Shown here: piece after piece, positions 1 to 64,000 of the stretch
Layout: each line of letters opens with the position of its first letter
Position numbering within the stretch: position 1 is the stretch's first letter
Origin: Escherichia phage UP19
Length of the DNA stretch: 64,000 nt
Strand: one strand, 5' to 3'
Sequence record: OX638288
The notes under the pieces: generated by a model
The model's input: only the letters and a program-made list of their open reading frames with translations
Database searches by the model: none
What the model was told of the DNA's origin: nothing
Program-made: the position numbers and the translations under genes

Positions 1-195
1 AGTAAGATTGGTGAAGTATCTAAAAAGGATTTTGGAAAGGTAATGGGACTGACAGTCCAAGATATTTTGGAAGAAGCAGCCCGTGAAGAATTAGAATTAA
101 CCGATGCAGAAAATCCTGTTGAAGTTAAAAAGCAGCTCGTTGAGTGTGTAAAAGATACCTTAAGAGCCGTATGGATTGAACTAGTATCCAAATAA
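1..195 (+). CDS. 3' end of a gene running in from the window edge (partial), product unknown
   Basis: Frame-1 open from position 1 to TAA at 193-195; convergent with the gene 24 paralog; followed by a hairpin terminator. Confidence 0.4.
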   Translation, partial: SKIGEVSKKDFGKVMGLTVQDILEEAAREELELTDAENPVEVKKQLVECVKDTLRAVWIELVSK

Positions 196-200
196 ACAAT

Positions 201-229
201 AAAGGGACCTTACGGTCCCTTTTATTTTT
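201..229. terminator. Bidirectional intrinsic terminator between convergent genes
   Basis: Stem GGGACC(204-209)/GGTCCC(214-219), loop TTAC, A-run upstream and T-run downstream. Confidence 0.6.
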
Positions 230-1502
230 CTAGTGGTGGAAGTTTAACACCAAGATAAGAACTCAACTGGCTTTGGTTAGCCATTTTGTCCATATCAGAG
301 CCATCAATAATGCGGGCTTCTTTATAGTCCTTAGCGACGGTATAAGGGTTTGCAGTCAATGCATAACGAGCAAGCAATGCTACTGTAGGTTGTAAGCTTT
401 CCGGGTCAACAATAACCTTAAATTCACCTACTGAAGTATCCCCTTCCTCATCAACCTCATTCAAACCTTCCGTATAAGGCGCATAATATAAAGATGCGAC
501 TGTCTGTCCTTCACCCATCTGAGCATTTACACCAACAATAACATAATCACATGGACTATTCATATCAGCATAAAGAGGCAGACCATTCTTTAATACACCA
601 TAAGCCAGTTCGTCCTGGTCTTCCTTTTTCTCAACCCAACCAGAAGCGGCGAGAATAGCAGCACAACGAGAACTAGCTACTGCATAAGTCCCGGCGAAAG
701 AAGTTTGACGTTGGACGGCAGAGTTCATCTCACACATGTAATAATATAATGTACGAGCACGGTCCTGGGCATTATCGTAACGTGGGTTGGTAAGGTCTAA
801 TACACCCTTTTCAGAAACACCCTGGACTTTAAAACGAGAACTCACCGTAATTAATGACTGCAATACGTCCTTATTAATTTCTTCTGCCATTTGAATGCCT
901 AGCAGATTTTCAACGAAATTAGGAGCATTAAACCCATTTGATTCTAGGTCTTGGGCCAATTCGACTGTCAAAGAAGTTTTCAGTTTACGTGATTTAACCT
1001 CAGATTGCCATTTATCAATACGGAAGCCTGCTTCAGCAATTTCAGGGTGACCTTGTTCAAATTTAGAAGTAATAGCAGCATCTGATACCATACGAATATG
1101 CCCAGCGGCCACTGCTTCAGAAATAACTTCACCGAGGTCGGTTTCTGTGGTTCCGGCGAAAGGAGATGCTTCTAGAACTTTAAACACTACACTTTCAAAT
1201 TGGAACATATCGCCGGCTGCATAAGCTGTAGACGAATCGGTAAATTCAGGAATATTTTCACGTTCCGACATACCAATCTGGCCTGCAAATGTAGCGCCAC
1301 CAAGATAAGTCATTTTGTCGTCGGGATTAAGTACACGAATCCCGTACAGAGCGGCAACAGGTTGGCTTGTTTTTTGTTCAGCAACTAGGGCTTTAAAGAT
1401 TCGTTTATTAGTTGCTTGGGTGTATGAAAGAAGAGCAGGACGGCCAACCGAGTTGGCAGCCGTCAATGTGGATTCTTTAATTAGGTCTATAATCTTAGAC
1501 AT
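222..1502 (-). CDS. Second gene-24-family head vertex protein paralog (gp23/gp24 fold)
   Basis: 426 aa; roughly half identical by eye to the adjacent gp24; shared blocks SRKLKT..LTVELAQD.ESNGF and PYTVAKD.KEARIIDG; ATG overlaps the upstream stop (TAATG). Confidence 0.75.
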   Translation of the reverse strand: MSKIIDLIKESTLTAANSVGRPALLSYTQATNKRIFKALVAEQKTSQPVAALYGIRVLNPDDKMTYLGGATFAGQIGMSERENIPEFTDSSTAYAAGDMFQFESVVFKVLEASPFAGTTETDLGEVISEAVAAGHIRMVSDAAITSKFEQGHPEIAEAGFRIDKWQSEVKSRKLKTSLTVELAQDLESNGFNAPNFVENLLGIQMAEEINKDVLQSLITVSSRFKVQGVSEKGVLDLTNPRYDNAQDRARTLYYYMCEMNSAVQRQTSFAGTYAVASSRCAAILAASGWVEKKEDQDELAYGVLKNGLPLYADMNSPCDYVIVGVNAQMGEGQTVASLYYAPYTEGLNEVDEEGDTSVGEFKVIVDPESLQPTVALLARYALTANPYTVAKDYKEARIIDGSDMDKMANQSQLSSYLGVKLPPLEK

Positions 1503-2785
1503 TAATCAGCCTCGTAAATAATTGCTGGAAGTTTAACACCAAGCAGATAAGACATATTGCTCTGACCAGCCATTAAATCCATATTGGTTGCATCGATAAC
1601 ACGAGCTTCTTTATCGTCTTTAGCTACGGTGTACGGGTTAGCGGACAGTGCATAACGAACCATCAGAGAAATAGAAGGCTGTAATGAATCAGGGTCGACA
1701 ATAACCTTATAAGCACCAACGTGTTCTTGGTCATCTAAATCCAGGCCTTCTGTGTATGGGGCATAGAAAATAGAACCGACAACTTCATTACCTCCATAGT
1801 TCTCTTTAACACCTACGATAACATAATCCAATGGGCTGTTAACGTCACAGAACAGAGGTAATCCATTCAACAAATAACCATAGGCAGTTTCTGGGAGCCA
1901 ATTATTATCTTCAGGTTTATGTTTTAACCAGCCAGAACCTGCAAGCATTGCAGCCACACGACTTGAAGCCACAACAAACGTGCCGGAATAAGAAGTAGTT
2001 TTCTGGATTTCAGAATTCATCTCACAAACAATTTCATAAAGTTTACGTGCGGATTCCGGAGCACTGGCATAAGTCAAATCGATGATGCCATTATCAGATA
2101 CACCAGTAACTTTATAGCGTTTAGATACGGTTATTAGAGATTGCAGAACGTCTTTATTAATTTCATCTGCCATTACTGTAGCCAGGAGGTCTTCTAAGAA
2201 TGCAGGGGCGTCGAAGCCATTTGATTCCATATCCTGTGCCAATTCTACGGTCAAAGCAGTCTTCAATTTACGGGTCTTAACAGGAGCATTCCATTTATTA
2301 ACCTGGAATACGGCGTCAGAGATTTCTACATCACTCGCTTCGAATTTAGTGGTATGAGCAGCGTCCGGAACCAGACGACATGTTAATGACACCAAACCTT
2401 CTTGAAGAGCATCAGCCAATCCTGTAGCGCTAGTAGATGCGAGTGGGCTTGCTTGAAGAGCCTTATAAACCACATTCTGATACTTAAAGTAGTCACCCTT
2501 GGCAATAGCCTGGGCTTTATCTGTGAGTTCCTGGATAGTTTCACGGTCTTTAGAACCAACTTCACCACCATAAACAGCACCAGTTTGGAAACTGAATTCA
2601 TTATCAGGGGTAAGATATTTGACACCATACAATGCAGCAATAGGCTGACTAGTACGTTGTTCAGCGATGATATCGCGATAAATTAGTTTAGTGGTAGCAC
2701 GGGTCAAAGCAACAAGATTAGGGCGACCCAATGAGTTGCTGGTAGTAGTTGTTGACTCGCGCAGTAATTCGTTAATCTTTGCCAT
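1502..2785 (-). CDS. 24: gp24 head vertex protein
   Basis: 427 aa, same length as T4 gp24; N-terminus MAKINELLREST and most of the length match T4 gp24 as remembered. Confidence 0.9.
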   Translation of the reverse strand: MAKINELLRESTTTTSNSLGRPNLVALTRATTKLIYRDIIAEQRTSQPIAALYGVKYLTPDNEFSFQTGAVYGGEVGSKDRETIQELTDKAQAIAKGDYFKYQNVVYKALQASPLASTSATGLADALQEGLVSLTCRLVPDAAHTTKFEASDVEISDAVFQVNKWNAPVKTRKLKTALTVELAQDMESNGFDAPAFLEDLLATVMADEINKDVLQSLITVSKRYKVTGVSDNGIIDLTYASAPESARKLYEIVCEMNSEIQKTTSYSGTFVVASSRVAAMLAGSGWLKHKPEDNNWLPETAYGYLLNGLPLFCDVNSPLDYVIVGVKENYGGNEVVGSIFYAPYTEGLDLDDQEHVGAYKVIVDPDSLQPSISLMVRYALSANPYTVAKDDKEARVIDATNMDLMAGQSNMSYLLGVKLPAIIYEAD

Positions 2786-2813
2786 TGCGCTTTCCTTATT
2801 GAGGGTATATGTT

Positions 2814-2821
2814 TATTTATA
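2814..2821 (-). promoter_or_regulatory. T4-type late promoter (TATAAATA) for gene 24
   Basis: Plus-strand TATTTATA is TATAAATA on the minus strand, about 30 bp upstream of the gene 24 ATG. Confidence 0.6.
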
Positions 2822-2827
2822 AAAGTT

Positions 2828-2857
2828 GTTTACAGCAAGGTTCCCACGTGTTACTAT
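2828..2857 (+). promoter_or_regulatory. Early sigma70-type promoter (GTTTAC, 18 bp, TACTAT) of the conserved module family
   Basis: GTTTAC at 2828-2833 and TACTATAGTCCTATCAA box; drives the opposite-strand seg cassette. Confidence 0.55.
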
Positions 2858-2886
2858 AGTCCTATCAAAACATGAGGAGATTAAAA

Positions 2887-3156
2887 ATGGACAAGTTAAA
2901 CTTTATTCGTACTACTCTTTCAGCTCTTGATAAAGACATCAAAGCCTTGGTAGAAAAATATGGTTCCAATCCTAATGGTAATGCAGTGAACGCGTTAGTT
3001 AAGAAATACGAAACCATGGCTTATGCTACTGACTTCTGGTGGAATGGTGAATACTCTACCCATACCAAAGACAAATCCGGTAACTGGCTGAAAATCCAAG
3101 AAAATCGTATTGACTTCCGTGATATCATCAACCGCCGGGTCAAAGTAGAGGCCTAA
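2887..3156 (+). CDS. Hypothetical small protein, first gene of the seg cassette
   Basis: ATG at 2887 with GAGGAG SD at 2864-2869; the ORF-track start at 2872 lies inside the SD. Confidence 0.45.
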   Translation: MDKLNFIRTTLSALDKDIKALVEKYGSNPNGNAVNALVKKYETMAYATDFWWNGEYSTHTKDKSGNWLKIQENRIDFRDIINRRVKVEA

Positions 3157-3159
3157 AAT

Positions 3160-3819
3160 ATGAATTATTTAATTTATAAAATAACTAATCTCATTAATAA
3201 CAAGATTTATGTTGGAGCCCATGCAACCGTAGATATCAACGATTCTTATATGGGCTCCGGGGTTAACGTAGTAAAATCCATAAAGAAATACGGATTGGAG
3301 AATTTTAAAAAGGAAATCCTTTTCAATTTCGAAACATCTGAAGAGATGTATGCTAAAGAAGCCGAACTAGTTGATGAGGCTTTTGTCATGAGAACAGATA
3401 CCTATAATGCGGCCATAGGCGGTAAGGGTAATCCTGTTATAGTAGCTTTACAGGAACCTGGGTATCGTGAGATGTTATCCAAAAAGACTAAGGCCGGTAT
3501 GACTGAAGAAGTTCGGGCCAAAATATCTAAAAAGAAATTAGGTTCTAAAGAATCTAAAGAACATCGAGAAAACAAATCTATAGCAAATAAAAAGTTTTAT
3601 AAAAATAGAGATTCTCATCTTAAAGGTAGAAAACTATCAGAAGAGCATAAAGCAAAAATTAGAAAGAATTCTAATAAAGGTAAGAAATTTGTATTTGTGG
3701 ATATTTCTATTAAAGGTCATGAATTTAACCACTACGATTACGCTGCCGAATTCTTTAACGTATCCGCAAAAACTATAAGAAATTGGATTAATGAACGCGA
3801 TGATTGTTTTAAGCTATAG
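3160..3819 (+). CDS. GIY-YIG homing endonuclease (seg-like; same position as T4 segD)
   Basis: N-terminal YLIYKITN..KIYVGAH and YMGSG..NAAIGG match the GIY-YIG fold; basic C-terminal tail; 219 aa; opposite strand to 23 and 24. Confidence 0.7.
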   Translation: MNYLIYKITNLINNKIYVGAHATVDINDSYMGSGVNVVKSIKKYGLENFKKEILFNFETSEEMYAKEAELVDEAFVMRTDTYNAAIGGKGNPVIVALQEPGYREMLSKKTKAGMTEEVRAKISKKKLGSKESKEHRENKSIANKKFYKNRDSHLKGRKLSEEHKAKIRKNSNKGKKFVFVDISIKGHEFNHYDYAAEFFNVSAKTIRNWINERDDCFKL

Positions 3820-3829
3820 AAACAAGAAT

Positions 3830-3847
3830 GGGAGACCGGAGTCTCCC
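3830..3847. terminator. Hairpin terminator between the convergent seg-like gene and gene 23
   Basis: GGGAGAC-CGGA-GTCTCCC; near-identical hairpins recur at 41800 and 42859. Confidence 0.5.
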
Positions 3848-3876
3848 ATAAGGTTATGTATTTTAACGTTAAAGCA

Positions 3877-5436
3877 TTAAATTCCTTTAACGTAGACGCG
3901 TCTAAAGTAACCATTCAGACCAAGGCTATTAACAATGTCCGGCATGCCGTTCTGAATGCGCTTGGTCGGAGCCTGAGCAGCAGGGTCAGCAAACGGGTTA
4001 ATACCGATACCGTAACGAGTTTTGAAGCCCATTACCGGCTGGAAGTTCTTCGGATCGGAACCGCGCAGTGGGGTCAGTGCAACGTAAGGAGCGTAGTAGA
4101 TACCTGCGTCCATTTCGTTGGAACCTTTATAACCGATAGTGAAGTAATCAGCACGGGCATACTGGTCGATGTAAACGCGATATTTACCACCAAGAACACC
4201 GGCAAATACTGCTTTAGTGGTGTCAACGTTGAAACCTTGACCCAGACCCTGAGCGGCATAACTTACAGAAGTATCAACTGCAGCCAGTACGTTAACTACG
4301 TTACGGGAAGCGATGATGAAGTTACCAGCACCACGACCGGTCTGACGAGCGATTTCGGCTGCTTCTTTATCAATCTGGAACAGAAGGGCTTTAAAGCTCT
4401 CACCGGCCCAACGAGCACCACGGATATCAATCGGGTCCTGGAAGTCAAACACACCAGCTTTAGCGCCAACGGTGTTGGTCATACCGGATTTACCAACCTG
4501 TGCAGAGTAGTTAATCCAATCGATAACTTCACGGTTGATTTCCAGCATAATTTCGGTAGCCAGAATACCACTCAATTCAGCATCTGCATCCATACCGTGT
4601 ACTGCACGAAGGTCCTGTGCCAGTTCGATGGAGTAGCTTGCTTTCAGCTGACGGGATTTAGCTTCGATAACTTGTTTATCGATACGGAAGCCCATTTCGT
4701 TCCACGGGTTATCAGTAGAACCGTTGAAGCCTTCCTGAAGTTCAGCGATAGAAGTAGCCATACCTTCAGCCAATTCAGCCAGCTGACCAGCTTCTAACAG
4801 AGCGGTTACGGCAACATCCAGTTTAGCGGCATCGGTAGCAGCGGCATCAACGGTTACGGCTTCAACAGCCTGGAAGTGTGCAGAACCGGTAGCTTCGAAG
4901 AAGTGAGAATAAATTTTACCAACTTCCAGAACTTTACCTGCAGCCAGTGCTTCAAAAGTCTGAGCAGCACCCTGACCAGAGAACATAGCATTCGGAGCAT
5001 ACATCGGGTGGAAAGCTTCTTTAGCACCAGCAGCGATAGGGTCTTTACCGTATACTGCACGCAGTGCAAATACCTGGCCGGTAGGGTTATTCAGAGGCTG
5101 AACACCACAAATATCAAAAGCAATCAGATGAGGAATAGCACGACGAACCATACCCATTACTGCCGGCCCAATCTGAGTTACAGCACCAGAGGTCTGGCCA
5201 GCTGCGATATTGGTAGCATCATAACCGTGGTCACCACCGATTTCAGCTTCAGTCAGGAAAGAACCAAATGCTTCGGAGATTTTTTCGTCACGATATTCAG
5301 GAGCGGTCAGAATATCTTGTTCCTGGTTTTCAAAGATTTTAGCGATGATAGCTTGTTTAGAAGCACCAACGATTTCAGGAAGAGCTTCGTTTTCCAGCAG
5401 AGCGGACCATTTTTGAACTAATGCATTCTTTTTCAT
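3877..5436 (-). CDS. 23: gp23 major capsid protein
   Basis: 519 aa; ..LPEIVGASKQAIIAKIFENQE.. and gp23/gp24-family blocks; position after 22. Confidence 0.92.
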   Translation of the reverse strand: MKKNALVQKWSALLENEALPEIVGASKQAIIAKIFENQEQDILTAPEYRDEKISEAFGSFLTEAEIGGDHGYDATNIAAGQTSGAVTQIGPAVMGMVRRAIPHLIAFDICGVQPLNNPTGQVFALRAVYGKDPIAAGAKEAFHPMYAPNAMFSGQGAAQTFEALAAGKVLEVGKIYSHFFEATGSAHFQAVEAVTVDAAATDAAKLDVAVTALLEAGQLAELAEGMATSIAELQEGFNGSTDNPWNEMGFRIDKQVIEAKSRQLKASYSIELAQDLRAVHGMDADAELSGILATEIMLEINREVIDWINYSAQVGKSGMTNTVGAKAGVFDFQDPIDIRGARWAGESFKALLFQIDKEAAEIARQTGRGAGNFIIASRNVVNVLAAVDTSVSYAAQGLGQGFNVDTTKAVFAGVLGGKYRVYIDQYARADYFTIGYKGSNEMDAGIYYAPYVALTPLRGSDPKNFQPVMGFKTRYGIGINPFADPAAQAPTKRIQNGMPDIVNSLGLNGYFRRVYVKGI

Positions 5437-5457
5437 GTGTTGTATAACCTTATTAAA

Positions 5458-6273
5458 TTAAGAAATTCGTGATGCTGCGATTGCAGACAGGTCCGCGAAG
5501 GACAGGGTAGGCTTAGCGCCTTTTTCTTCAACTGCTTCCGAAATATAATTCAGTGCTGCAGCATCGTCTTCAGTTTTATTTATAGCGGCTTCGGTGATTG
5601 GTTTTTCAACGTCAGTCTGGCCTTTAACCATTTCAACGATAGCGCCAATTTTTTTACCAAATGCATCGGAATAATCCATGCCTTCTACCAGAGAACTAAC
5701 TTTTTCTTTCTGAGATTCAGTCAGGTCTTTAGTTGCTTCCATAACAGCTTGTTCACGCTGTACGTAATTAATATATGCGTCACGCTTGCCAACTTCTTCG
5801 AACAAACGAGCGGTTTCGGCTTTCTGTTCAGCCAATTCTTCTTCCATTTCAGAAACAACGTCTACTGCTTCTTCTGGAACAACCACGTTATGTTCAACAA
5901 ACAGTTCTTTCATACCCATCAACATGGATTCGAACAGTTCGGCTTTAATACCTTTATCAACAGCCAGCTGGTTTTCAGCCATCCATTCTTTAGCGACGTG
6001 GTCAAGGAAACGACCAGCAGCTTCTTGGATTTTCTTATCAGCTTTTTCTTCAGCTTCTTCTTTATTTTTCTCAACTTCTTCTTCCGCTTTTTCAGCGATT
6101 TTAGCGATGTGAGATTCCGCCAGTTTAACGGCGTGTTGCTTGACGGTAGCTTCGAATACAGTGCCGAAAGTTTCTTTTGCTTCCGGAGAAATATTAACTG
6201 ATTCGAAAATACTGTCAAGAGCAACGGAAGCATCAATATTCTGTGCTTCGGCGATCAGTTGTTCTTTAAGCAT
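5458..6273 (-). CDS. 22: gp22 prohead core scaffold protein
   Basis: 271 aa, highly acidic and helical; synteny 21-22-23. Confidence 0.85.
   Translation of the reverse strand: MLKEQLIAEAQNIDASVALDSIFESVNISPEAKETFGTVFEATVKQHAVKLAESHIAKIAEKAEEEVEKNKEEAEEKADKKIQEAAGRFLDHVAKEWMAENQLAVDKGIKAELFESMLMGMKELFVEHNVVVPEEAVDVVSEMEEELAEQKAETARLFEEVGKRDAYINYVQREQAVMEATKDLTESQKEKVSSLVEGMDYSDAFGKKIGAIVEMVKGQTDVEKPITEAAINKTEDDAAALNYISEAVEEKGAKPTLSFADLSAIAASRIS
5577..5584 (-). promoter_or_regulatory. Late promoter TATAAATA upstream of gene 23, inside the 3' end of gene 22
   Basis: Plus-strand TATTTATA at 5577-5584. Confidence 0.5.
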
Positions 6274-6300
6274 TTTGTAGTCCTGTTGTTTAGATAATAA

Positions 6301-6308
6301 TATTTATA
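6301..6308 (-). promoter_or_regulatory. Late promoter TATAAATA upstream of gene 22
   Basis: Plus-strand TATTTATA at 6301-6308, 28 bp upstream of the gene 22 ATG. Confidence 0.55.
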
Positions 6309-6939
6309 ACGCTTTTTTCATGGCCTCTGCGAGAGCCATAAAGGCGTCATCGGCACTGGTATCGGTATCTACCGTTTGTGATTCTGTAATTTGTTTAGGA
6401 GTTACATAAGCATCAGGAGCAGATGGACCCCATACTGCATCAACACCGACGGTTAATTTATAACCTTCGTTTACACGCTTATATCCTTTATTGGTTTCGG
6501 TTAAAGAACCTAGACCACGAGAACTAACACCAGGCACCCAACCGGCTCTAATATTAGCAGCTAGTTTATCACCAGGACCATGGTCGCCTTCAATAATACG
6601 AGCACGTCCATAAACGTCATTACCTTTCCACCACATATCTTCAATAATAATAGCGGCTTGCATAGGGTCGACGTTAGCGCGAGGCGGATGATTTAATTCT
6701 CCTAAAGCTTGTTTAGTAGCAACCTGTTCTGCCATATAATCAGCAACAGCTTTTTCCAAAATAGGTTTTGGATAAAGGCGTTTATTACGGTTAACCACTT
6801 CGGCTTGCATGAATATGCCTTCTATATAAAGGCCCGGGGCAAGTCCAGAATCTTTTCCATCATGAGATTCCAACATCGGAACCCCATCGATAATTTCACC
6901 TGGTTGTCCCCAATGTTCGATGAGCAATTCAGGTTTCAT
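6304..6939 (-). CDS. 21: gp21 prohead protease
   Basis: 211 aa; synteny 68-21-22; length matches T4 gp21. Confidence 0.85.
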   Translation of the reverse strand: MKPELLIEHWGQPGEIIDGVPMLESHDGKDSGLAPGLYIEGIFMQAEVVNRNKRLYPKPILEKAVADYMAEQVATKQALGELNHPPRANVDPMQAAIIIEDMWWKGNDVYGRARIIEGDHGPGDKLAANIRAGWVPGVSSRGLGSLTETNKGYKRVNEGYKLTVGVDAVWGPSAPDAYVTPKQITESQTVDTDTSADDAFMALAEAMKKAL

Positions 6940-7367
6940 TAGTTAAGTCCAAAGGCTTTACGTTTAGAACGAGCTTTCTTACGCTTACGTTCGGCACGTA
7001 CTTGAATAGATGGATTAGCACGTTTGGTTTTAGATGCTTTGCGAGCAATCTGACGGCGTTTTGCTTTAGACAACCCGGTCGTTTGATAAGCGTTGCGTTG
7101 ACGGGTTTTAATATCTTTAGTACGAGTAAGCTCACCTTTAGAAGAGACGTGCTTAACGATAAATTCGTTAAGAGCCATATTTTCATTCAAAGAGGCGATG
7201 GCAATAGCTGTATCGATATCGCCATCAGCAATCATGTTCTCTACAAGATTATTTATATCGCTTTTCTCGAGGGCTTCAGAAAGAGTAGCAAAACGTCCCT
7301 GTGCTTCTGGAATTTTGGCCTCTACGCTTTCTAGAGTTAATTCGTAATCATCAGGGATAAGGAACAT
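6939..7367 (-). CDS. 68: gp68 prohead core protein
   Basis: 142 aa; basic N-terminus; synteny 67-68-21. Confidence 0.7.
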
Positions 7368-7642
7368 TATTCGTCGTCCTCGTCGTCTTCATCATCGTCA
7401 TCACCTTCATCCGCATCGTCAGATTCTTTTTTGTCTTTCTTATCTGCTTTATCGGATTTTTCGTCTTTATCTTCGTCTTCGTCATCTTCGTCGGCTTCTT
7501 CGCCTTCAATCATAACGGAGCGAGCAATTTCTGCTTTACGGGCTTCAATCAAAGCGGCTACTCGAGATTCGATAAGCGGGGCTGCTGCTTTACGAACTGC
7601 TACGAGGTCGTTTGATTTAATAGCTTCGATTAAATCTTCCAT
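7367..7642 (-). CDS. 67: gp67 prohead core protein
   Basis: 91 aa with a strongly acidic C-terminal tract; synteny 20-67-68. Confidence 0.7.
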
Positions 7643-9216
7643 TAGAAATCCTCTTCTTCATCATCTGGGTTTTGGAAACGAGCCTCTTTAGACTCTTCTT
7701 CAATTTGCTTAGCTTCTTGATTAATTTCTTCGTCAGTCATCTGAAGGAAATCTTTCATAGCCGTTTGATGCGAAATATACTTACCAATAAATGGTTCAGC
7801 CATCGTTAGCATATTGATTCTGCGTTCCATGATTTCCGCATCTTTCATTTCACTGAAATAGCTATCACGGTTGAACGTAACTTTAATATTATTTATTTCT
7901 CTTTCCCACTCATCTTCTGTAATAATCTTTTTAAGAATGAGGTTTGTTTTTAATGGGTCTAAGAAAATTTCTTCAAATTTATTTTGGAGCTGTCGAATCC
8001 ATTTAGCAAATTTCAACTCATCACGAGTTATAGCCGTACCAGCATCAAACATAACACCGGAATTAGATTCACTAGGGATACGTGACTCCGGGATACGCAG
8101 CGCACGATAAAGTGCTGTGCGGAAATAAAGAACGTCATCCATATCACTCATACCTGTGGCACCAGGCATGGTATCAACTTCTGTTACCGCTTTACCGTCT
8201 CGACGTTGCAACCAATAGTCTTCAGTCATCGACATATTATGTTGCTGGTTTTTAATTTTACCGGTCGAAGCATCATATACCACACGGTTTTTCATCGTGT
8301 TCATGATATGTTGCATTTGTGCCGCAGCCTTACGAGAAGGCATATTTCCTGTATCGATATAAAATACACGACGGTCAGGAGCACGGGTAATACGATAGAT
8401 GACCATTGCATCTTCCATCAATTTAAGCTGGTTTGCAGGCTTAATAGCACGTTGCAAATAGCCAATGATGTTTTTACCACAGCAATCCAATAACCCAGAA
8501 TGTGCATAAACTACAGCAGCACGAGGAATTTTAACTTTAGTCCCAGCTGAATAAATGCGTCCATCAGCACAATAACTTTCATGACCAGTATCGTAAACGA
8601 AAAACTCGCGGTACCCATCTACAATTTTAACACCATCTTCCATACGTGTAACAATTTCACGAATGTATTGGACTTGGCGCGGGTCTAAGCGTCGAAGCTC
8701 TTGTACGCCATCTTTCATTTTTTTAGGGTTTATAATTTTATGAAAGAATATTCTCGAGTCTACATACCAACGTTGGAAATGGTCAGTGCCTTTACGTTGG
8801 AAATTTAAAAGATTCAAAACTTCACTAAATTCAGCCAAAATTTTATCTTTAATTGATTGACTGAACTCCGTCCCGTCTAAATTTAATGCAACTACTTCTT
8901 TATCATCCTCGTAGACAATAGCGTCAGACACAATTTCTTGAACTGCGTTATCGACTTCATAGTTGTTCATCAAATTACGGTAGGTATCAATGAGTTCCCT
9001 GGTGTTTTTAACTTCAGGCTCATTACTACCAAACATTTGTTGCATAAGAGCGTTATAAGGAATATTTTGCTCTTGGGTTTCAATTTCGCGAGCGCCATCA
9101 TCAAGCTTAGGTGCAGTGACAGACTCTAAATTGTTATTAATTTGTTGTTTATATTCTTTTTCGTCTTCATTAGCCCATGGCTTAAGAAAACTTAATATTG
9201 TATTAAAGTTTGCCAT
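7642..9216 (-). CDS. 20: gp20 portal vertex protein
   Basis: 524 aa, same length as T4 gp20; synteny 19-20-67. Confidence 0.9.
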
Positions 9217-9264
9217 TAGAGTCTCCGATGAATGGGATAAGGAGCCGAAGCTCCTTTATAATTC

Positions 9265-9272
9265 TATTTATA
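9265..9272 (-). promoter_or_regulatory. Late promoter TATAAATA upstream of gene 20
   Basis: Plus-strand TATTTATA in the 19-20 intergenic region. Confidence 0.5.
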
Positions 9273-9273
9273 C

Positions 9274-9777
9274 TCATTCCCACCAATCGATAGCGAACGT
9301 AGATTCGAAAGTTTCTACCTCGTTGTTTGAATCCCAATCCATCTGGACTTCACCAACGTTAGTAGGCCATAAGCCATAAATTGTAACTTCTTTAGTCACA
9401 GTCTTACCGTCACGATGGAACTGACGAACAACTGCTTGTTTCTTATATTCTGCAGGTGCTGCACCTGTAATTTCATTGGTCATACCATGGCAGAGGTTTT
9501 GCCAATCGACAATTGCCTGACGGGTGTCATGGGCATCATCGTTGTAAATGGTAATGGTCCAATCATCAAACGTACGGTCGCCAGCTACGTTAATTTTACG
9601 GTTCATGTAGCCAACCGGTACTTTTTCTACAATGCCTGCCGGCATAGGTGCTGCTTTACATTTAAAGCTAAAGTTTTTACCAAGAAATGGAATTTCCACT
9701 TCGAAAAGGTTAGGGCGTGCAAAGTCACCTGACTCAAACGCACGAGTGATATCTGTCAACTCCATGGGAGGCCTCAT
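9274..9777 (-). CDS. 19: gp19 tail tube protein
   Basis: 167 aa; position between the sheath and portal genes. Confidence 0.85.
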   Translation of the reverse strand: MRPPMELTDITRAFESGDFARPNLFEVEIPFLGKNFSFKCKAAPMPAGIVEKVPVGYMNRKINVAGDRTFDDWTITIYNDDAHDTRQAIVDWQNLCHGMTNEITGAAPAEYKKQAVVRQFHRDGKTVTKEVTIYGLWPTNVGEVQMDWDSNNEVETFESTFAIDWWE

Positions 9778-9783
9778 AAGTCA

Positions 9784-9825
9784 GTTCCTGGCCACACCAG
9801 GAACGTTCTGATTAATTTATTTATA
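9784..9825 (-). promoter_or_regulatory. Gene 19 late promoter (9818-9825) plus leader hairpin GTTCCTGG-CCACA-CCAGGAAC
   Basis: Perfect 8-bp inverted repeat at 9784-9804 whose mRNA 3' arm contains the AGGA SD 8 nt before the ATG. Confidence 0.5.
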
Positions 9826-9972
9826 ACAGTTGATAAATCATATTCCTGATAGTTAATCACTCCCAGGCGCAATTCTACGTGATATACGCTGTAACCAAAC
9901 ACATGGTATAATGGTTTTAGGTTCTTTATATTACAGCCTGGGATAATAGATTATACTAATAATATAATTTAT

Positions 9973-10614
9973 TTAGGATAGTAAGTCCCATAAGTCTATT
10001 GAACTAGACTTACTTTTAGCTCTATTAGATTCCCAAGTGATTATTTCTAAATTTGATAGTTGGGCTATCATTTCAGGAGGAAGATGATTATAAAATCCGT
10101 AAGCTATAGAAACCTTATGGTCTAATTGATACGCACCTTCAACTCCACATCGCCCTATTTTATCCGCATTTTCCCAAGTCATCCAAATCTTTTTAAGTTT
10201 AGGAGACCTAGTCAAAGCATGGACCCTTCCTGCATAAAGGTCGAATTCCTTTCTATTACCTTTCCATCTAGAATGCCCTTCTCCAATTTGCCAAGGCCTT
10301 GGCTTACCTGCTTGGGTTTTAGAATTGGTCTTATTAGCTTGTTTTCTAGAACACTCAAAACAGTGATGCTTATCGGCCCTATTTAAAAGTTGAAGACTTC
10401 TAGTAAATTTTAATCCGCACTCATCACAAGAAGCTTCTACCTCTTTATTAGAGTTTTTAGGGACCAAATGTATAGGAACCTCTATTACATCAGAATAATT
10501 TACAAGATATCCCAATATTTGACTCCATCTTTTGCAGTTGTTTCTTGGATATACTGTAACAAATTTAGAAATAATCACTTTAGAAATCCTTGCGCGTATT
10601 GTGTATACGCGCAT
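9973..10614 (-). CDS. HNH-family homing endonuclease-like protein inserted between genes 18 and 19
   Basis: CxxC..HHCxxC zinc motif and QLDHKVSIAYGF..NL..ITWESNRAK HNH motif; T4 has no gene here; hairpin GCGCGTAT/ATACGCGC overlaps the start codon. Confidence 0.6.
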   Translation of the reverse strand: MRVYTIRARISKVIISKFVTVYPRNNCKRWSQILGYLVNYSDVIEVPIHLVPKNSNKEVEASCDECGLKFTRSLQLLNRADKHHCFECSRKQANKTNSKTQAGKPRPWQIGEGHSRWKGNRKEFDLYAGRVHALTRSPKLKKIWMTWENADKIGRCGVEGAYQLDHKVSIAYGFYNHLPPEMIAQLSNLEIITWESNRAKSKSSSIDLWDLLS

Positions 10615-10642
10615 TATATTATAAAGCTTAGAGCAAGTAAAC

Positions 10643-12625
10643 TTAAACTAAAGGTCCAATCAACTCGTCAAAATCCGCACCGGTGGATGTAGCCACGAAA
10701 TTTAAAGTTATGTAATTTATCGATCTCGCAGGTTTAACATAGATATTAGCAATAAACTCATTACGGTCGATAACCGCAGGGGTGTTCACTGTAGTATCAC
10801 AAACCACACGTCCTTCATAAATCCCACCAAGTGCCTTAATACCATCTAAGTACTGAGAAACTTCCATACGGAAGCTTGAACGAGTGAAGTTATCGTTCAA
10901 TTCAAACAGTTTATATTTAGAGGCATCACCGATATTTTTCTTAAGCATGTTGAACAGACGGCGAACGTTAATGTGGTCCATCGGAGATGGAACTTTAGTT
11001 GCAGTCTTATCACCAAACAATACGAAACCATCACCACCAGCAAAACCAACAACTGGGTTAATAGCTTCCTGGTACATGCGGTCGCGTTGTGCTTGACGCG
11101 GTTCAATTGCCAATTTCAGAACGTTAAGAATCTGACCACGGTTATAACCGGCAGGAGACATCCAAGGCTGAGACACATCATCAGTACGTGCACACAAACC
11201 AGCCAAATCGGCAGCCAGTGGTACCCAACGGTTTACGTCGTTATATTTGTCGTATTGATATTTATAGTTACCATCAATAGCGGCATAAGTGGTACTGATG
11301 TTCATGTTGTTGGCATCGAAATTACCGGCACCGGTACGCCAGTCAATAAGGTTATCTACTGCACGAGTCAGTGGAACGTTAACCAACAGACCTTTAGGAG
11401 GAGAAATAAATGCTAAGCAATCCTGTCGTTCATCAGCAATACTCACAACGTGTTTCTGAACAGTAGAAGCCACTTCATCGCCTTCACCGGCAACAGCACC
11501 AGCAATAAGCAGGTTAATATGGAGTGCTTCACGGTCGGCAAACAAATCCCAACCCTGCATCAAATCGCCTGCAGTAACTTTATCGTTGGCGGAAATACCA
11601 CCAGACAGATTAATGATACCACTAAATCCTTTTGGCCAGTTTAACGAGGTAGCATAGATGTAATTAGAAGTACCTTTAGCGAAATAATCATCAAGATAAA
11701 TGTTATTACCGTAAACGTCTTTTTCACCTTCTTTGGTGGAAAGTACGACTGATTCTACGATAGCACCATCGCGACGAACGATAATGGCATATTGGTCATC
11801 TGTTTGAGGTCCGTAATTAAATACTGCCTTGACAATAGAAGCACGGGTACCGCCACCAGGATAAACATCCAACATTTTAGAAGAACCAGCTTCATAAGCT
11901 GCTTTAGAAACGATTTCTACTTCCAGAGTAGAACCAATTTCACCAGGATAAAGGGCCACTACGCCTGGCATAGCAAATTTCTTAAGGGCCGCTTGGAATT
12001 CAAGAGAAGTAATAGCTTCTTCACTATTCTCAGCTTCAGTCAAAAGAATACCGGAATCGGTAACAATTCGGCCGACGGTAATAGTACCGGAAACACCCGA
12101 AGAGGCAGAAGTAACTTCAGCAGTCCAAGCCGGGCCTAGGGTAGGATACTGGTTTAAAGAACGCGCGTAAGCAATAATTTTTGCTGACGGAATAAACACA
12201 GAGAGAATTTTACCGTCTGTATCTACAGAAGTCACACGACCTTCAGATTCGACTACAGTTTGGTTATATTTAATATTAATTTTATCGCCTACAGCGTAGT
12301 TGGAACCAGCCGTAGTAATAGTGGTTTCGATATTACCAGCGACAGGAGATGCGTTTTTAGCAAATTCGCGACTAACAACACGAACTGTACGAAGGTCATT
12401 ACCATACTGGAGGAAGTTCATACCAGACATAAAGTAATCTGCTACTTCGTTATTAGGACCTCCAAACAAATCAACCAGTTCAACTTCATTGGTAATCTGA
12501 GTTACCTGGAAAGCAGGGCCCCACTGGAATTTACCAACCAGCGCTGCACGACCCGTTGCGTTACGAACGACAGTACTCTGTACGGACGTTTCTTTGAGCT
12601 CAATGCCCGGTGATAATAAAGCCAT
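10643..12625 (-). CDS. 18: gp18 contractile tail sheath protein
   Basis: 660 aa, matching T4 gp18 length; synteny 17-18-19. Confidence 0.9.
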   Translation of the reverse strand: MALLSPGIELKETSVQSTVVRNATGRAALVGKFQWGPAFQVTQITNEVELVDLFGGPNNEVADYFMSGMNFLQYGNDLRTVRVVSREFAKNASPVAGNIETTITTAGSNYAVGDKINIKYNQTVVESEGRVTSVDTDGKILSVFIPSAKIIAYARSLNQYPTLGPAWTAEVTSASSGVSGTITVGRIVTDSGILLTEAENSEEAITSLEFQAALKKFAMPGVVALYPGEIGSTLEVEIVSKAAYEAGSSKMLDVYPGGGTRASIVKAVFNYGPQTDDQYAIIVRRDGAIVESVVLSTKEGEKDVYGNNIYLDDYFAKGTSNYIYATSLNWPKGFSGIINLSGGISANDKVTAGDLMQGWDLFADREALHINLLIAGAVAGEGDEVASTVQKHVVSIADERQDCLAFISPPKGLLVNVPLTRAVDNLIDWRTGAGNFDANNMNISTTYAAIDGNYKYQYDKYNDVNRWVPLAADLAGLCARTDDVSQPWMSPAGYNRGQILNVLKLAIEPRQAQRDRMYQEAINPVVGFAGGDGFVLFGDKTATKVPSPMDHINVRRLFNMLKKNIGDASKYKLFELNDNFTRSSFRMEVSQYLDGIKALGGIYEGRVVCDTTVNTPAVIDRNEFIANIYVKPARSINYITLNFVATSTGADFDELIGPLV

Positions 12626-12654
12626 TTTGAATCCTCTTGGTTATGCTTTATTGT

Positions 12655-14964
<2,310 letters not shown>

Positions 14965-14968
<4 letters not shown>

Positions 14969-15834
14969 GGGTTTCTCCTTGGTGCTGGAGGTTCTGGTTC
15001 AACAGGCACCGGAATATCTTGTGAATACGTTTGAATGGACTTGCCGTCCCATTCTTTTTCTTCTACACCTCTAGGAACTACTTCGCTATCAACCGATTCA
15101 AAATTACCTTCAGGAGCGAGTTCTTTAGAGTTGGCAAAGAAATCAAGATAAATGGTTTTGATTTCGCCTTCCATTTCTTTAACAGGAGGATATAGCCATC
15201 CATTAACCTCAAACATCATAGACCATTCTAAGCGACGACGTGAAGTGGTATCGCCTTCTAATTGTTCGTCCATTGCTATAGATTGGAACACAATACGAAT
15301 ATCACGGTCAAATTTAATTTCGTTTGTATAGAGTTCGGTAATTGTTGTATTAAAGTGAGGTTGGAAATACGGCATAATTTGTTCCACAATCTGGAACATA
15401 TCATCTTGAGTTCTAGTGTAAATACCCAGTTCAAAAATCATTTTTACTGGAGTAGGAGAATATTGGCTGACTCGTTTACGAGGGTCTCCATTCTCAAATT
15501 GAATTTGTGTTCTATTTTGAAGAGCTGTTTTGTATTGTGAGTTATAAAGCATGTCAACCATTTGGAGGTTCATACGTGGAAGAACAGTTTCCACCTTAGC
15601 TTTTTGTTCAGCCCTTTCTTTTGGCGTCATATTAGGATTTGGGATATTCTGTACTGCCGTCCATTTGCCTAAGTTAGCCATAAATCTTTCTTTAGAAGCA
15701 TACGTAATAGGAACCTTAATAAATTTAAGCCCTGTATCTTCTCTTTGACGTGCTACTTGAACATGGGAAAATAAATCACCCATCAAAACAATATAGCGAC
15801 GTAGCGAACTATTATACCAATGTCCAAACATCAA
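14965..15834 (-). CDS. 15: gp15 tail sheath stabilizer / tail completion protein
   Basis: 289 aa; synteny 14-15-16. Confidence 0.8.
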
Positions 15835-15845
15835 ACCTCCTAAAA

Positions 15846-15862
15846 TGGCGCGGGATGCGCCA
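15846..15862 (-). terminator. Intercistronic hairpin, possible partial terminator, between genes 14 and 15
   Basis: GGCGCA-TCCC-TGCGCC followed by a short U-run and the gene 15 SD (GGAGG). Confidence 0.35.
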
Positions 15863-15870
15863 TGTATTAT

Positions 15871-16644
15871 TTAATCATCTAAAAAAGCATCATCAAATGC
15901 TGTAGGAGGAGCATCTTCTCCTCTACCGTTAATCACTACATAAGGGTGTACGAATTCCGCCGCTTCAGCATTAATCTCATTAACCTCTTCATATTGGATA
16001 TCAGAGATATCAGCCAACCCATCAATATTCTTAACAGGCATTAAATCAAGCTCACTGAATTCAGGAATATTAATGCCTTCATTTCTCTGTAATTCAGGAC
16101 GAAGTTCTTCACCATTATAAATGAACTTGGTAGCAGTAATGCGACGCTGGACGTTTGTACCGACTTGATAGAATGGGTCATAAGGTTGCACCCAATTAAT
16201 TTCAAATAGACTGTTGTCCATTGGGAAATAAATCAAATCACCTGAAACAGGTTCAGTACCGTTGCATTGATGTTTAAAAAGGTTAGGGTTAATTGTGATT
16301 GTTACTTCATCATTAACCATCATACCGAACTTACTGAAATAAGTATTGTCACCGGAATAACCTTCAAAGGAATCCAAATAACCCGCAAACTTCCAGGCTT
16401 TAGTAAATTTGTTCTGAAGGTCTTCGCCAAATAGCTGGTCAGGATTAACGTATTCGCGTGGTATATAATAAAGCTCGATACCACGCATTTGAATAGACTC
16501 AGCAACTAAAGCATCAGCCAATGTTTGAGTGTTCTCATGGCGATAAAAGTTGACGAAAGGGTTCATTATTTCAGTTTCGTTCGTGTTAGCATAGCCGGTG
16601 TTATTTTCCAGCTTAGCAAATAAACTCGAATCGAAAGTAGCCAT
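15871..16644 (-). CDS. 14: gp14 neck protein
   Basis: 257 aa; synteny 13-14-15. Confidence 0.8.
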
Positions 16645-16646
16645 AA

Positions 16647-17582
16647 TTATCCAATTAAAATAGGTGTTGGTGGGTCGAGCAAATCTAATTCTTCGCGAAG
16701 ACGTTCTTTTTCTAAACGAGCTTCTTCAATCAATCGAATGCCATCTACAGTGGTTCCGCCGGCTAATTGCATGCCTTGGTGTTTGGCTAAAATATTACCA
16801 TTGACCTCTTTAACTAATGCCGTAGCGTAATCTTTGACCCAACGGTTATTATACGCGCCATCTTGTAGTCCAAGGTCCTCACCAGCTCTCATTCCAGAAA
16901 TTCGACGCGCAGGATTGTCCCAAATAGCCCCAGGACTCCATTCATTTTCGTCACAGCCACCAGAAGCATATCCATATCCTGCTGTATTCCCGACCATGGA
17001 ATCAACGCCATTAAATGAACGGGTATAAACTTCAATTACAATAAAGTCGCCTTTAACAAAGTTGCCCATTACCTTCAATTGTTCAGTGGCATCATTATAC
17101 CAATAATCAGGCAGCGGAACCAAAAGGTCTTGCATCATAGAACGATATTGCATTAATTGTGTAAAATAACCAAGGTCAGCGCCGAAGGCATTAGGTCCAA
17201 AACTATTACATGAAGACCCAAGACCACCATTAATACCTGCCAAACCTAGTACAAAATCTGTAAACCATGGATAAGTTGCTTGCCCGTCCATAGATGTTAA
17301 AGAGCCAACGTTAGTTCTCAAAATTTGTGTTACTGCAAATATATTACGTCCTTTAAGGTCGAATACACCATTACGGAATTTTTCTTCATCGTCATGGCCA
17401 ATATAAAAAGCCTGATAACCTTTGTTATACCCGTTATAATGGTATTCGCCGTAGAGCTCTAGAGCACGCTGGATGCAATCATATACTTGGTCTGTAGTTA
17501 CTTCAATATTTGTAATCGGTGCACCCAGGCGGCGCAGGATAGCGTCCTTGAGTTGCTTAGGGTTAAATGATTCGCTTGCCAT
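16647..17582 (-). CDS. 13: gp13 neck protein
   Basis: 311 aa; synteny wac-13-14. Confidence 0.8.
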
Positions 17583-17603
17583 ATTTTATTCCTCTAATAA
17601 CCG

Positions 17604-17611
17604 TATTTATA
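17604..17611 (-). promoter_or_regulatory. Late promoter TATAAATA upstream of gene 13
   Basis: Plus-strand TATTTATA immediately after the wac terminator. Confidence 0.55.
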
Positions 17612-17636
17612 GCAAAAAAGGGCCGAAGCCCTTTTA
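17612..17636 (-). terminator. Intrinsic terminator downstream of wac
   Basis: Minus strand AAAAGGGC-UUCG-GCCCUUUUUU, stem-loop plus T-run. Confidence 0.6.
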
Positions 17637-19841
17637 TTATGGTGCTGAGTTTAAAGTCACAAAATCAGACAATAATACCCATGCGTTATCAACCAGAACA
17701 TACGGGAGTCCGTCTGCAGCAGGAGCCACTGGTGGACGTTTAGCTAATTCTGTTTCTAAGGCCGTAATTTTACCTTCGGCAGCGGTTAAACGGATTCCTA
17801 AATCGGCAACTTTATCAGATTCAACTTTAACTGCGGCCAAACCTGTTTCAAGAGTACCAACTTTACCTTCGACCGTGCCTAAACGGGTATTGATTCCTGC
17901 TACTTTATCTGATTCGACTTTAACAGCAGCTAAACCTGTTTCAAGAGTACCAACTTCACCTTCAACAGCGGCTAAACCAGACTCAAGGGTAGTTATTTTA
18001 CCTTCAGCTGTGGTCACACGAGTTGTTAAAGGAGCTATTTTAGCGGTATCTAATTTAATATCAGTAATTTCGCCTTCATTAGCTGCTACTCGCCCGGTTA
18101 AAGTAACGATATCACCTTTATTCTTGGTTATATCGGCTTTAATAGGGGTTAATTGTGATTCTATAGAACTCACATCTAAAGCCAAAGCCGTAACATCAGA
18201 ATCGGTTGTATCCGTCTTGGTTTCCAATGCGGTTATTTTGCCATTAATAGTTACGTCACTTTCTTCCAAAGCAGTAATACGATTATCTTGCTCGGTGTCT
18301 TTGGATTTTAGCAAAACGACATCTGCTTTAATTTCTCCTACCGAAGTGTTTAAAGCACCAGTTCTAGTATCAAGAGAAGAAATGGAGGCGTCATTAGTAT
18401 CGACTCTGGAAGTTAAAGCGGTCACTTTACCATTGGTAACAACCAAATCGGCTTTAACAGTTTCTATTTCTGTGGAATTATTAACAACTTCAGCCCATGC
18501 CGCATTTCGACGTGCATAGAGTTTACCATCAGAAGGTGCATCACCCAATTTACCTTGCATCTGGGTTTCTAAAGAAGTAACCGCATTAATAAGACCACGT
18601 TCTTCTACGGTAGCTCCGTTAGGGTTCGTCCCGTCAACCTTATTTGTGAGCTTAAGCAAAGTACCTTTTATACCGGATTGGTTGTTACCAATTTCTACCT
18701 GAATATCCTGGATGGATGAGGTAGATTGGTTTGCTTGAATAATAACATCATTCAAACGCTTATTAATTGTGCCAGCAGCAGGAGACACTTCACTACCAAG
18801 GCGTCGATTAATATCGGAAACCTGGAAACGAAGCCCTTCACTAGAACTATTACCAACAACGGTTTTTAAATCATTTACATCAGTACGAAGTCCACTTAAA
18901 CGTCCATTAATAGATGCCGGTGCAGACTCAGAACCGATTTGAGTTTCTATAGAAGTTACTCTAGGTTTTAAATCATCGTTAACTGAATTTTCTAAGGTAA
19001 AGGTTTTGCTTTCTAAAGTAGTTACTCGGTCCTTTATAGGCATACCAGAGAAATCAATATTATCCTTAATTTCGTCAATAGCCGTATTAAAATTAACTGC
19101 AGCCGTTTCTAATACTGAAATTCGGGTATATGCAGGTTGTTTACCTACCGTATCAGAATGTGGTCCTAATTCGGCACGAATTTCATTTAGTTTAATACCT
19201 AATTGCCCAACATCAGAATCTTCATAGTTTCTTTCAAGGGTATCAATACGAAGACGGTGGTCCACCAATTCAGTGGTATTATCCATGATGCGGCGTTTTA
19301 TACCAGTGGCTTCGCTAGTTTCACCCGGAGGTAAAGGATTACCGTTTATATCCTGGTCCTCATAGTGACCAATTTCATTTTTAAGAAGAACAATATTTTC
19401 ACGTACAGTTAAATATGGGCCGTCTTGTAAAGGGTCATGGTATCCAACATCTTCACGCAAGAAATCAAAATTGGTTGTTAAGGTGTCCAATTTTTCTGTT
19501 GTATCTTCAGTGACTTTTTTAAGGTCTACAATATCAACACGGTTTTTCTCTATTTGTTGAATGATAGAAATATCTGTTGACATTTCTAAAGCGTCATTGA
19601 TATTATTAACGTTTTCTATAAGCTCATTAACTTTATCAGCAGTTTTTAAATCGTTGGCATCAAGAGCTTCTACGTTTTTCTGAACTCCTAAAGCAGCAGC
19701 GTTCAAATTACCTTCATTGCCGTATTTTGTTTTTGCTGCAGACATACAATCACCCTCGCGTATCCATTGGATACGCTTTTGAGGAGCATCAGGTACGCCG
19801 TCAACAAATGGTAACTCACTAAGTTCCAATTTGTTAATCAT
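17637..19841 (-). CDS. wac: Fibritin (whisker/neck fibre), extended coiled-coil form
   Basis: 734 aa against the remembered 487 aa in T4; long heptad coiled coil; C-terminal foldon-like ..DGLPYVLVDNAWVLLSDF.. Confidence 0.8.
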   Translation of the reverse strand: MINKLELSELPFVDGVPDAPQKRIQWIREGDCMSAAKTKYGNEGNLNAAALGVQKNVEALDANDLKTADKVNELIENVNNINDALEMSTDISIIQQIEKNRVDIVDLKKVTEDTTEKLDTLTTNFDFLREDVGYHDPLQDGPYLTVRENIVLLKNEIGHYEDQDINGNPLPPGETSEATGIKRRIMDNTTELVDHRLRIDTLERNYEDSDVGQLGIKLNEIRAELGPHSDTVGKQPAYTRISVLETAAVNFNTAIDEIKDNIDFSGMPIKDRVTTLESKTFTLENSVNDDLKPRVTSIETQIGSESAPASINGRLSGLRTDVNDLKTVVGNSSSEGLRFQVSDINRRLGSEVSPAAGTINKRLNDVIIQANQSTSSIQDIQVEIGNNQSGIKGTLLKLTNKVDGTNPNGATVEERGLINAVTSLETQMQGKLGDAPSDGKLYARRNAAWAEVVNNSTEIETVKADLVVTNGKVTALTSRVDTNDASISSLDTRTGALNTSVGEIKADVVLLKSKDTEQDNRITALEESDVTINGKITALETKTDTTDSDVTALALDVSSIESQLTPIKADITKNKGDIVTLTGRVAANEGEITDIKLDTAKIAPLTTRVTTAEGKITTLESGLAAVEGEVGTLETGLAAVKVESDKVAGINTRLGTVEGKVGTLETGLAAVKVESDKVADLGIRLTAAEGKITALETELAKRPPVAPAADGLPYVLVDNAWVLLSDFVTLNSAP
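17808..17956 (-). repeat. Tandem 93-bp (31-aa) duplication inside the fibritin coiled coil
   Basis: Near-identical DNA blocks encoding VGTLETGLAAVKVESDKVA twice. Confidence 0.6.
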
Positions 19842-19850
19842 TTTTTACCC

Positions 19851-21377
19851 TTATTCTACTTTAATAATAAAAAGAACGGACATTGTCCAAGGACGTGTTT
19901 CATTTGCAATAAGTCCTTCACTATTCAGTGTGGTATGGCCATCACGGTTCCAAGGTTCAGTGGTCTCAAACCCTTCGTTAGTATAATAACTACGGTTATC
20001 CCAGTCAAGTCCTTTACGAGTACCAACATACCCAGAGTTAGCGGTGTTACCAAAAGCACCATAGTTATCATGTTCACCAAAACCACCGGCGTGTTTATGA
20101 TAACGTAATGCTTGGGCTTGAACAGAAGATTGTGGGAACGAACCTACACCGTTACCTAAACGGGCTTTACCTTTACCGTCTTCTCCTCGGTTACCGGCAA
20201 TATGTGGGTTAACTTCACCTTCAGAATATCCACCAACCATGTTAGCACCGCGAGGATACAATCCACGGAAATCTGGAATAGCACCCCACCATCCCCAACG
20301 TCCGCCAACAGCATTTAAATATGCACCACCAGTATAAGTCCCACCTACACAAGCTCGCCATTTGCCCGGGATATTACCTTCATGTCCACCCCACATACAA
20401 ATAGTACCTACCGGAACGCTATCTGATAATTGGTCGTGGGTAACAACATCAACACCATTACGACGTAATGCGCCATTAACGTTTAAAGTACCCCATATTT
20501 CACCACCTGAAGTAGAAATAACGTTAGCATTATAAGCCAGGGCCGTATTACCATCGCCTTGTCCTACTGTAGTAGTTAAACGCACCAAGCCAATTCGTCC
20601 TGTATTACCTGTACGAGCTAGCAAAGATGCCGGAGTAACAGCGGCGGTATGGTCAGTACCATTAGATACCATATCCCAACCTGCGAGTTTAATAATACCA
20701 CTTCTGGCTTCGGTGGAAGTTAATGTGGCTAATCCGGCTGGAGAAATAGCAATACCTACCGAAAGACTTCCATTGCCAACTTCAGCATTAGTAGCTAAAC
20801 GAACCAAACCTTCATTTGTGGTCGTTGCCGTAGAATAAACCGGTAACGCTGCTGTGGCCGCACCAATTGCTTGAGATACTTTAAGTGGGGTCATTGCTGT
20901 GGTATCATCGGTACCAGCTAATGCAGCAGGCGTAGTTGAAATCTTGATAACGCCTGTAGTGTTCTCTGTTGATAAACGGTTCTCAAATGTATAATCCATT
21001 ACCGCTTTCAAAGAGGTTGCTACGATTGCAGCCTGGGGCTCTGTGCCTGCTATAGCTTCAGCATTAGTAGCATAACGGGTAATACCTACATAAGTTTCTG
21101 ATGCCTGAGTAGGAATATCTAAACGTGCTTTTAAAGTTGCAGGGGTCACTGCACTATAAGCATCCAACCCATCCATTACTTCTTGTGTTGTGGCAAGACG
21201 AATAATACCTTGGGATGTTTCTGTGGCTGAAGGAACATTACCTGTGACACCGATTAATGAAATAGCCGCCAATGCTTCTTGAACATTAGTAATATCAGGC
21301 GGGAAATTCGACCCAGTAGGGTCGAATGATTTGAATTCCGATTTATCACTAATGTGTTTTAGTGTGTTTGTTGACAT
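19851..21377 (-). CDS. 12: gp12 short tail fibre
   Basis: 508 aa; synteny 11-12-wac; Gly-rich C-terminal receptor-binding region. Confidence 0.8.
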   Translation of the reverse strand: MSTNTLKHISDKSEFKSFDPTGSNFPPDITNVQEALAAISLIGVTGNVPSATETSQGIIRLATTQEVMDGLDAYSAVTPATLKARLDIPTQASETYVGITRYATNAEAIAGTEPQAAIVATSLKAVMDYTFENRLSTENTTGVIKISTTPAALAGTDDTTAMTPLKVSQAIGAATAALPVYSTATTTNEGLVRLATNAEVGNGSLSVGIAISPAGLATLTSTEARSGIIKLAGWDMVSNGTDHTAAVTPASLLARTGNTGRIGLVRLTTTVGQGDGNTALAYNANVISTSGGEIWGTLNVNGALRRNGVDVVTHDQLSDSVPVGTICMWGGHEGNIPGKWRACVGGTYTGGAYLNAVGGRWGWWGAIPDFRGLYPRGANMVGGYSEGEVNPHIAGNRGEDGKGKARLGNGVGSFPQSSVQAQALRYHKHAGGFGEHDNYGAFGNTANSGYVGTRKGLDWDNRSYYTNEGFETTEPWNRDGHTTLNSEGLIANETRPWTMSVLFIIKVE

Positions 21378-22042
21378 TAATATAATCTCTTATAGTAATA
21401 TAAAGGAATCGTGCCGTTAACTGTACCACCTGCTAACGATTGGGTAGAGTTACCTAAGTATTCCCACTTACCATATCCGGCCCTTGGCTGCTGGACTATA
21501 GTATGGGAAATTGTACAACCCGATTGTTTATATGGTGAAAAAATATGATTCTGATAGTCATTGTATTTAATATTCAAGGTAGATTGGTCTAAGGCGTCAA
21601 TAGCTGTTTCGGCTAAAATATAGCTATTAGCAATGGCGTCTAAAAATACATCATTTACTTTAGATGCAACCAATACAGATGAATCACCAACTAAGACCTC
21701 TACAGGAAGTCCAAACACTTTAATAATAACCGGGTCGCCAAGTTCGCCGCCTGAAGAAATAGAACCGGTAAATGTAATTTTATCAGATTGTTGGATAAAT
21801 CCAGGTGCTCTGTTTTCTGTGGTAATAATAACAGAGTTCACAGGAAGCTCTGTTCTAAATGCAATATCATCTATTGCACTTTGGACTGTAGGAAAATAAA
21901 CACCCTTCTGGGTTTGGTTTGCAGAAGGGCCACCGATAGGTCGTTGGTCAGCGACAGCAGTAGGCTTGTCACTGGTGTAAGATAATTCCAAATAGTCAGC
22001 TAAGCGGGATTTTAACCCGCTTTTCATTTCAGTTAAAGTCAT
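21377..22042 (-). CDS. 11: gp11 baseplate wedge / short tail fibre attachment protein
   Basis: 221 aa; synteny 10-11-12. Confidence 0.8.
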   Translation of the reverse strand: MTLTEMKSGLKSRLADYLELSYTSDKPTAVADQRPIGGPSANQTQKGVYFPTVQSAIDDIAFRTELPVNSVIITTENRAPGFIQQSDKITFTGSISSGGELGDPVIIKVFGLPVEVLVGDSSVLVASKVNDVFLDAIANSYILAETAIDALDQSTLNIKYNDYQNHIFSPYKQSGCTISHTIVQQPRAGYGKWEYLGNSTQSLAGGTVNGTIPLYYYKRLY

Positions 22043-23853
22043 TATGCAATCCTCATCCAGCGATGAACAGTTAAGTATGGTGGTAGAGTATTAACCGGGA
22101 TAGGAGTGGTCCCTTGAGCCTTATTAATACTGGCTTTATCTTCACGATATTTTGTATAAGCCGGTCCTTGTGAATCAGGGTCAACTAAACATCCACCTAC
22201 AAAAATAGGGCCATCATTATCTGCAATAAGGACTTTATCATCTGTATTAAGTTCTGGGATATTCTCATATTTCAAATTAGCCACATGAGCACCACCGGTC
22301 CCGCCTGCAGTTGATTGTGGAACACCCGCTGAATCCAGGTCGTTATTATTTGCATTAAACAAAGAACTAGCGTCAGGAGACCAACCTACCAAGAACACAT
22401 CAGATAAACGCTTCCATGAACCAAAGCCCATATAAGTTTTAGGGTTATTAGGATTCACCGTGTTCTCATAGATGGTTCCTACAGGGTAAATTAAATCAAA
22501 AAATGTCGATGCCGTATCTATTGTAATATTAGATGGGGCGACAGGTTCAACGTTAGGTGCAAAAGGATTATCTACATCAGTGATACGAACCTGGCCTGAT
22601 ATATCAATAGAAGGGCCTTTAGAAATATAGATGTTGTTGGTATAATCCAAAATCTCATCAATTTCCATGGTAGTGCCGATATCGTTATTGTACCAAATTA
22701 CCGTAAGAATATCGCCATGTTCAAAGTCACGTCCAAATTCGATGGATTCAATCTTATCTTCAGGGGTCAAATTAAAAATATAGTCTGATTTAGATTGAGT
22801 CCATTGCCCACCTGCATTAAAACACTCGGTAGCAGTACGTCCGTCGGCACCTTCACAATAAAACGAAGGAAGGCCTGCAGTACCAGCTTGATGAAGTAAT
22901 GTGCTATTAAGCATGACTTGGCAAGCATTTGGGTTGATAGGACTGTTAACGGAAATATTCAAATCAGCTGCTGATATAACATGTGAAGTACTCAAATCAC
23001 CCACGAAAGAAGAACCAGGAACAGAAACGTCTTTAGTCAATTCTGAACTTTTGATTGTTATATCACGGCGGTTATAAGAACTGCGCCATTGGGCAAGTCC
23101 GTCATTATACGATTTGATAATAACAGTATCACCTGCTTCGCATGGATATTTTAAACGGATGTCCTTACCATTCAAGGCAACCAATTCACCTGGTTGAGCA
23201 CCTGGAGAACCAAACTCTGCGGTAGCAGCATCAAAAATATCATCAACACCATAGAACAAATTGTTACCACGTTGCGAAACGCTTAAACTTGCTACGTTGT
23301 AAGAAAGGCCAGGGAAAACATCTAGAAAATCTGTTTGACCTTCAGTAGCAATAAACTGCTTGGTTGCTACGGTAGCAAGGTCGTTATTTGGAATACGGTT
23401 TACTTGCTTATTTTCAACATATTCCCAACGACCAGGCGCACAATAAACCAATTCAAGGTCAGAGAAGTTGCGAGCAATTTCAACTTGAGTAGCTGAACCC
23501 TTAATGGTATCACCTGTGGCAGGGATTAAGGTTACTGGGTTAGCTTGCCATGAAGAATACACATCACGTACACGGATAACAAAGTTATATTCTTCAGGAG
23601 AGCCTTTAGGAAGCTGGACGTTAATACGCCCACCCTGGGTATTAAGGGTATAGCTATGGCCCATTACGGCATTCAACAAAGCACCGTCTTCAGTAGAATG
23701 TTGTTTCCAAGCGCCTGCGGCATGTGGGTTATTGCCGTCGCCTAATTGGTAATAAAGCTCATTGAAGTTGTTATTAATTTTAAGACCACCTGCACGCAGG
23801 TAATCACCGGACCCGTCATCAACAGCGGAACCTACTTTTAAGTCTTGTTTCAT
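22042..23853 (-). CDS. 10: gp10 baseplate wedge protein
   Basis: 603 aa; synteny 9-10-11. Confidence 0.8.
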   Translation of the reverse strand: MKQDLKVGSAVDDGSGDYLRAGGLKINNNFNELYYQLGDGNNPHAAGAWKQHSTEDGALLNAVMGHSYTLNTQGGRINVQLPKGSPEEYNFVIRVRDVYSSWQANPVTLIPATGDTIKGSATQVEIARNFSDLELVYCAPGRWEYVENKQVNRIPNNDLATVATKQFIATEGQTDFLDVFPGLSYNVASLSVSQRGNNLFYGVDDIFDAATAEFGSPGAQPGELVALNGKDIRLKYPCEAGDTVIIKSYNDGLAQWRSSYNRRDITIKSSELTKDVSVPGSSFVGDLSTSHVISAADLNISVNSPINPNACQVMLNSTLLHQAGTAGLPSFYCEGADGRTATECFNAGGQWTQSKSDYIFNLTPEDKIESIEFGRDFEHGDILTVIWYNNDIGTTMEIDEILDYTNNIYISKGPSIDISGQVRITDVDNPFAPNVEPVAPSNITIDTASTFFDLIYPVGTIYENTVNPNNPKTYMGFGSWKRLSDVFLVGWSPDASSLFNANNNDLDSAGVPQSTAGGTGGAHVANLKYENIPELNTDDKVLIADNDGPIFVGGCLVDPDSQGPAYTKYREDKASINKAQGTTPIPVNTLPPYLTVHRWMRIA

Positions 23854-24713
23854 TATACTGGAACTCCAATAGTTTGGGTTTCTACGACCTTAATTGCAAG
23901 CCTCATAGGGTTGACAGAAGAAACGGTCGCGATAATATAGTTTGATGTATCGAATTTAAAATCCATGGAATAAATTTCATCATCATCTGAAGTTTGTCCA
24001 CGTTTAATAACTGCGTATTCAGTGGAATAAATCTTTTTAGCTTGGTTGTCAATAAACACAAGATATTCTGAAGCTTTGTAAATGGTTTCGTTGGCATTCA
24101 CCGCCGTAACTAAAAGTTTGACCAATGAATACTGGCCTGAATAAACCACCGGGATATCACGAGCTACAGAAGATATATTATATGTCTTATTTAATGGAAC
24201 TCGTTTATCGCCAAACATGCTTTCAATTGAATAATCCCATACAGCCACACCGTTTGTATCCGATACACACCATAAAAGAACTCGTGTATAAGGTGTTACA
24301 ATACGCAGGGTTGAAGTAGGATGACTTGCAAAAGTATCTAATATGCGGATTTCAAGATAATTAGTAGAAGAAATACTTCCATTAGAGTTGATAATCTCTA
24401 TTCCTTCACCAACGGCACCTTTTACAGTAGTCAGTACAATAGAACCGGTAGAAGCATCAATATCCACCAAAGAGCCTAAATCAACAGAACTTGCTTGGTC
24501 GGTATCTCCGAATTTTTGATAGTATCCTGTGGCGTGTAATTTCTGGCCGGTCAATTCACCGGTTAAAGCGGTTTTACGTTGGTCGCCAAAAGTATTATAG
24601 ATGTTATTTAAGTCGGTGTTCAGTTTAACACCACCATCATAAAGGATGTCGCCGGTGCTGGCATTACCAATTTCACCGACGTCAATTAGTTCTTTACCAG
24701 TTTGCTTAATCAT
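23853..24713 (-). CDS. 9: gp9 baseplate wedge protein (long tail fibre socket)
   Basis: 286 aa; synteny 8-9-10. Confidence 0.8.
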   Translation of the reverse strand: MIKQTGKELIDVGEIGNASTGDILYDGGVKLNTDLNNIYNTFGDQRKTALTGELTGQKLHATGYYQKFGDTDQASSVDLGSLVDIDASTGSIVLTTVKGAVGEGIEIINSNGSISSTNYLEIRILDTFASHPTSTLRIVTPYTRVLLWCVSDTNGVAVWDYSIESMFGDKRVPLNKTYNISSVARDIPVVYSGQYSLVKLLVTAVNANETIYKASEYLVFIDNQAKKIYSTEYAVIKRGQTSDDDEIYSMDFKFDTSNYIIATVSSVNPMRLAIKVVETQTIGVPV

Positions 24714-24755
24714 AGGTATGCCTCATTATTGATATACTGTATTTATTAAACCCGA

Positions 24756-24773
24756 AAGGGCCTTGCGGCCCTT
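24756..24773 (-). terminator. Hairpin terminator between genes 8 and 9
   Basis: GGGCC-GCAA-GGCCC directly after the gene 8 stop, followed by a T-rich tract. Confidence 0.45.
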
Positions 24774-24774
24774 A

Positions 24775-25779
24775 TTAGAATTCGAAGACAATGTTAATTT
24801 CTTCTGTTTGGTCCATGGAACGAATAACCGGAGGACGGTTTTCCATATAAATCATTTCACCGGAATGGCGGGAGAGGTCTATAACATCATAGTACTCTTT
24901 TTCGGCTTTGATGATCGGGTCGGATGGGTGGGCTTTAGCTTCTAACGGGTTAGAAATTATCGAAAGCTGTCTAAAACCTTTGTTTCCTGGGAGACTAAAT
25001 TCAGGGAAATAAACCGAATCTAAGAATGCTTTAAAGCGAATAGTATTGGCTTTAATACGGTAAATTAACCCATAATCGTCTTGTTGCCAAGTGAGGTTAT
25101 TCTCGTATCCCCAACGTTCTGGGTCCTCAGCAATTTCTTCTGGCCATGGAACTACAATATATTCATTAGTGCATCGGTTAATACTTACATCAGGTGGAAT
25201 CTCATACAAATATTCCCAGAGATATCCGTCACCAGTATCCACCATACCTTCCGTATCACCCTGTCCTGCCGGGGCTTTAACTGATTGCACATTTGAAGTC
25301 CATTTGCCACCAAGTTTAACACACTCGGTTTTATTATCAAGGGTCAAAATAGAACATGTACCTGATTCAGGAATATCTACACAACGATAAACCATCCACC
25401 CAGCACCTACATCAGTACGGTTTTGTGGCTGGCTATTCGCTACCACAATTTCGCCGATCTGGAAAGTAAATGGGTTAGGATAAGTTGTGTCACCCCAGTC
25501 TTTGCGTGGGACAACACAATCCAGCATACTCTTATAAACCTTAACACAACCCATCATGTTGGTCCAGACGTCTTCTACGCCTTCAGAATCATCTACAGGA
25601 TAGGGTGGTGCAAAACCAGGGTCATTTTCGTTATCGGCCCACGGTCGGGCCCTTCCGAAAGATACATACATAGTGTTCTGGTCTTCACCGTCACCTATTG
25701 TTCTGTAAAAGTTGTACATTTTTTCCGTTCTAAATTTTGAAGTAACAATAGAACGATAAACTACTGTAGAATTAATCAT
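24775..25779 (-). CDS. 8: gp8 baseplate wedge protein
   Basis: 334 aa, same length as T4 gp8; synteny 7-8-9. Confidence 0.8.
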   Translation of the reverse strand: MINSTVVYRSIVTSKFRTEKMYNFYRTIGDGEDQNTMYVSFGRARPWADNENDPGFAPPYPVDDSEGVEDVWTNMMGCVKVYKSMLDCVVPRKDWGDTTYPNPFTFQIGEIVVANSQPQNRTDVGAGWMVYRCVDIPESGTCSILTLDNKTECVKLGGKWTSNVQSVKAPAGQGDTEGMVDTGDGYLWEYLYEIPPDVSINRCTNEYIVVPWPEEIAEDPERWGYENNLTWQQDDYGLIYRIKANTIRFKAFLDSVYFPEFSLPGNKGFRQLSIISNPLEAKAHPSDPIIKAEKEYYDVIDLSRHSGEMIYMENRPPVIRSMDQTEEINIVFEF

Positions 25780-28700
25780 TAATTTTTACCTGAGTTGGAA
25801 CTTTAGGGTCTCTAGGATTTCCAATATCGTCTTTAAGACGCTTATCAACCAGTGCCCGCCAATTGGCAAAAGTCACAGCACTTTGGTCAAACAATGGACT
25901 ATGCTTTTTAATACGTTCGTGTGGTAATTGACCTTGGAATACAGAGAAATCATTTTCTGCATCATAATCAGCAGGAATATCAAACGGTTCACCTGCTTTA
26001 GGTCCAACGTTGTACATCGGAGCACCTGTACGAGGGTCTCGTTCTATATTACCATCAAAACCTATTACAGCAACTCTATCATACCATTCAGATGGCAAAC
26101 CTGAGTCCCATTTATAGTTCTTAAGGATATTAATAATGGTTTCTGTATGTTTTAGTGTTAAACCAACGTTAACAAACATAGAAAGCAAAGTTATACCTAT
26201 AAAGCCGAAACCTACCGGGTGAACAAATCTCAAAACGTCGTTGCGATAACGAGAGGTTGGGAGATTAGACTTAATAGTCATCACATAGTAAGAACGGTTA
26301 CGGTTGATATAATCGATATTGTTACTCAAAAGCTCTTTGCCGCGAACACCTTGAACAATCATACCCTTAAATGAAGTACGTTCAGATTTGATTTCCTGAC
26401 CGACTATAAAACGACCTAAAAGATTATGAATGGTTAAACGCCATTGCAATTTACCATCTTTGTAATTTCGTTCTATATAAGTAACATTACTTCTTCCTGT
26501 AGGAGTATAAATCGTTTGGCCTACGATATCTTCACTGATATTGTCGGATTCTACGATGATATCATATTCGATAGAGTTCTTGGACTCGATATCAATTTCG
26601 ACATCTTCATTATAAAGCAATTTAAACAGGAATTTATATGAAGCTTCAGTACCTTTAGTTGACCAAAAATCAGACTGACGAGCTTGGAAAAATCTAACAA
26701 CTTCGTCGCGTTTTTCTTTTGACAAATAGATATTACGTTTATAAATTTCAGACCATAGGTATTCCCATGAGTCTTCTTCACGAGGATACTGATTACGAAT
26801 AAGGTTTAACAAATTATTATAATGAGTACCAGAACCATCACTAATAAACTGTAGATAATATTCGCAGAATTTTTCAAAATTGGAATCTTGGAGTAAATAA
26901 CTATCCGGAACCATTTTGACCAATAACGGTTTCAAATCAGGGTCTTGTTCGCCAGTCTCTTCTTTAGGGGCCCATGGAATTTCATGCTCTTGGTTTTGGA
27001 GCTCTGCCGTAAACATAATTTCTTTAGGCTTCCAAATAACACGAACTTCATCACGCACACGATAGTCGAATTCAAAATAACCAACTAATTCACCCGTAGA
27101 TTTGTGAATCATCATACCGGAGGAATATTTTTTAAAGCCATTAAATTCGATATTAGGGGACGTAACTTTGCAAAATCCTTTATTCCAAATCTCATGAACA
27201 ATACGTTCTGGTGATGAACCACTATTAAGGTCGATTACTTTCTGATACAAAGCATCGTTATAAACAACCATCGCATGGTCACCTGTAGTAATCCAAGAAC
27301 GGGTTCCATCACGACGTGACCAACTGAAGAATGGTTCAGCATAATAAGCCATACGGCCTGGTTTAAATTCTTTAAAATCTGATTTAGAGTTGGACCTAAA
27401 GCTCATCATCAAATAATGCTTATTATGAATCCACTGTTCGTCTTTAACGTATTTAACGGCCGAAGTAACAATTTCAGGATATTTCCAAGGAAGTTCAGAA
27501 TCAACCTCTACTTCGTATCTAAAGTTGCTTGAACTGAAAAATAATTCTTCACCATCTGTAGACATGCTAGTATATCCATGCTCTATACGACGACGTTCTT
27601 CTTCAGTATTTCCGAATACACGAGTCCAAGTATCTGTTTCTACATCCAACCAATAGACACCTTTAGATTCAGAATCAATTACGTTAGCCTCTACTGTAGG
27701 GTCCATTTTTTCTTCTTTAACTTCGCCTGTAATTAAAGCAAACGTATGCCCTTGGATAGAATCTAATTTATAGCAAACAGCTTTAGGGTTCCCTGTGATA
27801 GTTGAATATCCGCTTTCAAATATCTTCTCGCCGTAAGTTGGTGAGCTAGGGTCAGTGTCTATAGGGGCCTCGGATGTTTTTGCTTTATAAACTCTGTCTC
27901 TACCCGCAACATAAATGAAATCGTCAGAAGCACACATAGCTTCGGCAATAGTGGAAATAGGCAATGGGAGTTTTGCGTATGACCCAAATATTTCTATTTC
28001 AAACGGAAGGTCGATATCACTACCGATTTTAGCAAATGTTACATCCTGAGAACTAAAGCGAACGTCATCAGCAGACCATCTAATATCACTTGATTTACGC
28101 CCGTAAAATATTTGGTCATAACCTAGTACATATGTAGTAGTTTCTGTTTGGTAATGAGCCGTTCTAGATACCGGATTACCCACTCTATCGTTAAACAATC
28201 TAATATAGTGCCAGTTTTGTCCTTTATCATTAGAAACTTTAGCTGTGCTTTGGAATCTTTCTAAAAGATACAGAACTCCACCAAGTTCCATTAAAATAGA
28301 ACGTCTAGGGTCTTTACAAACTGCTTGAATGCTTCCTTGGATTTCATGGAATCGGTCGGCTTTTAAAACATAATTTGATATAGATGACAAATGTGAATAC
28401 GCCGGCGTAAAGTTAAAATCTTCCGTCATTAAGGAAGCCATAATGGCATCAGTATTAAAGTTCACATAATTCTGATTATTTTTTGTGAATTTTTCTTCAA
28501 TAAATTTATTAGACAATGTGAATTCACGCATATGCTCAAATGTATATGCGTTGGTAGAGAAAGTTTCAAATTCTTCAGTGTAAACCCACTCAGACTGCTC
28601 AAACCCCTGAGCAGCGACCGCAACTCGCATTTTATAAAATGAATTAGGAGAAATGAATGCCTCTTCAAACCATTCGTTATTAGGGGTGTAACCTAAATTT

Positions 28701-28867
28701 CTCCAAAATAATCTATCGTCGGGAATTTCTACACCCGCATCCTTCGTTTGGGCCAGTTCTACGAAATAATAGAAGTTGGCGCCTACGTCATCCCAAAGAA
28801 TGCTCACATGGTTAGCCGAGAGCTTATCAATTCTCAGACTAGTAACATAAGGCGCTTGTACAGACAT
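25772..28867 (-). CDS. 7: gp7 baseplate wedge protein
   Basis: 1031 aa against about 1032 in T4; synteny 6-7-8. Confidence 0.85.
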   Translation of the reverse strand: MSVQAPYVTSLRIDKLSANHVSILWDDVGANFYYFVELAQTKDAGVEIPDDRLFWRNLGYTPNNEWFEEAFISPNSFYKMRVAVAAQGFEQSEWVYTEEFETFSTNAYTFEHMREFTLSNKFIEEKFTKNNQNYVNFNTDAIMASLMTEDFNFTPAYSHLSSISNYVLKADRFHEIQGSIQAVCKDPRRSILMELGGVLYLLERFQSTAKVSNDKGQNWHYIRLFNDRVGNPVSRTAHYQTETTTYVLGYDQIFYGRKSSDIRWSADDVRFSSQDVTFAKIGSDIDLPFEIEIFGSYAKLPLPISTIAEAMCASDDFIYVAGRDRVYKAKTSEAPIDTDPSSPTYGEKIFESGYSTITGNPKAVCYKLDSIQGHTFALITGEVKEEKMDPTVEANVIDSESKGVYWLDVETDTWTRVFGNTEEERRRIEHGYTSMSTDGEELFFSSSNFRYEVEVDSELPWKYPEIVTSAVKYVKDEQWIHNKHYLMMSFRSNSKSDFKEFKPGRMAYYAEPFFSWSRRDGTRSWITTGDHAMVVYNDALYQKVIDLNSGSSPERIVHEIWNKGFCKVTSPNIEFNGFKKYSSGMMIHKSTGELVGYFEFDYRVRDEVRVIWKPKEIMFTAELQNQEHEIPWAPKEETGEQDPDLKPLLVKMVPDSYLLQDSNFEKFCEYYLQFISDGSGTHYNNLLNLIRNQYPREEDSWEYLWSEIYKRNIYLSKEKRDEVVRFFQARQSDFWSTKGTEASYKFLFKLLYNEDVEIDIESKNSIEYDIIVESDNISEDIVGQTIYTPTGRSNVTYIERNYKDGKLQWRLTIHNLLGRFIVGQEIKSERTSFKGMIVQGVRGKELLSNNIDYINRNRSYYVMTIKSNLPTSRYRNDVLRFVHPVGFGFIGITLLSMFVNVGLTLKHTETIINILKNYKWDSGLPSEWYDRVAVIGFDGNIERDPRTGAPMYNVGPKAGEPFDIPADYDAENDFSVFQGQLPHERIKKHSPLFDQSAVTFANWRALVDKRLKDDIGNPRDPKVPTQVKIND

Positions 28868-28894
28868 TAAATCTCCTTAAACCTCCGAAGAGGC

Positions 28895-30853
28895 TTATAT
28901 TGTAATTGGTTCCAACTCTATAGTTGTGTACTGAGGACGAAGGTCATCTTCAAATACGATTAAAGAGCCGTCTTTGGTAAAGATGTTGTCTTGGTCTGGT
29001 CCTGCATAAAGTTCAATAGACTGGACTTCAAAACGGTCGGAAGTAAGGCCTATTGCGGCGATATCCCAGAAAATAAAGTCTGAGTAATAATCAATTTCGC
29101 CAATAACATAGTAGACCGATTGGTCTGCAGGAGCTGCCATTTTATCGAAGTCATCTCCGGTATAAGGTTGGATGTATTGGTTTTCAATTACATCACCTGG
29201 ACGGAAAGGACCTATAACCATTTTACCATCGCCTCGTTCGTCTTTATCTGTAGCAACAATACGTACGTTATAAGATTTAATATCATCTGATACGTTTGTT
29301 GGGACGAACTCAAATTCACTAGAAGTTACAGAACGGTTGGTGTATTGATTATAGTATTTAATACCCGCTTCAGGTGTTTTGAAGAAGTTTAATACCTCGC
29401 GAACCATTGTTACCGTGGCCGAAGAGCCAAGGATACTGTGGTCTGCGTTATCAATATAAGTCAGCATTTTAGACTTGGCAAATCCATGGTTGAATATTTC
29501 AACTTCGTTAATATAATAACGGTCTATTTGGGAAAGGATTTGAGCCGTTAGCCATTGTTCGGATTCCTGTAATTTGTTCAGTGCATATGAAACCTTAATT
29601 TTATGCTTTAAGAACAAGTAGTCCGGAGAAATAACCGAAGGAGTAATAGGCGCCAAGTTAAATTCTGAAAGATAATTTTGGATATCTTCACGTTGAACCG
29701 CTGTCAAATACAATCCTGATTTTGGTTTAATAGTAACAAAGGCGTAACCTGGTTTATTTGGGTCTGTAAAGGTTTGTACTGCTTGTACAATAGAACCAAA
29801 TCGTTCTGAAACGAATGTATCATAATCTGTACCGGTTACGGCACGCATCTGGGCTTCGCGTTTAACTACAGCCAGTTCACGAATACGTTCGATATCTTCA
29901 GGGTCACCGCCACCATCAGCACCTACATAATCCGGATTCCCATCATAGTTTTCTGTAATTTTTTCAACCGTAATATATGCCAAAGAATCCGCATAACTAA
30001 AGTCCACAGCTCCGTTAGCAACTTCACCATCGGTACGAAGATATTCTATAACAATGGTAGCATCTTTAACAGGTTTTAAACCACCAATATAGTTAGCTTC
30101 TAATACACCACCCGCAACTGATTTTTCGGCAACGCCTTCACCAAAGAAGAATTCAGTATTACCATCTACGGTTTCACGCATATAGTAAATGGTTGATGTA
30201 CTACCAGCATGAACCATGGATTTATTAGTCCAGTTAGTCCATTCTGCACCATCGACATAAAGTTTAACTTCTTGTCTATCAATATCCGGGTCACGAATAA
30301 GAATAGGGGTTTTAGGGTCATACTTAAGTTCAGTACGAATAATACGACCTTGTGCTAAAGATACAATAGGGAGATATTGGTTATTAACATCACGTACGGC
30401 AATAACGTTTTCCGTGGTAACAAAAGCATACGGGTCTGCCGAAGTATCACGAGCATAGGCCAAGAATTTAGTACCACGTGGAATACGAATATTCTTTTCA
30501 TTAAGGGCCTGAGTACAGGTCAACATAATACTTGTTTTTGCCGCTGATTTAGAACTAGGAAGATATCCGTTATCTTGTGCAGCCTGGACAACCGAAGAAC
30601 GAAGGTTTGCCGTTCCTATAAAAGACTCGTATAAAGCTGTGTTAGCAAATTGCTGTATATAAAGAGTATTATAAGCAAGCATATCAATAAGGATATTCAT
30701 TCGAGAACCAACGAAATCGTAATCCTTAAATTCTTCCTGGCTGGAAAGCCAGTCTATAATATTCTTTTTAATTTCTTCAAACGTAGCTCCCACAAATACT
30801 TTTGGGATAGCGTTAACGGTTCTTGTTAATTGGTAATTCGTAGGAGTAGCCAT
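28895..30853 (-). CDS. 6: gp6 baseplate wedge protein
   Basis: 652 aa; synteny 5-6-7. Confidence 0.85.
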   Translation of the reverse strand: MATPTNYQLTRTVNAIPKVFVGATFEEIKKNIIDWLSSQEEFKDYDFVGSRMNILIDMLAYNTLYIQQFANTALYESFIGTANLRSSVVQAAQDNGYLPSSKSAAKTSIMLTCTQALNEKNIRIPRGTKFLAYARDTSADPYAFVTTENVIAVRDVNNQYLPIVSLAQGRIIRTELKYDPKTPILIRDPDIDRQEVKLYVDGAEWTNWTNKSMVHAGSTSTIYYMRETVDGNTEFFFGEGVAEKSVAGGVLEANYIGGLKPVKDATIVIEYLRTDGEVANGAVDFSYADSLAYITVEKITENYDGNPDYVGADGGGDPEDIERIRELAVVKREAQMRAVTGTDYDTFVSERFGSIVQAVQTFTDPNKPGYAFVTIKPKSGLYLTAVQREDIQNYLSEFNLAPITPSVISPDYLFLKHKIKVSYALNKLQESEQWLTAQILSQIDRYYINEVEIFNHGFAKSKMLTYIDNADHSILGSSATVTMVREVLNFFKTPEAGIKYYNQYTNRSVTSSEFEFVPTNVSDDIKSYNVRIVATDKDERGDGKMVIGPFRPGDVIENQYIQPYTGDDFDKMAAPADQSVYYVIGEIDYYSDFIFWDIAAIGLTSDRFEVQSIELYAGPDQDNIFTKDGSLIVFEDDLRPQYTTIELEPITI

Positions 30854-30861
30854 TTTAATTC

Positions 30862-31155
30862 CTATTTTATGAATACTTTAGATGAGGCTTGTGCGACTGT
30901 ATCTCCGCACGAAATAGGGTCTGCCATTTGGACAGCCTTTTTGCCTGTAACATATACCTTTGATGTTCTAGGTTGGGTTACCCCACCGTGGGTTTCATAT
31001 GGTTTTTTAATTTCTGTATGAGGAGTTATTGGGTCCCCATCGACTAATACAGGAATGCCGCCTGTAAATACTTTACCCTGGGTGGCATTTATTACTGTAG
31101 GAGGCCATGCTTCATGACCTGCCGTTACGCATTGGTTATAACTTAAGCCCGACAT
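30862..31155 (-). CDS. 5.4: gp5.4 PAAR-repeat spike-tip protein
   Basis: 97 aa, same length as T4 gp5.4; Gly/Pro/His-rich PAAR-like sequence; located between 5 and 6. Confidence 0.75.
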
Positions 31156-31676
31156 TATGGCCTCGCATATACATATTCTCTGAGTTGATTAGCCCATTTG
31201 CTCCAATTACCCACTATAACCTTGGTATAAACCTTAGTAAGAGTTTTTCTTACCGGTGCTGGAGGAGGGTCGGTTTCGTTACCGGCTCTAGAATTACTTC
31301 CTCCTGAGCTCCCTGTATCACCTCCTGATGACTCTTCCTGAAAGTCATAGATTAATGTGACGCTATAGGAAAAAGTCTTCTGAAGATTACCAGGGGCTTT
31401 CCAGAGGTATAATTGAGTGCTCTTGTCCTCTGGTAAATCTTTCCATGAACCTGCGGTTTTAAATTCATCACCTAATCGATATTTTAACGCATCTTCAGAG
31501 AATCCAAATACCGATTCATAGGTTCCGTATAAACGAGCCCCATCGACAATAATGCCTTCTGTTGGCTCATATTCTGTTATATTTATTTCAACTAATGTTT
31601 CGTTTGTTTCTAATTGAGCGGTAAACGTAACATCGATTGAGGCTCCTTCCATGGAGTCTCCTAAATCCGTGCTCAT
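31155..31676 (-). CDS. Hypothetical protein in the 5.1-5.3 position
   Basis: ORF-track frame 31155..31736; start placed at the internal ATG 31674-31676, 10 nt after the gene 5 stop; no clear SD. Confidence 0.4.
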
Positions 31677-31686
31677 AGGTAAAATA

Positions 31687-33429
31687 TTAGCCAATGTCAA
31701 TCCTCGAACCATCAATAGTATATTGACCGGACGCAATAGAACTCATAGTCGACATAGTTTCAGACCAATTACCGGCAACAGTCATATCAACGTTTCCGTT
31801 TACCGACCATTTAACGTTTCCATTTACTGTATAATCATGGTTGCCTTCGACTAATGTTTTTGCATCACCTTTAACAGTTATATCAGCATTGCCTTCAACA
31901 ATAACCGTAACATTTCCTTTAACAATAAGGGCCCCGTCGCCTTCTACCGTTTTGGTTTCATTACCACGAATATGGATGCTTTCAGAACCGTCAGTCTGAC
32001 GTCGAACGTTTGCCATATTATAATAGGTTTCATCGCCACCTATATTGACTTTATTATTACCACCAACATAAGTATTAGAATCGCCTTGGGTCATATAATA
32101 CCCGTCGGCTACTGTCTTAGAAGTTTTACGTCCGTCAGGAGCGACTTCTTCGTAACTACCTGTAGGGTGGATTAATCGGTAACGTTCTTGCCCTGGGGTG
32201 TTATCGAATTCTTGGATATGCCCACCTTCAGTTTGCATGGTTTGGACATATGGGTATTCGCCTTTATAACTAGAATCCGGCTCTTTAAAAAGAATCCTTG
32301 TATCTTCCGGAGTCCATGGGTCGGCTGGGTCGGAATTTGCAGGAGCCGCAAAGGTTTGAATCATCCTATACGAACGTCCTTTAAATTCTCTTTCTTTAGG
32401 GGCCATAATACCGTATGATTCCATATTACCTGTAAGGATAATCATTGATACCCTTGAGGCACGACCCTTAGTTTGGTTAAACCACACTGAATTACGAGCT
32501 TCCTCAAATGCCTTTTTATAATCGCCTATTAGCATTGCACTGAGCATACCACGGAATTTAGCAAGCCCACCTAAACCCATTTGGAAAGCCATGTTTTCAA
32601 GAGCCATTTGTCTTGAACGGTTTTCTTTATTGTAAACAGGACCTACAACACTATGCCTGCCTATATCGTTTTGAACTTTTTTAAGGTCTTCTTGGAATAA
32701 TTTAGAAGCCTCGTCCATTGATATTGCACCAGGGTTTCCTTTAACTTCACGACCTATTTGATTAGATAATATTTTGTTTATCTGGGTCATATCTCTAATA
32801 GGTTGTGGTGTAATAAGGTGACCTATACCAATAGTAGGATATCCTTCGGTGTCCCAATATACCTTCAGACGAAGACCCTCATCACGATGAAGCATGTTTT
32901 CTATTGTGAAATTAGGATTATCATCAGGCTTAACTTGGCTTAAATCTAATCCATCCGGATTAATACCTACATCAGTGTTTGCATCTTGTATTACGTTAGA
33001 AGCGGCATCATATCCAACTTCGCCACCTCGGTTTAGTGCAGCGGCATCATTACCTAAATAAAGCGGATACTGTCCTGTTGGGTCACTAAAACCTTCGTTT
33101 GGATTTGCCTTTTGTTTTGAAGCCGAACCGTATGTACCGAGGACAAGCCCGTTTAATTTCCACTTATCAAGAAAGTGTCCGTAAACTTGTGTACCCGGGA
33201 CCATACCGGTCATAGCGGTTTGGATACCTGAAACCGAGGCAGAAGATGTAGGCATTAATACCGACATCCATGGTAAATCTTCTGTACGAAGGCCTTTTAC
33301 AGGACCTTGTACTTTTTCATATGGATGCATACCCCAGACGCGTACGCGTACTCGGCCCTGTTTGAGTGGGTCCATTCGGTCTTCAACTACACCGACGAAC
33401 CAACTTAAATTATCAGACATGTTAATCAT
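31687..33429 (-). CDS. 5: gp5 baseplate hub / cell-puncturing device with tail lysozyme domain
   Basis: 580 aa; lysozyme motif YWDTEGYPTIGIGHLI; C-terminal VxGxxxxx beta-helix repeats. Confidence 0.9.
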   Translation of the reverse strand: MINMSDNLSWFVGVVEDRMDPLKQGRVRVRVWGMHPYEKVQGPVKGLRTEDLPWMSVLMPTSSASVSGIQTAMTGMVPGTQVYGHFLDKWKLNGLVLGTYGSASKQKANPNEGFSDPTGQYPLYLGNDAAALNRGGEVGYDAASNVIQDANTDVGINPDGLDLSQVKPDDNPNFTIENMLHRDEGLRLKVYWDTEGYPTIGIGHLITPQPIRDMTQINKILSNQIGREVKGNPGAISMDEASKLFQEDLKKVQNDIGRHSVVGPVYNKENRSRQMALENMAFQMGLGGLAKFRGMLSAMLIGDYKKAFEEARNSVWFNQTKGRASRVSMIILTGNMESYGIMAPKEREFKGRSYRMIQTFAAPANSDPADPWTPEDTRILFKEPDSSYKGEYPYVQTMQTEGGHIQEFDNTPGQERYRLIHPTGSYEEVAPDGRKTSKTVADGYYMTQGDSNTYVGGNNKVNIGGDETYYNMANVRRQTDGSESIHIRGNETKTVEGDGALIVKGNVTVIVEGNADITVKGDAKTLVEGNHDYTVNGNVKWSVNGNVDMTVAGNWSETMSTMSSIASGQYTIDGSRIDIG

Positions 33430-34031
33430 TAGAGGGCTTTCTCCATTTCACGAATAAGAGCAGAAATAAAAGACTCAATATCATTAGGGTCTATAATTTT
33501 TATTTCACGCTTATATTCATTTTTGCGAATAGCATCCTCGTAAATATCTACTGCGGCCAATGGGCCTTCGTATTGAGGATAACGTTTTTCTGTATCGCCT
33601 TTATCATACCAAGTATACGGATTTTCTGGTGTGTTGACAAGATTCCAGAATTTCTCGCCTTTTTCGTTTACATGGTAAAGGACCTGGTTTCCACCAGTGG
33701 TAGAATATCTTTGGATGGCTGCTTGGTAGGCGGCTTCTTGGCCGGTAATCCATCCATAATACGGGTCGTATATATTATTACACATCAGTAAAACCCAATA
33801 TAATTGGACATTGCCATAAAGAATATGGGCCAATTCTTCCGGGCGTGGGGCTCCATTGATATAATAAGTTTTTAGTGTATAATTTTTAGCCACTCTATCA
33901 AAATATTCTTTATAATTTCTAAATATATCAGTCATCGGCACGCTCAATACATCAGCATTTGTTAATGAGCCGGAATCTGGCTTGACTGTTTTTGATTCGT
34001 AATCGATAGGGTCGAAAAATGAGAAGAGCAT
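33429..34031 (-). CDS. 53: gp53 baseplate wedge protein
   Basis: 200 aa; ATG overlaps the gene 5 start region; divergent from gene 4 as in T4. Confidence 0.75.
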   Translation of the reverse strand: MLFSFFDPIDYESKTVKPDSGSLTNADVLSVPMTDIFRNYKEYFDRVAKNYTLKTYYINGAPRPEELAHILYGNVQLYWVLLMCNNIYDPYYGWITGQEAAYQAAIQRYSTTGGNQVLYHVNEKGEKFWNLVNTPENPYTWYDKGDTEKRYPQYEGPLAAVDIYEDAIRKNEYKREIKIIDPNDIESFISALIREMEKAL

Positions 34032-34043
34032 AGGGCCTCCGAG

Positions 34044-34051
34044 TATAAATA
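34044..34051 (+). promoter_or_regulatory. Late promoter TATAAATA for gene 4
   Basis: TATAAATA 27 bp upstream of the gene 4 ATG. Confidence 0.6.
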
Positions 34052-34058
34052 ATATTAA

Positions 34059-34066
34059 TATTTATA
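34059..34066 (-). promoter_or_regulatory. Late promoter TATAAATA for gene 53 (divergent partner)
   Basis: Plus-strand TATTTATA 28 bp upstream of the gene 53 ATG. Confidence 0.6.
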
Positions 34067-34077
34067 AGGAGGCAACT

Positions 34078-34527
34078 ATGGCTTACTCAGGGAAATTTAA
34101 ACCTACCAACTTACAAAAATATAAAGGTGACTGGAAGAAAATCCAATATCGTTCCTCATGGGAAGCATGGCTCATGCGTTGGCTTGACAATCATCCTAAC
34201 GTAGTCCAATGGAACTCTGAAGAGGTAGTTATTCCGTATTTTAGTAATGCTGATGGAAAGAAACGTCGATATTTTATGGACTTCTGGGTTAAGTTTGATA
34301 ATGGCCAACAATTCTTTTTTGAAGTCAAACCTTTTAAAGAAACCCATCCTCCAGCGGCTCCTGCTAAAATGACTACAGCCGCTAAAAAGAGATATATCAA
34401 CGAACATTATACATGGAGTGTAAATAAAGATAAATGGAAAGCTGCTAAAGCTACAGCAGATAAAATGGGAATCAATTTTAGATTGATAACTGAAAACTCA
34501 CTGAAAAAATTAGGATGGAAAGGATGA
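34078..34527 (+). CDS. 4: gp4 head completion protein
   Basis: 149 aa; N-terminus MAYSGKF..; AAGGAGG SD; synteny 4-2-3-1-57A-57B. Confidence 0.8.
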
Positions 34528-35351
34528 GTATATTTTCCTACATCAATGAGGCCACTGAAACCACAAAAGGTTCTAAGCCCACTCGTTCAGAGCAACAATG
34601 GATAGCTTTAGGTGTTGAATATGCCAAAGCTAAGGCCAAAGGTGTCTCGGCTAAGAAATTCGCTGAAGATAAAGGCATTAAGTATTCTAGCTTTACATCT
34701 GCGATGTCTCGATACTCGAGTCGAATTAAAACTGCTGTACAGGTCGAAAAACTCCAGAAGAAACCTGGCAATAAATTAACCAAAGCTGAACGTCAATTAA
34801 TTTTGGTGAATAGTTTTAGAAAGAGTATTCGTGATAAGATTGCTAACGAAGGAGCCTCTGTAAACAATAAATCAGCTAAATGGTTTACAGAAACATTAAA
34901 GAAAGGAATTCGTGGACACCAGGTATCTAAACCATCTCCCGGTAAGCTTTATGCTTATATCTATGATGCTAAACACAAGGACACATTACCCTACTGGGAC
35001 AAATATCCTTTAATCATTTATCTTGGACTTGGTAAGCATAATCTGATGTACGGGTTGAACTTACACTATATTCCGCCTAAAGCACGCCAGCAATTTCTAG
35101 AAGAATTGCTGAAGCAATACGCGAGTACGCCTACCATTACAAACTCGACTAAATTAAAAATCGATTGGAGTAAGGTAAAAGGATTCGCTGGCGCTGACGT
35201 GATGATTAAAGCTTATATCCCTGGAAATATCAAAGGACCTTTAGTAGAGATAAAACCTTCTGATTGGGCTAATGTCGTAATGATGCCTCTCCAGCAGTTC
35301 ATGTCTAAAGGTAAGCGTTACTCAGCTCAGACAGTATGGAAGAACGCATAA
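34515..35351 (+). CDS. 2: gp2 DNA end-protector protein
   Basis: 278 aa against 274 in T4; basic; synteny. Confidence 0.75.
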
Positions 35352-35436
35352 TAATCTATTATCCCAGCCAGTTATTGAATGGAACAGACCTAGGACCATT
35401 ATACACTGGCTAGGACTTAAGCAATATAGGAATCCT

Positions 35437-36027
35437 ATGAACGGTTTATTTAACCAAACTAACACTACCAACTTTATCTTAGAGGTTAGTGACTCAGGAA
35501 TGACGCAGGCATTCAAATTGAACGTACAAGATGTAACACTACCGGGCATCCATATTCCGGTCTCAGACGTCCCAGGATCGACCCAAGGTATAAACCGTGC
35601 TAAACTGCCAGGTTCTACTGTAGAATTCGACCCTTTGATTGTGAACTTTCTTGTAGACCGCGAGTTGAAATCATGGCTGGACGTTTATAAATGGATGCTA
35701 TCATTAAACAACTATGTAACACATGAATCTGAAGCCTGGCATCCTAAAGGTCAGCCTGAGGCTATCACCCTCCACATTCTTGATAACAACAAACAGAAAA
35801 TCGTAATGAGCATTCATTACTACGGTGGTTGGCCATCCGACCTTTCCGAGATTCAGTACTCTTATAAAGAAGATTCCGACCCTGCGATAATCGCTACAGC
35901 AACATTCAACTTCAAATCGTTTGCTGTAGAAATAGATGGTACAATAGTTACAGGTCGTCCACAAATTGATTCGTATGCCGAACAACGTGTGGCTCGTATG
36001 TCTATGCATCCATCTATGAGAAAATAA
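35437..36027 (+). CDS. 3: gp3 tail tube terminator / tail completion protein
   Basis: 196 aa; synteny between 2 and 1. Confidence 0.75.
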   Translation: MNGLFNQTNTTNFILEVSDSGMTQAFKLNVQDVTLPGIHIPVSDVPGSTQGINRAKLPGSTVEFDPLIVNFLVDRELKSWLDVYKWMLSLNNYVTHESEAWHPKGQPEAITLHILDNNKQKIVMSIHYYGGWPSDLSEIQYSYKEDSDPAIIATATFNFKSFAVEIDGTIVTGRPQIDSYAEQRVARMSMHPSMRK

Positions 36028-36780
36028 TGAAACTAATATCAATTGTAGGAATCAAACGTAGCGGTAAGGATACCGTTGCTAACTATGTAATTGAGAATAT
36101 GGATTCCGTAAAATTCCAACTCGCCGGTCCTATTAAAAAGTATCTGGCTGAAGCTTATGAATACATATCTGATGACCCTGTATTCGACCGTAGCTATATG
36201 CCTAAACTTGATTTTAACTGTTTTGAAGGTATCGGTTATGACCGTGAAGAAATCATTCCTTTAAAACCATATGATGTTATTGATATTTTTGAAAATGCTA
36301 TTGTTAAGCTGAATAATATCCTTCCTATTCCCGGAATTGATGTTCGTACCGCATATCATTATGGTCTTACCCCGGTCCAATATCTGTCTGAAGAAACAAA
36401 AGACCAGCTATTTGAAGTAATAAATAAAAATAACAATTGGTCAGTACGTCGTCTCATGCAGACCCTTGGGACTGATATTATTGTTAACCAATTTGATAAG
36501 ATGTATTGGGTTAAGTTGTTCGCTTTAGACTATTTTGATAAAATATACTCTGATGCGAAATACTATGTCGTACCTGATGTTCGTCAAACACATGAAATTG
36601 ATTCGCTCAGAGCGATGGGTGCTACGATTATTCATGTAGTTCGCGCTGAAACCGGTCAAGTACAAGACTCGCACATCACTGAAGCGGGTCTACCAATTTT
36701 ACCTGGTGACGTTGTTGTTGAAAATAACGGCACTCTTTCTGAACTATACACTACTATTGATAAATTATTAGGAAATAAAA

Positions 36781-36788
<8 letters not shown>
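36027..36788 (+). CDS. 1: gp1 deoxynucleoside monophosphate kinase
   Basis: 253 aa; N-terminal P-loop GIKRSGKDT resembling T4 gp1. Confidence 0.85.
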
Positions 36789-37687
<899 letters not shown>

Positions 37688-37699
37688 TTTAAAAAAGGT

Positions 37700-37728
37700 G
37701 TTTACAAGGTCTATAGACATGATACTAT
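37700..37728 (+). promoter_or_regulatory. Early promoter module (GTTTAC, 17 bp, TACTAT)
   Basis: GTTTAC 37700-37705; TACTATAGGCCTATCAA box. Confidence 0.6.
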
Positions 37729-37765
37729 AGGCCTATCAAAACAAACCAACCACATGGAAATCAAA

Positions 37766-37990
37766 ATGAAAACTTATCAAGAATTTATTACAGAAGCTAA
37801 AAAACACGAAGACCAACTGCCGGTTGTTACAAAAACCTTTGACGGTACATTGGCCGATTTTAAAAAAGTCCCTAGTGATAAGCTCGCTAAATTGGCCGGG
37901 AGTATCGGTGAAAAAGATGGCAAGGTCACGTTTTCTGCTCAAGGTACAGCCAATCTTAAAAAACTTTTGAAAGCCGCTGGCGCAGAATAA
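37766..37990 (+). CDS. Internal-protein-like gene (MKTYQEFITE|AK), Lys-rich
   Basis: Capsid-targeting leader at the ATG 37766; the ORF-track start 37754 lacks an SD. Confidence 0.6.
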   Translation: MKTYQEFITEAKKHEDQLPVVTKTFDGTLADFKKVPSDKLAKLAGSIGEKDGKVTFSAQGTANLKKLLKAAGAE

Positions 37991-37991
37991 A

Positions 37992-38264
37992 ATGAAAACT
38001 TATCAAGAATTTATCGCTGAATCTATTCTTAATGAGGAAGTAAAAATTAACAAATCTGTTAAGACTATGATTGATAATATAAATCATCTCTATAACATCG
38101 ATTTGACTAATCATGTAACTTTAGGCAATAAGCTAAACTTTTTTGTATTCGATACTTCAGAACTCGACCAAAATCAAATCAATAATATTGAACGCTTTGC
38201 TAATGACAAAGGGCTTCGTCACGAAACAGCTGGCTATAAAAAATATGCAATTTATCTAAAATAA
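37992..38264 (+). CDS. Internal-protein-like gene (MKTYQEFIAE|S)
   Basis: Capsid-targeting leader; ATG one base after the upstream stop. Confidence 0.6.
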   Translation: MKTYQEFIAESILNEEVKINKSVKTMIDNINHLYNIDLTNHVTLGNKLNFFVFDTSELDQNQINNIERFANDKGLRHETAGYKKYAIYLK

Positions 38265-38267
38265 ATT

Positions 38268-38297
38268 GTTTACAACGGGCTTTAGTGATGATACTAT
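38268..38297 (+). promoter_or_regulatory. Early promoter module
   Basis: GTTTAC 38268-38273; TACTATAGCCCTATCAA box. Confidence 0.6.
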
Positions 38298-38333
38298 AGC
38301 CCTATCAAAACAAATGAGTGATTGGAGAATAAA

Positions 38334-38519
38334 ATGAAACGTTGTGAATTAATTAGAAATGTTACTGCACTGGCCGCCGTTACTGCTTTTGGCTTTAGTA
38401 TGTTTGCAGGATTCATGTTGGATTTGCTTACAACTTCCGAGAATACAATCTCTTTAGTAGTGGCATTCTTAATTGGTTCAATCTCTTTCGTTATGGATAA
38501 AATCTCTAAAGGTGAATAA
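38334..38519 (+). CDS. Small membrane protein
   Basis: ATG 38334 after GGAGA SD; two hydrophobic helices. Confidence 0.45.
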   Translation: MKRCELIRNVTALAAVTAFGFSMFAGFMLDLLTTSENTISLVVAFLIGSISFVMDKISKGE

Positions 38520-38920
38520 TGAACGTTGAATATTATGTATATGCGGATTACGAAAATAATCCGTCTAAAGATGAAGATAACCGTTTAGGTGTAGATGCTT
38601 TTGAATCCCCTGCAGCGGCATGGCAATGGGTTGAAAGAACCGATATTCCTTACCGTTATATTGAAGTGGTCGACCACGCAGGAAACAAGTATCCTAAGGA
38701 AGCATATGTTCCTTCCGGAAAGGTAAATTTCCTTTTGTTTGCGGGTGATAATTATTATCCACGTGGCGGGTATACCGATTTAATCGCTAAGGCATTTTCT
38801 GAAGACGAACTACGTAATATCGTTAAAGATAATGAGAATAAGCCTCGTTACGGTTCTAATCGTTTTGACTGGTGGCAGATTGTTAATGCTAATACCCACA
38901 CTATTGTAGACGAGGGTTAA
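38519..38920 (+). CDS. Hypothetical protein
   Basis: 133-aa ORF with start overlapping the upstream stop; co-oriented array. Confidence 0.5.
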   Translation: MNVEYYVYADYENNPSKDEDNRLGVDAFESPAAAWQWVERTDIPYRYIEVVDHAGNKYPKEAYVPSGKVNFLLFAGDNYYPRGGYTDLIAKAFSEDELRNIVKDNENKPRYGSNRFDWWQIVNANTHTIVDEG

Positions 38921-39211
38921 ATGTTATACGTTAAGGTTACTAATCCAGGGAATGGCTATAAATCCGATCAGGTTGCAGCCGAGTTGTTGATTCGAAATTA
39001 CGGCAAAGATGCTGTGCTTGATGTTCAACAGGTTAATATTGGCCGTAGTTCAAGCGATGTTAAACTCAAAGTTAACAGCCAACGCTATAATTCTGTTAAC
39101 TTTACTTTTTATACGGCAAATGAAAATGGGTTGGTCGAATATGACATCTTTAAAAATCCTTTGAAAATTGCTTCTATTAAACTTGATTATATTAATATGT
39201 GGCCACAATGA
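38921..39211 (+). CDS. Hypothetical protein
   Basis: 96-aa ORF, tightly packed. Confidence 0.45.
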   Translation: MLYVKVTNPGNGYKSDQVAAELLIRNYGKDAVLDVQQVNIGRSSSDVKLKVNSQRYNSVNFTFYTANENGLVEYDIFKNPLKIASIKLDYINMWPQ

Positions 39212-39684
39212 ATATTAAATTCGGACAAATTATCCCTAAAGGTTATGCAATTGAAATTGAAACCTGGGAAAATGATGGCGATAACTATAAAACCCAGACT
39301 GTATTTGGCGTAGAAGAACATGAAATCCAACAGTACAAATATATCCTAGAACTTTTCCATGGTTCTCATTGCAACAACCCGGATAAATGTGGTAATTCGG
39401 AATGGGACGTAGTTAAGCATCTGGTTATTGCCCACATTGAATCGGGTGTAAAATCAGGCCAGTTGACCCCTGAATTTTTAGATAAGGCCCTCGGTATCCA
39501 AGACTTAGAAGCCTTGCTGAATGACGACGAGGAAGAATACTACTTGAATGAAGCCCTTACTGAGCTCCTTGGTATGGCTTGTGAATATGATGGTGATTTC
39601 ATCCGTGTAATTTCTTACGTTAAGCTGTATATTATTGAAGAAGAAATTAAAATCCCTGATGTGAAAGCACTTGATATGCTTTAA
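39199..39684 (+). CDS. Hypothetical acidic protein
   Basis: 161-aa ORF overlapping the upstream gene end. Confidence 0.5.
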   Translation: MATMNIKFGQIIPKGYAIEIETWENDGDNYKTQTVFGVEEHEIQQYKYILELFHGSHCNNPDKCGNSEWDVVKHLVIAHIESGVKSGQLTPEFLDKALGIQDLEALLNDDEEEYYLNEALTELLGMACEYDGDFIRVISYVKLYIIEEEIKIPDVKALDML

Positions 39685-39807
39685 GAATTATGTGATATTA
39701 TTACTCTATCATTAATACCCTCTATTACCAAAGGTTCTTCCCTCAAAGAGCCTTTCATAATAGACAAGGTCTATTAATCAAACTTACTTTACTTAATTTT
39801 ATTTGAG

Positions 39808-40080
39808 GTGTTTATGTTAGTATTAAAATTAGCTTTTTATGACCCAGAAACCAAGACAACAACTACTAAACGTTGTTCTATTTCATATGAATGCCAATTT
39901 GGCGAAGTTGAGACCGACGGCGAGCCCTTTATGGCAATTGCCGATAGCACATTCGCTAAACCAAAAATAATTCCACTAGTTAATGCTGCGGCTTATCTGG
40001 TTGCTCCTGAAGAAATGACTTATCATACAATTCAGCACATGGCTAAAGATGATAATGCTCCTGCTGGATTTGTAATTTAA
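39808..40080 (+). CDS. Hypothetical protein
   Basis: 90-aa ORF ending just before the tRNA cluster. Confidence 0.4.
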   Translation: MFMLVLKLAFYDPETKTTTTKRCSISYECQFGEVETDGEPFMAIADSTFAKPKIIPLVNAAAYLVAPEEMTYHTIQHMAKDDNAPAGFVI

Positions 40081-40085
40081 ATTAA

Positions 40086-40159
40086 GGCCCTGTAGCTGGA
40101 CGGTCAAGCGAGCGACTCATAATCGCTGGATGGTGGTTCGATTCCACCCAGGGCCACCA
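40086..40159 (+). tRNA. tRNA with CAT anticodon (Met, or Ile if the first anticodon base is modified)
   Basis: Perfect 7-bp acceptor GGCCCTG/CAGGGCC; anticodon loop CTCATAA; T-arm GGTGG-TTCGATT-CCACC; encoded CCA. Confidence 0.8.
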
Positions 40160-40163
40160 ATTT

Positions 40164-40238
40164 GGATGTGTAGCTCAGCGGTAGAGCAGTTGACTGTTAA
40201 TCAATTGGTCCATGGTTCGAATCCATGCATGTCCGCCA
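40164..40238 (+). tRNA. tRNA-Asn (GTT)
   Basis: D-stem GCTC/GAGC; anticodon loop CTGTTAA; T-loop TTCGAAT; encoded CCA. Confidence 0.8.
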
Positions 40239-40242
40239 AATA

Positions 40243-40318
40243 CGAGGCATAGCTCAGAAGGAAGAGCAACGGTCTTCTAAACCGTAGGTCGTAGGTTCGA
40301 TCCCTACTGTCTCGACCA
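40243..40318 (+). tRNA. tRNA-Arg (TCT)
   Basis: Acceptor CGAGGCA/TGTCTCG; anticodon loop CTTCTAA; T-loop TTCGATC; encoded CCA. Confidence 0.8.
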
Positions 40319-40319
40319 A

Positions 40320-40490
40320 ACAAGAAACCGGGTCGCTACCGGTAAGTCGTCGGACTGAAGCTCCCTGAATAAGACCCGACTTTAAGGCGTACATGAGTTG
40401 ACCTCTTAAAGTCCCTTATCTCACAGCTGAAACGGCGCACAGAACACTTGCCTAGCAGGTGGAACCCCGACAAGGTTACCCTAGGTTAAA
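40320..40490 (+). ncRNA. Putative small stable RNA downstream of the tRNAs (T4 has small stable RNAs in its tRNA cluster)
   Basis: About 170 nt with no ORF, between the last tRNA and a strong terminator; GC-richer and palindrome-rich. Confidence 0.3.
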
Positions 40491-40518
40491 GGCCCTTCCG
40501 AAAGGTTGGGCCTTTTTT
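40491..40518 (+). terminator. Intrinsic terminator (copy 1 of a duplicated cassette)
   Basis: GGCCCTTCC-GAAA-GGTTGGGCC followed by TTTTTT. Confidence 0.7.
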
Positions 40519-40519
40519 G

Positions 40520-40527
40520 TATAAATA
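40520..40527 (+). promoter_or_regulatory. Late promoter TATAAATA
   Basis: Immediately after the terminator, 27 bp before the ATG at 40554. Confidence 0.55.
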
Positions 40528-40553
40528 TACAGTAAACTAACTTAGGAAATAAT

Positions 40554-41108
40554 ATGAAACTTTTAAAATATTTGAGTTGGATTCTGTTGGTCCCACTAGA
40601 TTTTATCTCTATGGTTCTAGCCGTTATCCTTGCGCCTTTTGTGGTTCCTTTTCATAATAAAAAGACTGGTAAATTGCCATACGGTTTTGATTGGATGATG
40701 ACATACGATAATCCAATTGACGGCGATAAAGGTCATATTAAACGTTGGGCTAAAATCAGGAAAATGCCTGGTGGTGTTTATCTCCAGAGAGTAGCTTGGC
40801 TATGGCGAAATAAAGCTTATAACTTTGCTTATCATAAACTAGGCCGTGATTGTAGCTCGGAATTCCATTATCGTGGTAATCCTGACGTAGAATCAGGTTC
40901 TCCTGATAAAGCTCACCATGGTTGGTTGTGGATGTGGAATGATGACGCCTGGGGTGTATTTGCTTCAGTTCCTTATCTTAAGGTCGGCGGAATCACATTT
41001 TACCTTCGCGTGTACTGTGGCTGGAAGCTTAAGAGTCTTTTGTCTCGTAAAATCCCTAAAGCTATGTTGGCCTTCCACGTGAACCCGTTCCGGTTCTACA
41101 AGAACTGA
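40554..41108 (+). CDS. Membrane-anchored hypothetical protein
   Basis: 184 aa; N-terminal transmembrane helix; flanked by identical terminator and late-promoter cassettes. Confidence 0.5.
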   Translation: MKLLKYLSWILLVPLDFISMVLAVILAPFVVPFHNKKTGKLPYGFDWMMTYDNPIDGDKGHIKRWAKIRKMPGGVYLQRVAWLWRNKAYNFAYHKLGRDCSSEFHYRGNPDVESGSPDKAHHGWLWMWNDDAWGVFASVPYLKVGGITFYLRVYCGWKLKSLLSRKIPKAMLAFHVNPFRFYKN

Positions 41109-41113
41109 TTTAC

Positions 41114-41140
41114 GGCCCTTCCGAAAGGTTGGGCCTTTTT
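41114..41140 (+). terminator. Intrinsic terminator (copy 2 of the cassette)
   Basis: Same GGCCCTTCCGAAAGGTTGGGCC plus T-run as at 40491. Confidence 0.7.
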
Positions 41141-41141
41141 G

Positions 41142-41149
41142 TATAAATA
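41142..41149 (+). promoter_or_regulatory. Late promoter TATAAATA
   Basis: Follows terminator copy 2; 29 bp before the ATG at 41178. Confidence 0.55.
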
Positions 41150-41177
41150 GATAAGTTAATTAACACAGGAAACAATA

Positions 41178-41795
41178 ATGAAAACTTACAATGAATTTTT
41201 GAACGAAAGCGTTCTGAATGAAGCCGGCGTGCGCATGACTAAAGATATGTGGCAAGCTGCTTATGATAAAATTTCCGGGACTAAAACCACTACCGAGTTC
41301 TTTAAAAACGTTTATGATATGTATGGTTTTGATACTAGTAGCCAGAAAGAATATTACAAAGCTTCCAAAGCTTTTAAAGATATCGTAGCCGGTGGCTCTA
41401 CTAAGCCTGCTAAACCAGCTAAAGCTCCTGTTTCTAAACCCGCGGCTCAGACCAAAGTTGCAGCACCGAAACCTACACCTAAAGCAGAGCCTGTAAAAGA
41501 AGCTCCTAAACCTAAAATCAAGTTCGACACCAGCACTATTGTTAAAAAATATAACCAGCTGGCTTCTTTAGTGTCGGAAATCGAATCCGAAACTAAACAA
41601 CTTGTTCGAGAATTCAATGTTCTTCGTAATGGTCAACACATTAACAACCTAGATACCCCGGACCTCTATCGTCTTTACCTGACGGTTGAAGGCCTTAAGT
41701 ATACCCAGCCTATGCACGAAGAAATTGATAACAAACTTCGTCAAGCCCGCCGCCTTGCAGGTGACGCCGCTCAGTTCGAAAAGACCCGTAAATAA
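41178..41795 (+). CDS. IPIII-like internal protein (leader MKTYNEFLNE|S, Lys/Pro/Ala-rich basic linker)
   Basis: 205 aa against 194 for T4 IPIII; capsid-targeting leader; KPAKPAKAPVSKPAA..PKPTPK histone-like tract; late promoter. Confidence 0.6.
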   Translation: MKTYNEFLNESVLNEAGVRMTKDMWQAAYDKISGTKTTTEFFKNVYDMYGFDTSSQKEYYKASKAFKDIVAGGSTKPAKPAKAPVSKPAAQTKVAAPKPTPKAEPVKEAPKPKIKFDTSTIVKKYNQLASLVSEIESETKQLVREFNVLRNGQHINNLDTPDLYRLYLTVEGLKYTQPMHEEIDNKLRQARRLAGDAAQFEKTRK

Positions 41796-41799
41796 TGAA

Positions 41800-41820
41800 A
41801 GGAGACTTCGGTCTCCTTTT
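41800..41820 (+). terminator. Intrinsic terminator
   Basis: AGGAGAC-TTCG-GTCTCCT followed by TTTT. Confidence 0.65.
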
Positions 41821-41854
41821 AGGGGGTTTAATCTAAAAATAATTTCACAAAGTT

Positions 41855-41883
41855 GTTTACACCTCCTTTAAACGTGATACTAT
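41855..41883 (+). promoter_or_regulatory. Early promoter module; spacer CCTCCTT is complementary to the downstream SD AAGGAG
   Basis: GTTTAC 41855-41860; TACTATAGACCTATCAA box. Confidence 0.6.
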
Positions 41884-41918
41884 AGACCTATCAAAACAAC
41901 AGAGTGAAGGAGAGTAAA

Positions 41919-42182
41919 ATGGATAATTATGGTGAATTGTTTAATTTCTTTATGAAATGCGTTCCTGAAGAATTTGGTGCTACAGTAAACGATATTAAAG
42001 TTATAGGTGATGACCATCCTATATTTGAAACTTACGCAGTAATGGGTAATGACGATGGGCAGTGGTATACCGTAAAGGTTGTGGTTAATATGTTTGCTGC
42101 TGAAGGGTACGTTAAATTGTCGACCAAAGTTTATCACGATAATGATTTTGATGCGGAAGATTATTTCAATAATATGAAATAA
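41919..42182 (+). CDS. Hypothetical protein
   Basis: ATG 41919 preceded by AAGGAGAG; the ORF-track start at 41904 is a GTG. Confidence 0.5.
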   Translation: MDNYGELFNFFMKCVPEEFGATVNDIKVIGDDHPIFETYAVMGNDDGQWYTVKVVVNMFAAEGYVKLSTKVYHDNDFDAEDYFNNMK

Positions 42183-42184
42183 TT

Positions 42185-42214
42185 GTTTACAACCCTCAGA
42201 GGACAGGGTATAAT
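42185..42214 (+). promoter_or_regulatory. Early promoter with canonical TATAAT flanked by inverted repeat GAGGACA/TGTCCTC
   Basis: GTTTAC 42185-42190, 17-bp spacer, TATAAT 42209-42214. Confidence 0.6.
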
Positions 42215-42257
42215 GTCCTCATGGATTACAAAATACCAACCAACTGAAGGAAATACT

Positions 42258-42851
42258 ATGAATACTTTAAAGAAAATTGTTGAGTTCATCCGTTCTAAAC
42301 TGGGTACCGCAATGACTCAGAACCTGTCAATTGAAGACCAGTATACTAAAGCTGCTTCTACCCTGATTGATAAAATTACCGAACTTCAGACTGCTCATGT
42401 TAAGTCGGTGAATGAAGAAAAACGCATTCGTGCATTGGCAAATGAAAAAGACCAGCTCGCTGCTTCTAAAGAACGTGAAATTCGTAAACTGATTAAAGAA
42501 GGCGCCGATGTTCAGGTGCATGCTAAACTAGGCCTCCTTTATCGTCGTACCGCTAATCAACTTCGTAAGAAAGCAGACGATTATATCGAAATGCGTAATG
42601 AAATTAAACTGAAGGTCAAGGAACTTGATGACTCTCGTCAAGAACTGGCTGTTAAGCTCGAGTACATCCGTGAAACTCGTAATATGGCTGCCCTTGGTAT
42701 TGCTACTGCCGATGATGTGGTTGAAATCGCTGCACTGACTAAGATTGATATTGAAGATACCCTGCTGCGTGTAGAAACGTTTAAAGGCCCACAAGTTGGA
42801 ATGGATACGACTTCAGCTGATATCGAAGACTACATTAATTCACTTAAGTAA
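42258..42851 (+). CDS. Coiled-coil protein, function unknown
   Basis: ATG 42258 after AAGGAAA; about 197 aa of amphipathic helix. Confidence 0.5.
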
Positions 42852-42858
42852 TATTACC

Positions 42859-42880
42859 GGGAGACTTCGGTCTCCCTATT
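42859..42880 (+). terminator. Intrinsic terminator
   Basis: GGGAGAC-TTCG-GTCTCCC followed by TATTT. Confidence 0.6.
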
Positions 42881-42899
42881 TGGAGGAGAGGAGAATATT

Positions 42900-43442
42900 A
42901 TGAGTTTATATGATAACCTTATATCAAATATTGATTGGTTTAAAAATAGTGGTCTTTCCCATGAAACCAATTCAGTTCTTTATAGAATTCGCCAAGACCT
43001 AGGCTATTCAAACGATTTCTTAAGCAGAACATCTAGCCGTGGCGATACTACCAAATTACCTTTTATTTTTGCTTTAGCTGAAGACCTTTCTTTTGAAGAT
43101 GCTTTGGAAATTATTGACGTAAATCTGACTATTCAACGAGTGGAATTCGCTGGACTACGTTATTCAGTATATTCTTTAAATGAGAGCGATGATTGTGTGC
43201 TTCTTAATATGGCAGATGATGATTACCATTTAGTATGCTATGTGGCTTTAGAAAATGGTGATGTATTTGGAATGGTCGACCGTCGACCATCTTACACTGA
43301 TATTAAAAATTATGATAAAGCCGAGCTTGGTATCTTAACTGCTGAGTACACATTAGAAAGTCGTAAACAACAACGGAAGCTTAATCGCTTTATTGCTGAA
43401 TGCCGTGAATACGCTAAAGAGGTTCAAAATGGAACGGCCTAG
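42900..43442 (+). CDS. Hypothetical protein
   Basis: 180-aa ORF with GGAGGAGAGG SD upstream. Confidence 0.5.
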   Translation: MSLYDNLISNIDWFKNSGLSHETNSVLYRIRQDLGYSNDFLSRTSSRGDTTKLPFIFALAEDLSFEDALEIIDVNLTIQRVEFAGLRYSVYSLNESDDCVLLNMADDDYHLVCYVALENGDVFGMVDRRPSYTDIKNYDKAELGILTAEYTLESRKQQRKLNRFIAECREYAKEVQNGTA

Positions 43443-43782
43443 TCTTTCATCGCATGTTTATCAATTGGCTGAATATGATATTGCTATTTCCTTATTCACG
43501 GGAATTGTCACAGGTATGCTCGGCGGTCTGGTTGGTCTGGTAATGACCACAGTTATGGCTGCAATCGAAGGAGTCATGCCTATTGAGATGGGTTTCTATA
43601 TGATAATCGCTCCGGCTGTCGTGGCTTATTTTATCCCTCTTGTGTATGATATTTGCCATACAAATGCTTTGAATGCTCCCATCCGTAAGAGATATGCTTT
43701 AGAGATGGCTAATTATAATGAGTATGTAAAACAAACCAAACGTAATGACCTTGAAACCTTTATTAAGGAATGTAAATCATGA
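43429..43782 (+). CDS. Membrane protein with two or three transmembrane helices; paralog of 47860..48447
   Basis: Hydrophobic helices; C-terminal tail ..KRNDLETFIKECKS resembles ..KKNALNSFIEECRK of the other gene. Confidence 0.45.
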   Translation: MERPSLSSHVYQLAEYDIAISLFTGIVTGMLGGLVGLVMTTVMAAIEGVMPIEMGFYMIIAPAVVAYFIPLVYDICHTNALNAPIRKRYALEMANYNEYVKQTKRNDLETFIKECKS

Positions 43783-44069
43783 ATAAAATTGAAATTGAAA
43801 TCCCTGAATACAACGACGAGAAATCTGCAGAAAAAGCTATCTATGCTCTTCTGAATAAAGTAGATACCATCGAACATGAATGTGAAGCTATTGCTGATAA
43901 GTACGGTATTCAATTCGGAACAGGTGATTATGGCTCAGGACGTACATACTACCCTGTTGGTTATGAATGCTCCCAGTGGTTTAAAGATGAAATTGAAAAC
44001 AATGGTGGTGAAGTTGAAAATGGCGTCGTTACAGTTGGTGCCTGGATCTCCTCTTCAGCATTATGCTAA
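43779..44069 (+). CDS. Tandem small-paralog family member 1 (C-terminus ..GAWISSSALC)
   Basis: 96 aa; conserved TGCTAAGG stop/SD junction to the next gene. Confidence 0.55.
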   Translation: MNKIEIEIPEYNDEKSAEKAIYALLNKVDTIEHECEAIADKYGIQFGTGDYGSGRTYYPVGYECSQWFKDEIENNGGEVENGVVTVGAWISSSALC

Positions 44070-44078
44070 GGAAACGCT

Positions 44079-44360
44079 ATGATGAATGATAATCATAACC
44101 ACCCAGAGCTTCTGGCCGCAGTAAAAGAAATTCATGAAGCTATTCGTCGTGCCGAGGAAATTGCAGACAAATATGAGACTCATTTTAATATATACCCTGC
44201 TCGCGGTATGGGCGGTGACTATTATTCTCCTGGCGCCCTGAAAGCTGACCTAGCCCACTGGGAAGAAGATGGTCATCCTGAATGGGCTATTGTTAATACT
44301 CATGACTATACAACTGACCTGGAAAATGGTGGTTGGGTGTCCTCTTCTTCTGAATGTTAA
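44079..44360 (+). CDS. Tandem small-paralog family member 2 (..GGWVSSSSEC)
   Basis: 93 aa; shares IADKY(G/E) with member 1. Confidence 0.55.
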   Translation: MMNDNHNHPELLAAVKEIHEAIRRAEEIADKYETHFNIYPARGMGGDYYSPGALKADLAHWEEDGHPEWAIVNTHDYTTDLENGGWVSSSSEC

Positions 44361-44369
44361 GGAAATATT

Positions 44370-44567
44370 ATGTCTCGTGAATTAGATTGTGCAATCCGTA
44401 CTGCCGCCGCGGCTATTGAAAACGTTATCCAGATTTGCAAAGAAGAACGTGAAGAAGCTGATATCTATATCGATGGTGTTCGTGACCTGGAACGACATAT
44501 CACGCTTTACAATGGTTGTATTACAATTAGTGGTACCTCTTGGGTGTCCTCCTCTTACGAATGCTAA
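44370..44567 (+). CDS. Tandem small-paralog family member 3 (..TSWVSSSYEC)
   Basis: 65 aa; same C-terminal motif and junction. Confidence 0.55.
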   Translation: MSRELDCAIRTAAAAIENVIQICKEEREEADIYIDGVRDLERHITLYNGCITISGTSWVSSSYEC

Positions 44568-44576
44568 GGTAATAAA

Positions 44577-44789
44577 ATGACTATTGATGAAATTGAAAAA
44601 CAAATCCGTGAATTAGTACGTAAAGGCCAGTCCGTGGCTGATGAAACAGGTGAAGAGTTCCATGTTTCCGGTCGTGGACAATACATTTCTCCAAAGAATC
44701 CGGAATATGATGATTACGAATGGGCCCGTGATGATTACGGTATCCCAGATGGTGAAGGTTTCTGGTTTACATCCTCTATGTCTTGCTAA
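44577..44789 (+). CDS. Tandem small-paralog family member 4 (..FWFTSSMSC)
   Basis: 70 aa; same motif and junction. Confidence 0.55.
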   Translation: MTIDEIEKQIRELVRKGQSVADETGEEFHVSGRGQYISPKNPEYDDYEWARDDYGIPDGEGFWFTSSMSC

Positions 44790-44798
44790 GGTGATAAA

Positions 44799-45023
44799 AT
44801 GTCTGATATTAATGAATTAGAAAAAGCTGCTCTTGAACTGGCTGCATTGTATAAGAAAGTAAAAGATATGGCTTCTGCTCAAAGTTTTGGTGTTGAGTTA
44901 GACGATTACGATGGTGAAGTTCGTCTTGAAGATTGGTTGAATAGCTCTTGTTACGGCGAAGAAGCTGGTCGCACCTTCGTTGCTCGTTCCGATGGTAAAA
45001 TCTGGTACCCGAGCTCATGCTAA
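44799..45023 (+). CDS. Tandem small-paralog family member 5 (..KIWYPSSC)
   Basis: 74 aa; same motif. Confidence 0.55.
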   Translation: MSDINELEKAALELAALYKKVKDMASAQSFGVELDDYDGEVRLEDWLNSSCYGEEAGRTFVARSDGKIWYPSSC

Positions 45024-45244
45024 AATTAAAGAAAAGATACATTCGTAAAATAAACGGTCTTCGCGATTATGCCAAAGGTTGGCCATTAAGTATTATTATG
45101 GCTGATAGACACCCACGTTATAATACTGAGATGACCTATTATAAAAAGTATGATTCATATTGTCGGTCTAAAGCAGGTCGTTTAGATGGTTCTTATGAAG
45201 AATATTTTGGCAAAAAACCTACTCGTATTTCGTTAGGAAAATAA
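45017..45244 (+). CDS. Hypothetical basic protein
   Basis: 75-aa ORF; start uncertain because it overlaps the previous stop. Confidence 0.3.
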   Translation: MLKLKKRYIRKINGLRDYAKGWPLSIIMADRHPRYNTEMTYYKKYDSYCRSKAGRLDGSYEEYFGKKPTRISLGK

Positions 45245-45253
45245 TTTAGCCAC

Positions 45254-45604
45254 ATGGACGTGGTAGGAGGACTTATGCACAAAGATTCAGTATTCAAATA
45301 TCTTTTGAAAACAGATAAAGAATTCTATATGAATGGGCAAGCTTTCTTGTTCGTTCGTGGTAAACGTGAGATGTTTTATAAATGCGACCTCTCAATGCAC
45401 CATCACATGTATCATACTCATGGTGAGCCTATACTAGGGTTCTCTGGTGACGAGACTAGACGCATAGCTATGTATTATGACCATTTTAAGCTCAATGACT
45501 GTGGTGACAACGCTTTGGTCTGGAATCCATCTTGGCGTCGTTGGGATACGGTAGACAACGATAAATTATTTTTAGAATATTGCAGAAGTGATGTACAACT
45601 CTAA
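45254..45604 (+). CDS. Hypothetical protein
   Basis: 116-aa ORF; His-rich segment. Confidence 0.4.
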   Translation: MDVVGGLMHKDSVFKYLLKTDKEFYMNGQAFLFVRGKREMFYKCDLSMHHHMYHTHGEPILGFSGDETRRIAMYYDHFKLNDCGDNALVWNPSWRRWDTVDNDKLFLEYCRSDVQL

Positions 45605-45647
45605 AAACTTGTGTTACTATTACCTTACACAAACATGAGGAGAACAT

Positions 45648-45887
45648 ATGTGGTATTACTCTCCATTGTCTGATAAGTCTGATGAGCCGGTACGAATTAC
45701 TCGTGCCAAGTTTAAAAAGATTTATGGTTTTGCCTATAAGAAGTCTGATTATGGTGTTCGTTTTGAAGATGCTCACTGTATCAATGACCCTTATACAGAA
45801 GAAATCTCTAATGAGATAATTCCTATCATTAAGAATAATTCTGATGATATGTGGGAATTGCATAACGATTACGTTGCTGAAATTTAA
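45648..45887 (+). CDS. Hypothetical protein
   Basis: 79 aa; GAGGAG SD before the ATG. Confidence 0.45.
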   Translation: MWYYSPLSDKSDEPVRITRAKFKKIYGFAYKKSDYGVRFEDAHCINDPYTEEISNEIIPIIKNNSDDMWELHNDYVAEI

Positions 45888-45908
45888 GTTTACTCTGAGG
45901 AAAATATT

Positions 45909-46868
45909 ATGATGCTAGTTATTGGTTCTCGTGCACTGCACCATGCAGGTCTGATTGAAAGTAAGTATATAGAAAATTCTGATTGGGATTTCATTGCCGA
46001 CCAAGGCTCGTGGAATCAATTTAAAGCCCGGATGTTCGGTGCTCACGTTCCTGTGGATAATCCAGATGTCCAGGCTTTTAAATGCATGTACAATGGTAAA
46101 GAAACCTATTTTGAAGCTTATATCGTTCGTGCTCTGACTAACGTACGAGAAATTACCGGTGAGCTTCAAGACGAAGATTTCACTTCAAGCTATCGTCTCC
46201 TGAAATATGCTGAAACCCATATTCAAAAGGACCGTCTTACTGGTTTCTATTGGGCAACCCCTGATATCTGTCTGGCTATCAAAATGAGCCATCGTTATTT
46301 GAAGAACAACCCGTTCTTTTTGAAGACGATGTCCCACATCAAATATCTTCGTAATAAAGGTGTAACCTTGAATGAAGAGCTCCAAGAAATCATGTTGCAA
46401 CGTCAGAAAGAAACGTTGAGCTATTCTCATCCTAAATTGGATGTAAACAAATCATCATTCTTTAATGATACCATTTATACGCTAGACCATGACTCTATCC
46501 ACGAAGCTGTGGCATTGGCTGGACGCCCTGCATATACCTTTTATATGAAGGAAGGTTCTGAAGTCATGACCTCACGTGAGAAGTTTGAAGCTTTGCCTGA
46601 AGCTATTAAACTGGCTGGCGTATATGAAGAAACTTGTGTGTTGGCCCTAGAACGTTCACAGGTTCCTAACAACTTTAATATTTCACCGTCATTAAGTTTC
46701 TATATGGCTCTTGAGAAAGTGTGTACCTCAATCACTTCAGGCTGGTTCCGTGAGTATGCCTGGGAAAACTACCAAGCTGTAGTGAATATGTATAAGACCC
46801 TAGGTGAAAATGACTACATCAAGCGGTTCCAAGATAACCATCATTTAATTCGTCCTTTCGAAAAATAA
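45909..46868 (+). CDS. Hypothetical protein (319 aa)
   Basis: Long ORF with GAGGAAAATATT-ATG junction. Confidence 0.5.
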   Translation: MMLVIGSRALHHAGLIESKYIENSDWDFIADQGSWNQFKARMFGAHVPVDNPDVQAFKCMYNGKETYFEAYIVRALTNVREITGELQDEDFTSSYRLLKYAETHIQKDRLTGFYWATPDICLAIKMSHRYLKNNPFFLKTMSHIKYLRNKGVTLNEELQEIMLQRQKETLSYSHPKLDVNKSSFFNDTIYTLDHDSIHEAVALAGRPAYTFYMKEGSEVMTSREKFEALPEAIKLAGVYEETCVLALERSQVPNNFNISPSLSFYMALEKVCTSITSGWFREYAWENYQAVVNMYKTLGENDYIKRFQDNHHLIRPFEK

Positions 46869-46880
46869 TTGCATAAAACA

Positions 46881-46909
46881 GTATACAAGGTCTATAGGTG
46901 TGATACTAT
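46881..46909 (+). promoter_or_regulatory. Early promoter module (degenerate -35 GTATAC)
   Basis: TACTATAGACCTATCAA box; spacer GGTCTATAG pairs with the -10 region. Confidence 0.5.
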
Positions 46910-46946
46910 AGACCTATCAAAACAACAGAGTGAAATGGAGAATAAA

Positions 46947-47159
46947 ATGAAACTTTCTAACCAAGCAATCAACATGTTAAACGAAGTTCGTGCAGCTGGT
47001 GCTAAATGTCTGATGGTTAACACTCGTGACGGTGACCTTCGTCAAGCATTTGGTGAATTGAAATCTGCTGACCTGGTTAAATGTTCAGTTGGTATCGGTA
47101 ACGCACTTCGTGTATCCTTATCCCCTAAAGGTAAAATGTACTTTTTCAACAAAAAGTAA
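46947..47159 (+). CDS. Hypothetical small protein
   Basis: ATG 46947 after GGAG; the ORF-track start at 46869 precedes the promoter and is TTG. Confidence 0.45.
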   Translation: MKLSNQAINMLNEVRAAGAKCLMVNTRDGDLRQAFGELKSADLVKCSVGIGNALRVSLSPKGKMYFFNKK

Positions 47160-47173
47160 TTGAGGAAAATATT

Positions 47174-47860
47174 ATGAACAGCCCGAAAACTTTTAATTCC
47201 AAAGCTCGTGCAGTGGGTAGTTTTGCCGGTAAAATTTCTAACGATAAAATCAAAAACGAAACTATGTTCTTCAACAGCTCATTGGCTTTCGCTTTTGATA
47301 ATGGTGGCCCTATTACTCGCAGCTTCATCATGAACCTGCCGGATGATTGGAACACTGACCAGGTTGTATTTGATTCTCGAGTTCATATGCTTATGCCTGG
47401 TTGGTATCCTGCTATCCCAGGTTATCACCATGATGATGTACCACGCCCGGATATTCCGGTTGGTCAACACTTTATTACCGCAGGGCAACCTGATTATGAT
47501 AATCCTCGATACCATTCTGAACATATTCTTGGTCTTGTTAACGCTGATGTGTGTCCTACTTATTTTGCAACCGGAACTGCACAATTTAGCCAGATTCCTG
47601 AAGGCGAACTTATCTATCGCCAGTGGCATAAAGAAGTTCTGGAAAAAATTGAGTCCAATGAATTAACCAAGTGGGATGCTCCTGACCGCACATTGCTCCA
47701 GTTTGATTGGCAGACGTGGCATACTGGTTCTCGTGCAGTAAGTAATGGCTGGCGCTGGTTTGGTCGTGTGTCCCGTAATACCGACCGTGTTAAAAAGATT
47801 ACAAATGAAATCCGCGTTAATGCTCAAGTATATCTGGAATTCCCTATGGAGGGCTGGTAA
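47174..47860 (+). CDS. Hypothetical protein (228 aa)
   Basis: ORF with GAGGAAAATATT-ATG junction. Confidence 0.5.
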   Translation: MNSPKTFNSKARAVGSFAGKISNDKIKNETMFFNSSLAFAFDNGGPITRSFIMNLPDDWNTDQVVFDSRVHMLMPGWYPAIPGYHHDDVPRPDIPVGQHFITAGQPDYDNPRYHSEHILGLVNADVCPTYFATGTAQFSQIPEGELIYRQWHKEVLEKIESNELTKWDAPDRTLLQFDWQTWHTGSRAVSNGWRWFGRVSRNTDRVKKITNEIRVNAQVYLEFPMEGW

Positions 47861-48447
47861 TGGCCCTTTATGAACCTGGTTGCATGGGTGTTGATGTAAA
47901 CTTCATCCGTCGGTCAGAAAATGCCGGAATCATTATCCCAAGTGGTGAACATATGATTATTAAAAAGTCCTGGCGAAATATTGATGATGGGGATGAAGGA
48001 ATTTCAGCCAGTACAATAGATTGGTCAGGTTGTACTGCTGAAATGAAACAACTTTTAATTGAGGAATATAAAATGGGCTATATCGTAAATGGTTGGCAAC
48101 CAGAACCCCATAAAGAACAGACACCAGACCCATTGATTTGTTATAGCAAAAAATACGGCTTTCGTACATGGAGTGATGAATACGACAAATTAGTGAGTTC
48201 TAGGTTCTATGTTTGGATGGGGATATTATTTTTCCCACTCCTAGGGTTTTTCCTGACAACGGATAATGACTTACCTATTAGTGTGTTTGCTTCAGCGATG
48301 TCGGCGGCAATCTTAGGGCTTATTGCATCATTTTTATGGACTGCAGTTATTGAAGTACCTTTTCGTATTTCTAAAGTTAAAAAGGTGTATGACGATATCA
48401 CTAAGAAAAATGCATTAAACTCTTTTATTGAGGAATGCCGTAAATGA
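47860..48447 (+). CDS. Membrane protein, paralog of 43429..43782
   Basis: 195 aa; C-terminal transmembrane helices and conserved ..FIEECRK tail. Confidence 0.5.
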   Translation: MALYEPGCMGVDVNFIRRSENAGIIIPSGEHMIIKKSWRNIDDGDEGISASTIDWSGCTAEMKQLLIEEYKMGYIVNGWQPEPHKEQTPDPLICYSKKYGFRTWSDEYDKLVSSRFYVWMGILFFPLLGFFLTTDNDLPISVFASAMSAAILGLIASFLWTAVIEVPFRISKVKKVYDDITKKNALNSFIEECRK

Positions 48448-48680
48448 GTATTGCGATTTATATTAAATCCGAGTCATGCGATTCTTATCTGTATTCCTAT
48501 GACACCGGAACATCAGAAGAGAAAATCAAAGAAGATTTAGAAACCGACTTGGATATGTTCCGTCCTATTTCTGACTATATGGTCCAAGTGTCTGATAGTG
48601 AAAGCCCGTCATTAGAAAATAGACTTGAATTTTTAATGAGCGATATTTTTAACCAATCATGGAAACGTGATGATGAGTAA
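48444..48680 (+). CDS. Hypothetical acidic small protein
   Basis: 78 aa; overlaps the upstream stop. Confidence 0.4.
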   Translation: MSIAIYIKSESCDSYLYSYDTGTSEEKIKEDLETDLDMFRPISDYMVQVSDSESPSLENRLEFLMSDIFNQSWKRDDE

Positions 48681-49122
48681 GAAAGTTAAAGAACTATCAG
48701 CCGGTATTTTGTTCATGACTGTCGATAAAGAATTGGTTATGGGTCGTGTAACAGGTTCTCGTAATCCAGAGAATATGCGTCATAAATGGGACATTCCTAA
48801 AGGCCATGTCGAACCAGGTGAAGAGCCTATTCAAGCTGCTATGCGTGAAACCGAAGAAGAGATTGGATTCACTGCATATGACCCTGCGTTCCTGAAAGAC
48901 CTAGGTGAGTTCAAATATTCTAGCAATAAGAATCTACATCTGTTCTTATATACTGTGCCTGTCGAACACGAGCAGTTCAAGGATTGCAAATGTACCGCTT
49001 ATCATACGTTCCCTGACGGCCGTACGATTCCTGAATTCGATGCCTTTGCCTTGATTAAACGTCCGCAATGGGAATATGTCATGGGCCCGTCGATGTTTAA
49101 GGTTTTAGATTCGCTCTTTTGA
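48670..49122 (+). CDS. nudE: Nudix hydrolase (T4 NudE / e.1-like)
   Basis: Nudix box GHVEPGEEPIQAAMRETEEEIG; immediately upstream of e as in T4; first ATG at 48670. Confidence 0.8.
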   Translation: MMSKKVKELSAGILFMTVDKELVMGRVTGSRNPENMRHKWDIPKGHVEPGEEPIQAAMRETEEEIGFTAYDPAFLKDLGEFKYSSNKNLHLFLYTVPVEHEQFKDCKCTAYHTFPDGRTIPEFDAFALIKRPQWEYVMGPSMFKVLDSLF

Positions 49123-49130
49123 TATAAATA
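49123..49130 (+). promoter_or_regulatory. Late promoter TATAAATA for lysozyme e, inside an SD-sequestering hairpin
   Basis: TATAAATA followed by TACCTCCT..AGGAGGTA inverted repeat that pairs the e SD. Confidence 0.6.
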
Positions 49131-49152
49131 CCTCCTATAATCAGGAGGTATT

Positions 49153-49647
49153 ATGGATATTTTTGATATGTTACGTCAAGACGAAGGTCTTGATTTAAAT
49201 CTTTATAAAGACACTGAAGGTTATTGGACTATTGGTATTGGCCAGTTAGTTACCAAGAACCCATCTAAAGATGTTGCTCGTGCCGAACTTGACAAACTTA
49301 TGGGTCGGGTTTGCAATGGACGTATTACTATGGCTGAAGCTGAACAACTCTTTAACCGTTCAGTGGAAAATGCTCGTAGAGCTATAATGCGTAATCCTAA
49401 ATTGAAACCGGTTTATGATGTGCTGGACGAAGTTCGTCGTTGCGCGCTGATTAATATGGTCTTTCAAATGGGTGAAGCTGGTGTCGCTGGATTTACCAAC
49501 TCTCTGCGTATGCTCCAGCAGAAACGTTGGGATGATGCCGCAGTTAACCTGGTGCAGTCCCGTTGGTATAAGCAGACTCCGAATCGCGCTAAGCGAGTTA
49601 TCTCTACATTTAAAACAGGAACTTGGAAAGCATATGAAAACCTATAA
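49153..49647 (+). CDS. e: Endolysin (T4 lysozyme)
   Basis: 164 aa; catalytic E11, D20 and T26 conserved; roughly 70% identity by eye to T4 lysozyme as remembered. Confidence 0.93.
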
Positions 49648-49903
49648 AGAATTTTTGGCCGAATCTCAACTGAACGAAAACACTGACCTAGACCGTATGA
49701 CATTCCTGGCTAAGAAAGGCGGCTTCGAATTTAAAGCCATTAAGAAAGTAAATGGGTATTCTTTTGAAGTCGGTGAATATACCTTTGGTAACAAGGGTGA
49801 TGGCCAGTGGCAAATTGTTAAAAACGGCAAAGAAGTAGACTACCTTTTCGGTAAGAAACTTAGTGACATTGCTAAAATAATGGGCGAATATTCTAAAAAA
49901 TAG
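49634..49903 (+). CDS. Internal-protein-like gene ([10 protein letters not shown]|S)
   Basis: Capsid-targeting leader; ATG 49634 overlaps the 3' end of e. Confidence 0.6.
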
Positions 49904-49931
49904 TTTACATCTCCTGTATGCATGATATTAT
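49903..49931 (+). promoter_or_regulatory. Early promoter module; spacer CTCCTGTA pairs with the denV SD TACAGGAG
   Basis: GTTTAC 49903-49908; TATTATAGACCTATCAA. Confidence 0.6.
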
Positions 49932-49959
49932 AGACCTATCAATTACAGGAGATTACAAA

Positions 49960-50376
49960 ATGACTCGTATCAACCTTACCTTAGTATCTGAATTGGCTGA
50001 CCAACACTTAATGGCTGAATACCGTGAATTACCACGTGTTTTCGGTGCAGTTCGTAAGCATGTTGCTAACGGTAAACGTGTTCGTGATTTTAAAATCAGC
50101 CCTACTTTTATCCTTGGTACAGGCCATGTTACATTCTTTTATGATAAGCTTGAATTTTTACGTAAGCGACAAATTGAGCTTATAGCCGAATGTTTAAAAC
50201 GTGGATTCAATATCAAGGATACTACTGTCCAAGACATTTCCGATATTCCACAGGAATTCCGTGGTGATTATATTCCTCACGAAGCTTCTATCGCTATTTC
50301 ACAAGCCCGTTTGGATGAAAAAATTGCACAGCGTCCTACCTGGTACAAATATTATGGTAAGGCTATTTACGCTTAA
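49960..50376 (+). CDS. denV: Endonuclease V (pyrimidine-dimer DNA glycosylase)
   Basis: [31 protein letters not shown].. appears near-identical to T4 DenV as remembered. Confidence 0.92.
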
Positions 50377-50418
50377 TTAAATCCGTGATAGAATACTTCT
50401 ATCAACTTAAGGAATAAT

Positions 50419-50718
50419 ATGAAAACTTATCAAGAATTTATTACAGAAGCCAAAGCTCCTAAAGCATTCCAAATAGGTGTCCAAGGCACCTTAGACCAAG
50501 AATATGTTGATGCTATTGTAGCAAGCCTCGGTAAACAGGGCGTACAAGTGGATTTGGTTGATTTTACTAAAGGTAATACTTTTAATATTGTTACATCTAA
50601 AGGCTCTTTAGCTAAAGTTAAAAAGGCCTTTGGTGTAGCCCAAGCATACGAAATCGACCACTCTGAATTAGAAAATAAAGGTCGCCAGAATACAATTAAA
50701 GGTTCTGGTTCTTTCTAA
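50419..50718 (+). CDS. Internal-protein-like gene (MKTYQEFITE|AK)
   Basis: Capsid-targeting leader; 99 aa against 100 for T4 IPII. Confidence 0.6.
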   Translation: MKTYQEFITEAKAPKAFQIGVQGTLDQEYVDAIVASLGKQGVQVDLVDFTKGNTFNIVTSKGSLAKVKKAFGVAQAYEIDHSELENKGRQNTIKGSGSF

Positions 50719-50878
50719 TAAAGGCAAGCCGACCCTCTCCTCATGAACGTCGCATCCTCTGAGTGATGGACCTTTCCCTACCTGTAATAAGGTCGAGCCC
50801 AAGTGCGGTAAAGGGTTTACATACGGATACATGGATGAATTATGTGCCAAGGAACGGCCCCACAACTAAGAGACCACT

Positions 50879-51406
50879 ATGAAATTTTTAACTCCCATTT
50901 ATCTAACCTTAATGCACGCCTTCGCTGAACGCGCCATTGAACGTTTAGACTCAGACCAATATACCTGGTACGAACCCACTTCAAGAATGCAAGAGTTTGG
51001 TACTCTTCGACTTGACGGCGGGCGTCAAACAGGTAAAACAAGTGCCCTTGCCCAGTTCGCAGCTGATTGGGTTTCCAAGGGTAATGATGTGATTGTTATG
51101 TCAAGTTCTTCGCATCGCTCACGAGAAATCTGTAATATAATAAAAAGGGTTTCTAAGGCCCAACCACACCTTCAAGTAGAAGGTCCTGGGTTTGTTGTAT
51201 ATGATACCATGCGTTCATTTTTAGACGAAGATAACTTCCATAAGTATCGTGGTCTATCAGTTACTCGATTATTGATTATTATCGAAGAGCCAATGCGCCT
51301 TCCATCGATGGATAAGTTCTATGAAGCTTACCAGGTAATGATTAACAAATTTATGTGCCAGGGTTCTAAACCTCTGCCACTGTTCTTTGTGATAGGAATG
51401 CAATGA
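50879..51406 (+). CDS. Small P-loop NTPase-like protein
   Basis: Walker A-like GGRQTGKTS and Walker B-like LLIIIEE. Confidence 0.45.
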   Translation: MKFLTPIYLTLMHAFAERAIERLDSDQYTWYEPTSRMQEFGTLRLDGGRQTGKTSALAQFAADWVSKGNDVIVMSSSSHRSREICNIIKRVSKAQPHLQVEGPGFVVYDTMRSFLDEDNFHKYRGLSVTRLLIIIEEPMRLPSMDKFYEAYQVMINKFMCQGSKPLPLFFVIGMQ

Positions 51407-51699
51407 TGACTGATGAAGAGCTTTTTGAGTTCTGCTATTTCTCACGTAAGGTTCGAAGAGAGGACCTTACTGCAAATTTCGAATATGCTTATTTCTATCC
51501 ATTAGAATATGTATTCATGACAGGGCCCTTTAAGGGCTCTCGTTTTAGATGTCATGCCCCAAGCATCCGATTAATGAAACAGGTTCCTTACTTCACTCTC
51601 GAGTTCATCTCAGGCCCGTGTAAGGGTATTATTACTCGCAGTCTCTTGACGTATGACCAAGAGATTCATATGATTTCTGACTGGAAAAAATATGTCTAA
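51403..51699 (+). CDS. Hypothetical protein
   Basis: 98-aa ORF overlapping the upstream stop. Confidence 0.45.
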   Translation: MMTDEELFEFCYFSRKVRREDLTANFEYAYFYPLEYVFMTGPFKGSRFRCHAPSIRLMKQVPYFTLEFISGPCKGIITRSLLTYDQEIHMISDWKKYV

Positions 51700-51910
51700 A
51701 TTGACAATTGAAGGCTCTGATGCAGTCCTGAAAAGATTTGTTGAATGGTTTAATGGGCCGGGTGAACAAGACTTTCTGGAAGTCTGGAACGGTGGCCAGT
51801 GGAATGGTAAAGAAATAGTTTACCCGACTACTTATATCTCTGTATGTGGTGGGATCGACGGCCTTCGTTTGGTAGAATATGATATTGCAACAGGTGAGGA
51901 AGTGAAATGA
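51692..51910 (+). CDS. Hypothetical protein
   Basis: 72-aa ORF. Confidence 0.4.
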   Translation: MSKLTIEGSDAVLKRFVEWFNGPGEQDFLEVWNGGQWNGKEIVYPTTYISVCGGIDGLRLVEYDIATGEEVK

Positions 51911-52185
51911 TTGAAGATATCAAAGGTTACAAGCCACATACCGACGATAAAATCGGTAAAGTGAATGCCATTAAAGATGCTGAAGTCCGATTAGGCTTAA
52001 TCTTTAAAGCATTAGAAGAAGAATATGTTGAAGCCTTTACATGCTCAGGTGTTGATAAAATGAGTGATGAAGAATTCAACCTCACCCATGAACGCCTCGC
52101 CCAGATTCGTACGGCAATCGAACGCTTGAAAGAAGCTTCTATGTGGGCGTGTCGTTCCGTTTTCCAGCCCGAGGAAAAATACTAA
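51907..52185 (+). CDS. Hypothetical protein
   Basis: 92-aa ORF. Confidence 0.4.
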   Translation: MIEDIKGYKPHTDDKIGKVNAIKDAEVRLGLIFKALEEEYVEAFTCSGVDKMSDEEFNLTHERLAQIRTAIERLKEASMWACRSVFQPEEKY

Positions 52186-52190
52186 AAGCA

Positions 52191-52219
52191 GTTTACATCT
52201 CCTGTAGACGTGGTACTAT
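52191..52219 (+). promoter_or_regulatory. Early promoter module; spacer CTCCTGTAG pairs with the regB SD CTACAGGAG
   Basis: GTTTAC 52191-52196; TACTATAGACCTATCAA. Confidence 0.65.
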
Positions 52220-52247
52220 AGACCTATCAACTACAGGAGATTACAAA

Positions 52248-52706
52248 ATGTCAGAAATTAATTCAGAAGTATTCATCCGCCGCAACAAATTACGTCGACA
52301 GTTCGAAACCGAATTTCGTGAACTTAACGCGTCCATCAAAAAAGCCGCCATTAAGAGTGGTGTCCCAGCTTTCTTTATTAAGTACTCTAATCACTTGTTG
52401 GACCGTGCTATCCAACGTGAAATTGACGAAAAATATGTTTTCTCTTTGTTCAAGAAGCTCCACAATCATGTTAAAGAAATCCATGAATTTTTAATCCAGG
52501 AGCCTCTTCCTGACGTAGAATCTGAAATTGTCCCGGGTAAAGTGTATCGACCACTGCGTCTCGAGATTACCGATAAAACCTTATGGTTAGGTATGACCGT
52601 AGATCGTAAACATCCTGATAAAGGATATTCATTAAAATGCCGTATGGCATTTGTTAACTCTAAACGTTTAGAAGGTAAAACCAGCACTAAAGTAATCTAT
52701 CTTTAA
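52248..52706 (+). CDS. regB: RegB sequence-specific endoribonuclease
   Basis: ..EVFIRRNKLRR.FE.EFR.. and ..HLLDRAIQREIDE.YVF..LF.. resemble T4 RegB; about 152 aa. Confidence 0.85.
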   Translation: MSEINSEVFIRRNKLRRQFETEFRELNASIKKAAIKSGVPAFFIKYSNHLLDRAIQREIDEKYVFSLFKKLHNHVKEIHEFLIQEPLPDVESEIVPGKVYRPLRLEITDKTLWLGMTVDRKHPDKGYSLKCRMAFVNSKRLEGKTSTKVIYL

Positions 52707-52718
52707 TAATGAGGTCTC

Positions 52719-53258
52719 ATGAAAAAAGTATTAGCCACTTTACTATTGACAGTTAGTATGTCTGCCTATAGCGTAGAGCCTACTTTCAGTAATGAACAAC
52801 TCGATAATTTACATTATGCGTATGCTTTCGGTGAACAATACCAAAAGTCGGGAAAGTTCAAAGAAAACCCTAATCAAAAAGGATTAGGATATATAATGGC
52901 CGGATTATTATGGCAGGAATCATCTGCTGGAATTAATCAAGGTTTAAATAAAGATAAGCACCATGCTTATGGCATGTTCCAAAATTACTTGCCTACGTTA
53001 AGAAGTCGTGTTCAACAGGTAGGTTGGAAGATGTCAGACAAAGAAATAATTCGTATGGTCCAAAAACGACAGAACAGTGCCTCTTGGGCCTACATTGAAC
53101 TGTCTTATTGGATTGATGTTCACAAAGGTGACCTGAGAAAAGCGATTGCTTCTTATAATGCGGGCTGGAATGTCAAAGCAGGCAGTAAATATGCTTCCGA
53201 AGTTCTAGAAAAGGCCAATTACCTAAAATCTAAAAAGATGTTTGAGGCGGTATATTAA
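52719..53258 (+). CDS. Secreted lytic transglycosylase-like protein
   Basis: Signal peptide; SLT motifs ES (WQESSAG), GMFQ and YNAG. Confidence 0.6.
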   Translation: MKKVLATLLLTVSMSAYSVEPTFSNEQLDNLHYAYAFGEQYQKSGKFKENPNQKGLGYIMAGLLWQESSAGINQGLNKDKHHAYGMFQNYLPTLRSRVQQVGWKMSDKEIIRMVQKRQNSASWAYIELSYWIDVHKGDLRKAIASYNAGWNVKAGSKYASEVLEKANYLKSKKMFEAVY

Positions 53259-53615
53259 ATGATTAAACAGATGACTATAGCGCTTATGTTTATTGCTCCG
53301 GGAGTATTAGCATCACAGGTTGATGATACAAATAATTCAATTGTCGAGTATGCCACCCGTACAGCAAAAGATTATTGTCATCCGAGTAATACTGAATGTG
53401 TTATTGAATTCAGTTCAAAAATAACAGCTGCTTTTAAAGATGGACAGAACGACGTCGAGCATCGCCGAATGAAAGAGAAAACTCTTTCTAAAAGATACGA
53501 GCAACGTCTAAACGTTACTGAATGTGTTCCATCTGATAAAAAGTACAAAGAAATGTGCGCGTCTATGGTAGACAGACTCGTTGACTCTTACAACCGAGGG
53601 CTAAACTCTAAATGA
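53259..53615 (+). CDS. Secreted small protein
   Basis: Signal peptide MIKQMTIALMFIAPGVLASQ; 118 aa. Confidence 0.45.
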   Translation: MIKQMTIALMFIAPGVLASQVDDTNNSIVEYATRTAKDYCHPSNTECVIEFSSKITAAFKDGQNDVEHRRMKEKTLSKRYEQRLNVTECVPSDKKYKEMCASMVDRLVDSYNRGLNSK

Positions 53616-54079
53616 TTATTGATTATATTAAGGGCGATATCGTCGCCCTGTTTCTTCAAGGCAATAATGTTGCACACGGGTGTAACTGCTTTCACACAAT
53701 GGGTTCAGGTGTAGCAGGTCAATTGGCTAAGGCGTATCCACCTATTCTTGCTATCGATAAAACCACTTATTTAGGTGATATAGCAAAACTTGGAACATAT
53801 ACCCAAGCCACAGGTAATAATGGACAAATTTGCTATAATTTATACACCCAATACGAACCAGGCCCTAATCTTGATTACGGTGCTTTAGTAAACTGTATGA
53901 TAGAATTAAACCATACTTCAAAAGGTCTTTTGTTTAAACCGAGAATTTATATTCCTCGCATTGGCTGTGGTATTGCTGGTGGTGATTGGGACAAGGTTTA
54001 TCAATTGATTAATTTGTTTACTCCTGATATTAATTTAGTGGTGGTAGATTATGAAAGCTCATTATCCGCATCCGTTTGA
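53612..54079 (+). CDS. Macro-domain protein (ADP-ribose binding or processing)
   Basis: GDIV..(N/H)..HTMGSGVAGQLAKAYP and IPRIGCGIAGG match macro-domain signature positions. Confidence 0.6.
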   Translation: MIIDYIKGDIVALFLQGNNVAHGCNCFHTMGSGVAGQLAKAYPPILAIDKTTYLGDIAKLGTYTQATGNNGQICYNLYTQYEPGPNLDYGALVNCMIELNHTSKGLLFKPRIYIPRIGCGIAGGDWDKVYQLINLFTPDINLVVVDYESSLSASV

Positions 54080-54263
54080 CCCTAAAAACAAAGCGGAAAT
54101 TATTCGCCGCTGGACCGAAACCCGAGTAACTAAATGCCCTATAAAAAGTCATCACAATACTGATAAATGGTATATAGGTGAATATGTTGAATATACTTTT
54201 ATAGATAAAAATAAACGTAAACAGTATGTAGAAGAATACTGCTTAAAGGTGCAATGGTTATGA
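54051..54263 (+). CDS. Hypothetical basic protein
   Basis: 70-aa ORF; start overlaps the end of the macro gene. Confidence 0.35.
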   Translation: MKAHYPHPFDPKNKAEIIRRWTETRVTKCPIKSHHNTDKWYIGEYVEYTFIDKNKRKQYVEEYCLKVQWL

Positions 54264-54466
54264 GCCAAACCCGAATTCTTAAAACGGCTAAATGTGAAAA
54301 ATGTGAATGGCCGGTAATCGCAGCTTTATGCAACGATGAAATGGAATGTGAATTTGATTACTGGTGGTACTGTTCTAATAAAGGATGTTCTAATCATAAG
54401 GGTGAAGGTTTTCATTCCGGTTATTGCGAACATCCTAAATTTGTGCGATATGGTGAACCTAAATGA
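54254..54466 (+). CDS. Cys-rich, probable zinc-ribbon protein
   Basis: CEKCEW..C..C..C..C.. pattern. Confidence 0.45.
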   Translation: MVMSQTRILKTAKCEKCEWPVIAALCNDEMECEFDYWWYCSNKGCSNHKGEGFHSGYCEHPKFVRYGEPK

Positions 54467-54648
54467 GTTTAAGTATTAGTCAGAAAAGTAGATTGTTTGA
54501 GCTTATCCATGAGCTTTTGGATGAGCATACAGAAGCAAACGCTTTTTACGATGAATATGGCCCGCTATCTCCCGAACAGCAAGAAGAATTTGCTGATCGG
54601 TTTGATGAGAAAGAAAACGAATTAATAGCTTATGTGAATACGCTTTAA
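54463..54648 (+). CDS. Hypothetical acidic protein
   Basis: 61-aa ORF. Confidence 0.4.
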   Translation: MSLSISQKSRLFELIHELLDEHTEANAFYDEYGPLSPEQQEEFADRFDEKENELIAYVNTL

Positions 54649-54657
54649 GAAGGTAAT

Positions 54658-55230
54658 ATGGCTCAACTTTATTTTCATTATGCGGCAATGAACTCAGGTA
54701 AGACCGCTTCATTGCTAACGGCAGCTCATAACTACAAAGAACGCGGTATGAGCGTGCTCCTTTTAAAGCCTGCGATAGACAATAGAGAATCAAGCCATAC
54801 CATTTCGTCTCGTATAGGGATTAGTCAAGAGGCTAATGCGGTGACTCCGGATATGGACCTATACGAGTTCTATCGTTGGGCTGAATCTCAAAAAGATATC
54901 CACTGTGTGTTTGTGGATGAAGCACAATTCTTAGAACCTGCACAGATAAAACAACTGGCAAAGATAGTAGACAATTATAATGTTCCAGTTATGTGTTATG
55001 GGCTAAGAACTGATTTTCAGGGTAAACTGTTTCCTGGTTCTGCTGAATTACTCGCTACGGCAGATAAACTCGTTGAGTACAAAGGTGTGTGCCATTGCGG
55101 CCGTAAAGCTACTATGACTGCTAGGGTCCAAGATGGTGTCGCAATTAAGGACGGAGCCCAAGTTTCTATAGGTGGCAACGATTCTTACGTGTCATTGTGC
55201 AGGAAGCACTGGATAGAAATAACGAGTTGA
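54658..55230 (+). CDS. tk: Thymidine kinase
   Basis: P-loop AAMNSGKTASLL; CHCGRKAT..LC zinc site; 190 aa. Confidence 0.9.
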   Translation: MAQLYFHYAAMNSGKTASLLTAAHNYKERGMSVLLLKPAIDNRESSHTISSRIGISQEANAVTPDMDLYEFYRWAESQKDIHCVFVDEAQFLEPAQIKQLAKIVDNYNVPVMCYGLRTDFQGKLFPGSAELLATADKLVEYKGVCHCGRKATMTARVQDGVAIKDGAQVSIGGNDSYVSLCRKHWIEITS

Positions 55231-55237
55231 GGGTACT

Positions 55238-55516
55238 ATGGACCTAAATTCAAAGATTTTAATTCTAGCGTTCGCTGTGGCCATCTCTTATATTGTTCTT
55301 TCGCCCATCATGGATGATGCGGCTTACAAAAGAGAGATAGAAGTTGTAGCAGCGACGTATAATGCTAATAATAAAGAATGCCCTAATAAAAATGGAATGG
55401 ATTTAATTAAAGCACATTATATGCTTTCCATTACCTCGCCTATACAGAGGAATTGGGTTGAATATAATTTTAACGACGTGTTCTATTCTTATTGTCGTAA
55501 GCTTAAAAAGCTATAA
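55238..55516 (+). CDS. Small membrane protein
   Basis: N-terminal transmembrane helix; 92 aa. Confidence 0.45.
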   Translation: MDLNSKILILAFAVAISYIVLSPIMDDAAYKREIEVVAATYNANNKECPNKNGMDLIKAHYMLSITSPIQRNWVEYNFNDVFYSYCRKLKKL

Positions 55517-55519
55517 ATA
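55512..55519 (+). promoter_or_regulatory. Late promoter TATAAATA upstream of rI
   Basis: TATAAATA about 90 bp before the rI ATG. Confidence 0.4.
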
Positions 55520-55609
55520 GTAATACTAACCGTAGAGCTTTAGCTTTTGGTAATCGCTATCGGTTAAGGCCGAAAGGCAAATTCGTATAAAATAACAAAG
55601 GACTTTTGT

Positions 55610-55903
55610 ATGGGTATTTTCCGTACAGTGGCTTGTATCCTTATGATTGGATGTTTAAGCCCAACATCTTCACTAGCAAACAAATCCGACCCTAAATTGA
55701 TGGACGCCTTTGCTAGTAGTGCGATGCCAGTTTATGCGCAAATGAGTAAACCTAGTGTAAAGGCCTCCGAAGACTACTGGGCTTATGTAACTGCTTCTTG
55801 GAAAATTTCAAATTGCAATACAATAGAGTCTTGCTCGATTGAAGGTCAGGCTATCGGAGAACGATACGCTAAACTAATGAAGGTAGATGATGAAATTCAA
55901 TGA
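55610..55903 (+). CDS. rI: RI lysis-inhibition antiholin-like periplasmic protein
   Basis: 97 aa as in T4 RI; N-terminal signal/anchor; LSP..AN.DP block resembles T4 RI; adjacent to tk. Confidence 0.65.
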   Translation: MGIFRTVACILMIGCLSPTSSLANKSDPKLMDAFASSAMPVYAQMSKPSVKASEDYWAYVTASWKISNCNTIESCSIEGQAIGERYAKLMKVDDEIQ

Positions 55904-56273
55904 TTTCGTACTTAGTCGAGGGACTGAAGTAGATTCTTATATTGGTTGGCTGTTGGTTTCTTTAGCCTATTTTAAGTCAGCCCATTTGGAAACCAAAAGC
56001 TATGCAAGACACAAAGCATATGACTTCTATTATACAGAAGTTCAAGGACCACTAGACCAGTTCAGTGAACAGTATTTAGGATTTAGTGGCAAAGAATATA
56101 AAGCATCACTACCATCTGCTTCAGAACTGCCTAAAGACCCCATAGATTTTCTTGATGAACTTATTAAAGCGTCTGATAAAATCTACAAAAATCTTCCTAA
56201 GGCCATCCAATCGACTTTGGACGACATCACTGGTGTCTTTTACCAGACTAAGTATTTGTTAACGTTAGAATAA
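55887..56273 (+). CDS. Hypothetical protein
   Basis: 128-aa ORF followed by a terminator. Confidence 0.45.
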   Translation: MMKFNDFVLSRGTEVDSYIGWLLVSLAYFKSAHLETKSYARHKAYDFYYTEVQGPLDQFSEQYLGFSGKEYKASLPSASELPKDPIDFLDELIKASDKIYKNLPKAIQSTLDDITGVFYQTKYLLTLE

Positions 56274-56277
56274 TCAA

Positions 56278-56305
56278 AGGTCTCACTTCGGTGGGACCTT
56301 TTTTC
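56278..56305 (+). terminator. Intrinsic terminator
   Basis: AGGTCTCAC-TTCG-GTGGGACCT followed by TTTTTT. Confidence 0.65.
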
Positions 56306-56313
56306 GTTTTAGT

Positions 56314-56342
56314 GTTTACTTCCTCTAGGAACGTGATACTAT
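56314..56342 (+). promoter_or_regulatory. Early promoter module
   Basis: GTTTAC 56314-56319; TACTATAGACCTATCAA. Confidence 0.6.
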
Positions 56343-56370
56343 AGACCTATCAACTAATGAGGAGAACAGT

Positions 56371-56607
56371 ATGAAACTTACAAGTACTACGGTTTCATTG
56401 GAATATGAAATCAATAACCGCCTCCTTGAGATTAAGATATTCGACGACCGAAGTATCTTTGCTGACTACCGAGGGTACAGAATTCGCCTAGAAAAGGACG
56501 AGCTCAAGGAACCACGGCTCCTTAAAGACACATTAAAGGGATGTGGGTGTAAGCTGAAGACCACTCAAGCCCAAGAATTAATTTCTACTATCAACAAATA
56601 CTGGTGA
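56371..56607 (+). CDS. Hypothetical protein
   Basis: 78 aa; GAGGAG SD. Confidence 0.45.
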   Translation: MKLTSTTVSLEYEINNRLLEIKIFDDRSIFADYRGYRIRLEKDELKEPRLLKDTLKGCGCKLKTTQAQELISTINKYW

Positions 56608-56611
56608 TATT

Positions 56612-56794
56612 ATGTTAACTACTGAACAGATTGAGAAAATTATTAAACTCGCCCAGCATATTGAAAACGCATCCAATGACCTAGCTGTTGAATATTGCGA
56701 AGGTTATTCATATTCTGGAATAGAGCAGTGTAAACGAGATTTGGCTAACTCCAAAGCGGCCTTGGCTGAGTATCTTAATGAGTTGAAAGCATAA
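56612..56794 (+). CDS. Hypothetical protein
   Basis: 60-aa ORF. Confidence 0.4.
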   Translation: MLTTEQIEKIIKLAQHIENASNDLAVEYCEGYSYSGIEQCKRDLANSKAALAEYLNELKA

Positions 56795-57051
56795 TGGCTG
56801 TTGGATTTGCTAAGGACGGAGCCGAACAGCTCGAAATGGAAGCGGTCGTTCAGGCCGCTATAGTACACGCCCGTAAGCAAGTAGCAGTTGAACGTGAATC
56901 GGCTAAATATTGTTTTGATTGTGATGAAGAGATTCCTGAAGCACGACGTCAAGCTATCAAAGGTGTGATATATTGTATAGGTTGTCAGTCAATGCATGAT
57001 GAAATTTTTAAACGTGAGCCACGTAACTGTTGGCACAGGAGCATGAGATGA
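56794..57051 (+). CDS. DksA/TraR-family C4 zinc-finger protein
   Basis: CFDCDEEIPEARRQAIKGVIYCIGCQ is a CxxC-x17-CxxC finger of DksA/TraR type. Confidence 0.6.
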   Translation: MAVGFAKDGAEQLEMEAVVQAAIVHARKQVAVERESAKYCFDCDEEIPEARRQAIKGVIYCIGCQSMHDEIFKREPRNCWHRSMR

Positions 57052-57132
57052 TTTACTATCTTGAACCTTGGGCTTGGCTTACAATGCTTATTGGTCCAGT
57101 TTTAATAGGTTTATTCTTTTCATGGCTAGCGA

Positions 57133-57340
57133 GGAAACTGTAATGTTATACGACCCAAGTGGTAATTCTGAAGACGGTATTATTGTCCTTTTGGCAGATG
57201 TTGAAGAGTCTGACGATGACATTTTTGTTAAAGATTGGGAAGAAAAAGGCGGAATCACGCTCCAACAAGAAAATGATATGATTTGTCTGAATGCGAGCCA
57301 AGTCGAAGAACTGTACAGTATTTTAAAACACAACCGTTGA
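57133..57340 (+). CDS. Hypothetical acidic protein
   Basis: ATG 57133 after GAGGAAA; 68 aa. Confidence 0.4.
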
Positions 57341-57350
57341 GGAACAGAAA

Positions 57351-57911
57351 ATGATTATTGAAACAACTGAATTGTTTGGCGAACTGACCGCTGAAGTAGT
57401 TAATAATGCAATTGAGCTTTGTCAAGAAGACGATAAAATCGTACTGACTATCCAAGATATTAAACCACTTTATGATTTAAAGGTTTTGGATAAAGATGGG
57501 TATCTTGATGGACGCCATAGAGCATCGTTTGATATTAACGACGATGTATGGGCCCAGATTTATAAAAATGAAGACGGATTTAATATCGAAACTGATACTG
57601 AATGTCTAAGCATTAGGAATTCTAGTAATTTCTTTAAATGTATTTTTAAACTGTTCCAGGAAGAATGCAAGCCAGAAGTTGAATGGAAAGTTCCAGGTCA
57701 AGATGCAGTGATTCGTTCTAGTGAAACATTTGAAGGTGATGAAGAAGAACTGGATTATGATACCGAATTAACCGTGTATCAACACCAGGGTCGTGATTTG
57801 CTATCCTTGACCCAAAGACACGACGGTGAAAATGAAGTGGTATTTACTAAAGACGAGCTAAAAGTTTTAGTCTCTTATCTGAACTCTGTTATCCCAACTA
57901 TGAACCCTTAA
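57351..57911 (+). CDS. Hypothetical acidic protein
   Basis: 186-aa ORF. Confidence 0.5.
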   Translation: MIIETTELFGELTAEVVNNAIELCQEDDKIVLTIQDIKPLYDLKVLDKDGYLDGRHRASFDINDDVWAQIYKNEDGFNIETDTECLSIRNSSNFFKCIFKLFQEECKPEVEWKVPGQDAVIRSSETFEGDEEELDYDTELTVYQHQGRDLLSLTQRHDGENEVVFTKDELKVLVSYLNSVIPTMNP

Positions 57912-57921
57912 GGAAAATATT

Positions 57922-58374
57922 ATGATTATCAATTCAAACTCTTGGCACGTTAAATTACACGACCGTTTTTATGACCGTCATTCTCGACCACACTCTTTGT
58001 GTGCTTATTTCTGGAAAATGGTTTGGGCTTGTTTTGCTTGTGCTGTTGTTGCAGGTAGTACGCTTTTTGGATTAACTGTTGCAGGAGCTGGTGTATTAGA
58101 GCATTTCTTTGTATTAAGTACTCCTGTTCTGTTGAGTCTAGGGTTTGTTTTAGGGTTGATTGCAATAGCTCTTATTATTGCTCTATCCATTGGTTTGGCA
58201 TTAGGTGCGATGAATTTACACGCGTGGTATGATGCACGTAGAGAAGAAAAGGAATGGCAACGTATTCAAGCTGAGCGTGAAGGCCGAGAAACTAAAGAAA
58301 ATATCGTCGTCCAATACATTAAAGCTCGTAAATCTAAGATGTGTCCTGTAATTCACTTCGAGAACAAAGAATGA
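57922..58374 (+). CDS. Integral membrane protein
   Basis: Two or three transmembrane helices; 150 aa. Confidence 0.5.
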   Translation: MIINSNSWHVKLHDRFYDRHSRPHSLCAYFWKMVWACFACAVVAGSTLFGLTVAGAGVLEHFFVLSTPVLLSLGFVLGLIAIALIIALSIGLALGAMNLHAWYDARREEKEWQRIQAEREGRETKENIVVQYIKARKSKMCPVIHFENKE

Positions 58375-59381
58375 GAACAGTTATGAAAGGCTACTTCGGT
58401 AGCCATCTTTATGGAACAAGTACTCCGGAATCTGATGTCGATTTTAAAGAAATCTTTGTTCCACATCCGCGTGATATTCTGTTAGGTACGGCAATGAATC
58501 ATACCAACCTGAACACGAATAACACTGCTTCCAAAAACACTAAAGATGATGTTGACCATGAGCTTTACAGCCTGAAATATTTCTTTAAACTGGCTGCTGA
58601 AGGCGAAACCGTTGCTCTGGATATGCTCCACACTCCGCCTGAAATGGTGGTTAAATCCGATTTACCTGATGTATGGAAATTTATCCAAGATAACCGTTCG
58701 CGTTTCTATACAACTAACATGAAAGCCTATTTAGGGTACGTTCGTAAGCAAGCTTCTAAATATGGTGTTAAGGGTTCTCGTCTGGCTGCTCTGCGTGGTG
58801 TACTGGCTATCGTTAACCAGATTCCTGAACAGTGGGTTGATTATCAAGAAGATGGTTCTACTAAGCAACGACGTACTAAGGTAGAAGATATTAAGCACCG
58901 GCTCCCTGAAAACGAGTTCTGTGAATGGGTATTTCATAACCACGAGAAAACAGGTCCTCAAACGTTCTATACTGTCCTCGGACGTAAGTACCAAACTACT
59001 CTGTCATTGGTCGAGCTTAAGCAATCTCTGAATAAACTTGATGCAGAATATGGCGAACGTGCTCGTAAGGCTGAAGCTAATGAAGGTATTGACTGGAAAG
59101 CTCTGAGCCATGCTTATCGTGCTGGATATCAGTTGAAGGAAATCTATATGACCGGTGACCTTCAATATCCTTTACGAACAGCACCATTTATCCTTGAAAT
59201 CAAACAGGGGCTACATGCTTTTAAAGATGTACAGGCTGAGCTCGAAGCTATAGTTGATGAAGTCGAAACCAATGCCATCTGGGCAGCTAAGAACGGTATG
59301 CCTGATAAGGTAGATATGAAGTTCTGGGACAAGTTCGTTGAGCAGGTTTACCTAGAAAACCATAACTCGTATTATAAATGA
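58371..59381 (+). CDS. Pol-beta-superfamily nucleotidyltransferase-like protein
   Basis: GS-x9-SDVD motif (YFGSHLYGTSTPESDVDF) and downstream acidic residue (ALDML); 336 aa. Confidence 0.55.
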   Translation: MRTVMKGYFGSHLYGTSTPESDVDFKEIFVPHPRDILLGTAMNHTNLNTNNTASKNTKDDVDHELYSLKYFFKLAAEGETVALDMLHTPPEMVVKSDLPDVWKFIQDNRSRFYTTNMKAYLGYVRKQASKYGVKGSRLAALRGVLAIVNQIPEQWVDYQEDGSTKQRRTKVEDIKHRLPENEFCEWVFHNHEKTGPQTFYTVLGRKYQTTLSLVELKQSLNKLDAEYGERARKAEANEGIDWKALSHAYRAGYQLKEIYMTGDLQYPLRTAPFILEIKQGLHAFKDVQAELEAIVDEVETNAIWAAKNGMPDKVDMKFWDKFVEQVYLENHNSYYK

Positions 59382-59383
59382 TA

Positions 59384-59405
59384 AAAGGCCTTCGGGCCTT
59401 TTTTG
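59384..59405 (+). terminator. Intrinsic terminator
   Basis: AAAAGGCC-TTCG-GGCCTTTTTT. Confidence 0.7.
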
Positions 59406-59424
59406 GGTTTAGTGCAAAAAAGTA

Positions 59425-59453
59425 GTGTACATCTGCTTTAAACATGTTATTAT
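59425..59453 (+). promoter_or_regulatory. Early promoter module (GTGTAC / TATTAT variant)
   Basis: Near-duplicate of the 59737 promoter. Confidence 0.5.
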
Positions 59454-59503
59454 AGACCTATCAGCTAAAGAGCTGAAAACTTAAACCAAACGGAGATATA
59501 AAA

Positions 59504-59734
59504 ATGTACGCTATCAAAAATTACAAATACGGTTCTTACACTACTAACTTGATCGCTCTGGAAGATACCTTTAAAGCTGATCGTGCTGAAGAATATGAAA
59601 TTATTGAAGCTGTAACTAAAAACAAAGGTAAACAAGTTGTTATGCCTAATGGCCGTAAAGCTGCTCTTTATACAGTAAATGGTGAAACATGGGCCCGCTA
59701 TAAAGATGGCTTCTGTGAAATTATTGCAAAATAA
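59504..59734 (+). CDS. Hypothetical protein
   Basis: 76 aa; flanked by duplicated promoters. Confidence 0.45.
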   Translation: MYAIKNYKYGSYTTNLIALEDTFKADRAEEYEIIEAVTKNKGKQVVMPNGRKAALYTVNGETWARYKDGFCEIIAK

Positions 59735-59736
59735 GT

Positions 59737-59765
59737 GTGTACATCCATTTCAAACATGTTATTAT
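59737..59765 (+). promoter_or_regulatory. Early promoter module (GTGTAC / TATTAT variant)
   Basis: GTGTACATC..AAACATGTTATTATAGACCTATCA. Confidence 0.5.
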
Positions 59766-59800
59766 AGACCTATCAAATCTACTGAGTGAAGGAGAATAAA

Positions 59801-60781
59801 ATGTTAACTATCAAAATCAACAAAGGTATCTATCGCGGTAATGAAATCTCTGGTACGTTCATGAGTTCAGGTAAAACCTGGTTCCCAAATAAAATTCATG
59901 AATCTGAAGCTCACCTCGGTGATGGCAAGGTATTCGTGCAGATTGATGGTGTTGAACGTGGTGTATGGGTGTTCAAATGTGACGTTGAAATGGAAGGCGC
60001 TGAAGCTCCTGCAATGGTTACTGAATCCGCTGAAGAAATGAAACATCGTATCAACAAACGTTTTAAAGTAATGAACATGATGACTAACGGAATCATCGAT
60101 GGTAAAATTCGTTCCCTTATCATCTCTGGTGCCGCAGGTATTGGTAAAACTTATTCTTTGGATAAAGCATTACAGAATGCCCACGAAAATGAAACTATCG
60201 AATATAAATCAATCAACGGAAAGATTAGTGGAATCGGTCTTTACGAGCAGCTTTGGAATAACCGCGGCCCTAATAGTGTTCTTCTTATTGATGATGTTGA
60301 TGTATTCTCTGACATGGATATTCTGAACCTTCTGAAAGCCGCATTGGATACCGGTGAGAAACGTAAGGTGTGCTGGAGCACTTCAAGTTCTTATCTCGAT
60401 GATAAAAATATCGATAAAGAATTCGAATACGAAGGCACCATCGTGTTCATCACCAACGTTGATATTGACCGTGAATTAGAGCGTGGAACTAAACTTGCTC
60501 CGCACCTCCAGGCTTTAGTATCTCGTTCAGTTTACTTAGACCTCGGAGTTCACTCTAACGAAGAGATTATGGTTCGTGTTGAAGACGTTATCCTGTCCAC
60601 TGATATGATGCAAAATCGAGGTCTGACCGATGCTGAGACTTATCAAGCACTGGCATGGATGAAGGCTAATGTATCTCGTCTTCGTAACGTATCATTACGT
60701 ACAGCTCTTTATCTGGCGGACTTCATTGCCACCGATAAAAATGACTGGAGCGAAATCGCTGAAGTTACACTTCTGAAATAA
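59801..60781 (+). CDS. P-loop (AAA-like) ATPase
   Basis: Walker A GAAGIGKT and Walker B LLIDDVD; ATG 59801 after AAGGAGA. Confidence 0.6.
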   Translation: MLTIKINKGIYRGNEISGTFMSSGKTWFPNKIHESEAHLGDGKVFVQIDGVERGVWVFKCDVEMEGAEAPAMVTESAEEMKHRINKRFKVMNMMTNGIIDGKIRSLIISGAAGIGKTYSLDKALQNAHENETIEYKSINGKISGIGLYEQLWNNRGPNSVLLIDDVDVFSDMDILNLLKAALDTGEKRKVCWSTSSSYLDDKNIDKEFEYEGTIVFITNVDIDRELERGTKLAPHLQALVSRSVYLDLGVHSNEEIMVRVEDVILSTDMMQNRGLTDAETYQALAWMKANVSRLRNVSLRTALYLADFIATDKNDWSEIAEVTLLK

Positions 60782-60791
60782 AGGTGAAATT

Positions 60792-61133
60792 ATGTTTGAA
60801 CAATTTATTTACAATCTTTATAAAGCAGGTTTGGCCCATCGTAATGCCATGAAACAGTCCGTCGAGGACTATGATAAAGAAGTTATCGACGGATATACTA
60901 ATAGAGTTTATAAAACAGATTGTGAAGAAGGAGACTACAAGAGACTGCTCTTGGCTGCGAAGACTCAGGCCTTAATAAATCTAGACCGTAAGCAGGTAAA
61001 GTTGGCAGGCGACTTCCGAGGTGAACTCTGCGCCATCAGGAATGAATATCGCATTCGTATTGAACATCAACGGAAACCTAATACCCAATCAGCGTGGTTT
61101 AGTGGACATGCCGGTGAAAAAAGTTTCTATTAG
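60792..61133 (+). CDS. Hypothetical protein
   Basis: 113-aa ORF. Confidence 0.45.
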   Translation: MFEQFIYNLYKAGLAHRNAMKQSVEDYDKEVIDGYTNRVYKTDCEEGDYKRLLLAAKTQALINLDRKQVKLAGDFRGELCAIRNEYRIRIEHQRKPNTQSAWFSGHAGEKSFY

Positions 61134-61135
61134 TT

Positions 61136-61164
61136 GTTTACATCTCCAGTAGAAATGATACTAT
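61136..61164 (+). promoter_or_regulatory. Early promoter module; spacer CTCCAGTAG pairs with the SD CTACTGGAG
   Basis: GTTTAC 61136-61141; TACTATAGACCTATCAA. Confidence 0.65.
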
Positions 61165-61190
61165 AGACCTATCAACTACTGGAGGTTATC

Positions 61191-61715
61191 ATGAACGCTA
61201 AAGATATTTTTTCACTGATTAATTTTAACAATGGTAATTTCAAATCTGAAAAACAAAGCAAGTTCTTTAACGACGTTGCTTGTGGTAATGAGATTACCGT
61301 ATCTGGAGGAGAGATTTACAAAAGCCGTTGGAACTGGATTGCTGTCATTGATTCAGTTGGTATTGTAGAGCTCTATAAAAACACTAACAAAAAACGTACT
61401 CTTCACTGGAGTCGTGAAACCAATCAAGCTTATCAAGCTGAACGTAACAAACGTTTAATGCCTACTGAATCTGACCTGGCAAACGTTAAATCAGATATCG
61501 CTTATTTTGATAACTTGATTGCTGAACAACAAGCGGTTATTGATAAGTTTGATGAAATCAAAGCTTGTAAAGAGATTCCTGAATTCATGCGGGAATCAGT
61601 AAACGAACAATACGCCCTCACTTCAGGTCGTATCGAACAGTACAAATCGCAACGAGCTGAACGCCAAGCTCTGCTTCAGAAATTTGAAGAGCGTTTAAAG
61701 ACGGTTCTCGCATAA
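61191..61715 (+). CDS. Hypothetical protein
   Basis: 174-aa ORF. Confidence 0.5.
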   Translation: MNAKDIFSLINFNNGNFKSEKQSKFFNDVACGNEITVSGGEIYKSRWNWIAVIDSVGIVELYKNTNKKRTLHWSRETNQAYQAERNKRLMPTESDLANVKSDIAYFDNLIAEQQAVIDKFDEIKACKEIPEFMRESVNEQYALTSGRIEQYKSQRAERQALLQKFEERLKTVLA

Positions 61716-61778
61716 ACGCTTTATACCAAGGATGGTATAATGGTTCTAGGTTCTTAATTACTTACTGAGGAAATTATT

Positions 61779-62624
61779 ATGTCACAGGCAATTAATCAAA
61801 TTCGTTCTGAAGTTAAAAAAGTTATTAAATTTGGTCATATTCCGAGTTCCAAAGAAGTGGTTGAAAAGGTCCTATATATGATGTGGGACAAGTTCAATGT
61901 TTGTACTGTTAAAGATGACTTCACTAAAATCTTTGACAAGACTAAAGGTTCGTTTACCTTAGAAGACCGAGTCATGAAAACTCTTCGTAAAACAGGTATG
62001 TTGTCTCGTGCTAATGCCAAAATTATTCTTAAAAATTATAACAAAGGCTACGACCTCTATGGTCGTTTAATCCCGGCGATGTCATTTGACGAAGTGGTTA
62101 AAGACCTTAATACTAATCAACGTCGTCTACTGGCTCTTGGCGCTCGCCTTGCAAAAGGCCAAGATAAACAAATGACATTTAAGACTAATGGTTCAGGTGA
62201 TTGGATTATCTTTAATATTGTTAACCACCCTAGAAATGAAAATGAGTATACCATTTCCCATTACAGTGGTTGCCAATACGACAACTGGAAGTTCCATCTC
62301 CGATTAGCCTTGTCTGAATTAGAACAGCACGGTGTTCTTAGTTTTGGTGATGCCGAAACTGGAGTGGGTCAGCGTATTAAACTTTATAAAATTAAAGACC
62401 TGGCTGAAGAGCATCCAGAACAAGCTCCTAAAATGGAACCTGTACCAGTGCGCAGCAATGAGAAACATCAAGCCCAGATTGAGTATTTTAGCAATTTGAT
62501 TACTTGCTTGAATGTTACAATCCAACAACAAGATGATGAGATTTTCCGACTCTCTGGTCTGAATGCCAAAGCTAAGGCTGAACGCCAGAAATATATCGAT
62601 ATCCTAAATCTTCTTAAGGGTTAA
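61779..62624 (+). CDS. Hypothetical protein
   Basis: 281-aa ORF. Confidence 0.5.
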   Translation: MSQAINQIRSEVKKVIKFGHIPSSKEVVEKVLYMMWDKFNVCTVKDDFTKIFDKTKGSFTLEDRVMKTLRKTGMLSRANAKIILKNYNKGYDLYGRLIPAMSFDEVVKDLNTNQRRLLALGARLAKGQDKQMTFKTNGSGDWIIFNIVNHPRNENEYTISHYSGCQYDNWKFHLRLALSELEQHGVLSFGDAETGVGQRIKLYKIKDLAEEHPEQAPKMEPVPVRSNEKHQAQIEYFSNLITCLNVTIQQQDDEIFRLSGLNAKAKAERQKYIDILNLLKG

Positions 62625-62626
62625 TT

Positions 62627-62707
62627 ATGGAATGGCTCGCTGTTCTTGGATATGTAATCGTAGCCACGGGTGTTCTGTGGCTAATTTTCTCAAACATTGT
62701 AGGTTAA
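62627..62707 (+). CDS. Possible 26-aa single-helix membrane peptide
   Basis: ATG 62627; hydrophobic MEWLAVLGYVIVATGVLWLIFSNIVG; too short for the ORF track. Confidence 0.25.
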   Translation: MEWLAVLGYVIVATGVLWLIFSNIVG

Positions 62708-62708
62708 T

Positions 62709-62924
62709 ATGGAAATCTTAGGTTTTATTCTCCTTTACTTTGTGCTAGGATTTATGACGACCTTTATCATTCATAAATCAGGTGATTGGAATCCAATCGA
62801 AATTGAATCAAGCTATGATGCAGTATTCATTACACTAGTATGGCCCCTACTTTGGGTTGTTTTGGTCATTATGATGGTGTTTTGGCCTATTGCTAAATTC
62901 TATGAAAAATTATTTGGACTTTAA
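62709..62924 (+). CDS. Small membrane protein
   Basis: 71 aa; two transmembrane helices. Confidence 0.4.
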   Translation: MEILGFILLYFVLGFMTTFIIHKSGDWNPIEIESSYDAVFITLVWPLLWVVLVIMMVFWPIAKFYEKLFGL

Positions 62925-62925
62925 T

Positions 62926-63807
62926 ATGAACATTAAAACACGTAAAGAATACTCTATATACGACCATGACACGACTCGTCGTATCGCTATCGATCGGCTA
63001 GCCGACTTTGGCTATATTCGTAATGGTAATTATACTTATGGTGTAGGACGTAAAGGAACTTATATCGGTTCTTTGAACGATTATTGCCGTTGCCCAGCCC
63101 ACCTGTTTGGTGCAACATTGCGGGCTAATATCAAAGACCTCTTGGCTACCGCAGGACGTATTTCTACGGTTCCTGTTAATATCAAAAGTATTAATTTTAC
63201 GGCTCGTAACCTAGTCATTAATATTCTGGCTGACGGTATTCAAGTTCGTTTCCGTCCTACCTCAAAAGGTAATAAGGCCCTTCGTGAAGCATTCGAAACC
63301 TTATTCAGAGAAGCAATGACTCGTATTAAGGCCGTAGAATCATATAAAGTTACAACCGATGAATATGCTGATTGTTCTGGACGGGCTGATGCGGTGTATT
63401 TTAATGTTAAACTAACTCGTGAATATCTTTTGTCTTATGCCCCTTATCAATCCCAACAAAAGGACCCACAAATGGAACGTCGTATATCTATCGCTACCTC
63501 TACAGTATCATGTGACAGTGTAGGCCAGTATGCAGCCTATGACAAATTCAAAACCACTGCTGTGCCTAGTCCATTCAATTCCGAACCATATCATTGGAAA
63601 ATTAAACCTGATAATTCTTTGGTTGTTACTAACCCTACGATGAAACCTATTGAGACCTATTATGCAGATAGCATTCAGGAATCAATCCACCGTTTAAATG
63701 GTCAGATTGAAGATGAGAAAAAGAGCATTCAAGACGTATTGACCCGCATCAAGAATATGGAAAACCAGCGTGACAAGCTCAGCGCGGCACTATTAGCTCT
63801 AAAATAG
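62926..63807 (+). CDS. Hypothetical protein
   Basis: ATG 62926 one base after the upstream stop; 293 aa. Confidence 0.5.
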   Translation: MNIKTRKEYSIYDHDTTRRIAIDRLADFGYIRNGNYTYGVGRKGTYIGSLNDYCRCPAHLFGATLRANIKDLLATAGRISTVPVNIKSINFTARNLVINILADGIQVRFRPTSKGNKALREAFETLFREAMTRIKAVESYKVTTDEYADCSGRADAVYFNVKLTREYLLSYAPYQSQQKDPQMERRISIATSTVSCDSVGQYAAYDKFKTTAVPSPFNSEPYHWKIKPDNSLVVTNPTMKPIETYYADSIQESIHRLNGQIEDEKKSIQDVLTRIKNMENQRDKLSAALLALK

Positions 63808-63838
63808 TGTTTACATCCAAGGACGGATGGAGTATAAT
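63808..63838 (+). promoter_or_regulatory. Early promoter (GTTTAC, 19 bp, TATAAT)
   Basis: GTTTAC 63808-63813; TATAAT 63833-63838. Confidence 0.55.
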
Positions 63839-63866
63839 CCTTTTATCAACTACTGAGGAGAATATC

Positions 63867-64000
63867 ATGACCCGTACTGAATACATCAATGCCTTTACTA
63901 AGTATATCACTGACAATACCCCTCCATTAACACCGTATGAGGTGATAGTTTCTAATATCAATAAATGGGTAGACCAAATTGATAAAGCATTATCCAATTG
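63867..64000 (+). CDS. 5' end of a gene running out of the window (partial), product unknown
   Basis: ATG 63867 after GAGGAG; frame open to the window end. Confidence 0.4.
   Translation, partial: MTRTEYINAFTKYITDNTPPLTPYEVIVSNINKWVDQIDKALSN

Follow-up and report, generated by a model that had tools for sequence, protein, structure and literature searches.

Why should a single gene of a T4-type phage encode almost exactly the T4 protein when the genes around it are clearly diverged from those of T4? This question is raised by denV, the gene for endonuclease V (a pyrimidine-dimer DNA glycosylase/AP lyase), which lies at 49960..50376 on the + strand of a 64,000-nt stretch of Escherichia phage UP19 (record OX638288; one strand). 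This whole stretch is referred to here as the window, and positions are given in its coordinates unless another genome is named. A preliminary description of the window had explained the resemblance by a recent horizontal replacement of the denV segment, possibly assisted by conserved promoter modules on either side. Both the gene and the phenomenon are of known kinds, namely a standard denV and a known hyperplastic locus; the question is which of the two phages carries the foreign copy, how old the exchange is, and by what route it may have occurred.

The denV Locus in the Window

When the 44-56 kb region of the window was searched against 50,697 phage records, Dhakaviruses (dhaeg, CLB_P2, MN04, IME341, and others) gave the best matches, at 92-96% identity, so the window comes from a JS98-like T4-type phage and not from T4. 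The genes are arranged in the order nudE, e, an ORF of 89 aa with a leader, denV, an Ip7-like ORF of 99 aa, a GC-rich spacer, vs.8, vs.7, regB, vs.1, and vs. The left backbone gene is the lysozyme gene e (49153-49647, +), with nudE (48667-49122) on its 5' side, and the right backbone gene is the homologue of vs.8 (50879..51406, +). Between them, denV is enclosed by two variable internal-protein (IP) cassettes.

The left cassette is the 89-aa IP-like ORF (49634..49903, +), whose ATG overlaps the last codons of e and whose product starts with a leader of the capsid-targeting type, MKTYKEF (leader repeat D5). Its best DNA match among the 50,697 phage records is 74%, to phages of Klebsiella, Kosakonia, Enterobacter, Serratia, and Edwardsiella, in which it always lies right after e; it was found neither in the eight Dhakavirus loci compared nor in any other Dhakavirus record. 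The right cassette is the 99-aa Ip7-like IP gene (50419..50718, +), which corresponds to JS98 orf112 and has a homologue annotated as ip7 in the VR7 record. This gene shows 96-100% nucleotide identity to JS98 and 94-95% to IME08/AnYang, is not present in dhaeg, and is found on the other side of denV in VR5. Neither of these IP-like ORFs beside denV matched a Pfam family.

Endonuclease V Encoded by the Window

The denV ORF comprises 138 codons, and its product matches PF03013 (Pyr_excise) with 54.6 bits (cut-off 23, E = 1.4e-14). Comparison with T4 endonuclease V (PDB 2END, chain A) shows identity at 137 of 138 residues (E = 2e-90), which bears out the initial impression that the two proteins are nearly identical. 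The sole amino acid change is at residue 54, which is Thr54 in the window and Ala54 in T4. Ala54 is private to T4, since Thr or Ser occupies this position in every other allele examined, and the window protein corresponds to the clade consensus. Thr2, Arg3, Arg22, Glu23, Arg26, Arg117, and Lys121 are all kept in window DenV and in all 15 aligned alleles. In T4 endonuclease V, we take the N-terminal Thr2 amine and Glu23 to be catalytic, and Arg3, Arg22, Arg26, Arg117, and Lys121 to be basic, DNA-binding residues. Near-identity to the characterised enzyme suggests that window DenV would have glycosylase/AP-lyase activity on cyclobutane dimers.

The window gene thus shares with T4 endonuclease V (2END, 1VAS; PF03013) its length of 138 aa, the catalytic and DNA-binding residues that were checked, and an early-promoter context, but it differs in Thr54 and in 37 synonymous changes. 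The neighbours also differ: two IP cassettes enclose denV in the window, whereas the T4 gene comes after ipIII-ipII and borders directly on the GC-rich element.

Similarity to T4 Along the Window

At the DNA level, denV of the window and denV of T4 (NC_000866) agree at 379/417 positions (about 90.9%), and 37 of the 38 differences are synonymous. When the whole window was compared with the 45-125 kb region of T4 by blastn, all long segments showed 64-78% identity except for 49894-50376, which showed 90.3% over 484 nt; this segment consists of denV and 66 nt upstream, and it ends at the stop codon. Identity along the region, which is the comparison that had been proposed beforehand, is therefore not uniform. 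The alignable rest of the 64-kb window has 64-82% identity to T4.

Gene by gene, in a set of 55 orthologous ORF pairs of the window and T4, no other gene is as extreme as denV on any measure. Its amino acid identity to T4 is 99.3% (next best, 92.8%) and its nucleotide identity 90.8% (next best, 82.0%); its pS is 0.388, against a next-lowest value of 0.486 and a median of 0.714, and its pN of 0.009 is the lowest of all, followed by 0.047. The lysozyme gene e, which had been judged by eye to differ from T4 at roughly 30% of positions, does so to about this extent (73.8% amino acid and 71.5% nucleotide identity). The flanking leader-bearing genes are diverged, as had also been stated: in both ORFs beside denV, the match to T4 is limited to the 42-nt leader, which in the 99-aa IP gene is 88% identical to the leaders of T4 ipII and ipIII.

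T4 as the Outlier

The same comparisons, made from the side of T4, give a different picture of where the anomaly lies. For nudE, e, vs.8, and vs.7, T4 has 92-100% identity to RB68, wV7, UFV13, T2, and T6 in most 100-nt intervals, but for denV its nucleotide identity is 71% to RB68 and wV7 and 80% to UFV13. The T4 allele is found at 100% only in T4-type isolates (T4, T4T, RB55, and RB59). The next closest allele is that of VR5 (95.0%), followed by about 50 Dhakavirus-type records (89-93%), with the other Tequatroviruses at 80% or less. The near-identity of the window denV to that of T4 therefore has its origin in T4, the only sequenced Tequatrovirus with an allele of the Dhakavirus class.

Trees (neighbour-joining, 500 bootstraps) of denV and of its flanks are incongruent. 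In the denV tree, which rests on 417 nt, T4 and VR5 group together with 92.6% bootstrap support and are nested in the Dhakavirus clade (100%), where EcWhh-1, JS98, and dhaeg, and not T4, are the partners of the window. In the flank tree (e, regB, and vs.1), T4 groups with RB68 and wV7 (100%), and VR5 is basal in a Dhakavirus clade that likewise has 100% support. The breakpoint is sharp. VR5 and RB68 can be told apart at 162 sites across the T4 promoter and denV; T4 matches VR5 at 137 of these and RB68 at 15. Downstream of T4 denV, 60 of the 67 informative sites in T4 match RB68. The switch to Tequatrovirus-like sequence falls between T4 positions 64942 and 64934, which is no more than 8 bp from the denV stop and coincides with the left edge of the GC-rich element.

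On the strength of these sequence comparisons, the window gene is native, and the most likely history is that a promoter-plus-denV cassette entered the T4 lineage, either from a VR5-like Dhakavirus or out of a common pool of cassettes. This amounts to a correction of polarity, in that the textbook gene for T4 endonuclease V is an allele of the Dhakavirus type, carried by no other Tequatrovirus among the 50,697 phage records. No statement that T4 denV is JS98- or Dhakavirus-like was found in the literature.

We infer the direction of transfer by parsimony and from an outgroup root whose branch is long, with only 417 nt to go on. This root, together with the several ways in which IP/denV cassettes move (UFV13 with HX01, and T4 ipII with HX01), would speak for one of two other histories, in which the T4 lineage had the allele first and passed it on a single time to the Dhakavirus ancestor, or in which T4 and VR5 both drew from an unsampled third lineage. 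However, among hundreds of Tequatrovirus records the allele is confined to T4-type isolates, and the divergence of VR5 denV from its own genus matches that of the VR5 flanking genes. Moreover, if the Dhakavirus ancestor had been the recipient, the denV distance between T4 and VR5 (5%) would not be expected to be smaller than the distance from VR5 to other Dhakaviruses (9-10%). We therefore regard these histories as quite unlikely, and import into the T4 lineage as the better reading.

denV Is Native to the Dhakaviruses

Within its own genus, the window denV does not stand out. It has 90-96% nucleotide identity to about 50 other Dhakavirus-type records, and a comparison by gene with JS98, dhaeg, VR5, IME08, and AnYang gives 90-95% for denV, 92-94% for nudE, and 88-92% for e. 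The 100-nt sliding profile of the window against Dhakaviruses has no step at denV. Since denV diverges within the genus to the same degree as its flanks, the window copy is native and was not replaced. Taken jointly with import into T4, it is probable that the window carries an ordinary, vertically inherited, and functional endonuclease V gene of a Dhakavirus. It resembles the denV genes of this genus (JS98, JS10, IME08, VR5, dhaeg, EcWhh-1, and others) in allele class (90-96% nucleotide and 97-99% amino acid identity), in its position between e and vs.8, and in its promoter module. It differs from them in that no record is identical to the window gene, the best being EcWhh-1 at 95.9%, and in that the adjoining IP cassettes change from phage to phage.

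No other segment of the 64 kb reaches about 90% identity to T4, and promoter modules flank denV, which might suggest that the window phage has recently exchanged its own denV for a copy derived from T4. However, the window gene is closer to Dhakaviruses (up to 95.9%) than to T4 (90.9%) and groups with EcWhh-1, JS98, and dhaeg; the allele is present in all of the approximately 50 Dhakavirus-type records, with a divergence equal to that of the flanks; a pS of 0.39 is not that of a recent event; and the single amino acid difference is the T4-private Ala54. The window as recipient is thus very improbable, and it was rejected on the congruence of denV with its own genus. Of the horizontal replacement that had been proposed at the outset, one part stands, as denV has a history unlike that of its neighbours in the window-T4 comparison. 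The other part does not, as the replaced segment is not in the window, where denV has 90-95% nucleotide identity to Dhakaviruses, just as its flanks do.

Constraint on DenV and the Age of the Exchange

The near-identity of the DenV protein is partly plain purifying selection. DenV hardly varies from genus to genus over its first approximately 100 residues, and the Mosigvirus-type alleles of UFV13 and HX01 have 77-79% nucleotide identity to the window yet 92% protein identity. This strong constraint, with the lowest pN of 55 genes, would allow one to argue that there was no transfer and that codon bias and selection produced the DNA identity, but such an explanation is barely credible when T4 denV has 71-80% nucleotide identity to its own genus against 92-100% for its flanks, when window denV has 71-79% to UFV13, HX01, and RB68, and when the non-coding promoter 5' of denV is raised in identity as well, and it was rejected on the incongruent trees (92.6-100% bootstrap) and the sharp breakpoint within 8 bp.

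The claim that the exchange was recent is not upheld. The window and T4 differ at 37 synonymous positions, with a pS of 0.39 and a Jukes-Cantor dS of about 0.55, which equals the deepest divergence inside Dhakavirus (dS of 0.60 between the window and VR5). Between T4 and VR5, dS is 0.22. These values indicate an exchange that is much younger than the genus split, for which synonymous sites are saturated, but that is not recent. Highly expressed genes such as gp23 (0.49) have a pS only moderately above that of denV, so synonymous divergence by itself is a weak argument. Once the exchange had taken place, purifying selection, very strong at a pN of 0.009, would have held the protein while synonymous sites drifted to a DNA difference of about 9%.

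Promoter Modules at the Boundaries

An early-promoter module is located directly 5' of denV at 49896..49959 (+). It consists of GTTTACA, 16 nt, TATTAT with an upstream TG, and a Shine-Dalgarno sequence AGGAG; TATTAT is followed by AGACCTATCAA..ACAGGAG and the ATG. With 10/12 matches, it is the best promoter-like site in 49100-51000, and it belongs to repeat family D1. The module is repeated: the window has nine copies of the approximately 60-nt form GTTTAC-N17-TAYTATAGACCTATCA, which all lie on the + strand between 37.7 and 61.2 kb (37700, 41855, 46881, 49903, 52191, 56314, 59425, 59737, and 61136), when 0 are expected by chance. Several copies carry an inverted repeat that links the promoter spacer to the Shine-Dalgarno region; in the denV copy it is CTCCTGTA / TACAGGAG and brackets the -10 region. 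In the copy at 61136 this inverted repeat is retained by a double change (CTCCAGTA / TACTGGAG), and the other copies retain it only in part. A second, weaker promoter-like module (TTTACG, 17 nt, TAGAAT, and then the Shine-Dalgarno sequence of the next IP gene) lies over the denV stop at 50361..50418 (+).

The 90% tract common to the window and T4 begins at 49894, at the promoter module, and ends at the denV stop; the blastn similarity to T4 stops at 50376, within the weaker module. The region upstream of denV was aligned with T4, VR5, JS98, and dhaeg, and the non-coding promoter of the window also has high identity to that of T4. The suggestion that promoter modules on both sides assisted the exchange is therefore right as to position, as a conserved module bounds the left end and a weaker one overlaps the stop. 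The modules may have served as crossover sites, and they could also mark the boundaries just by being conserved ends of transcription units. The T4 promoter region is itself a fine-scale mosaic, with a core like that of VR5/JS98 and a spacer before the ATG like that of IME08/AnYang, so more than one event would be needed.

Cassette Shuffling between e and vs.8

The IP genes that adjoin denV vary among the window, JS98, VR5, dhaeg, IME08, and AnYang, and the corresponding interval of T4 is a patchwork. T4 e is Tequatrovirus-like up to its own stop. Beyond it, T4 ipIII (T4 positions 65834-66415) is 91-100% identical per 100 nt to ip3 of the Dhakavirus VR5, and T4 ipII (65416-65718) is 93-97% identical to a gene of the Mosigvirus HX01 and 90-95% identical to ipII of AnYang/IME08, whereas the T4 backbone has only 55-85% identity to VR5, HX01, AnYang, and IME08. 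Together with the profile of denV, these profiles indicate that everything between e and vs.8 in T4 is closest to non-Tequatrovirus genomes or to scattered genera.

The denV locus has other variants within the Tequatroviruses. The denV of UFV13 groups with that of the Mosigvirus HX01 with 100% bootstrap support (extracted loci, UFV13 4001-4414 and HX01 4001-4411), and by this placement it is a second inter-genus exchange at the denV locus. A third allele, which branches deeply, is found in RB68 and wV7. Searches by tblastn and blastn found no denV in the e-regB interval of T2 (AP018813, 58000-70000) or of T6 (AP018814, 58000-72000). The gene immediately after e is ip4-like in T2 and regB in T6, which lacks the whole denV-vs.3 block. 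T4 is reportedly more UV-resistant than T2 and T6, an observation said to go back to Streisinger in 1956 and Harm in 1963. The lack of denV at this locus in T2 and T6 fits this classical difference.

The most likely course of events is that, during a mixed infection, the T4 lineage took up the promoter-plus-denV cassette at the hyperplastic IP locus between e and vs.8. This locus is built of small cassettes, each headed by a conserved module of early promoter, Shine-Dalgarno sequence, and leader, and it ends at the GC-rich element. Such short conserved blocks would offer enough homology for the phage recombination machinery despite a backbone difference of 30-40%. Taking these blocks together with the variable IP genes and with the PeSL literature, we infer homologous recombination at the blocks during mixed infection.

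PeSL-mediated cassette shuffling has been described previously (Arbiol et al., 2010; PMC2839356), and early-promoter/stem-loop elements at two variable T-even IP loci were proposed as drivers of IP plasticity (Repoila et al., 1994, in the account given in PMC2839356). For PST/T4-type PeSL, the promoter consensus is TTTACW N17 TAYWAT (Comeau et al., 2014; PMC4122927). The window motif fits this consensus and is repeated in hyperplastic regions, as in the shuffling described in these two papers (PMC2839356 and PMC4122927). Likewise, a module with an inverted repeat precedes small, variable genes of the IP locus, and the cassettes differ between close relatives. There are also differences. The window-type cassette carries a known repair enzyme and not an ORFan, and the exchange crosses genera. 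In addition, the PeSL of RB49 and phi1 has a separate, GC-rich, terminator-like stem, whereas in the window the inverted repeat covers both the -10 region and the Shine-Dalgarno sequence. The locus provides a clean, base-pair-resolved case of inter-genus cassette exchange at short conserved regulatory modules, which could be used to test the PeSL model.

One might go further and regard the e-vs.8 interval as an integron-like cassette site common to T4-type genera, in which the modules and the GC-rich element would be dedicated recombination sites and not merely regulatory. This we consider doubtful. If true, the denV that makes T4 more UV-resistant than T2 and T6 would be an imported cassette from a VR5-like Dhakavirus.

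The GC-Rich Element and vs.8

The GC-rich non-coding element that forms the right-hand junction of the T4 mosaic is found in the window at 50735..50878 (+), directly 5' of vs.8. Its GC content is 50%, compared with 39.8% for the window. In T4, VR5, and dhaeg it lies immediately next to the denV stop. The core of the element, ACCTGTAATAAGGTCGAGCCCAAGTGCGGTAA, hardly varies among loci of Tequatrovirus, Dhakavirus, Mosigvirus, Gaprivervirus, and Kanagawavirus, although the genes around it are 40-70% identical. No meaningful Rfam match (E-value mode) or tRNA (ARAGORN) was found in the GC-rich region 50600-51000. RNAalifold analysis of nine copies of the element gave invariant pairs only, with no covariation, and this is evidence neither for nor against an RNA structure. 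The T4 counterpart of the element is annotated as the first approximately 35 codons of vs.8, which may be due to a mis-called start.

The vs.8 homologue of the window has 38-39% amino acid identity to T4 vs.8, and in Pfam it gave only sub-threshold AAA/NTPase hints. Its nucleotide identity is 93-97% to VR5 and dhaeg and 51% to JS98 and IME08. Dhakavirus vs.8 thus falls into two allele classes whose mutual nucleotide identity is only about 51%. The first class comprises the window, VR5, dhaeg, AnYang, EcWhh-1, and IME341, and it is 86.5% identical at the nucleotide level to that of the Gaprivervirus VR7. The second class comprises JS98 and IME08 (extracted loci L005, 4872-5468, and L007, 4921-5469), and it is about 72% identical to T4 vs.8. 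Further to the right, regB, vs.1, and vs (52200-53600) are 98-100% identical to those of JS98/dhaeg, compared with 91-97% for nudE, e, and denV (48700-50400), and this gap indicates mosaicism within Dhakavirus too.

What the first reader, a model, noticed from the sequence alone, without database searches (positions are those of the whole stretch)
53612..54079. Phage macro-domain protein in the early region
The 155-aa ORF has macro-domain signature blocks (GDIV..HTMGSGVAGQLAKAYP and IPRIGCGIAGG). Macro domains bind or hydrolyse ADP-ribose adducts. T4-like phages ADP-ribosylate host proteins (Alt, ModA, ModB), and some bacterial defence toxins ADP-ribosylate DNA or RNA. A phage macro domain could reverse host-imposed ADP-ribosylation or tune the phage's own.
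Basis: partly seen in the sequence, partly recalled or inferred. Interest (0 to 1): 0.6.

Follow-up and report, generated by a model that had tools for sequence, protein, structure and literature searches.

The report
T-even phage Tk.4/AdfM macrodomain orthologue

Summary

A November 2025 preprint (HIDEN-SEQ) showed that T4 tk.4 is the single gene needed to resist DarTG2 and renamed it adfM.

The analysis here adds four points:
- The catalytic position is an invariant Gln (Q80), as in Streptomyces SCO6735 (Q85), not the Lys of DarG or TARG1.
- The "AdfM" of PhiKZ is a DarG-type, Lys-bearing macrodomain only 21% identical, so it is a separate lineage.
- Bacterial relatives stand alone and are not next to DarT.
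- Residues 44-75 form a swapped variable cassette among T-even phages.

No biochemistry exists for Tk.4 itself. Verdict: observation confirmed, interpretation supported, already known, low-to-moderate interest.

The parts
53612..54079 (+). tk.4 / adfM orthologue CDS: 155-aa single-domain macrodomain protein. The stop codon is included.
53675..53740 (+). Residues 22-43, HGCNCFHTMGSGVAGQLAKAYP: strand beta2 and the first glycine-rich (phosphate-binding) loop. H22 and N25 occupy the positions of SCO6735 H24 and N27 and of PhiKZ AdfM N23.
   Evidence: H22, G23, N25 and G33 are invariant in 52 homologues, and G31 is nearly invariant (>=90%). Numbering was checked against SCO6735. The SCO6735 mutants H24Y and N27S and the PhiKZ mutant N23A are described in PMC9411070 and PMC13309987.
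53741..53836 (+). Residues 44-75: variable cassette (helix 44-50, loop, and beta-hairpin 63-67 / 73-). Dhakavirus phages carry two alleles here, and the cassette is exchanged between T-even genera.
   Evidence: Window against JS98/dhaeg: 14 of 36 identical in this segment, against 40-41 of 43 (aa 1-43) and 25 of 25 (aa 76-100) in the flanks. Tequatrovirus a48 carries the JS98-type cassette. megablast splits the JS98 match into two pieces.
53849..53851 (+). Codon CAA = Gln80. This is the catalytic-position residue, equivalent to SCO6735 Gln85, DarG Lys80 and TARG1 Lys84.
   Evidence: Q80 is invariant in 52 homologues and kept in 76 of 80 bacterial relatives. The profile alignment puts NlYtQ over TARG1 LITK (K84) and BT1257 MIGQ. 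MAFFT puts it over DarG and PhiKZ FPTK. The Q85/K80/K84 equivalence and the loss of activity in Q85A/E come from PMC9411070.
53951..53983 (+). Residues 114-124, IPRIGCGIAGG: second glycine-rich loop of the ADP-ribose cleft. A122 occupies the position of TARG1 Asp125, so the TARG1 Lys/Asp dyad is absent.
   Evidence: P115, G118 and G120 are invariant; I117, A122, G123 and G124 are nearly invariant. Alignment to TARG1 GCGLDRLQW.

Best explanation
The ORF encodes the Dhakavirus orthologue of T4 Tk.4 (AdfM), a stand-alone macrodomain ADP-ribosyl hydrolase made before or during phage DNA replication.

Proposed mechanism. When the phage infects a cell carrying the DarTG2 toxin-antitoxin defence, the released DarT2 toxin ADP-ribosylates thymidines in single-stranded phage DNA and blocks replication. 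The phage macrodomain binds the ADP-ribose moiety in the cleft formed by its two glycine-rich loops (aa 28-36 and 115-124). It hydrolyses the thymine-N3-ribose bond and restores unmodified DNA. It probably uses the SCO6735-type chemistry, in which Gln80 with His22 and Asn25 positions the substrate and an activated water, rather than the lysine chemistry of DarG and TARG1.

What is shown here: gene, fold, orthology, conservation of these residues, and purifying selection. What is shown elsewhere, for the 54%-identical T4 orthologue only and in a preprint: the genetic requirement against DarTG2. What is inferred: the enzymatic step, the substrate, and the transfer of function to this allele.
For: - Macrodomain by sequence and by fold.
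- Positional orthology with T4 tk.4: 54% identity over all 155 aa, E=3e-64, and the same vs/tk.4/tk.3/tk.2/tk order.
- T4 tk.4 was the single significant hit in the DarTG2 screen, and its deletion sensitises T4 to DarTG2.
- The only PADLOC model hit is DarG (E=9e-6 for the window protein, 1.3e-9 for T4 Tk.4).
- The closest solved relatives are the ALC1/TARG1-like class (BT1257, TARG1, SCO6735, DarG). The tested members of this class (SCO6735, DarG, TARG1) all remove thymine-linked ADP-ribose from DNA (PMC9411070).
- SCO6735 has Gln at the catalytic position, rescues E. coli from DarT, and loses all activity as Q85A/E. The window protein has the matching Q80, H22 and N25, invariant across 52 homologues.
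- dN/dS is 0.08-0.38.
- An independent phage macrodomain, PhiKZ gp104, has been shown in vitro to remove DarT2-made ADP-ribose from DNA, so the strategy is established in phages.
Against: - No enzymatic assay exists for any Tk.4 protein. The T4 evidence is genetic and comes from a preprint.
- This allele shares only 11 of 36 positions with T4 in residues 44-75 and 19 of 55 in the C-terminal third, so specificity could differ.
- The protein lacks the DarG catalytic lysine and the DarT-binding domain: NCBIfam DarG scores 20.6 bits against a cut-off of 250.
- It also lacks the longer 'mobile loop' and the K34/K89 residues of SCO6735, so the mechanism cannot simply be copied from either enzyme.
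Confidence: 0.75

Rival explanations
1. The protein neutralises DarT2 mainly by binding and inhibiting the toxin (or by shielding its product), not by catalysis. It would then be an antitoxin mimic by interaction.
For: Catalytically dead SCO6735 Q85A, DarG K80A and TARG1 K84A still inhibit DarT in vitro, with SCO6735 the strongest (PMC9411070). ICP1 AdfB is proposed to act through direct interaction (abstract of PMC11481870). A fast-varying surface cassette at aa 44-75 would fit a protein-protein arms race.
Against: Every residue needed for catalysis in SCO6735-type enzymes is invariant in phage and bacterial relatives, which argues that the active site is used. There is no DarT-binding C-terminal domain. 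A catalytic eraser works whichever DarT2 variant the host carries.
Confidence: 0.1
2. The main substrate is RNA or protein rather than DNA. The enzyme would erase uracil-linked ADP-ribose on RNA, or Glu/Asp-linked ADP-ribose on proteins, placed by other host ADP-ribosyltransferase defences. Protection from DarTG2 would be one facet of a broad eraser.
For: TARG1, DarG and SCO6735 all reverse U-ADPr on ssRNA (PMC13036486). SCO6735 also de-modifies PARP1 E988Q. The family is very widespread in phages (2731 records) and in bacteria that have no adjacent DarT, which suggests a function wider than DarTG2.
Against: The only phenotype known for the orthologue is against DarTG2. No bacterial uracil- or Glu/Asp-directed anti-phage ADP-ribosyltransferase was identified or tested here.
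Confidence: 0.08
3. It is what the RefSeq annotation says: an ADP-ribose-1''-phosphate phosphatase (Poa1p/A1pp-like), or a processor of small soluble ADP-ribose derivatives such as RNA-repair by-products, O-acetyl-ADP-ribose or TIR-derived immune signals.
Against: The annotation is a domain-name transfer, not an assay. The sequence match to Poa1p covers only the N-terminal part and is weaker than the matches to BT1257, TARG1 and SCO6735. It does not explain the DarTG2 phenotype of T4 delta-tk.4.
Confidence: 0.05
4. It tunes the phage's own ADP-ribosylation by removing marks placed by Alt, ModA or ModB on host proteins, or ModB RNAylation.
For: T-even phages encode these transferases (general knowledge; alt appears in the T4 gene table quoted).
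Against: From established knowledge, not tested here: Alt, ModA and ModB modify arginine, and macrodomains of this class are not known to cleave arginine-ADP-ribose. The family is common in phages and bacteria that lack Alt/Mod homologues. The HIDEN-SEQ passages read link tk.4 only to DarTG2.
Confidence: 0.02

Closest known systems
T4 Tk.4 = AdfM (anti-DarT factor Macrodomain; bioRxiv 10.1101/2025.11.20.689424)
   Same: Same length (155 aa), 54% identity end to end, same genomic slot between vs and tk.3, same 4-nt start/stop overlap with vs, and the same H-G-C-N, Y-T-Q and P-R-I-G-x-G motifs.
   Different: Residues 44-75 and the C-terminal third are strongly diverged (11 of 36 and 19 of 55 identical). 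The C-terminus is 4 aa longer and overlaps tk.3 by 29 nt instead of 4. No phenotype has been measured for this allele.
Streptomyces coelicolor SCO6735 and Bacteroides BT1257 (Gln-type subclass of ALC1/TARG1-like macrodomains; PDB 5E3B, 2FG1/2AFC)
   Different: Only 24-29% identity. The phage protein lacks the 5-6-residue longer 'mobile loop' that defines that subclass and lacks K34 (S32 here) and K89. The context is viral, not chromosomal.
DarG antitoxin macrodomain of DarTG2 (PDB 5M3I, 5M31/5M3E, 7OMU)
   Different: DarG uses Lys80 where this protein has Gln80. DarG has a C-terminal DarT-binding domain and is encoded next to darT. The NCBIfam DarG equivalog scores 20.6 bits against a cut-off of 250.
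PhiKZ gp104, also named AdfM (Cell Rep 2026, PMC13309987)
   Same: A phage-encoded stand-alone macrodomain that counters DarTG2. It has been shown in vitro to remove DarT2-made ADP-ribose from DNA. The conserved Asn (N23) matches N25 here.
   Different: Only 21% identity (pairwise E=6e-4). gp104 is DarG-type, with FPTK containing the catalytic Lys, and matches DarG at E=9e-25. Its only solved-structure matches at E<=0.01 were three DarG entries. It is imported into the phage nucleus. The shared name therefore covers two lineages.
Human TARG1/OARD1 (PDB 4J5R, 2LGR)
   Different: The TARG1 catalytic dyad Lys84/Asp125 is replaced by Gln80/Ala122.

Membership tests
Macro domain (Pfam PF01661) | Profile score above Pfam's gathering cut-off over most of the domain | tested here: met
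   29.3 bits against 22, profile positions 2-117 of 118.
Macro domain (Pfam PF01661) | Three-layer alpha/beta/alpha macro fold with two glycine-rich loops lining the ADP-ribose cleft | tested here: met
ALC1/TARG1-like macrodomain class (TARG1, DarG, SCO6735) | Closest relatives by sequence profile and by structure are members of this class, not MacroD, PARG or macroH2A types | tested here: met
SCO6735/BT1257 subclass | Gln at the position of the DarG/TARG1 catalytic Lys | tested here: met
   Q80 is invariant and aligned to BT1257 MIGQ. SCO6735 Q85 numbering verified.
SCO6735/BT1257 subclass | Mobile loop about 5 residues longer than in DarG and TARG1 | tested here: not met
   The HMMER alignment needs a 6-residue insertion in BT1257 relative to the Tk.4 family profile, immediately after the Q motif. 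The definition is from PMC9411070.
DarG antitoxin (NCBIfam NF048014 equivalog) | Score above the curated cut-off; two-domain protein with a C-terminal DarT-binding domain | tested here: not met
   20.6 bits against a cut-off of 250. The protein is 155 aa against a 338-position model, and only the macro part aligns.
DarG antitoxin | Catalytic Lys80 | tested here: not met
   Gln80 aligns to FPTK of T. aquaticus and M. tuberculosis DarG.
DarG antitoxin | Encoded next to a darT toxin gene | tested here: not met
   The neighbours here are vs and tk.3. Among 105 same-strand neighbours of 80 bacterial relatives, no family recurs in more than 6 loci, and DarT is not among the families found in two or more loci.
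T4 Tk.4/AdfM orthologous group | Full-length similarity and conserved position between vs and tk.3/tk | tested here: met
   54% identity over 155 of 155 aa, E=3e-64. Gene order in JS10, JS98, Bp7 and T4. PHROG 335 E=7.7e-66.
T4 Tk.4/AdfM orthologous group | Protects the phage from DarTG2 | not testable with these tools
   Known only for T4. It needs a knock-out of this phage or a complementation test.
Poa1p-like ADP-ribose-1''-phosphate phosphatase | Phosphatase activity on Appr-1''-p | not testable with these tools

The most novel reading that the evidence does not exclude
The T-even Tk.4 family may not be a captured DarG antitoxin. It may be a separate, ancient, stand-alone Gln-type macrodomain lineage, with hundreds of non-DarT-linked bacterial relatives, that uses water-activation chemistry and acts as a broad eraser of base-linked ADP-ribose: thymine on DNA, uracil on RNA, and possibly protein esters. 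On this reading, the exchangeable cassette at aa 44-75 would be a specificity or evasion module shaped by an arms race with host toxins or with host inhibitors of the eraser.
Probability: 0.2. Interest if true: 0.5.

Novelty: already known. Interest (0 to 1): 0.25.

Why it matters
Macrodomain erasers are one of the ways phages defeat ADP-ribosylating toxin-antitoxin defences, and they affect which hosts therapeutic T-even phages can infect. For this gene the main question, what a T-even macrodomain is for, was answered genetically for T4 in 2025, so the finding mainly confirms that Dhakavirus phages carry the same counter-defence.

The residual value is mechanistic:
- Tk.4 proteins have Gln where DarG and TARG1 have the catalytic Lys.
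- They lack the loop that defines the only characterised Gln-type enzyme (SCO6735).
- They have never been assayed in vitro.
- They carry a recombining variable cassette.

These points give concrete mutants and chimeras to test. They also caution that the two published 'AdfM' proteins (T4 Tk.4 and PhiKZ gp104) are not the same family.

Tried and rejected
- Sigma-70 promoter and terminator consensus scan of 50500-55600: promoter-like sites were no more frequent than in shuffles (13 against 14.3), so it says nothing about early expression.
- MAFFT alignment of eight reference macrodomains (A2) misplaced the Q-loop of BT1257 and SCO6735 because of their longer loop. I relied instead on the HMMER profile alignment, on numbering checks and on the structure-based equivalence published in PMC9411070.
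- A literature search for 'AdfM' alone was swamped by unrelated strings (88,411 papers). The relevant papers came from the searches.
- DarG-capture hypothesis: I looked for DarT next to bacterial relatives (80 loci, 105 same-strand neighbours scanned with Pfam and PADLOC) and found no recurrent DarT. Only the top 25 families are listed, so a single DarT neighbour cannot be excluded.
- Classification as a DarG equivalog was rejected. The 'phosphatase' annotation was considered and ranked low.
- The MotA-box-like match inside the gene is kept in JS98 and a48, but in T4 it has one mismatch (CGCTTTA) and does not match the pattern. It is left as a passing note.
- Three paper look-ups failed because a search term was too short.

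Full report
**Observation.** The ORF at 53612-54079 (+) exists.
- Its start overlaps the stop of the upstream gene by 4 nt (ATGA, 53612-53615).
- Its last 29 nt overlap the next ORF, 54051-54263.
- Pfam Macro (PF01661) is matched above the gathering cut-off: 29.3 against 22 bits, E=9.3e-7, covering almost the whole profile.
- PHROG 335 is matched at E=7.7e-66.
- Single-sequence search of solved structures finds BT1257, SCO6735, Poa1p, DarG and TARG1.

**Identity of the window and of the gene.** The 2.3 kb around the ORF is 98.5% identical to Escherichia phage JS10 and 91-98% identical to other Dhakavirus phages (Straboviridae, Tevenvirinae).
- In JS10 the gene is annotated tk.4, 'phosphatase; contains A1pp phosphatase motif'. 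It lies in the order regB, vs.1, vs, tk.4, tk.3, orf, tk.2, tk.
- T4 has the same order.
- The window protein is 54% identical to T4 Tk.4 over all 155 residues, E=3e-64.
- The A1pp/macro match of tk.4 orthologues was already noted in 2006 (PMC1524935).
- tblastn finds matches in 2731 phage records, 2365 of them covering at least 80% of the protein.
- Nei-Gojobori dN/dS against JS10, PSD9, Bp7, JS98, dhaeg and T4 is 0.08-0.38, so the gene is under purifying selection.

**Fold.** An AlphaFold2 model built on 52 homologues has mean pLDDT 93.8 and pTM 0.88. Only the last five residues are disordered.
- A profile of the family finds BT1257 at 7.5e-21, TARG1 at 2.7e-18, SCO6735 at 2.5e-17 and DarG at 5e-11 / 3e-10.
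- The protein is therefore a member of the ALC1/TARG1-like macrodomain class.

**What is known about the orthologue.** The HIDEN-SEQ preprint (bioRxiv 10.1101/2025.11.20.689424) screened a T4 transposon library on E. coli expressing DarTG2.
- It found one significant hit, tk.4.
- A clean deletion made T4 sensitive to DarTG2.
- The authors noted structural similarity to M. tuberculosis DarG and named the gene adfM. They proposed, without an assay, that it removes ADP-ribose from DNA.

Independently, PhiKZ gp104, also named AdfM, was shown in vitro to remove DarT2-made ADP-ribose from DNA and to protect chimalliviruses from DarTG2 (PMC13309987).

- The family alignment has H22, G23, N25, G33, N76, Y78, T79, Q80, P115, G118, G120 and W126 invariant.
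- The profile alignment places NLYTQ over TARG1 LITK (K84) and over BT1257 MIGQ. It places GCGIAGG over TARG1 GCGLDRL (D125).
- MAFFT places the same Q80 over FPTK of T. aquaticus and M. tuberculosis DarG and of PhiKZ gp104.
- The protein therefore has neither residue of the TARG1 Lys/Asp dyad, nor the DarG lysine.
- This is the situation described for SCO6735. There Gln85 occupies the lysine position, Q85A and Q85E abolish activity on both DNA and protein substrates, and a water-activation mechanism was proposed. SCO6735 hydrolyses thymine-ADPr faster than DarG or TARG1 and rescues cells from DarT (PMC9411070).
- Numbering was verified: SCO6735 H24, V25, N27, K34, Q85 correspond to window H22, G23, N25, S32, Q80.
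- The phage protein differs from SCO6735 and BT1257 in lacking the 5-6-residue longer 'mobile loop' and K89.
- The catalytic and binding residues are therefore present, but of the Gln type. The refutation criterion is not met.

**Relation to DarG and to the other AdfM.**
- The only PADLOC hit is DarG, and it is weak (23.4 bits). The NCBIfam DarG equivalog scores 20.6 bits against a cut-off of 250. The protein has no DarT-binding domain.
- PhiKZ gp104 matches DarG at E=9e-25 and carries the lysine. It is only 21% identical to the window protein. The name AdfM therefore covers two different macrodomain lineages.
- A scan of one genome per bacterial species found at least 476 loci encoding relatives at 32-43% identity, in many phyla and often on megabase contigs.
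- In the best 80 loci, Q80, H22 and N25 are each kept in 76.
- Among 105 same-strand adjacent ORFs, no Pfam or PADLOC family recurs in more than six loci, and DarT is not among the recurrent ones. ADP-ribosylglycohydrolase, NADAR and PRPP-synthetase-like neighbours occur twice each.
- The family is therefore mostly stand-alone in bacteria, like SCO6735, rather than an antitoxin of a DarTG operon.

**Variation within the gene.** Dhakavirus phages carry two alleles.
- The window, JS10, PSD9 and Bp7 share a 155-aa form. JS98 and dhaeg have a 159-aa form.
- The two forms differ mainly in residues 44-75 (14 of 36 identical), while residues 1-43 and 76-100 are 93-100% identical.
- Tequatrovirus a48 combines a T4-like N-terminus with the JS98-type cassette and C-terminus.
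- The gene is therefore mosaic across genera. What the cassette does is unknown.

**Mechanism proposed.** The protein is an early-expressed eraser. It binds ADP-ribose attached by DarT2 to thymidine in single-stranded phage DNA and hydrolyses the base-ribose bond by SCO6735-like Gln/His/Asn-assisted water attack, which restores replication.
- Shown here: gene, fold, orthology, residues, selection.
- Shown elsewhere for T4 only: the DarTG2 phenotype.
- Inferred: the chemistry, the substrate, and the transfer of function to this allele.
- Rivals: inhibition of DarT2 by binding (dead SCO6735, DarG and TARG1 mutants still inhibit DarT); a broader or different substrate such as U-ADPr RNA or protein esters; Appr-1''-p or small-molecule processing (annotation; Poa1p fold match); and reversal of the phage's own Alt/Mod marks, which is the least likely.

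**Verdict.** The feature is an annotated orthologue of a gene whose anti-defence role has been reported, so it is already known. The new points are the Gln-type active site without the SCO6735 loop, the non-equivalence of the two AdfM proteins, the stand-alone bacterial relatives, and the variable cassette. These refine the picture rather than change it. Interest 0.25.

Noticed in passing
window 53631-53649 (+), 20 nt inside the tk.4 ORF: A GC-rich hairpin, AGGGCGAT-ATC-GTCGCCCT (8 pairs), followed by GTTTCTT. It uses the GC-rich codons GGC, GTC and GCC, although the window is only 39.8% G+C. It is almost identical in T4 (AAGGGCGATATTGTCGCCCTTTTCG), even though synonymous sites between the two genes are saturated (dS 1.75). 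It is also kept in Krischvirus PHB13 with a changed loop and a strengthened pair (GGGCGAT-CTC-ATCGCCC). It is absent in Karamvirus KMB19 and Jiaodavirus KPV15. The RNA fold z-score for the 80-nt context is -2.0. It could be a processing, attenuation or mRNA-stability element at the vs/tk.4 junction. Function unknown.
   Followed up: partly
window 53741-53836 (tk.4 residues 44-75); loci L003, L005, L090: A variable cassette inside an otherwise near-identical gene. There are two alleles within Dhakavirus (14 of 36 identical in this segment), and Tequatrovirus a48 carries the JS98-type cassette, which indicates recombination between genera.
   Followed up: partly
window 53881-53906 (+), inside tk.4: TGCTTTAGTAAACTGTATGATAGAAT matches a MotA-box plus -10 pattern (TGCTTNA N11-13 TANNNT), which is T4 middle-promoter-like. 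It would read into tk.3-tk. The window has 12 such matches against 3.5 expected from shuffles. The site is kept in JS98 and a48. In T4 it has one mismatch in the box (CGCTTTA) and does not match the pattern.
   Followed up: partly
window 53259-53615 (+), gene vs: This is the valyl-tRNA synthetase modifier gene immediately upstream, translationally overlapped with tk.4 (ATGA). The HIDEN-SEQ preprint reports T4 vs as the gene most strongly depleted in minimal medium.
   Followed up: no
window 54051-54263 (+), tk.3: tk.3 overlaps the 3' end of tk.4 by 29 nt here, against 4 nt in T4. The extra tk.4 tail (residues 151-155) is predicted to be disordered (pLDDT < 50).
   Followed up: no
proteins P0118, P0083, P0105, P0113, P0114; BFVD hits of 186-302 aa: Some homologues are longer. 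P0118 (247 aa) is listed with Nudix (PF00293) and PF22327, and several proteins of about 245 aa have an unexplained extension. A Marseillevirus hit is named an SNF2-subfamily protein. A Macro-Nudix fusion would fit release of ADP-ribose followed by its degradation.
   Followed up: no
loci L007-L086 (bacterial genomes): At least 476 bacterial loci encode Gln-type relatives at 32-43% identity (Rhodobacterales, Hyphomicrobiaceae, Verrucomicrobia, Desulfobacterales, Planctomycetota, Bacteroidota). They have no conserved neighbour. There are occasional NADAR, ADP-ribosylglycohydrolase, PRPP-synthetase-like, NAD synthase and Exo_endo_phos neighbours.
   Followed up: partly
T4 tk.4 (L002 4923-5390): Laboratory T4 sublines differ by a missense change in tk.4, Ser36Gly, in the first glycine-rich loop region (PMC8573959). 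The window protein has Gly at the corresponding position 36 (GVAGQ).
   Followed up: no

Follow-up and report, generated by a model that had tools for sequence, protein, structure and literature searches.

A YbiI-branch zinc-finger protein of the DksA/TraR superfamily in a T-even Escherichia phage, a candidate ligand of the RNA polymerase secondary channel

TraR of the F plasmid is a protein that binds RNA polymerase (RNAP) inside its secondary channel, where it mimics the action of DksA plus ppGpp (PMC2613031, PMC6970531). Its N-terminal part, TraR-N (residues 2–27), runs down the channel, with S2 at 4.3 Å from the catalytic Mg2+, and its C-terminal part, TraR-C, contacts β lobe-Si1 (PMC6970531). 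Two neighboring arginines make further contacts, R48 with the β′ rim helices and R49 with β′Si3 (PMC9239242). The DxxDxA motif at the tip is needed by TraR, lambda Orf73 and DksA for function, not for binding (PMC9239242). Five phage-encoded TraR homologs, i.e., lambda Orf73, P2 Orf82, VHML Orf8, VP882 Orf61 and Xenorhabdus bovienii Gp34, have been tested. All of them bind to the DksA site on RNAP, inhibit rrnB P1, complement a dksA deletion and were shown to reprogramme host transcription (PMC9239242). Gp34, which lacks the first Asp of DxxDxA, is still active with an IC50 of 415 nM, and for VHML Orf8 a reduced activity has tentatively been put down to an N-terminal extension (PMC9239242). 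Some C4 zinc-finger relatives without DxxDxA do not show DksA-like action, and Rnk is a channel binder that only competes (PMC9239242). TraR of VP882 functions jointly with QisA, a partner protein (bioRxiv 10.64898/2026.07.27.740977).

Another branch of the same superfamily is represented by YbiI. In E. coli, ybiI is σS-dependent (PMC4447067). Rescue of a dksA mutant from auxotrophy by over-expressed E. coli YbiI, though not of a relA spoT strain, was mentioned as 'data not shown', and a role in iron metabolism was thought likelier by the same authors (PMC2613031). A dksA/traR zinc-finger ORF of the T4-like phage 44RR (ORF130c) was tabulated in 2006 (PMC1524935). In the literature on YbiI, on phage DksA-like proteins and on JS98/PA4870, no functional study of any T-even copy was found. 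T-even phages are the classic model of a stepwise takeover of host RNAP, which involves ADP-ribosylation by Alt and Mod, AsiA and MotA, Alc, gp55 and gp33. To our knowledge, this picture includes no secondary-channel factor, as T4 itself does not have one.

The DNA analyzed here, referred to as the window, is a stretch of 64,000 nucleotides from Escherichia phage UP19 (OX638288). It shares 99.1% identity with Escherichia phage JS98 (Straboviridae, Tevenvirinae, Dhakavirus), in agreement with an earlier note, made from the sequence alone, in which the protein described below was called phage-encoded. Positions 56794–57051 of the + strand hold an ORF with an ATG start and a TGA stop, encoding a protein of 85 aa (MAVGFAKDGAEQLEMEAVVQAAIVHARKQVAVERESAKYCFDCDEEIPEARRQAIKGVIYCIGCQSMHDEIFKREPRNCWHRSMR). 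Its segment CFDCDEEIPEARRQAIKGVIYCIGCQ has the pattern C40-x2-C43-x17-C61-x2-C64; the coordinates that the note had given for an 85-aa ORF with a CxxC-x17-CxxC finger turned out to be exact. The protein is 100% identical to JS98 orf95 (YP_001595224.1), which is labeled 'hypothetical protein, similar to P. aeruginosa PA4870' in the database. Close relatives are labeled 'DksA C4-type domain-containing protein', 'zinc finger protein' or 'YbiI'. An antisense ORF at 56704–56952 (82 aa) was discounted, as three of four relatives, EAWsc9, Moon and PBECO4, have an interrupted frame.

The protein securely belongs to the DksA/TraR superfamily and, within it, to the YbiI branch. It matches Pfam PF01258 zf-dskA_traR with 38.1 bits (E = 1.6e-9; gathering score 24.9) and PHROG 54, 'DksA-like zinc-finger protein', with E = 4.6e-20. 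The best NCBIfam match is PRK11019, the YbiI type (NF008243), with 76 bits, which is under the equivalog cut-off of 96. TIGR02419, the TraR family, follows with 51.5 bits, under its strict cut-off. A sequence search of the PDB retrieved YbiI (2KGO) with E = 3.6e-9 over residues 1–69, and TraR (5W1S, 6N57) with E about 2e-4. These matches bear out the family of C4 zinc fingers to which the note had assigned the protein. The note had also described the finger as closely resembling TraR/DksA. In this respect, the cysteine spacing is indeed common to the phage protein, TraR (C37/C40/C58/C61) and DksA (C114/C117/C135/C138), the comparison sequences being taken from plasmid, phage and E. coli records, and C40, C43, C61 and C64 are invariant across 33 homologs. 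The closeness itself was overstated, however, given the placement in the YbiI branch, the 41% identity to E. coli YbiI and the replacement of the DxxDxA tip. The likeness does not extend to DksA proper either: the phage protein has no coiled coil and scores 13.4 bits with the DksA equivalog model (NCBIfam NF033459), the cut-off of which is 105.

All genes around the zinc-finger gene lie on the + strand. The preceding unit, with rI and rI.-1, is closed by a hairpin that resembles an intrinsic terminator (56276–56301, + strand; 11-bp stem and T run, found by terminator scan). It is followed at 56314–56342 (+ strand) by a predicted early promoter of the T4 type, found by pattern match as GTTTAC-N17-TACTAT with a TG two bases upstream of the −10 element. 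GTTTAC is the −35 consensus of T4 early promoters (PMC1524935). In the window, GTTTAC-N16-18-TAYWAT occurs 12 times against 0.28 expected, i.e., a 40-fold enrichment, and 11 of the 12 occurrences are on the + strand. The promoter probably starts the unit that holds the zinc-finger gene. The first ORF of this unit (56371–56607, + strand; 78 aa) has a GAGGAG ribosome-binding site; it has no Pfam match and is absent from the RefSeq annotation of JS98. Next comes a mobD.3-like ORF (56612–56794, + strand; 60 aa, DUF7438), 64% identical to T4 MobD.3. Its TAA stop and the ATG of the zinc-finger gene share one base (TAATG), which suggests translational coupling of the two. Downstream, the TGA of the zinc-finger gene is overlapped (ATGA) by the ATG of an ORF for a hydrophobic peptide of 31 aa, MIYYLEPWAWLTMLIGPVLIGLFFSWLARKL (57048–57143, + strand), which is preceded by AGGAG at 57037–57041 and is annotated in phage DCP548 (93.5% identity), not in the RefSeq record of JS98. 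The order is continued by orf94 (DUF7189), mobD.1, a gene for a membrane protein, nrdC.11 (nucleotidyltransferase) and a terminator; the Pfam match of mobD.1 is 'y05I-like putative transcription factor'. The strong bidirectional hairpin terminator after nrdC.11 (59383–59402, + strand; terminator scan) is the likely end of the unit. Early expression of the zinc-finger gene is well supported by this arrangement of predicted signals, and the proposal in the note that the protein acts early in infection is a reasonable one.

The predicted fold is that of a helix, a zinc ribbon and a second helix. An AlphaFold2 model, built from an alignment of 32 homologs from which E. coli YbiI was left out, has a mean pLDDT of 73; residues 1–6, with pLDDT below 50, and 79–85 are of low confidence. 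The predicted N-terminal α-helix, counterpart of TraR-N, takes up codons 8–28 (56815–56877, + strand). The C4 zinc ribbon, delimited by Pfam and the invariant cysteines, takes up codons 40–64 (56911–56985, + strand), and the predicted C-terminal helix, counterpart of TraR-C, codons 62–71 (56977–57006, + strand). Both helices are placed by the model and by hhalign. In a Foldseek search of the PDB, the top match was YbiI (2KGO, E = 2e-4), followed by RNAP-bound TraR (6N57_M, E = 4.4e-3, TM 0.54, rmsd 4.0 over 67 columns), TraR 5W1S_M (E = 1.3e-2) and Chlamydia Dks (6PTG, E = 7.3e-2). DksA chains all had E values of 0.2 or worse, e.g., 0.21 for E. coli DksA on RNAP (7KHI_M). The note had reckoned with a finger of an unrelated fold; the predicted fold instead matches TraR in its RNAP-bound form.

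At the level of profiles, the correspondence with TraR can be followed residue by residue. As a search with TraR gave almost only close F-like TraRs, the TraR profile was widened with lambda Orf73, P2 Orf82 and seven relatives of 71–75 aa. Comparison of the YbiI-like alignment with this TraR-family alignment by hhalign gave a probability of 99.4% and a gapless match of residues 19–73 to TraR 16–70. The check by alignment to TraR and DksA that the note had proposed succeeded with TraR over residues 19–73 and did not reach residues 1–18. Within the ribbon, alignments show that codons 47–52 (56932–56949, + strand) encode IPEARR, identical to I44–R49 of TraR. I47, P48, R51 and R52 are invariant among the homologs of the phage protein, and the arginine pair R51/R52 is the counterpart of TraR R48/R49.

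The protein has retained the residues used for docking and the overall architecture, and RNAP is bound by all small family members with these features that have been tested, so that binding of RNAP at the secondary channel is its most likely activity. The full reading that we favor, and that we regard as fairly probable, is that of an early-made secondary-channel binder that would reprogramme transcription initiation without ppGpp. A JS98-type T-even phage would make this YbiI-branch zinc-ribbon protein early in infection. Its zinc-ribbon domain would dock through IPEARR on the β′ rim helices and β′Si3, the C-terminal helix would rest against β lobe-Si1, and the N-terminal helix would lead down the channel, bringing the tip MAVGFAKDGA beside the active centre. 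Transcription from short-lived host promoters, e.g., those for rRNA and ribosomal proteins, would be lowered, and polymerase and resources would thereby be freed for phage genes. Promoter-specific inhibition and activation as exerted by TraR, independent of ppGpp, is plausible and clearly less certain than binding; the direction of the effect on transcription follows more weakly, given a tip unlike the DxxDxA needed for function. Several points speak against the favored reading: the missing DxxDxA and the longer N-terminus, the suggested effect of an N-terminal extension in VHML Orf8, the C4 relatives that do not behave like DksA, the NCBIfam equivalog cut-offs above the scores obtained, the lack of a copy in the syntenic region of T4, and the unpublished nature of the sole functional datum for the YbiI branch, whose authors leaned towards iron metabolism. 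A link of the protein to the stringent response is a conjecture.

The tip and the tail are the most conserved parts of the protein, and they are also the parts in which it differs from TraR. The gene was compared codon by codon with its versions in EAWsc9 (94% identical), EK29 (81%), Moon (76%) and the jumbo phage PBECO4 (67%). Codons 1–12 have 0 non-synonymous against 4–7 synonymous differences in these four diverged phages, and the last 14 codons have 0–1 against 2–5. The zinc-ribbon core tolerates 4–13 replacements in the same comparison. The gene is under strong purifying selection at the protein level.

In the phage homologs, codons 1–12 (56794–56829, + strand) encode an invariant motif, MAVGFAKDGAEQ, which is found in place of the DxxDxA tip of TraR. 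DxxDxA is absent from the tip, which at best contains FxxDxA. A search for relatives with a hidden Markov model among 1.84 billion representatives gave 2,696 relatives at E ≤ 1e-3, 322 at E ≤ 1e-10 and only one cluster at 1e-30. MAxG[W/F] is present in 130 of the 149 best representatives of the subfamily, at residue 1 in 106 of those, and the YbiI-branch relatives have the tip consensus M-A-x-G-W-A-x-D-G-A-V-Q-[DE]-Q. In line with the YbiI subfamily, where MAxG[W/F]AxDGA is located at residue 1, about 38–39 residues ahead of the first cysteine, the phage protein starts with this motif and has its first cysteine at position 40. The tip can be read, from its letters, as [W/F]xxDxA, i.e., as DxxDxA with an aromatic residue for the first Asp. 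As to its register relative to DxxDxA, hhalign left residues 1–18 unaligned and a five-sequence MAFFT alignment was uninformative. In the hhalign register (offset 3), D8 is opposite TraR A5, G9 opposite D6 and F5 opposite S2, which puts D8 one residue off TraR D6. Since TraR S2 is that close to the catalytic Mg2+, the offset implies that the additional length, about 3 residues in this profile register, would be at the end of the chain that faces the active site. The tip also contains two glycines, G4 and G9, which might let it fold back.

These properties of the tip give rise to the main rival explanation, which is a real possibility though a rather unlikely one: the protein may bind in the channel and act unlike TraR, the longer aromatic tip G-F-A-K-D-G-A making it either a passive competitor or a direct occluder. 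As a competitor, it would keep DksA/ppGpp, GreA and GreB off the polymerase; as an occluder, it would block the active centre or the entry of NTPs. Either way, phage transcription would be insulated from the stringent response of the host, or host shut-off would be helped. This explanation is favored by the conservation of the determinants of binding without that of the functional tip, the tip aspartates being needed for function and not for binding (PMC9239242). It also draws on the chain that is about 3 residues longer than TraR, whose tip already sits 4.3 Å from Mg2+, and on Rnk as a precedent for competition only. Furthermore, the tip is the most strongly conserved segment and therefore does something specific. 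The subfamily has, however, kept half of the motif, D8-x-A10, with D8 in 116 and A10 in 116 of the 130 members that carry MAxG[W/F]. The reported rescue of a dksA mutant by YbiI likewise implies a DksA-like activity rather than mere blocking, which agrees with the favored reading of a TraR-like effect on initiation.

The last 14 codons (72–85; 57007–57048, + strand) encode a basic and aromatic tail, FKREPRNCWHRSMR, which is phage-specific and invariant. Within the phage group P0001–P0042, the members of which are 59–94% identical, all proteins end in FKR.PRNCWHRSMR. Bacterial YbiI proteins and the versions of CC31 and JD18 have an equally invariant ending of their own, YNRRGSKDSQLR, and the copy of phage 44RR represents a third type of tail. 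Only one of the 149 subfamily representatives has the tail type of the phage protein; the YbiI type (...NRRGSKDSQLR) is found in 44 of them. A cause at the DNA level, i.e., the overlap with the AGGAG and ATG of the downstream ORF, was rejected as the main reason for the invariance of the tail. In PBECO4, the tail is kept, with synonymous changes, in an unrelated gene context without an overlapping downstream gene, the codon of Ser83 being changed from AGC to TCT and the stop being TAA. As the changes are synonymous, including this switch of serine codons, the tail is conserved as protein and not as DNA.

A lesser rival explanation, which we consider improbable, starts from this tail and assumes that RNAP is not the target: the target would be some different protein of host or phage, or a nucleic acid to which the basic tail binds, or the protein would take part in iron or stress physiology. 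The invariant tail, rich in Arg, Trp and His, has no counterpart in TraR, and action on RNAP is not universal among the C4 zinc-finger proteins of the family. In addition, ybiI adjoins fiu-ybiX and has been suggested to play a role in iron metabolism, and TraR of VP882 works in complex with a partner protein. Against such a target, the core is conserved most strongly in the residues by which TraR binds RNAP, and the helix-ribbon-helix architecture matches that of RNAP-bound TraR. Moreover, an all-against-all BLASTP comparison of neighbors in eight phages revealed no partner gene that travels with the zinc-finger gene across genera, so that no obligate partner gene is evident and a conserved partner as in the TraR-QisA pair of VP882 was rejected for these phages. 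The defence models of PADLOC gave no match either, and a link to defence or anti-defence was likewise rejected. Because no neighbor co-varies with it, the gene behaves as a stand-alone, horizontally mobile accessory gene. Tip and tail can also be combined in a more far-reaching proposal, for which we see little probability: the YbiI-branch proteins of T-even and jumbo coliphages might form a functionally distinct class of secondary-channel factors. In these, the longer aromatic tip A-x-G-[F/W]-A-x-D-G-A would extend into the active centre of RNAP or occlude it, unlike DxxDxA, and a further target would be brought in by the invariant phage-only tail RNCWHRSMR, e.g., a nucleic acid, a factor of the phage or a surface of RNAP that the phage has modified.

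Homologs of the gene are widespread among phages. By tblastn, a homolog was found in 671 phage records, and in 403 of these the match covers at least 80% of the protein. The hosts of the matched phages are mostly Klebsiella, Escherichia, Acinetobacter, Erwinia, Enterobacter and Aeromonas. Versions in the same genome position are present in Moon and EK29 (76–81% identical) and in CC31 (Karamvirus) and JD18 (Jiaodavirus; both 45–48%), and PBECO4, an Asteriusvirus of 348 kb, has a 67% identical version amid unrelated small ORFs. In T4, tblastn over the tk-nrdC.4 region (record positions 50000–61500) detected no homolog, the only match being mobD.3. As T4 has no copy in its syntenic region, the T-even way of life does not depend on the gene. 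All that is left of it in the Mosigvirus phage DCP548 is a fusion of 55 aa, in which an orf94-like N-terminus is joined to the last 29 residues, i.e., half of the finger (PHROG 25948). That the gene would be a decaying or functionless remnant is hardly credible, although the region from rI to nrdC.11 is hyperplastic, differing greatly among T-even genera, T4 does without the gene and some Mosigvirus phages retain just the fusion: the ORF is full-length in 403 phage records, the four cysteines and the RR pair are invariant, the overlaps suggest translational coupling to its neighbors behind a predicted early promoter, and the overwhelmingly synonymous substitutions at both termini exclude a dead gene.

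As it stands, the gene is an ordinary annotated member of its family, with a function assigned by homology. What gives it wider interest is that a TraR/YbiI-type protein occurs in the early operon of hundreds of T4-like and jumbo coliphages. If the protein does bind RNAP, it would add a new layer to the polymerase takeover by T-even phages, and the YbiI branch as a whole, with the uncharacterized ybiI of E. coli, would gain its first function. If the phage proteins did form a distinct class, lytic phages would have a novel way of taking over the polymerase. For work on the secondary channel, the tip specific to the subfamily and the tail specific to the phages are notable; by themselves they do not make a new kind of system.

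Among the described proteins, E. coli YbiI (b0803; NMR structure 2KGO) is the best match in both sequence and fold, with 41% identity over residues 1–69. The two proteins have in common the N-terminal MAxG[W/F]AxD.A at residue 1, the layout of a helix, a C4 ribbon and a short helix, and the IP[EQ]ARR segment. They differ slightly in length (88 aa for YbiI, 85 aa for the phage protein) and clearly in their C-terminal tails, which read GYNRRGSKDSQLR in YbiI and FKREPRNCWHRSMR in the phage protein. The genes also differ in context, as ybiI is chromosomal and adjoins fiu-ybiX, whereas the gene described here is carried by a lytic phage, within an early operon. Its product is nearer to YbiI-like proteins of Rhodobacterales and metagenomes (45–56% identity) than to the host's own YbiI. 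The closest counterparts in phages are CC31 p107, JD18 gp090 and 44RR ORF130c, with 38–48% identity and the same MA.G[W/F] start and zinc ribbon. In CC31 and JD18, the gene likewise comes after rI and rI.-1 and before the genes for a membrane protein and nrdC.11. The tips of these three proteins read GWGPSDDGFA, however, and the tails of the CC31 and JD18 versions are of the bacterial YbiI type.

With F-plasmid TraR, the phage protein shares about 27% identity, a single N-terminal helix followed by a C4 ribbon and a C-terminal helix, the CxxC-x17-CxxC spacing and IPEARR, including R48/R49. Like TraR, it has no coiled coil and is presumably independent of ppGpp. In contrast, the tip is MAVGFAKDGA instead of MSDEADEA, which contains DxxDxA, and there are 12–14 additional C-terminal residues where TraR has no tail. 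E. coli DksA is more distant, being a protein of 151 aa that has a coiled coil of two helices and residues for the binding of ppGpp; the phage protein has neither of these and only 39 residues before the finger. By eye, D74-R-A76-A-Q78-E-E80 of DksA and the D-x-A-x-Q-x-E of the tip agree in 4 positions, a similarity that no alignment tool supports. The five tested homologs, from lambda Orf73 to Gp34, are likewise small proteins of this family that phages encode and produce in lytic growth (PMC9239242), and the role proposed for them, a diversion of host transcription without ppGpp, is the one favored above. They come from temperate phages, belong to the TraR branch and have DxxDxA complete or nearly so, whereas the protein described here, a member of the YbiI branch, is encoded by a T-even phage that is strictly lytic. 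The kind of protein is already known, as phage TraR homologs were characterized in 2022 and the annotation of T4-like copies goes back to 2006; new here is a member in a strictly lytic T-even phage that falls in the YbiI branch.

The sequence GTTTAC-N16-18-TAYWAT, counted as a pattern across the window, occurs 12 times where 0.28 matches are expected, with sites spanning 2828-63838 and 11 of the 12 on the plus strand. Most of these sites carry TG[A/G]TACTAT. Examples are the sites at 37700, 38268, 41855, 49903, 52191, 56314 and 61136. The sites are predicted to be T4-type early promoters and to form one family that punctuates the window.

Directly 3' of the predicted early promoter of the zinc-finger unit lies a 78-aa ORF (56371-56607, +) with a strong GAGGAG ribosome-binding site. 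This ORF has no match in Pfam and is absent from the RefSeq annotation of JS98; at its position, phage EAWsc9 carries a mobD.5-like ORF instead. On the other side, the zinc-finger gene is followed by an ORF for a 31-aa hydrophobic peptide, MIYYLEPWAWLTMLIGPVLIGLFFSWLARKL (57048-57143, +). Judging from an ATGA overlap between the two genes and an AGGAG at 57037-57041, its translation is predicted to be coupled to that of the zinc-finger gene. It likewise lacks annotation in JS98 RefSeq, and an annotated ORF of phage DCP548 is 93.5% identical to it.

The same early unit includes mobD.1 (57351-57911, +), which matches the 'y05I-like putative transcription factor' families of Pfam, T4_y05I_N and T4_y05I_C, at E=1e-40 and 3e-20, and is therefore possibly a second transcription-related protein co-transcribed with the zinc-finger gene. 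For rI.-1 (55887-56273, +), labeled 'starvation-inducible transcriptional regulator' in RefSeq, the sole Pfam match is DUF5856, and no basis was found for the regulator label.

The G+C content of the zinc-finger gene (56794-57048) is 44.7%, compared to 39.8% in the window, a mild difference that is consistent with horizontal acquisition. A truncated version of the protein occurs in fusion ORFs of 54-64 aa (PHROG 25948; proteins P0044, P0048, P0063 and P0065), for instance at 2459-2626 of the DCP548 locus, L011. In these, the N-terminus of an orf94/DUF7189-like protein is followed by the C-terminal 29 residues of the zinc-finger protein; the invariant tail is thus present, but only half of the zinc finger. 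The fusion looks like a scar of deletion or recombination, but is nevertheless retained in several phages.

Among T-even genera, the C-terminal tails of the zinc-finger gene differ. The homologs in CC31 (L013, 2501-2770) and JD18 (L014, 2459-2725) carry the bacterial YbiI tail YNRRGSKDSQLR, and the 44RR homolog (L015, 2501-2755) has NWLRVARPKTMR; every version of the tail shares the end [ST]-[QM]-[LM]-R.
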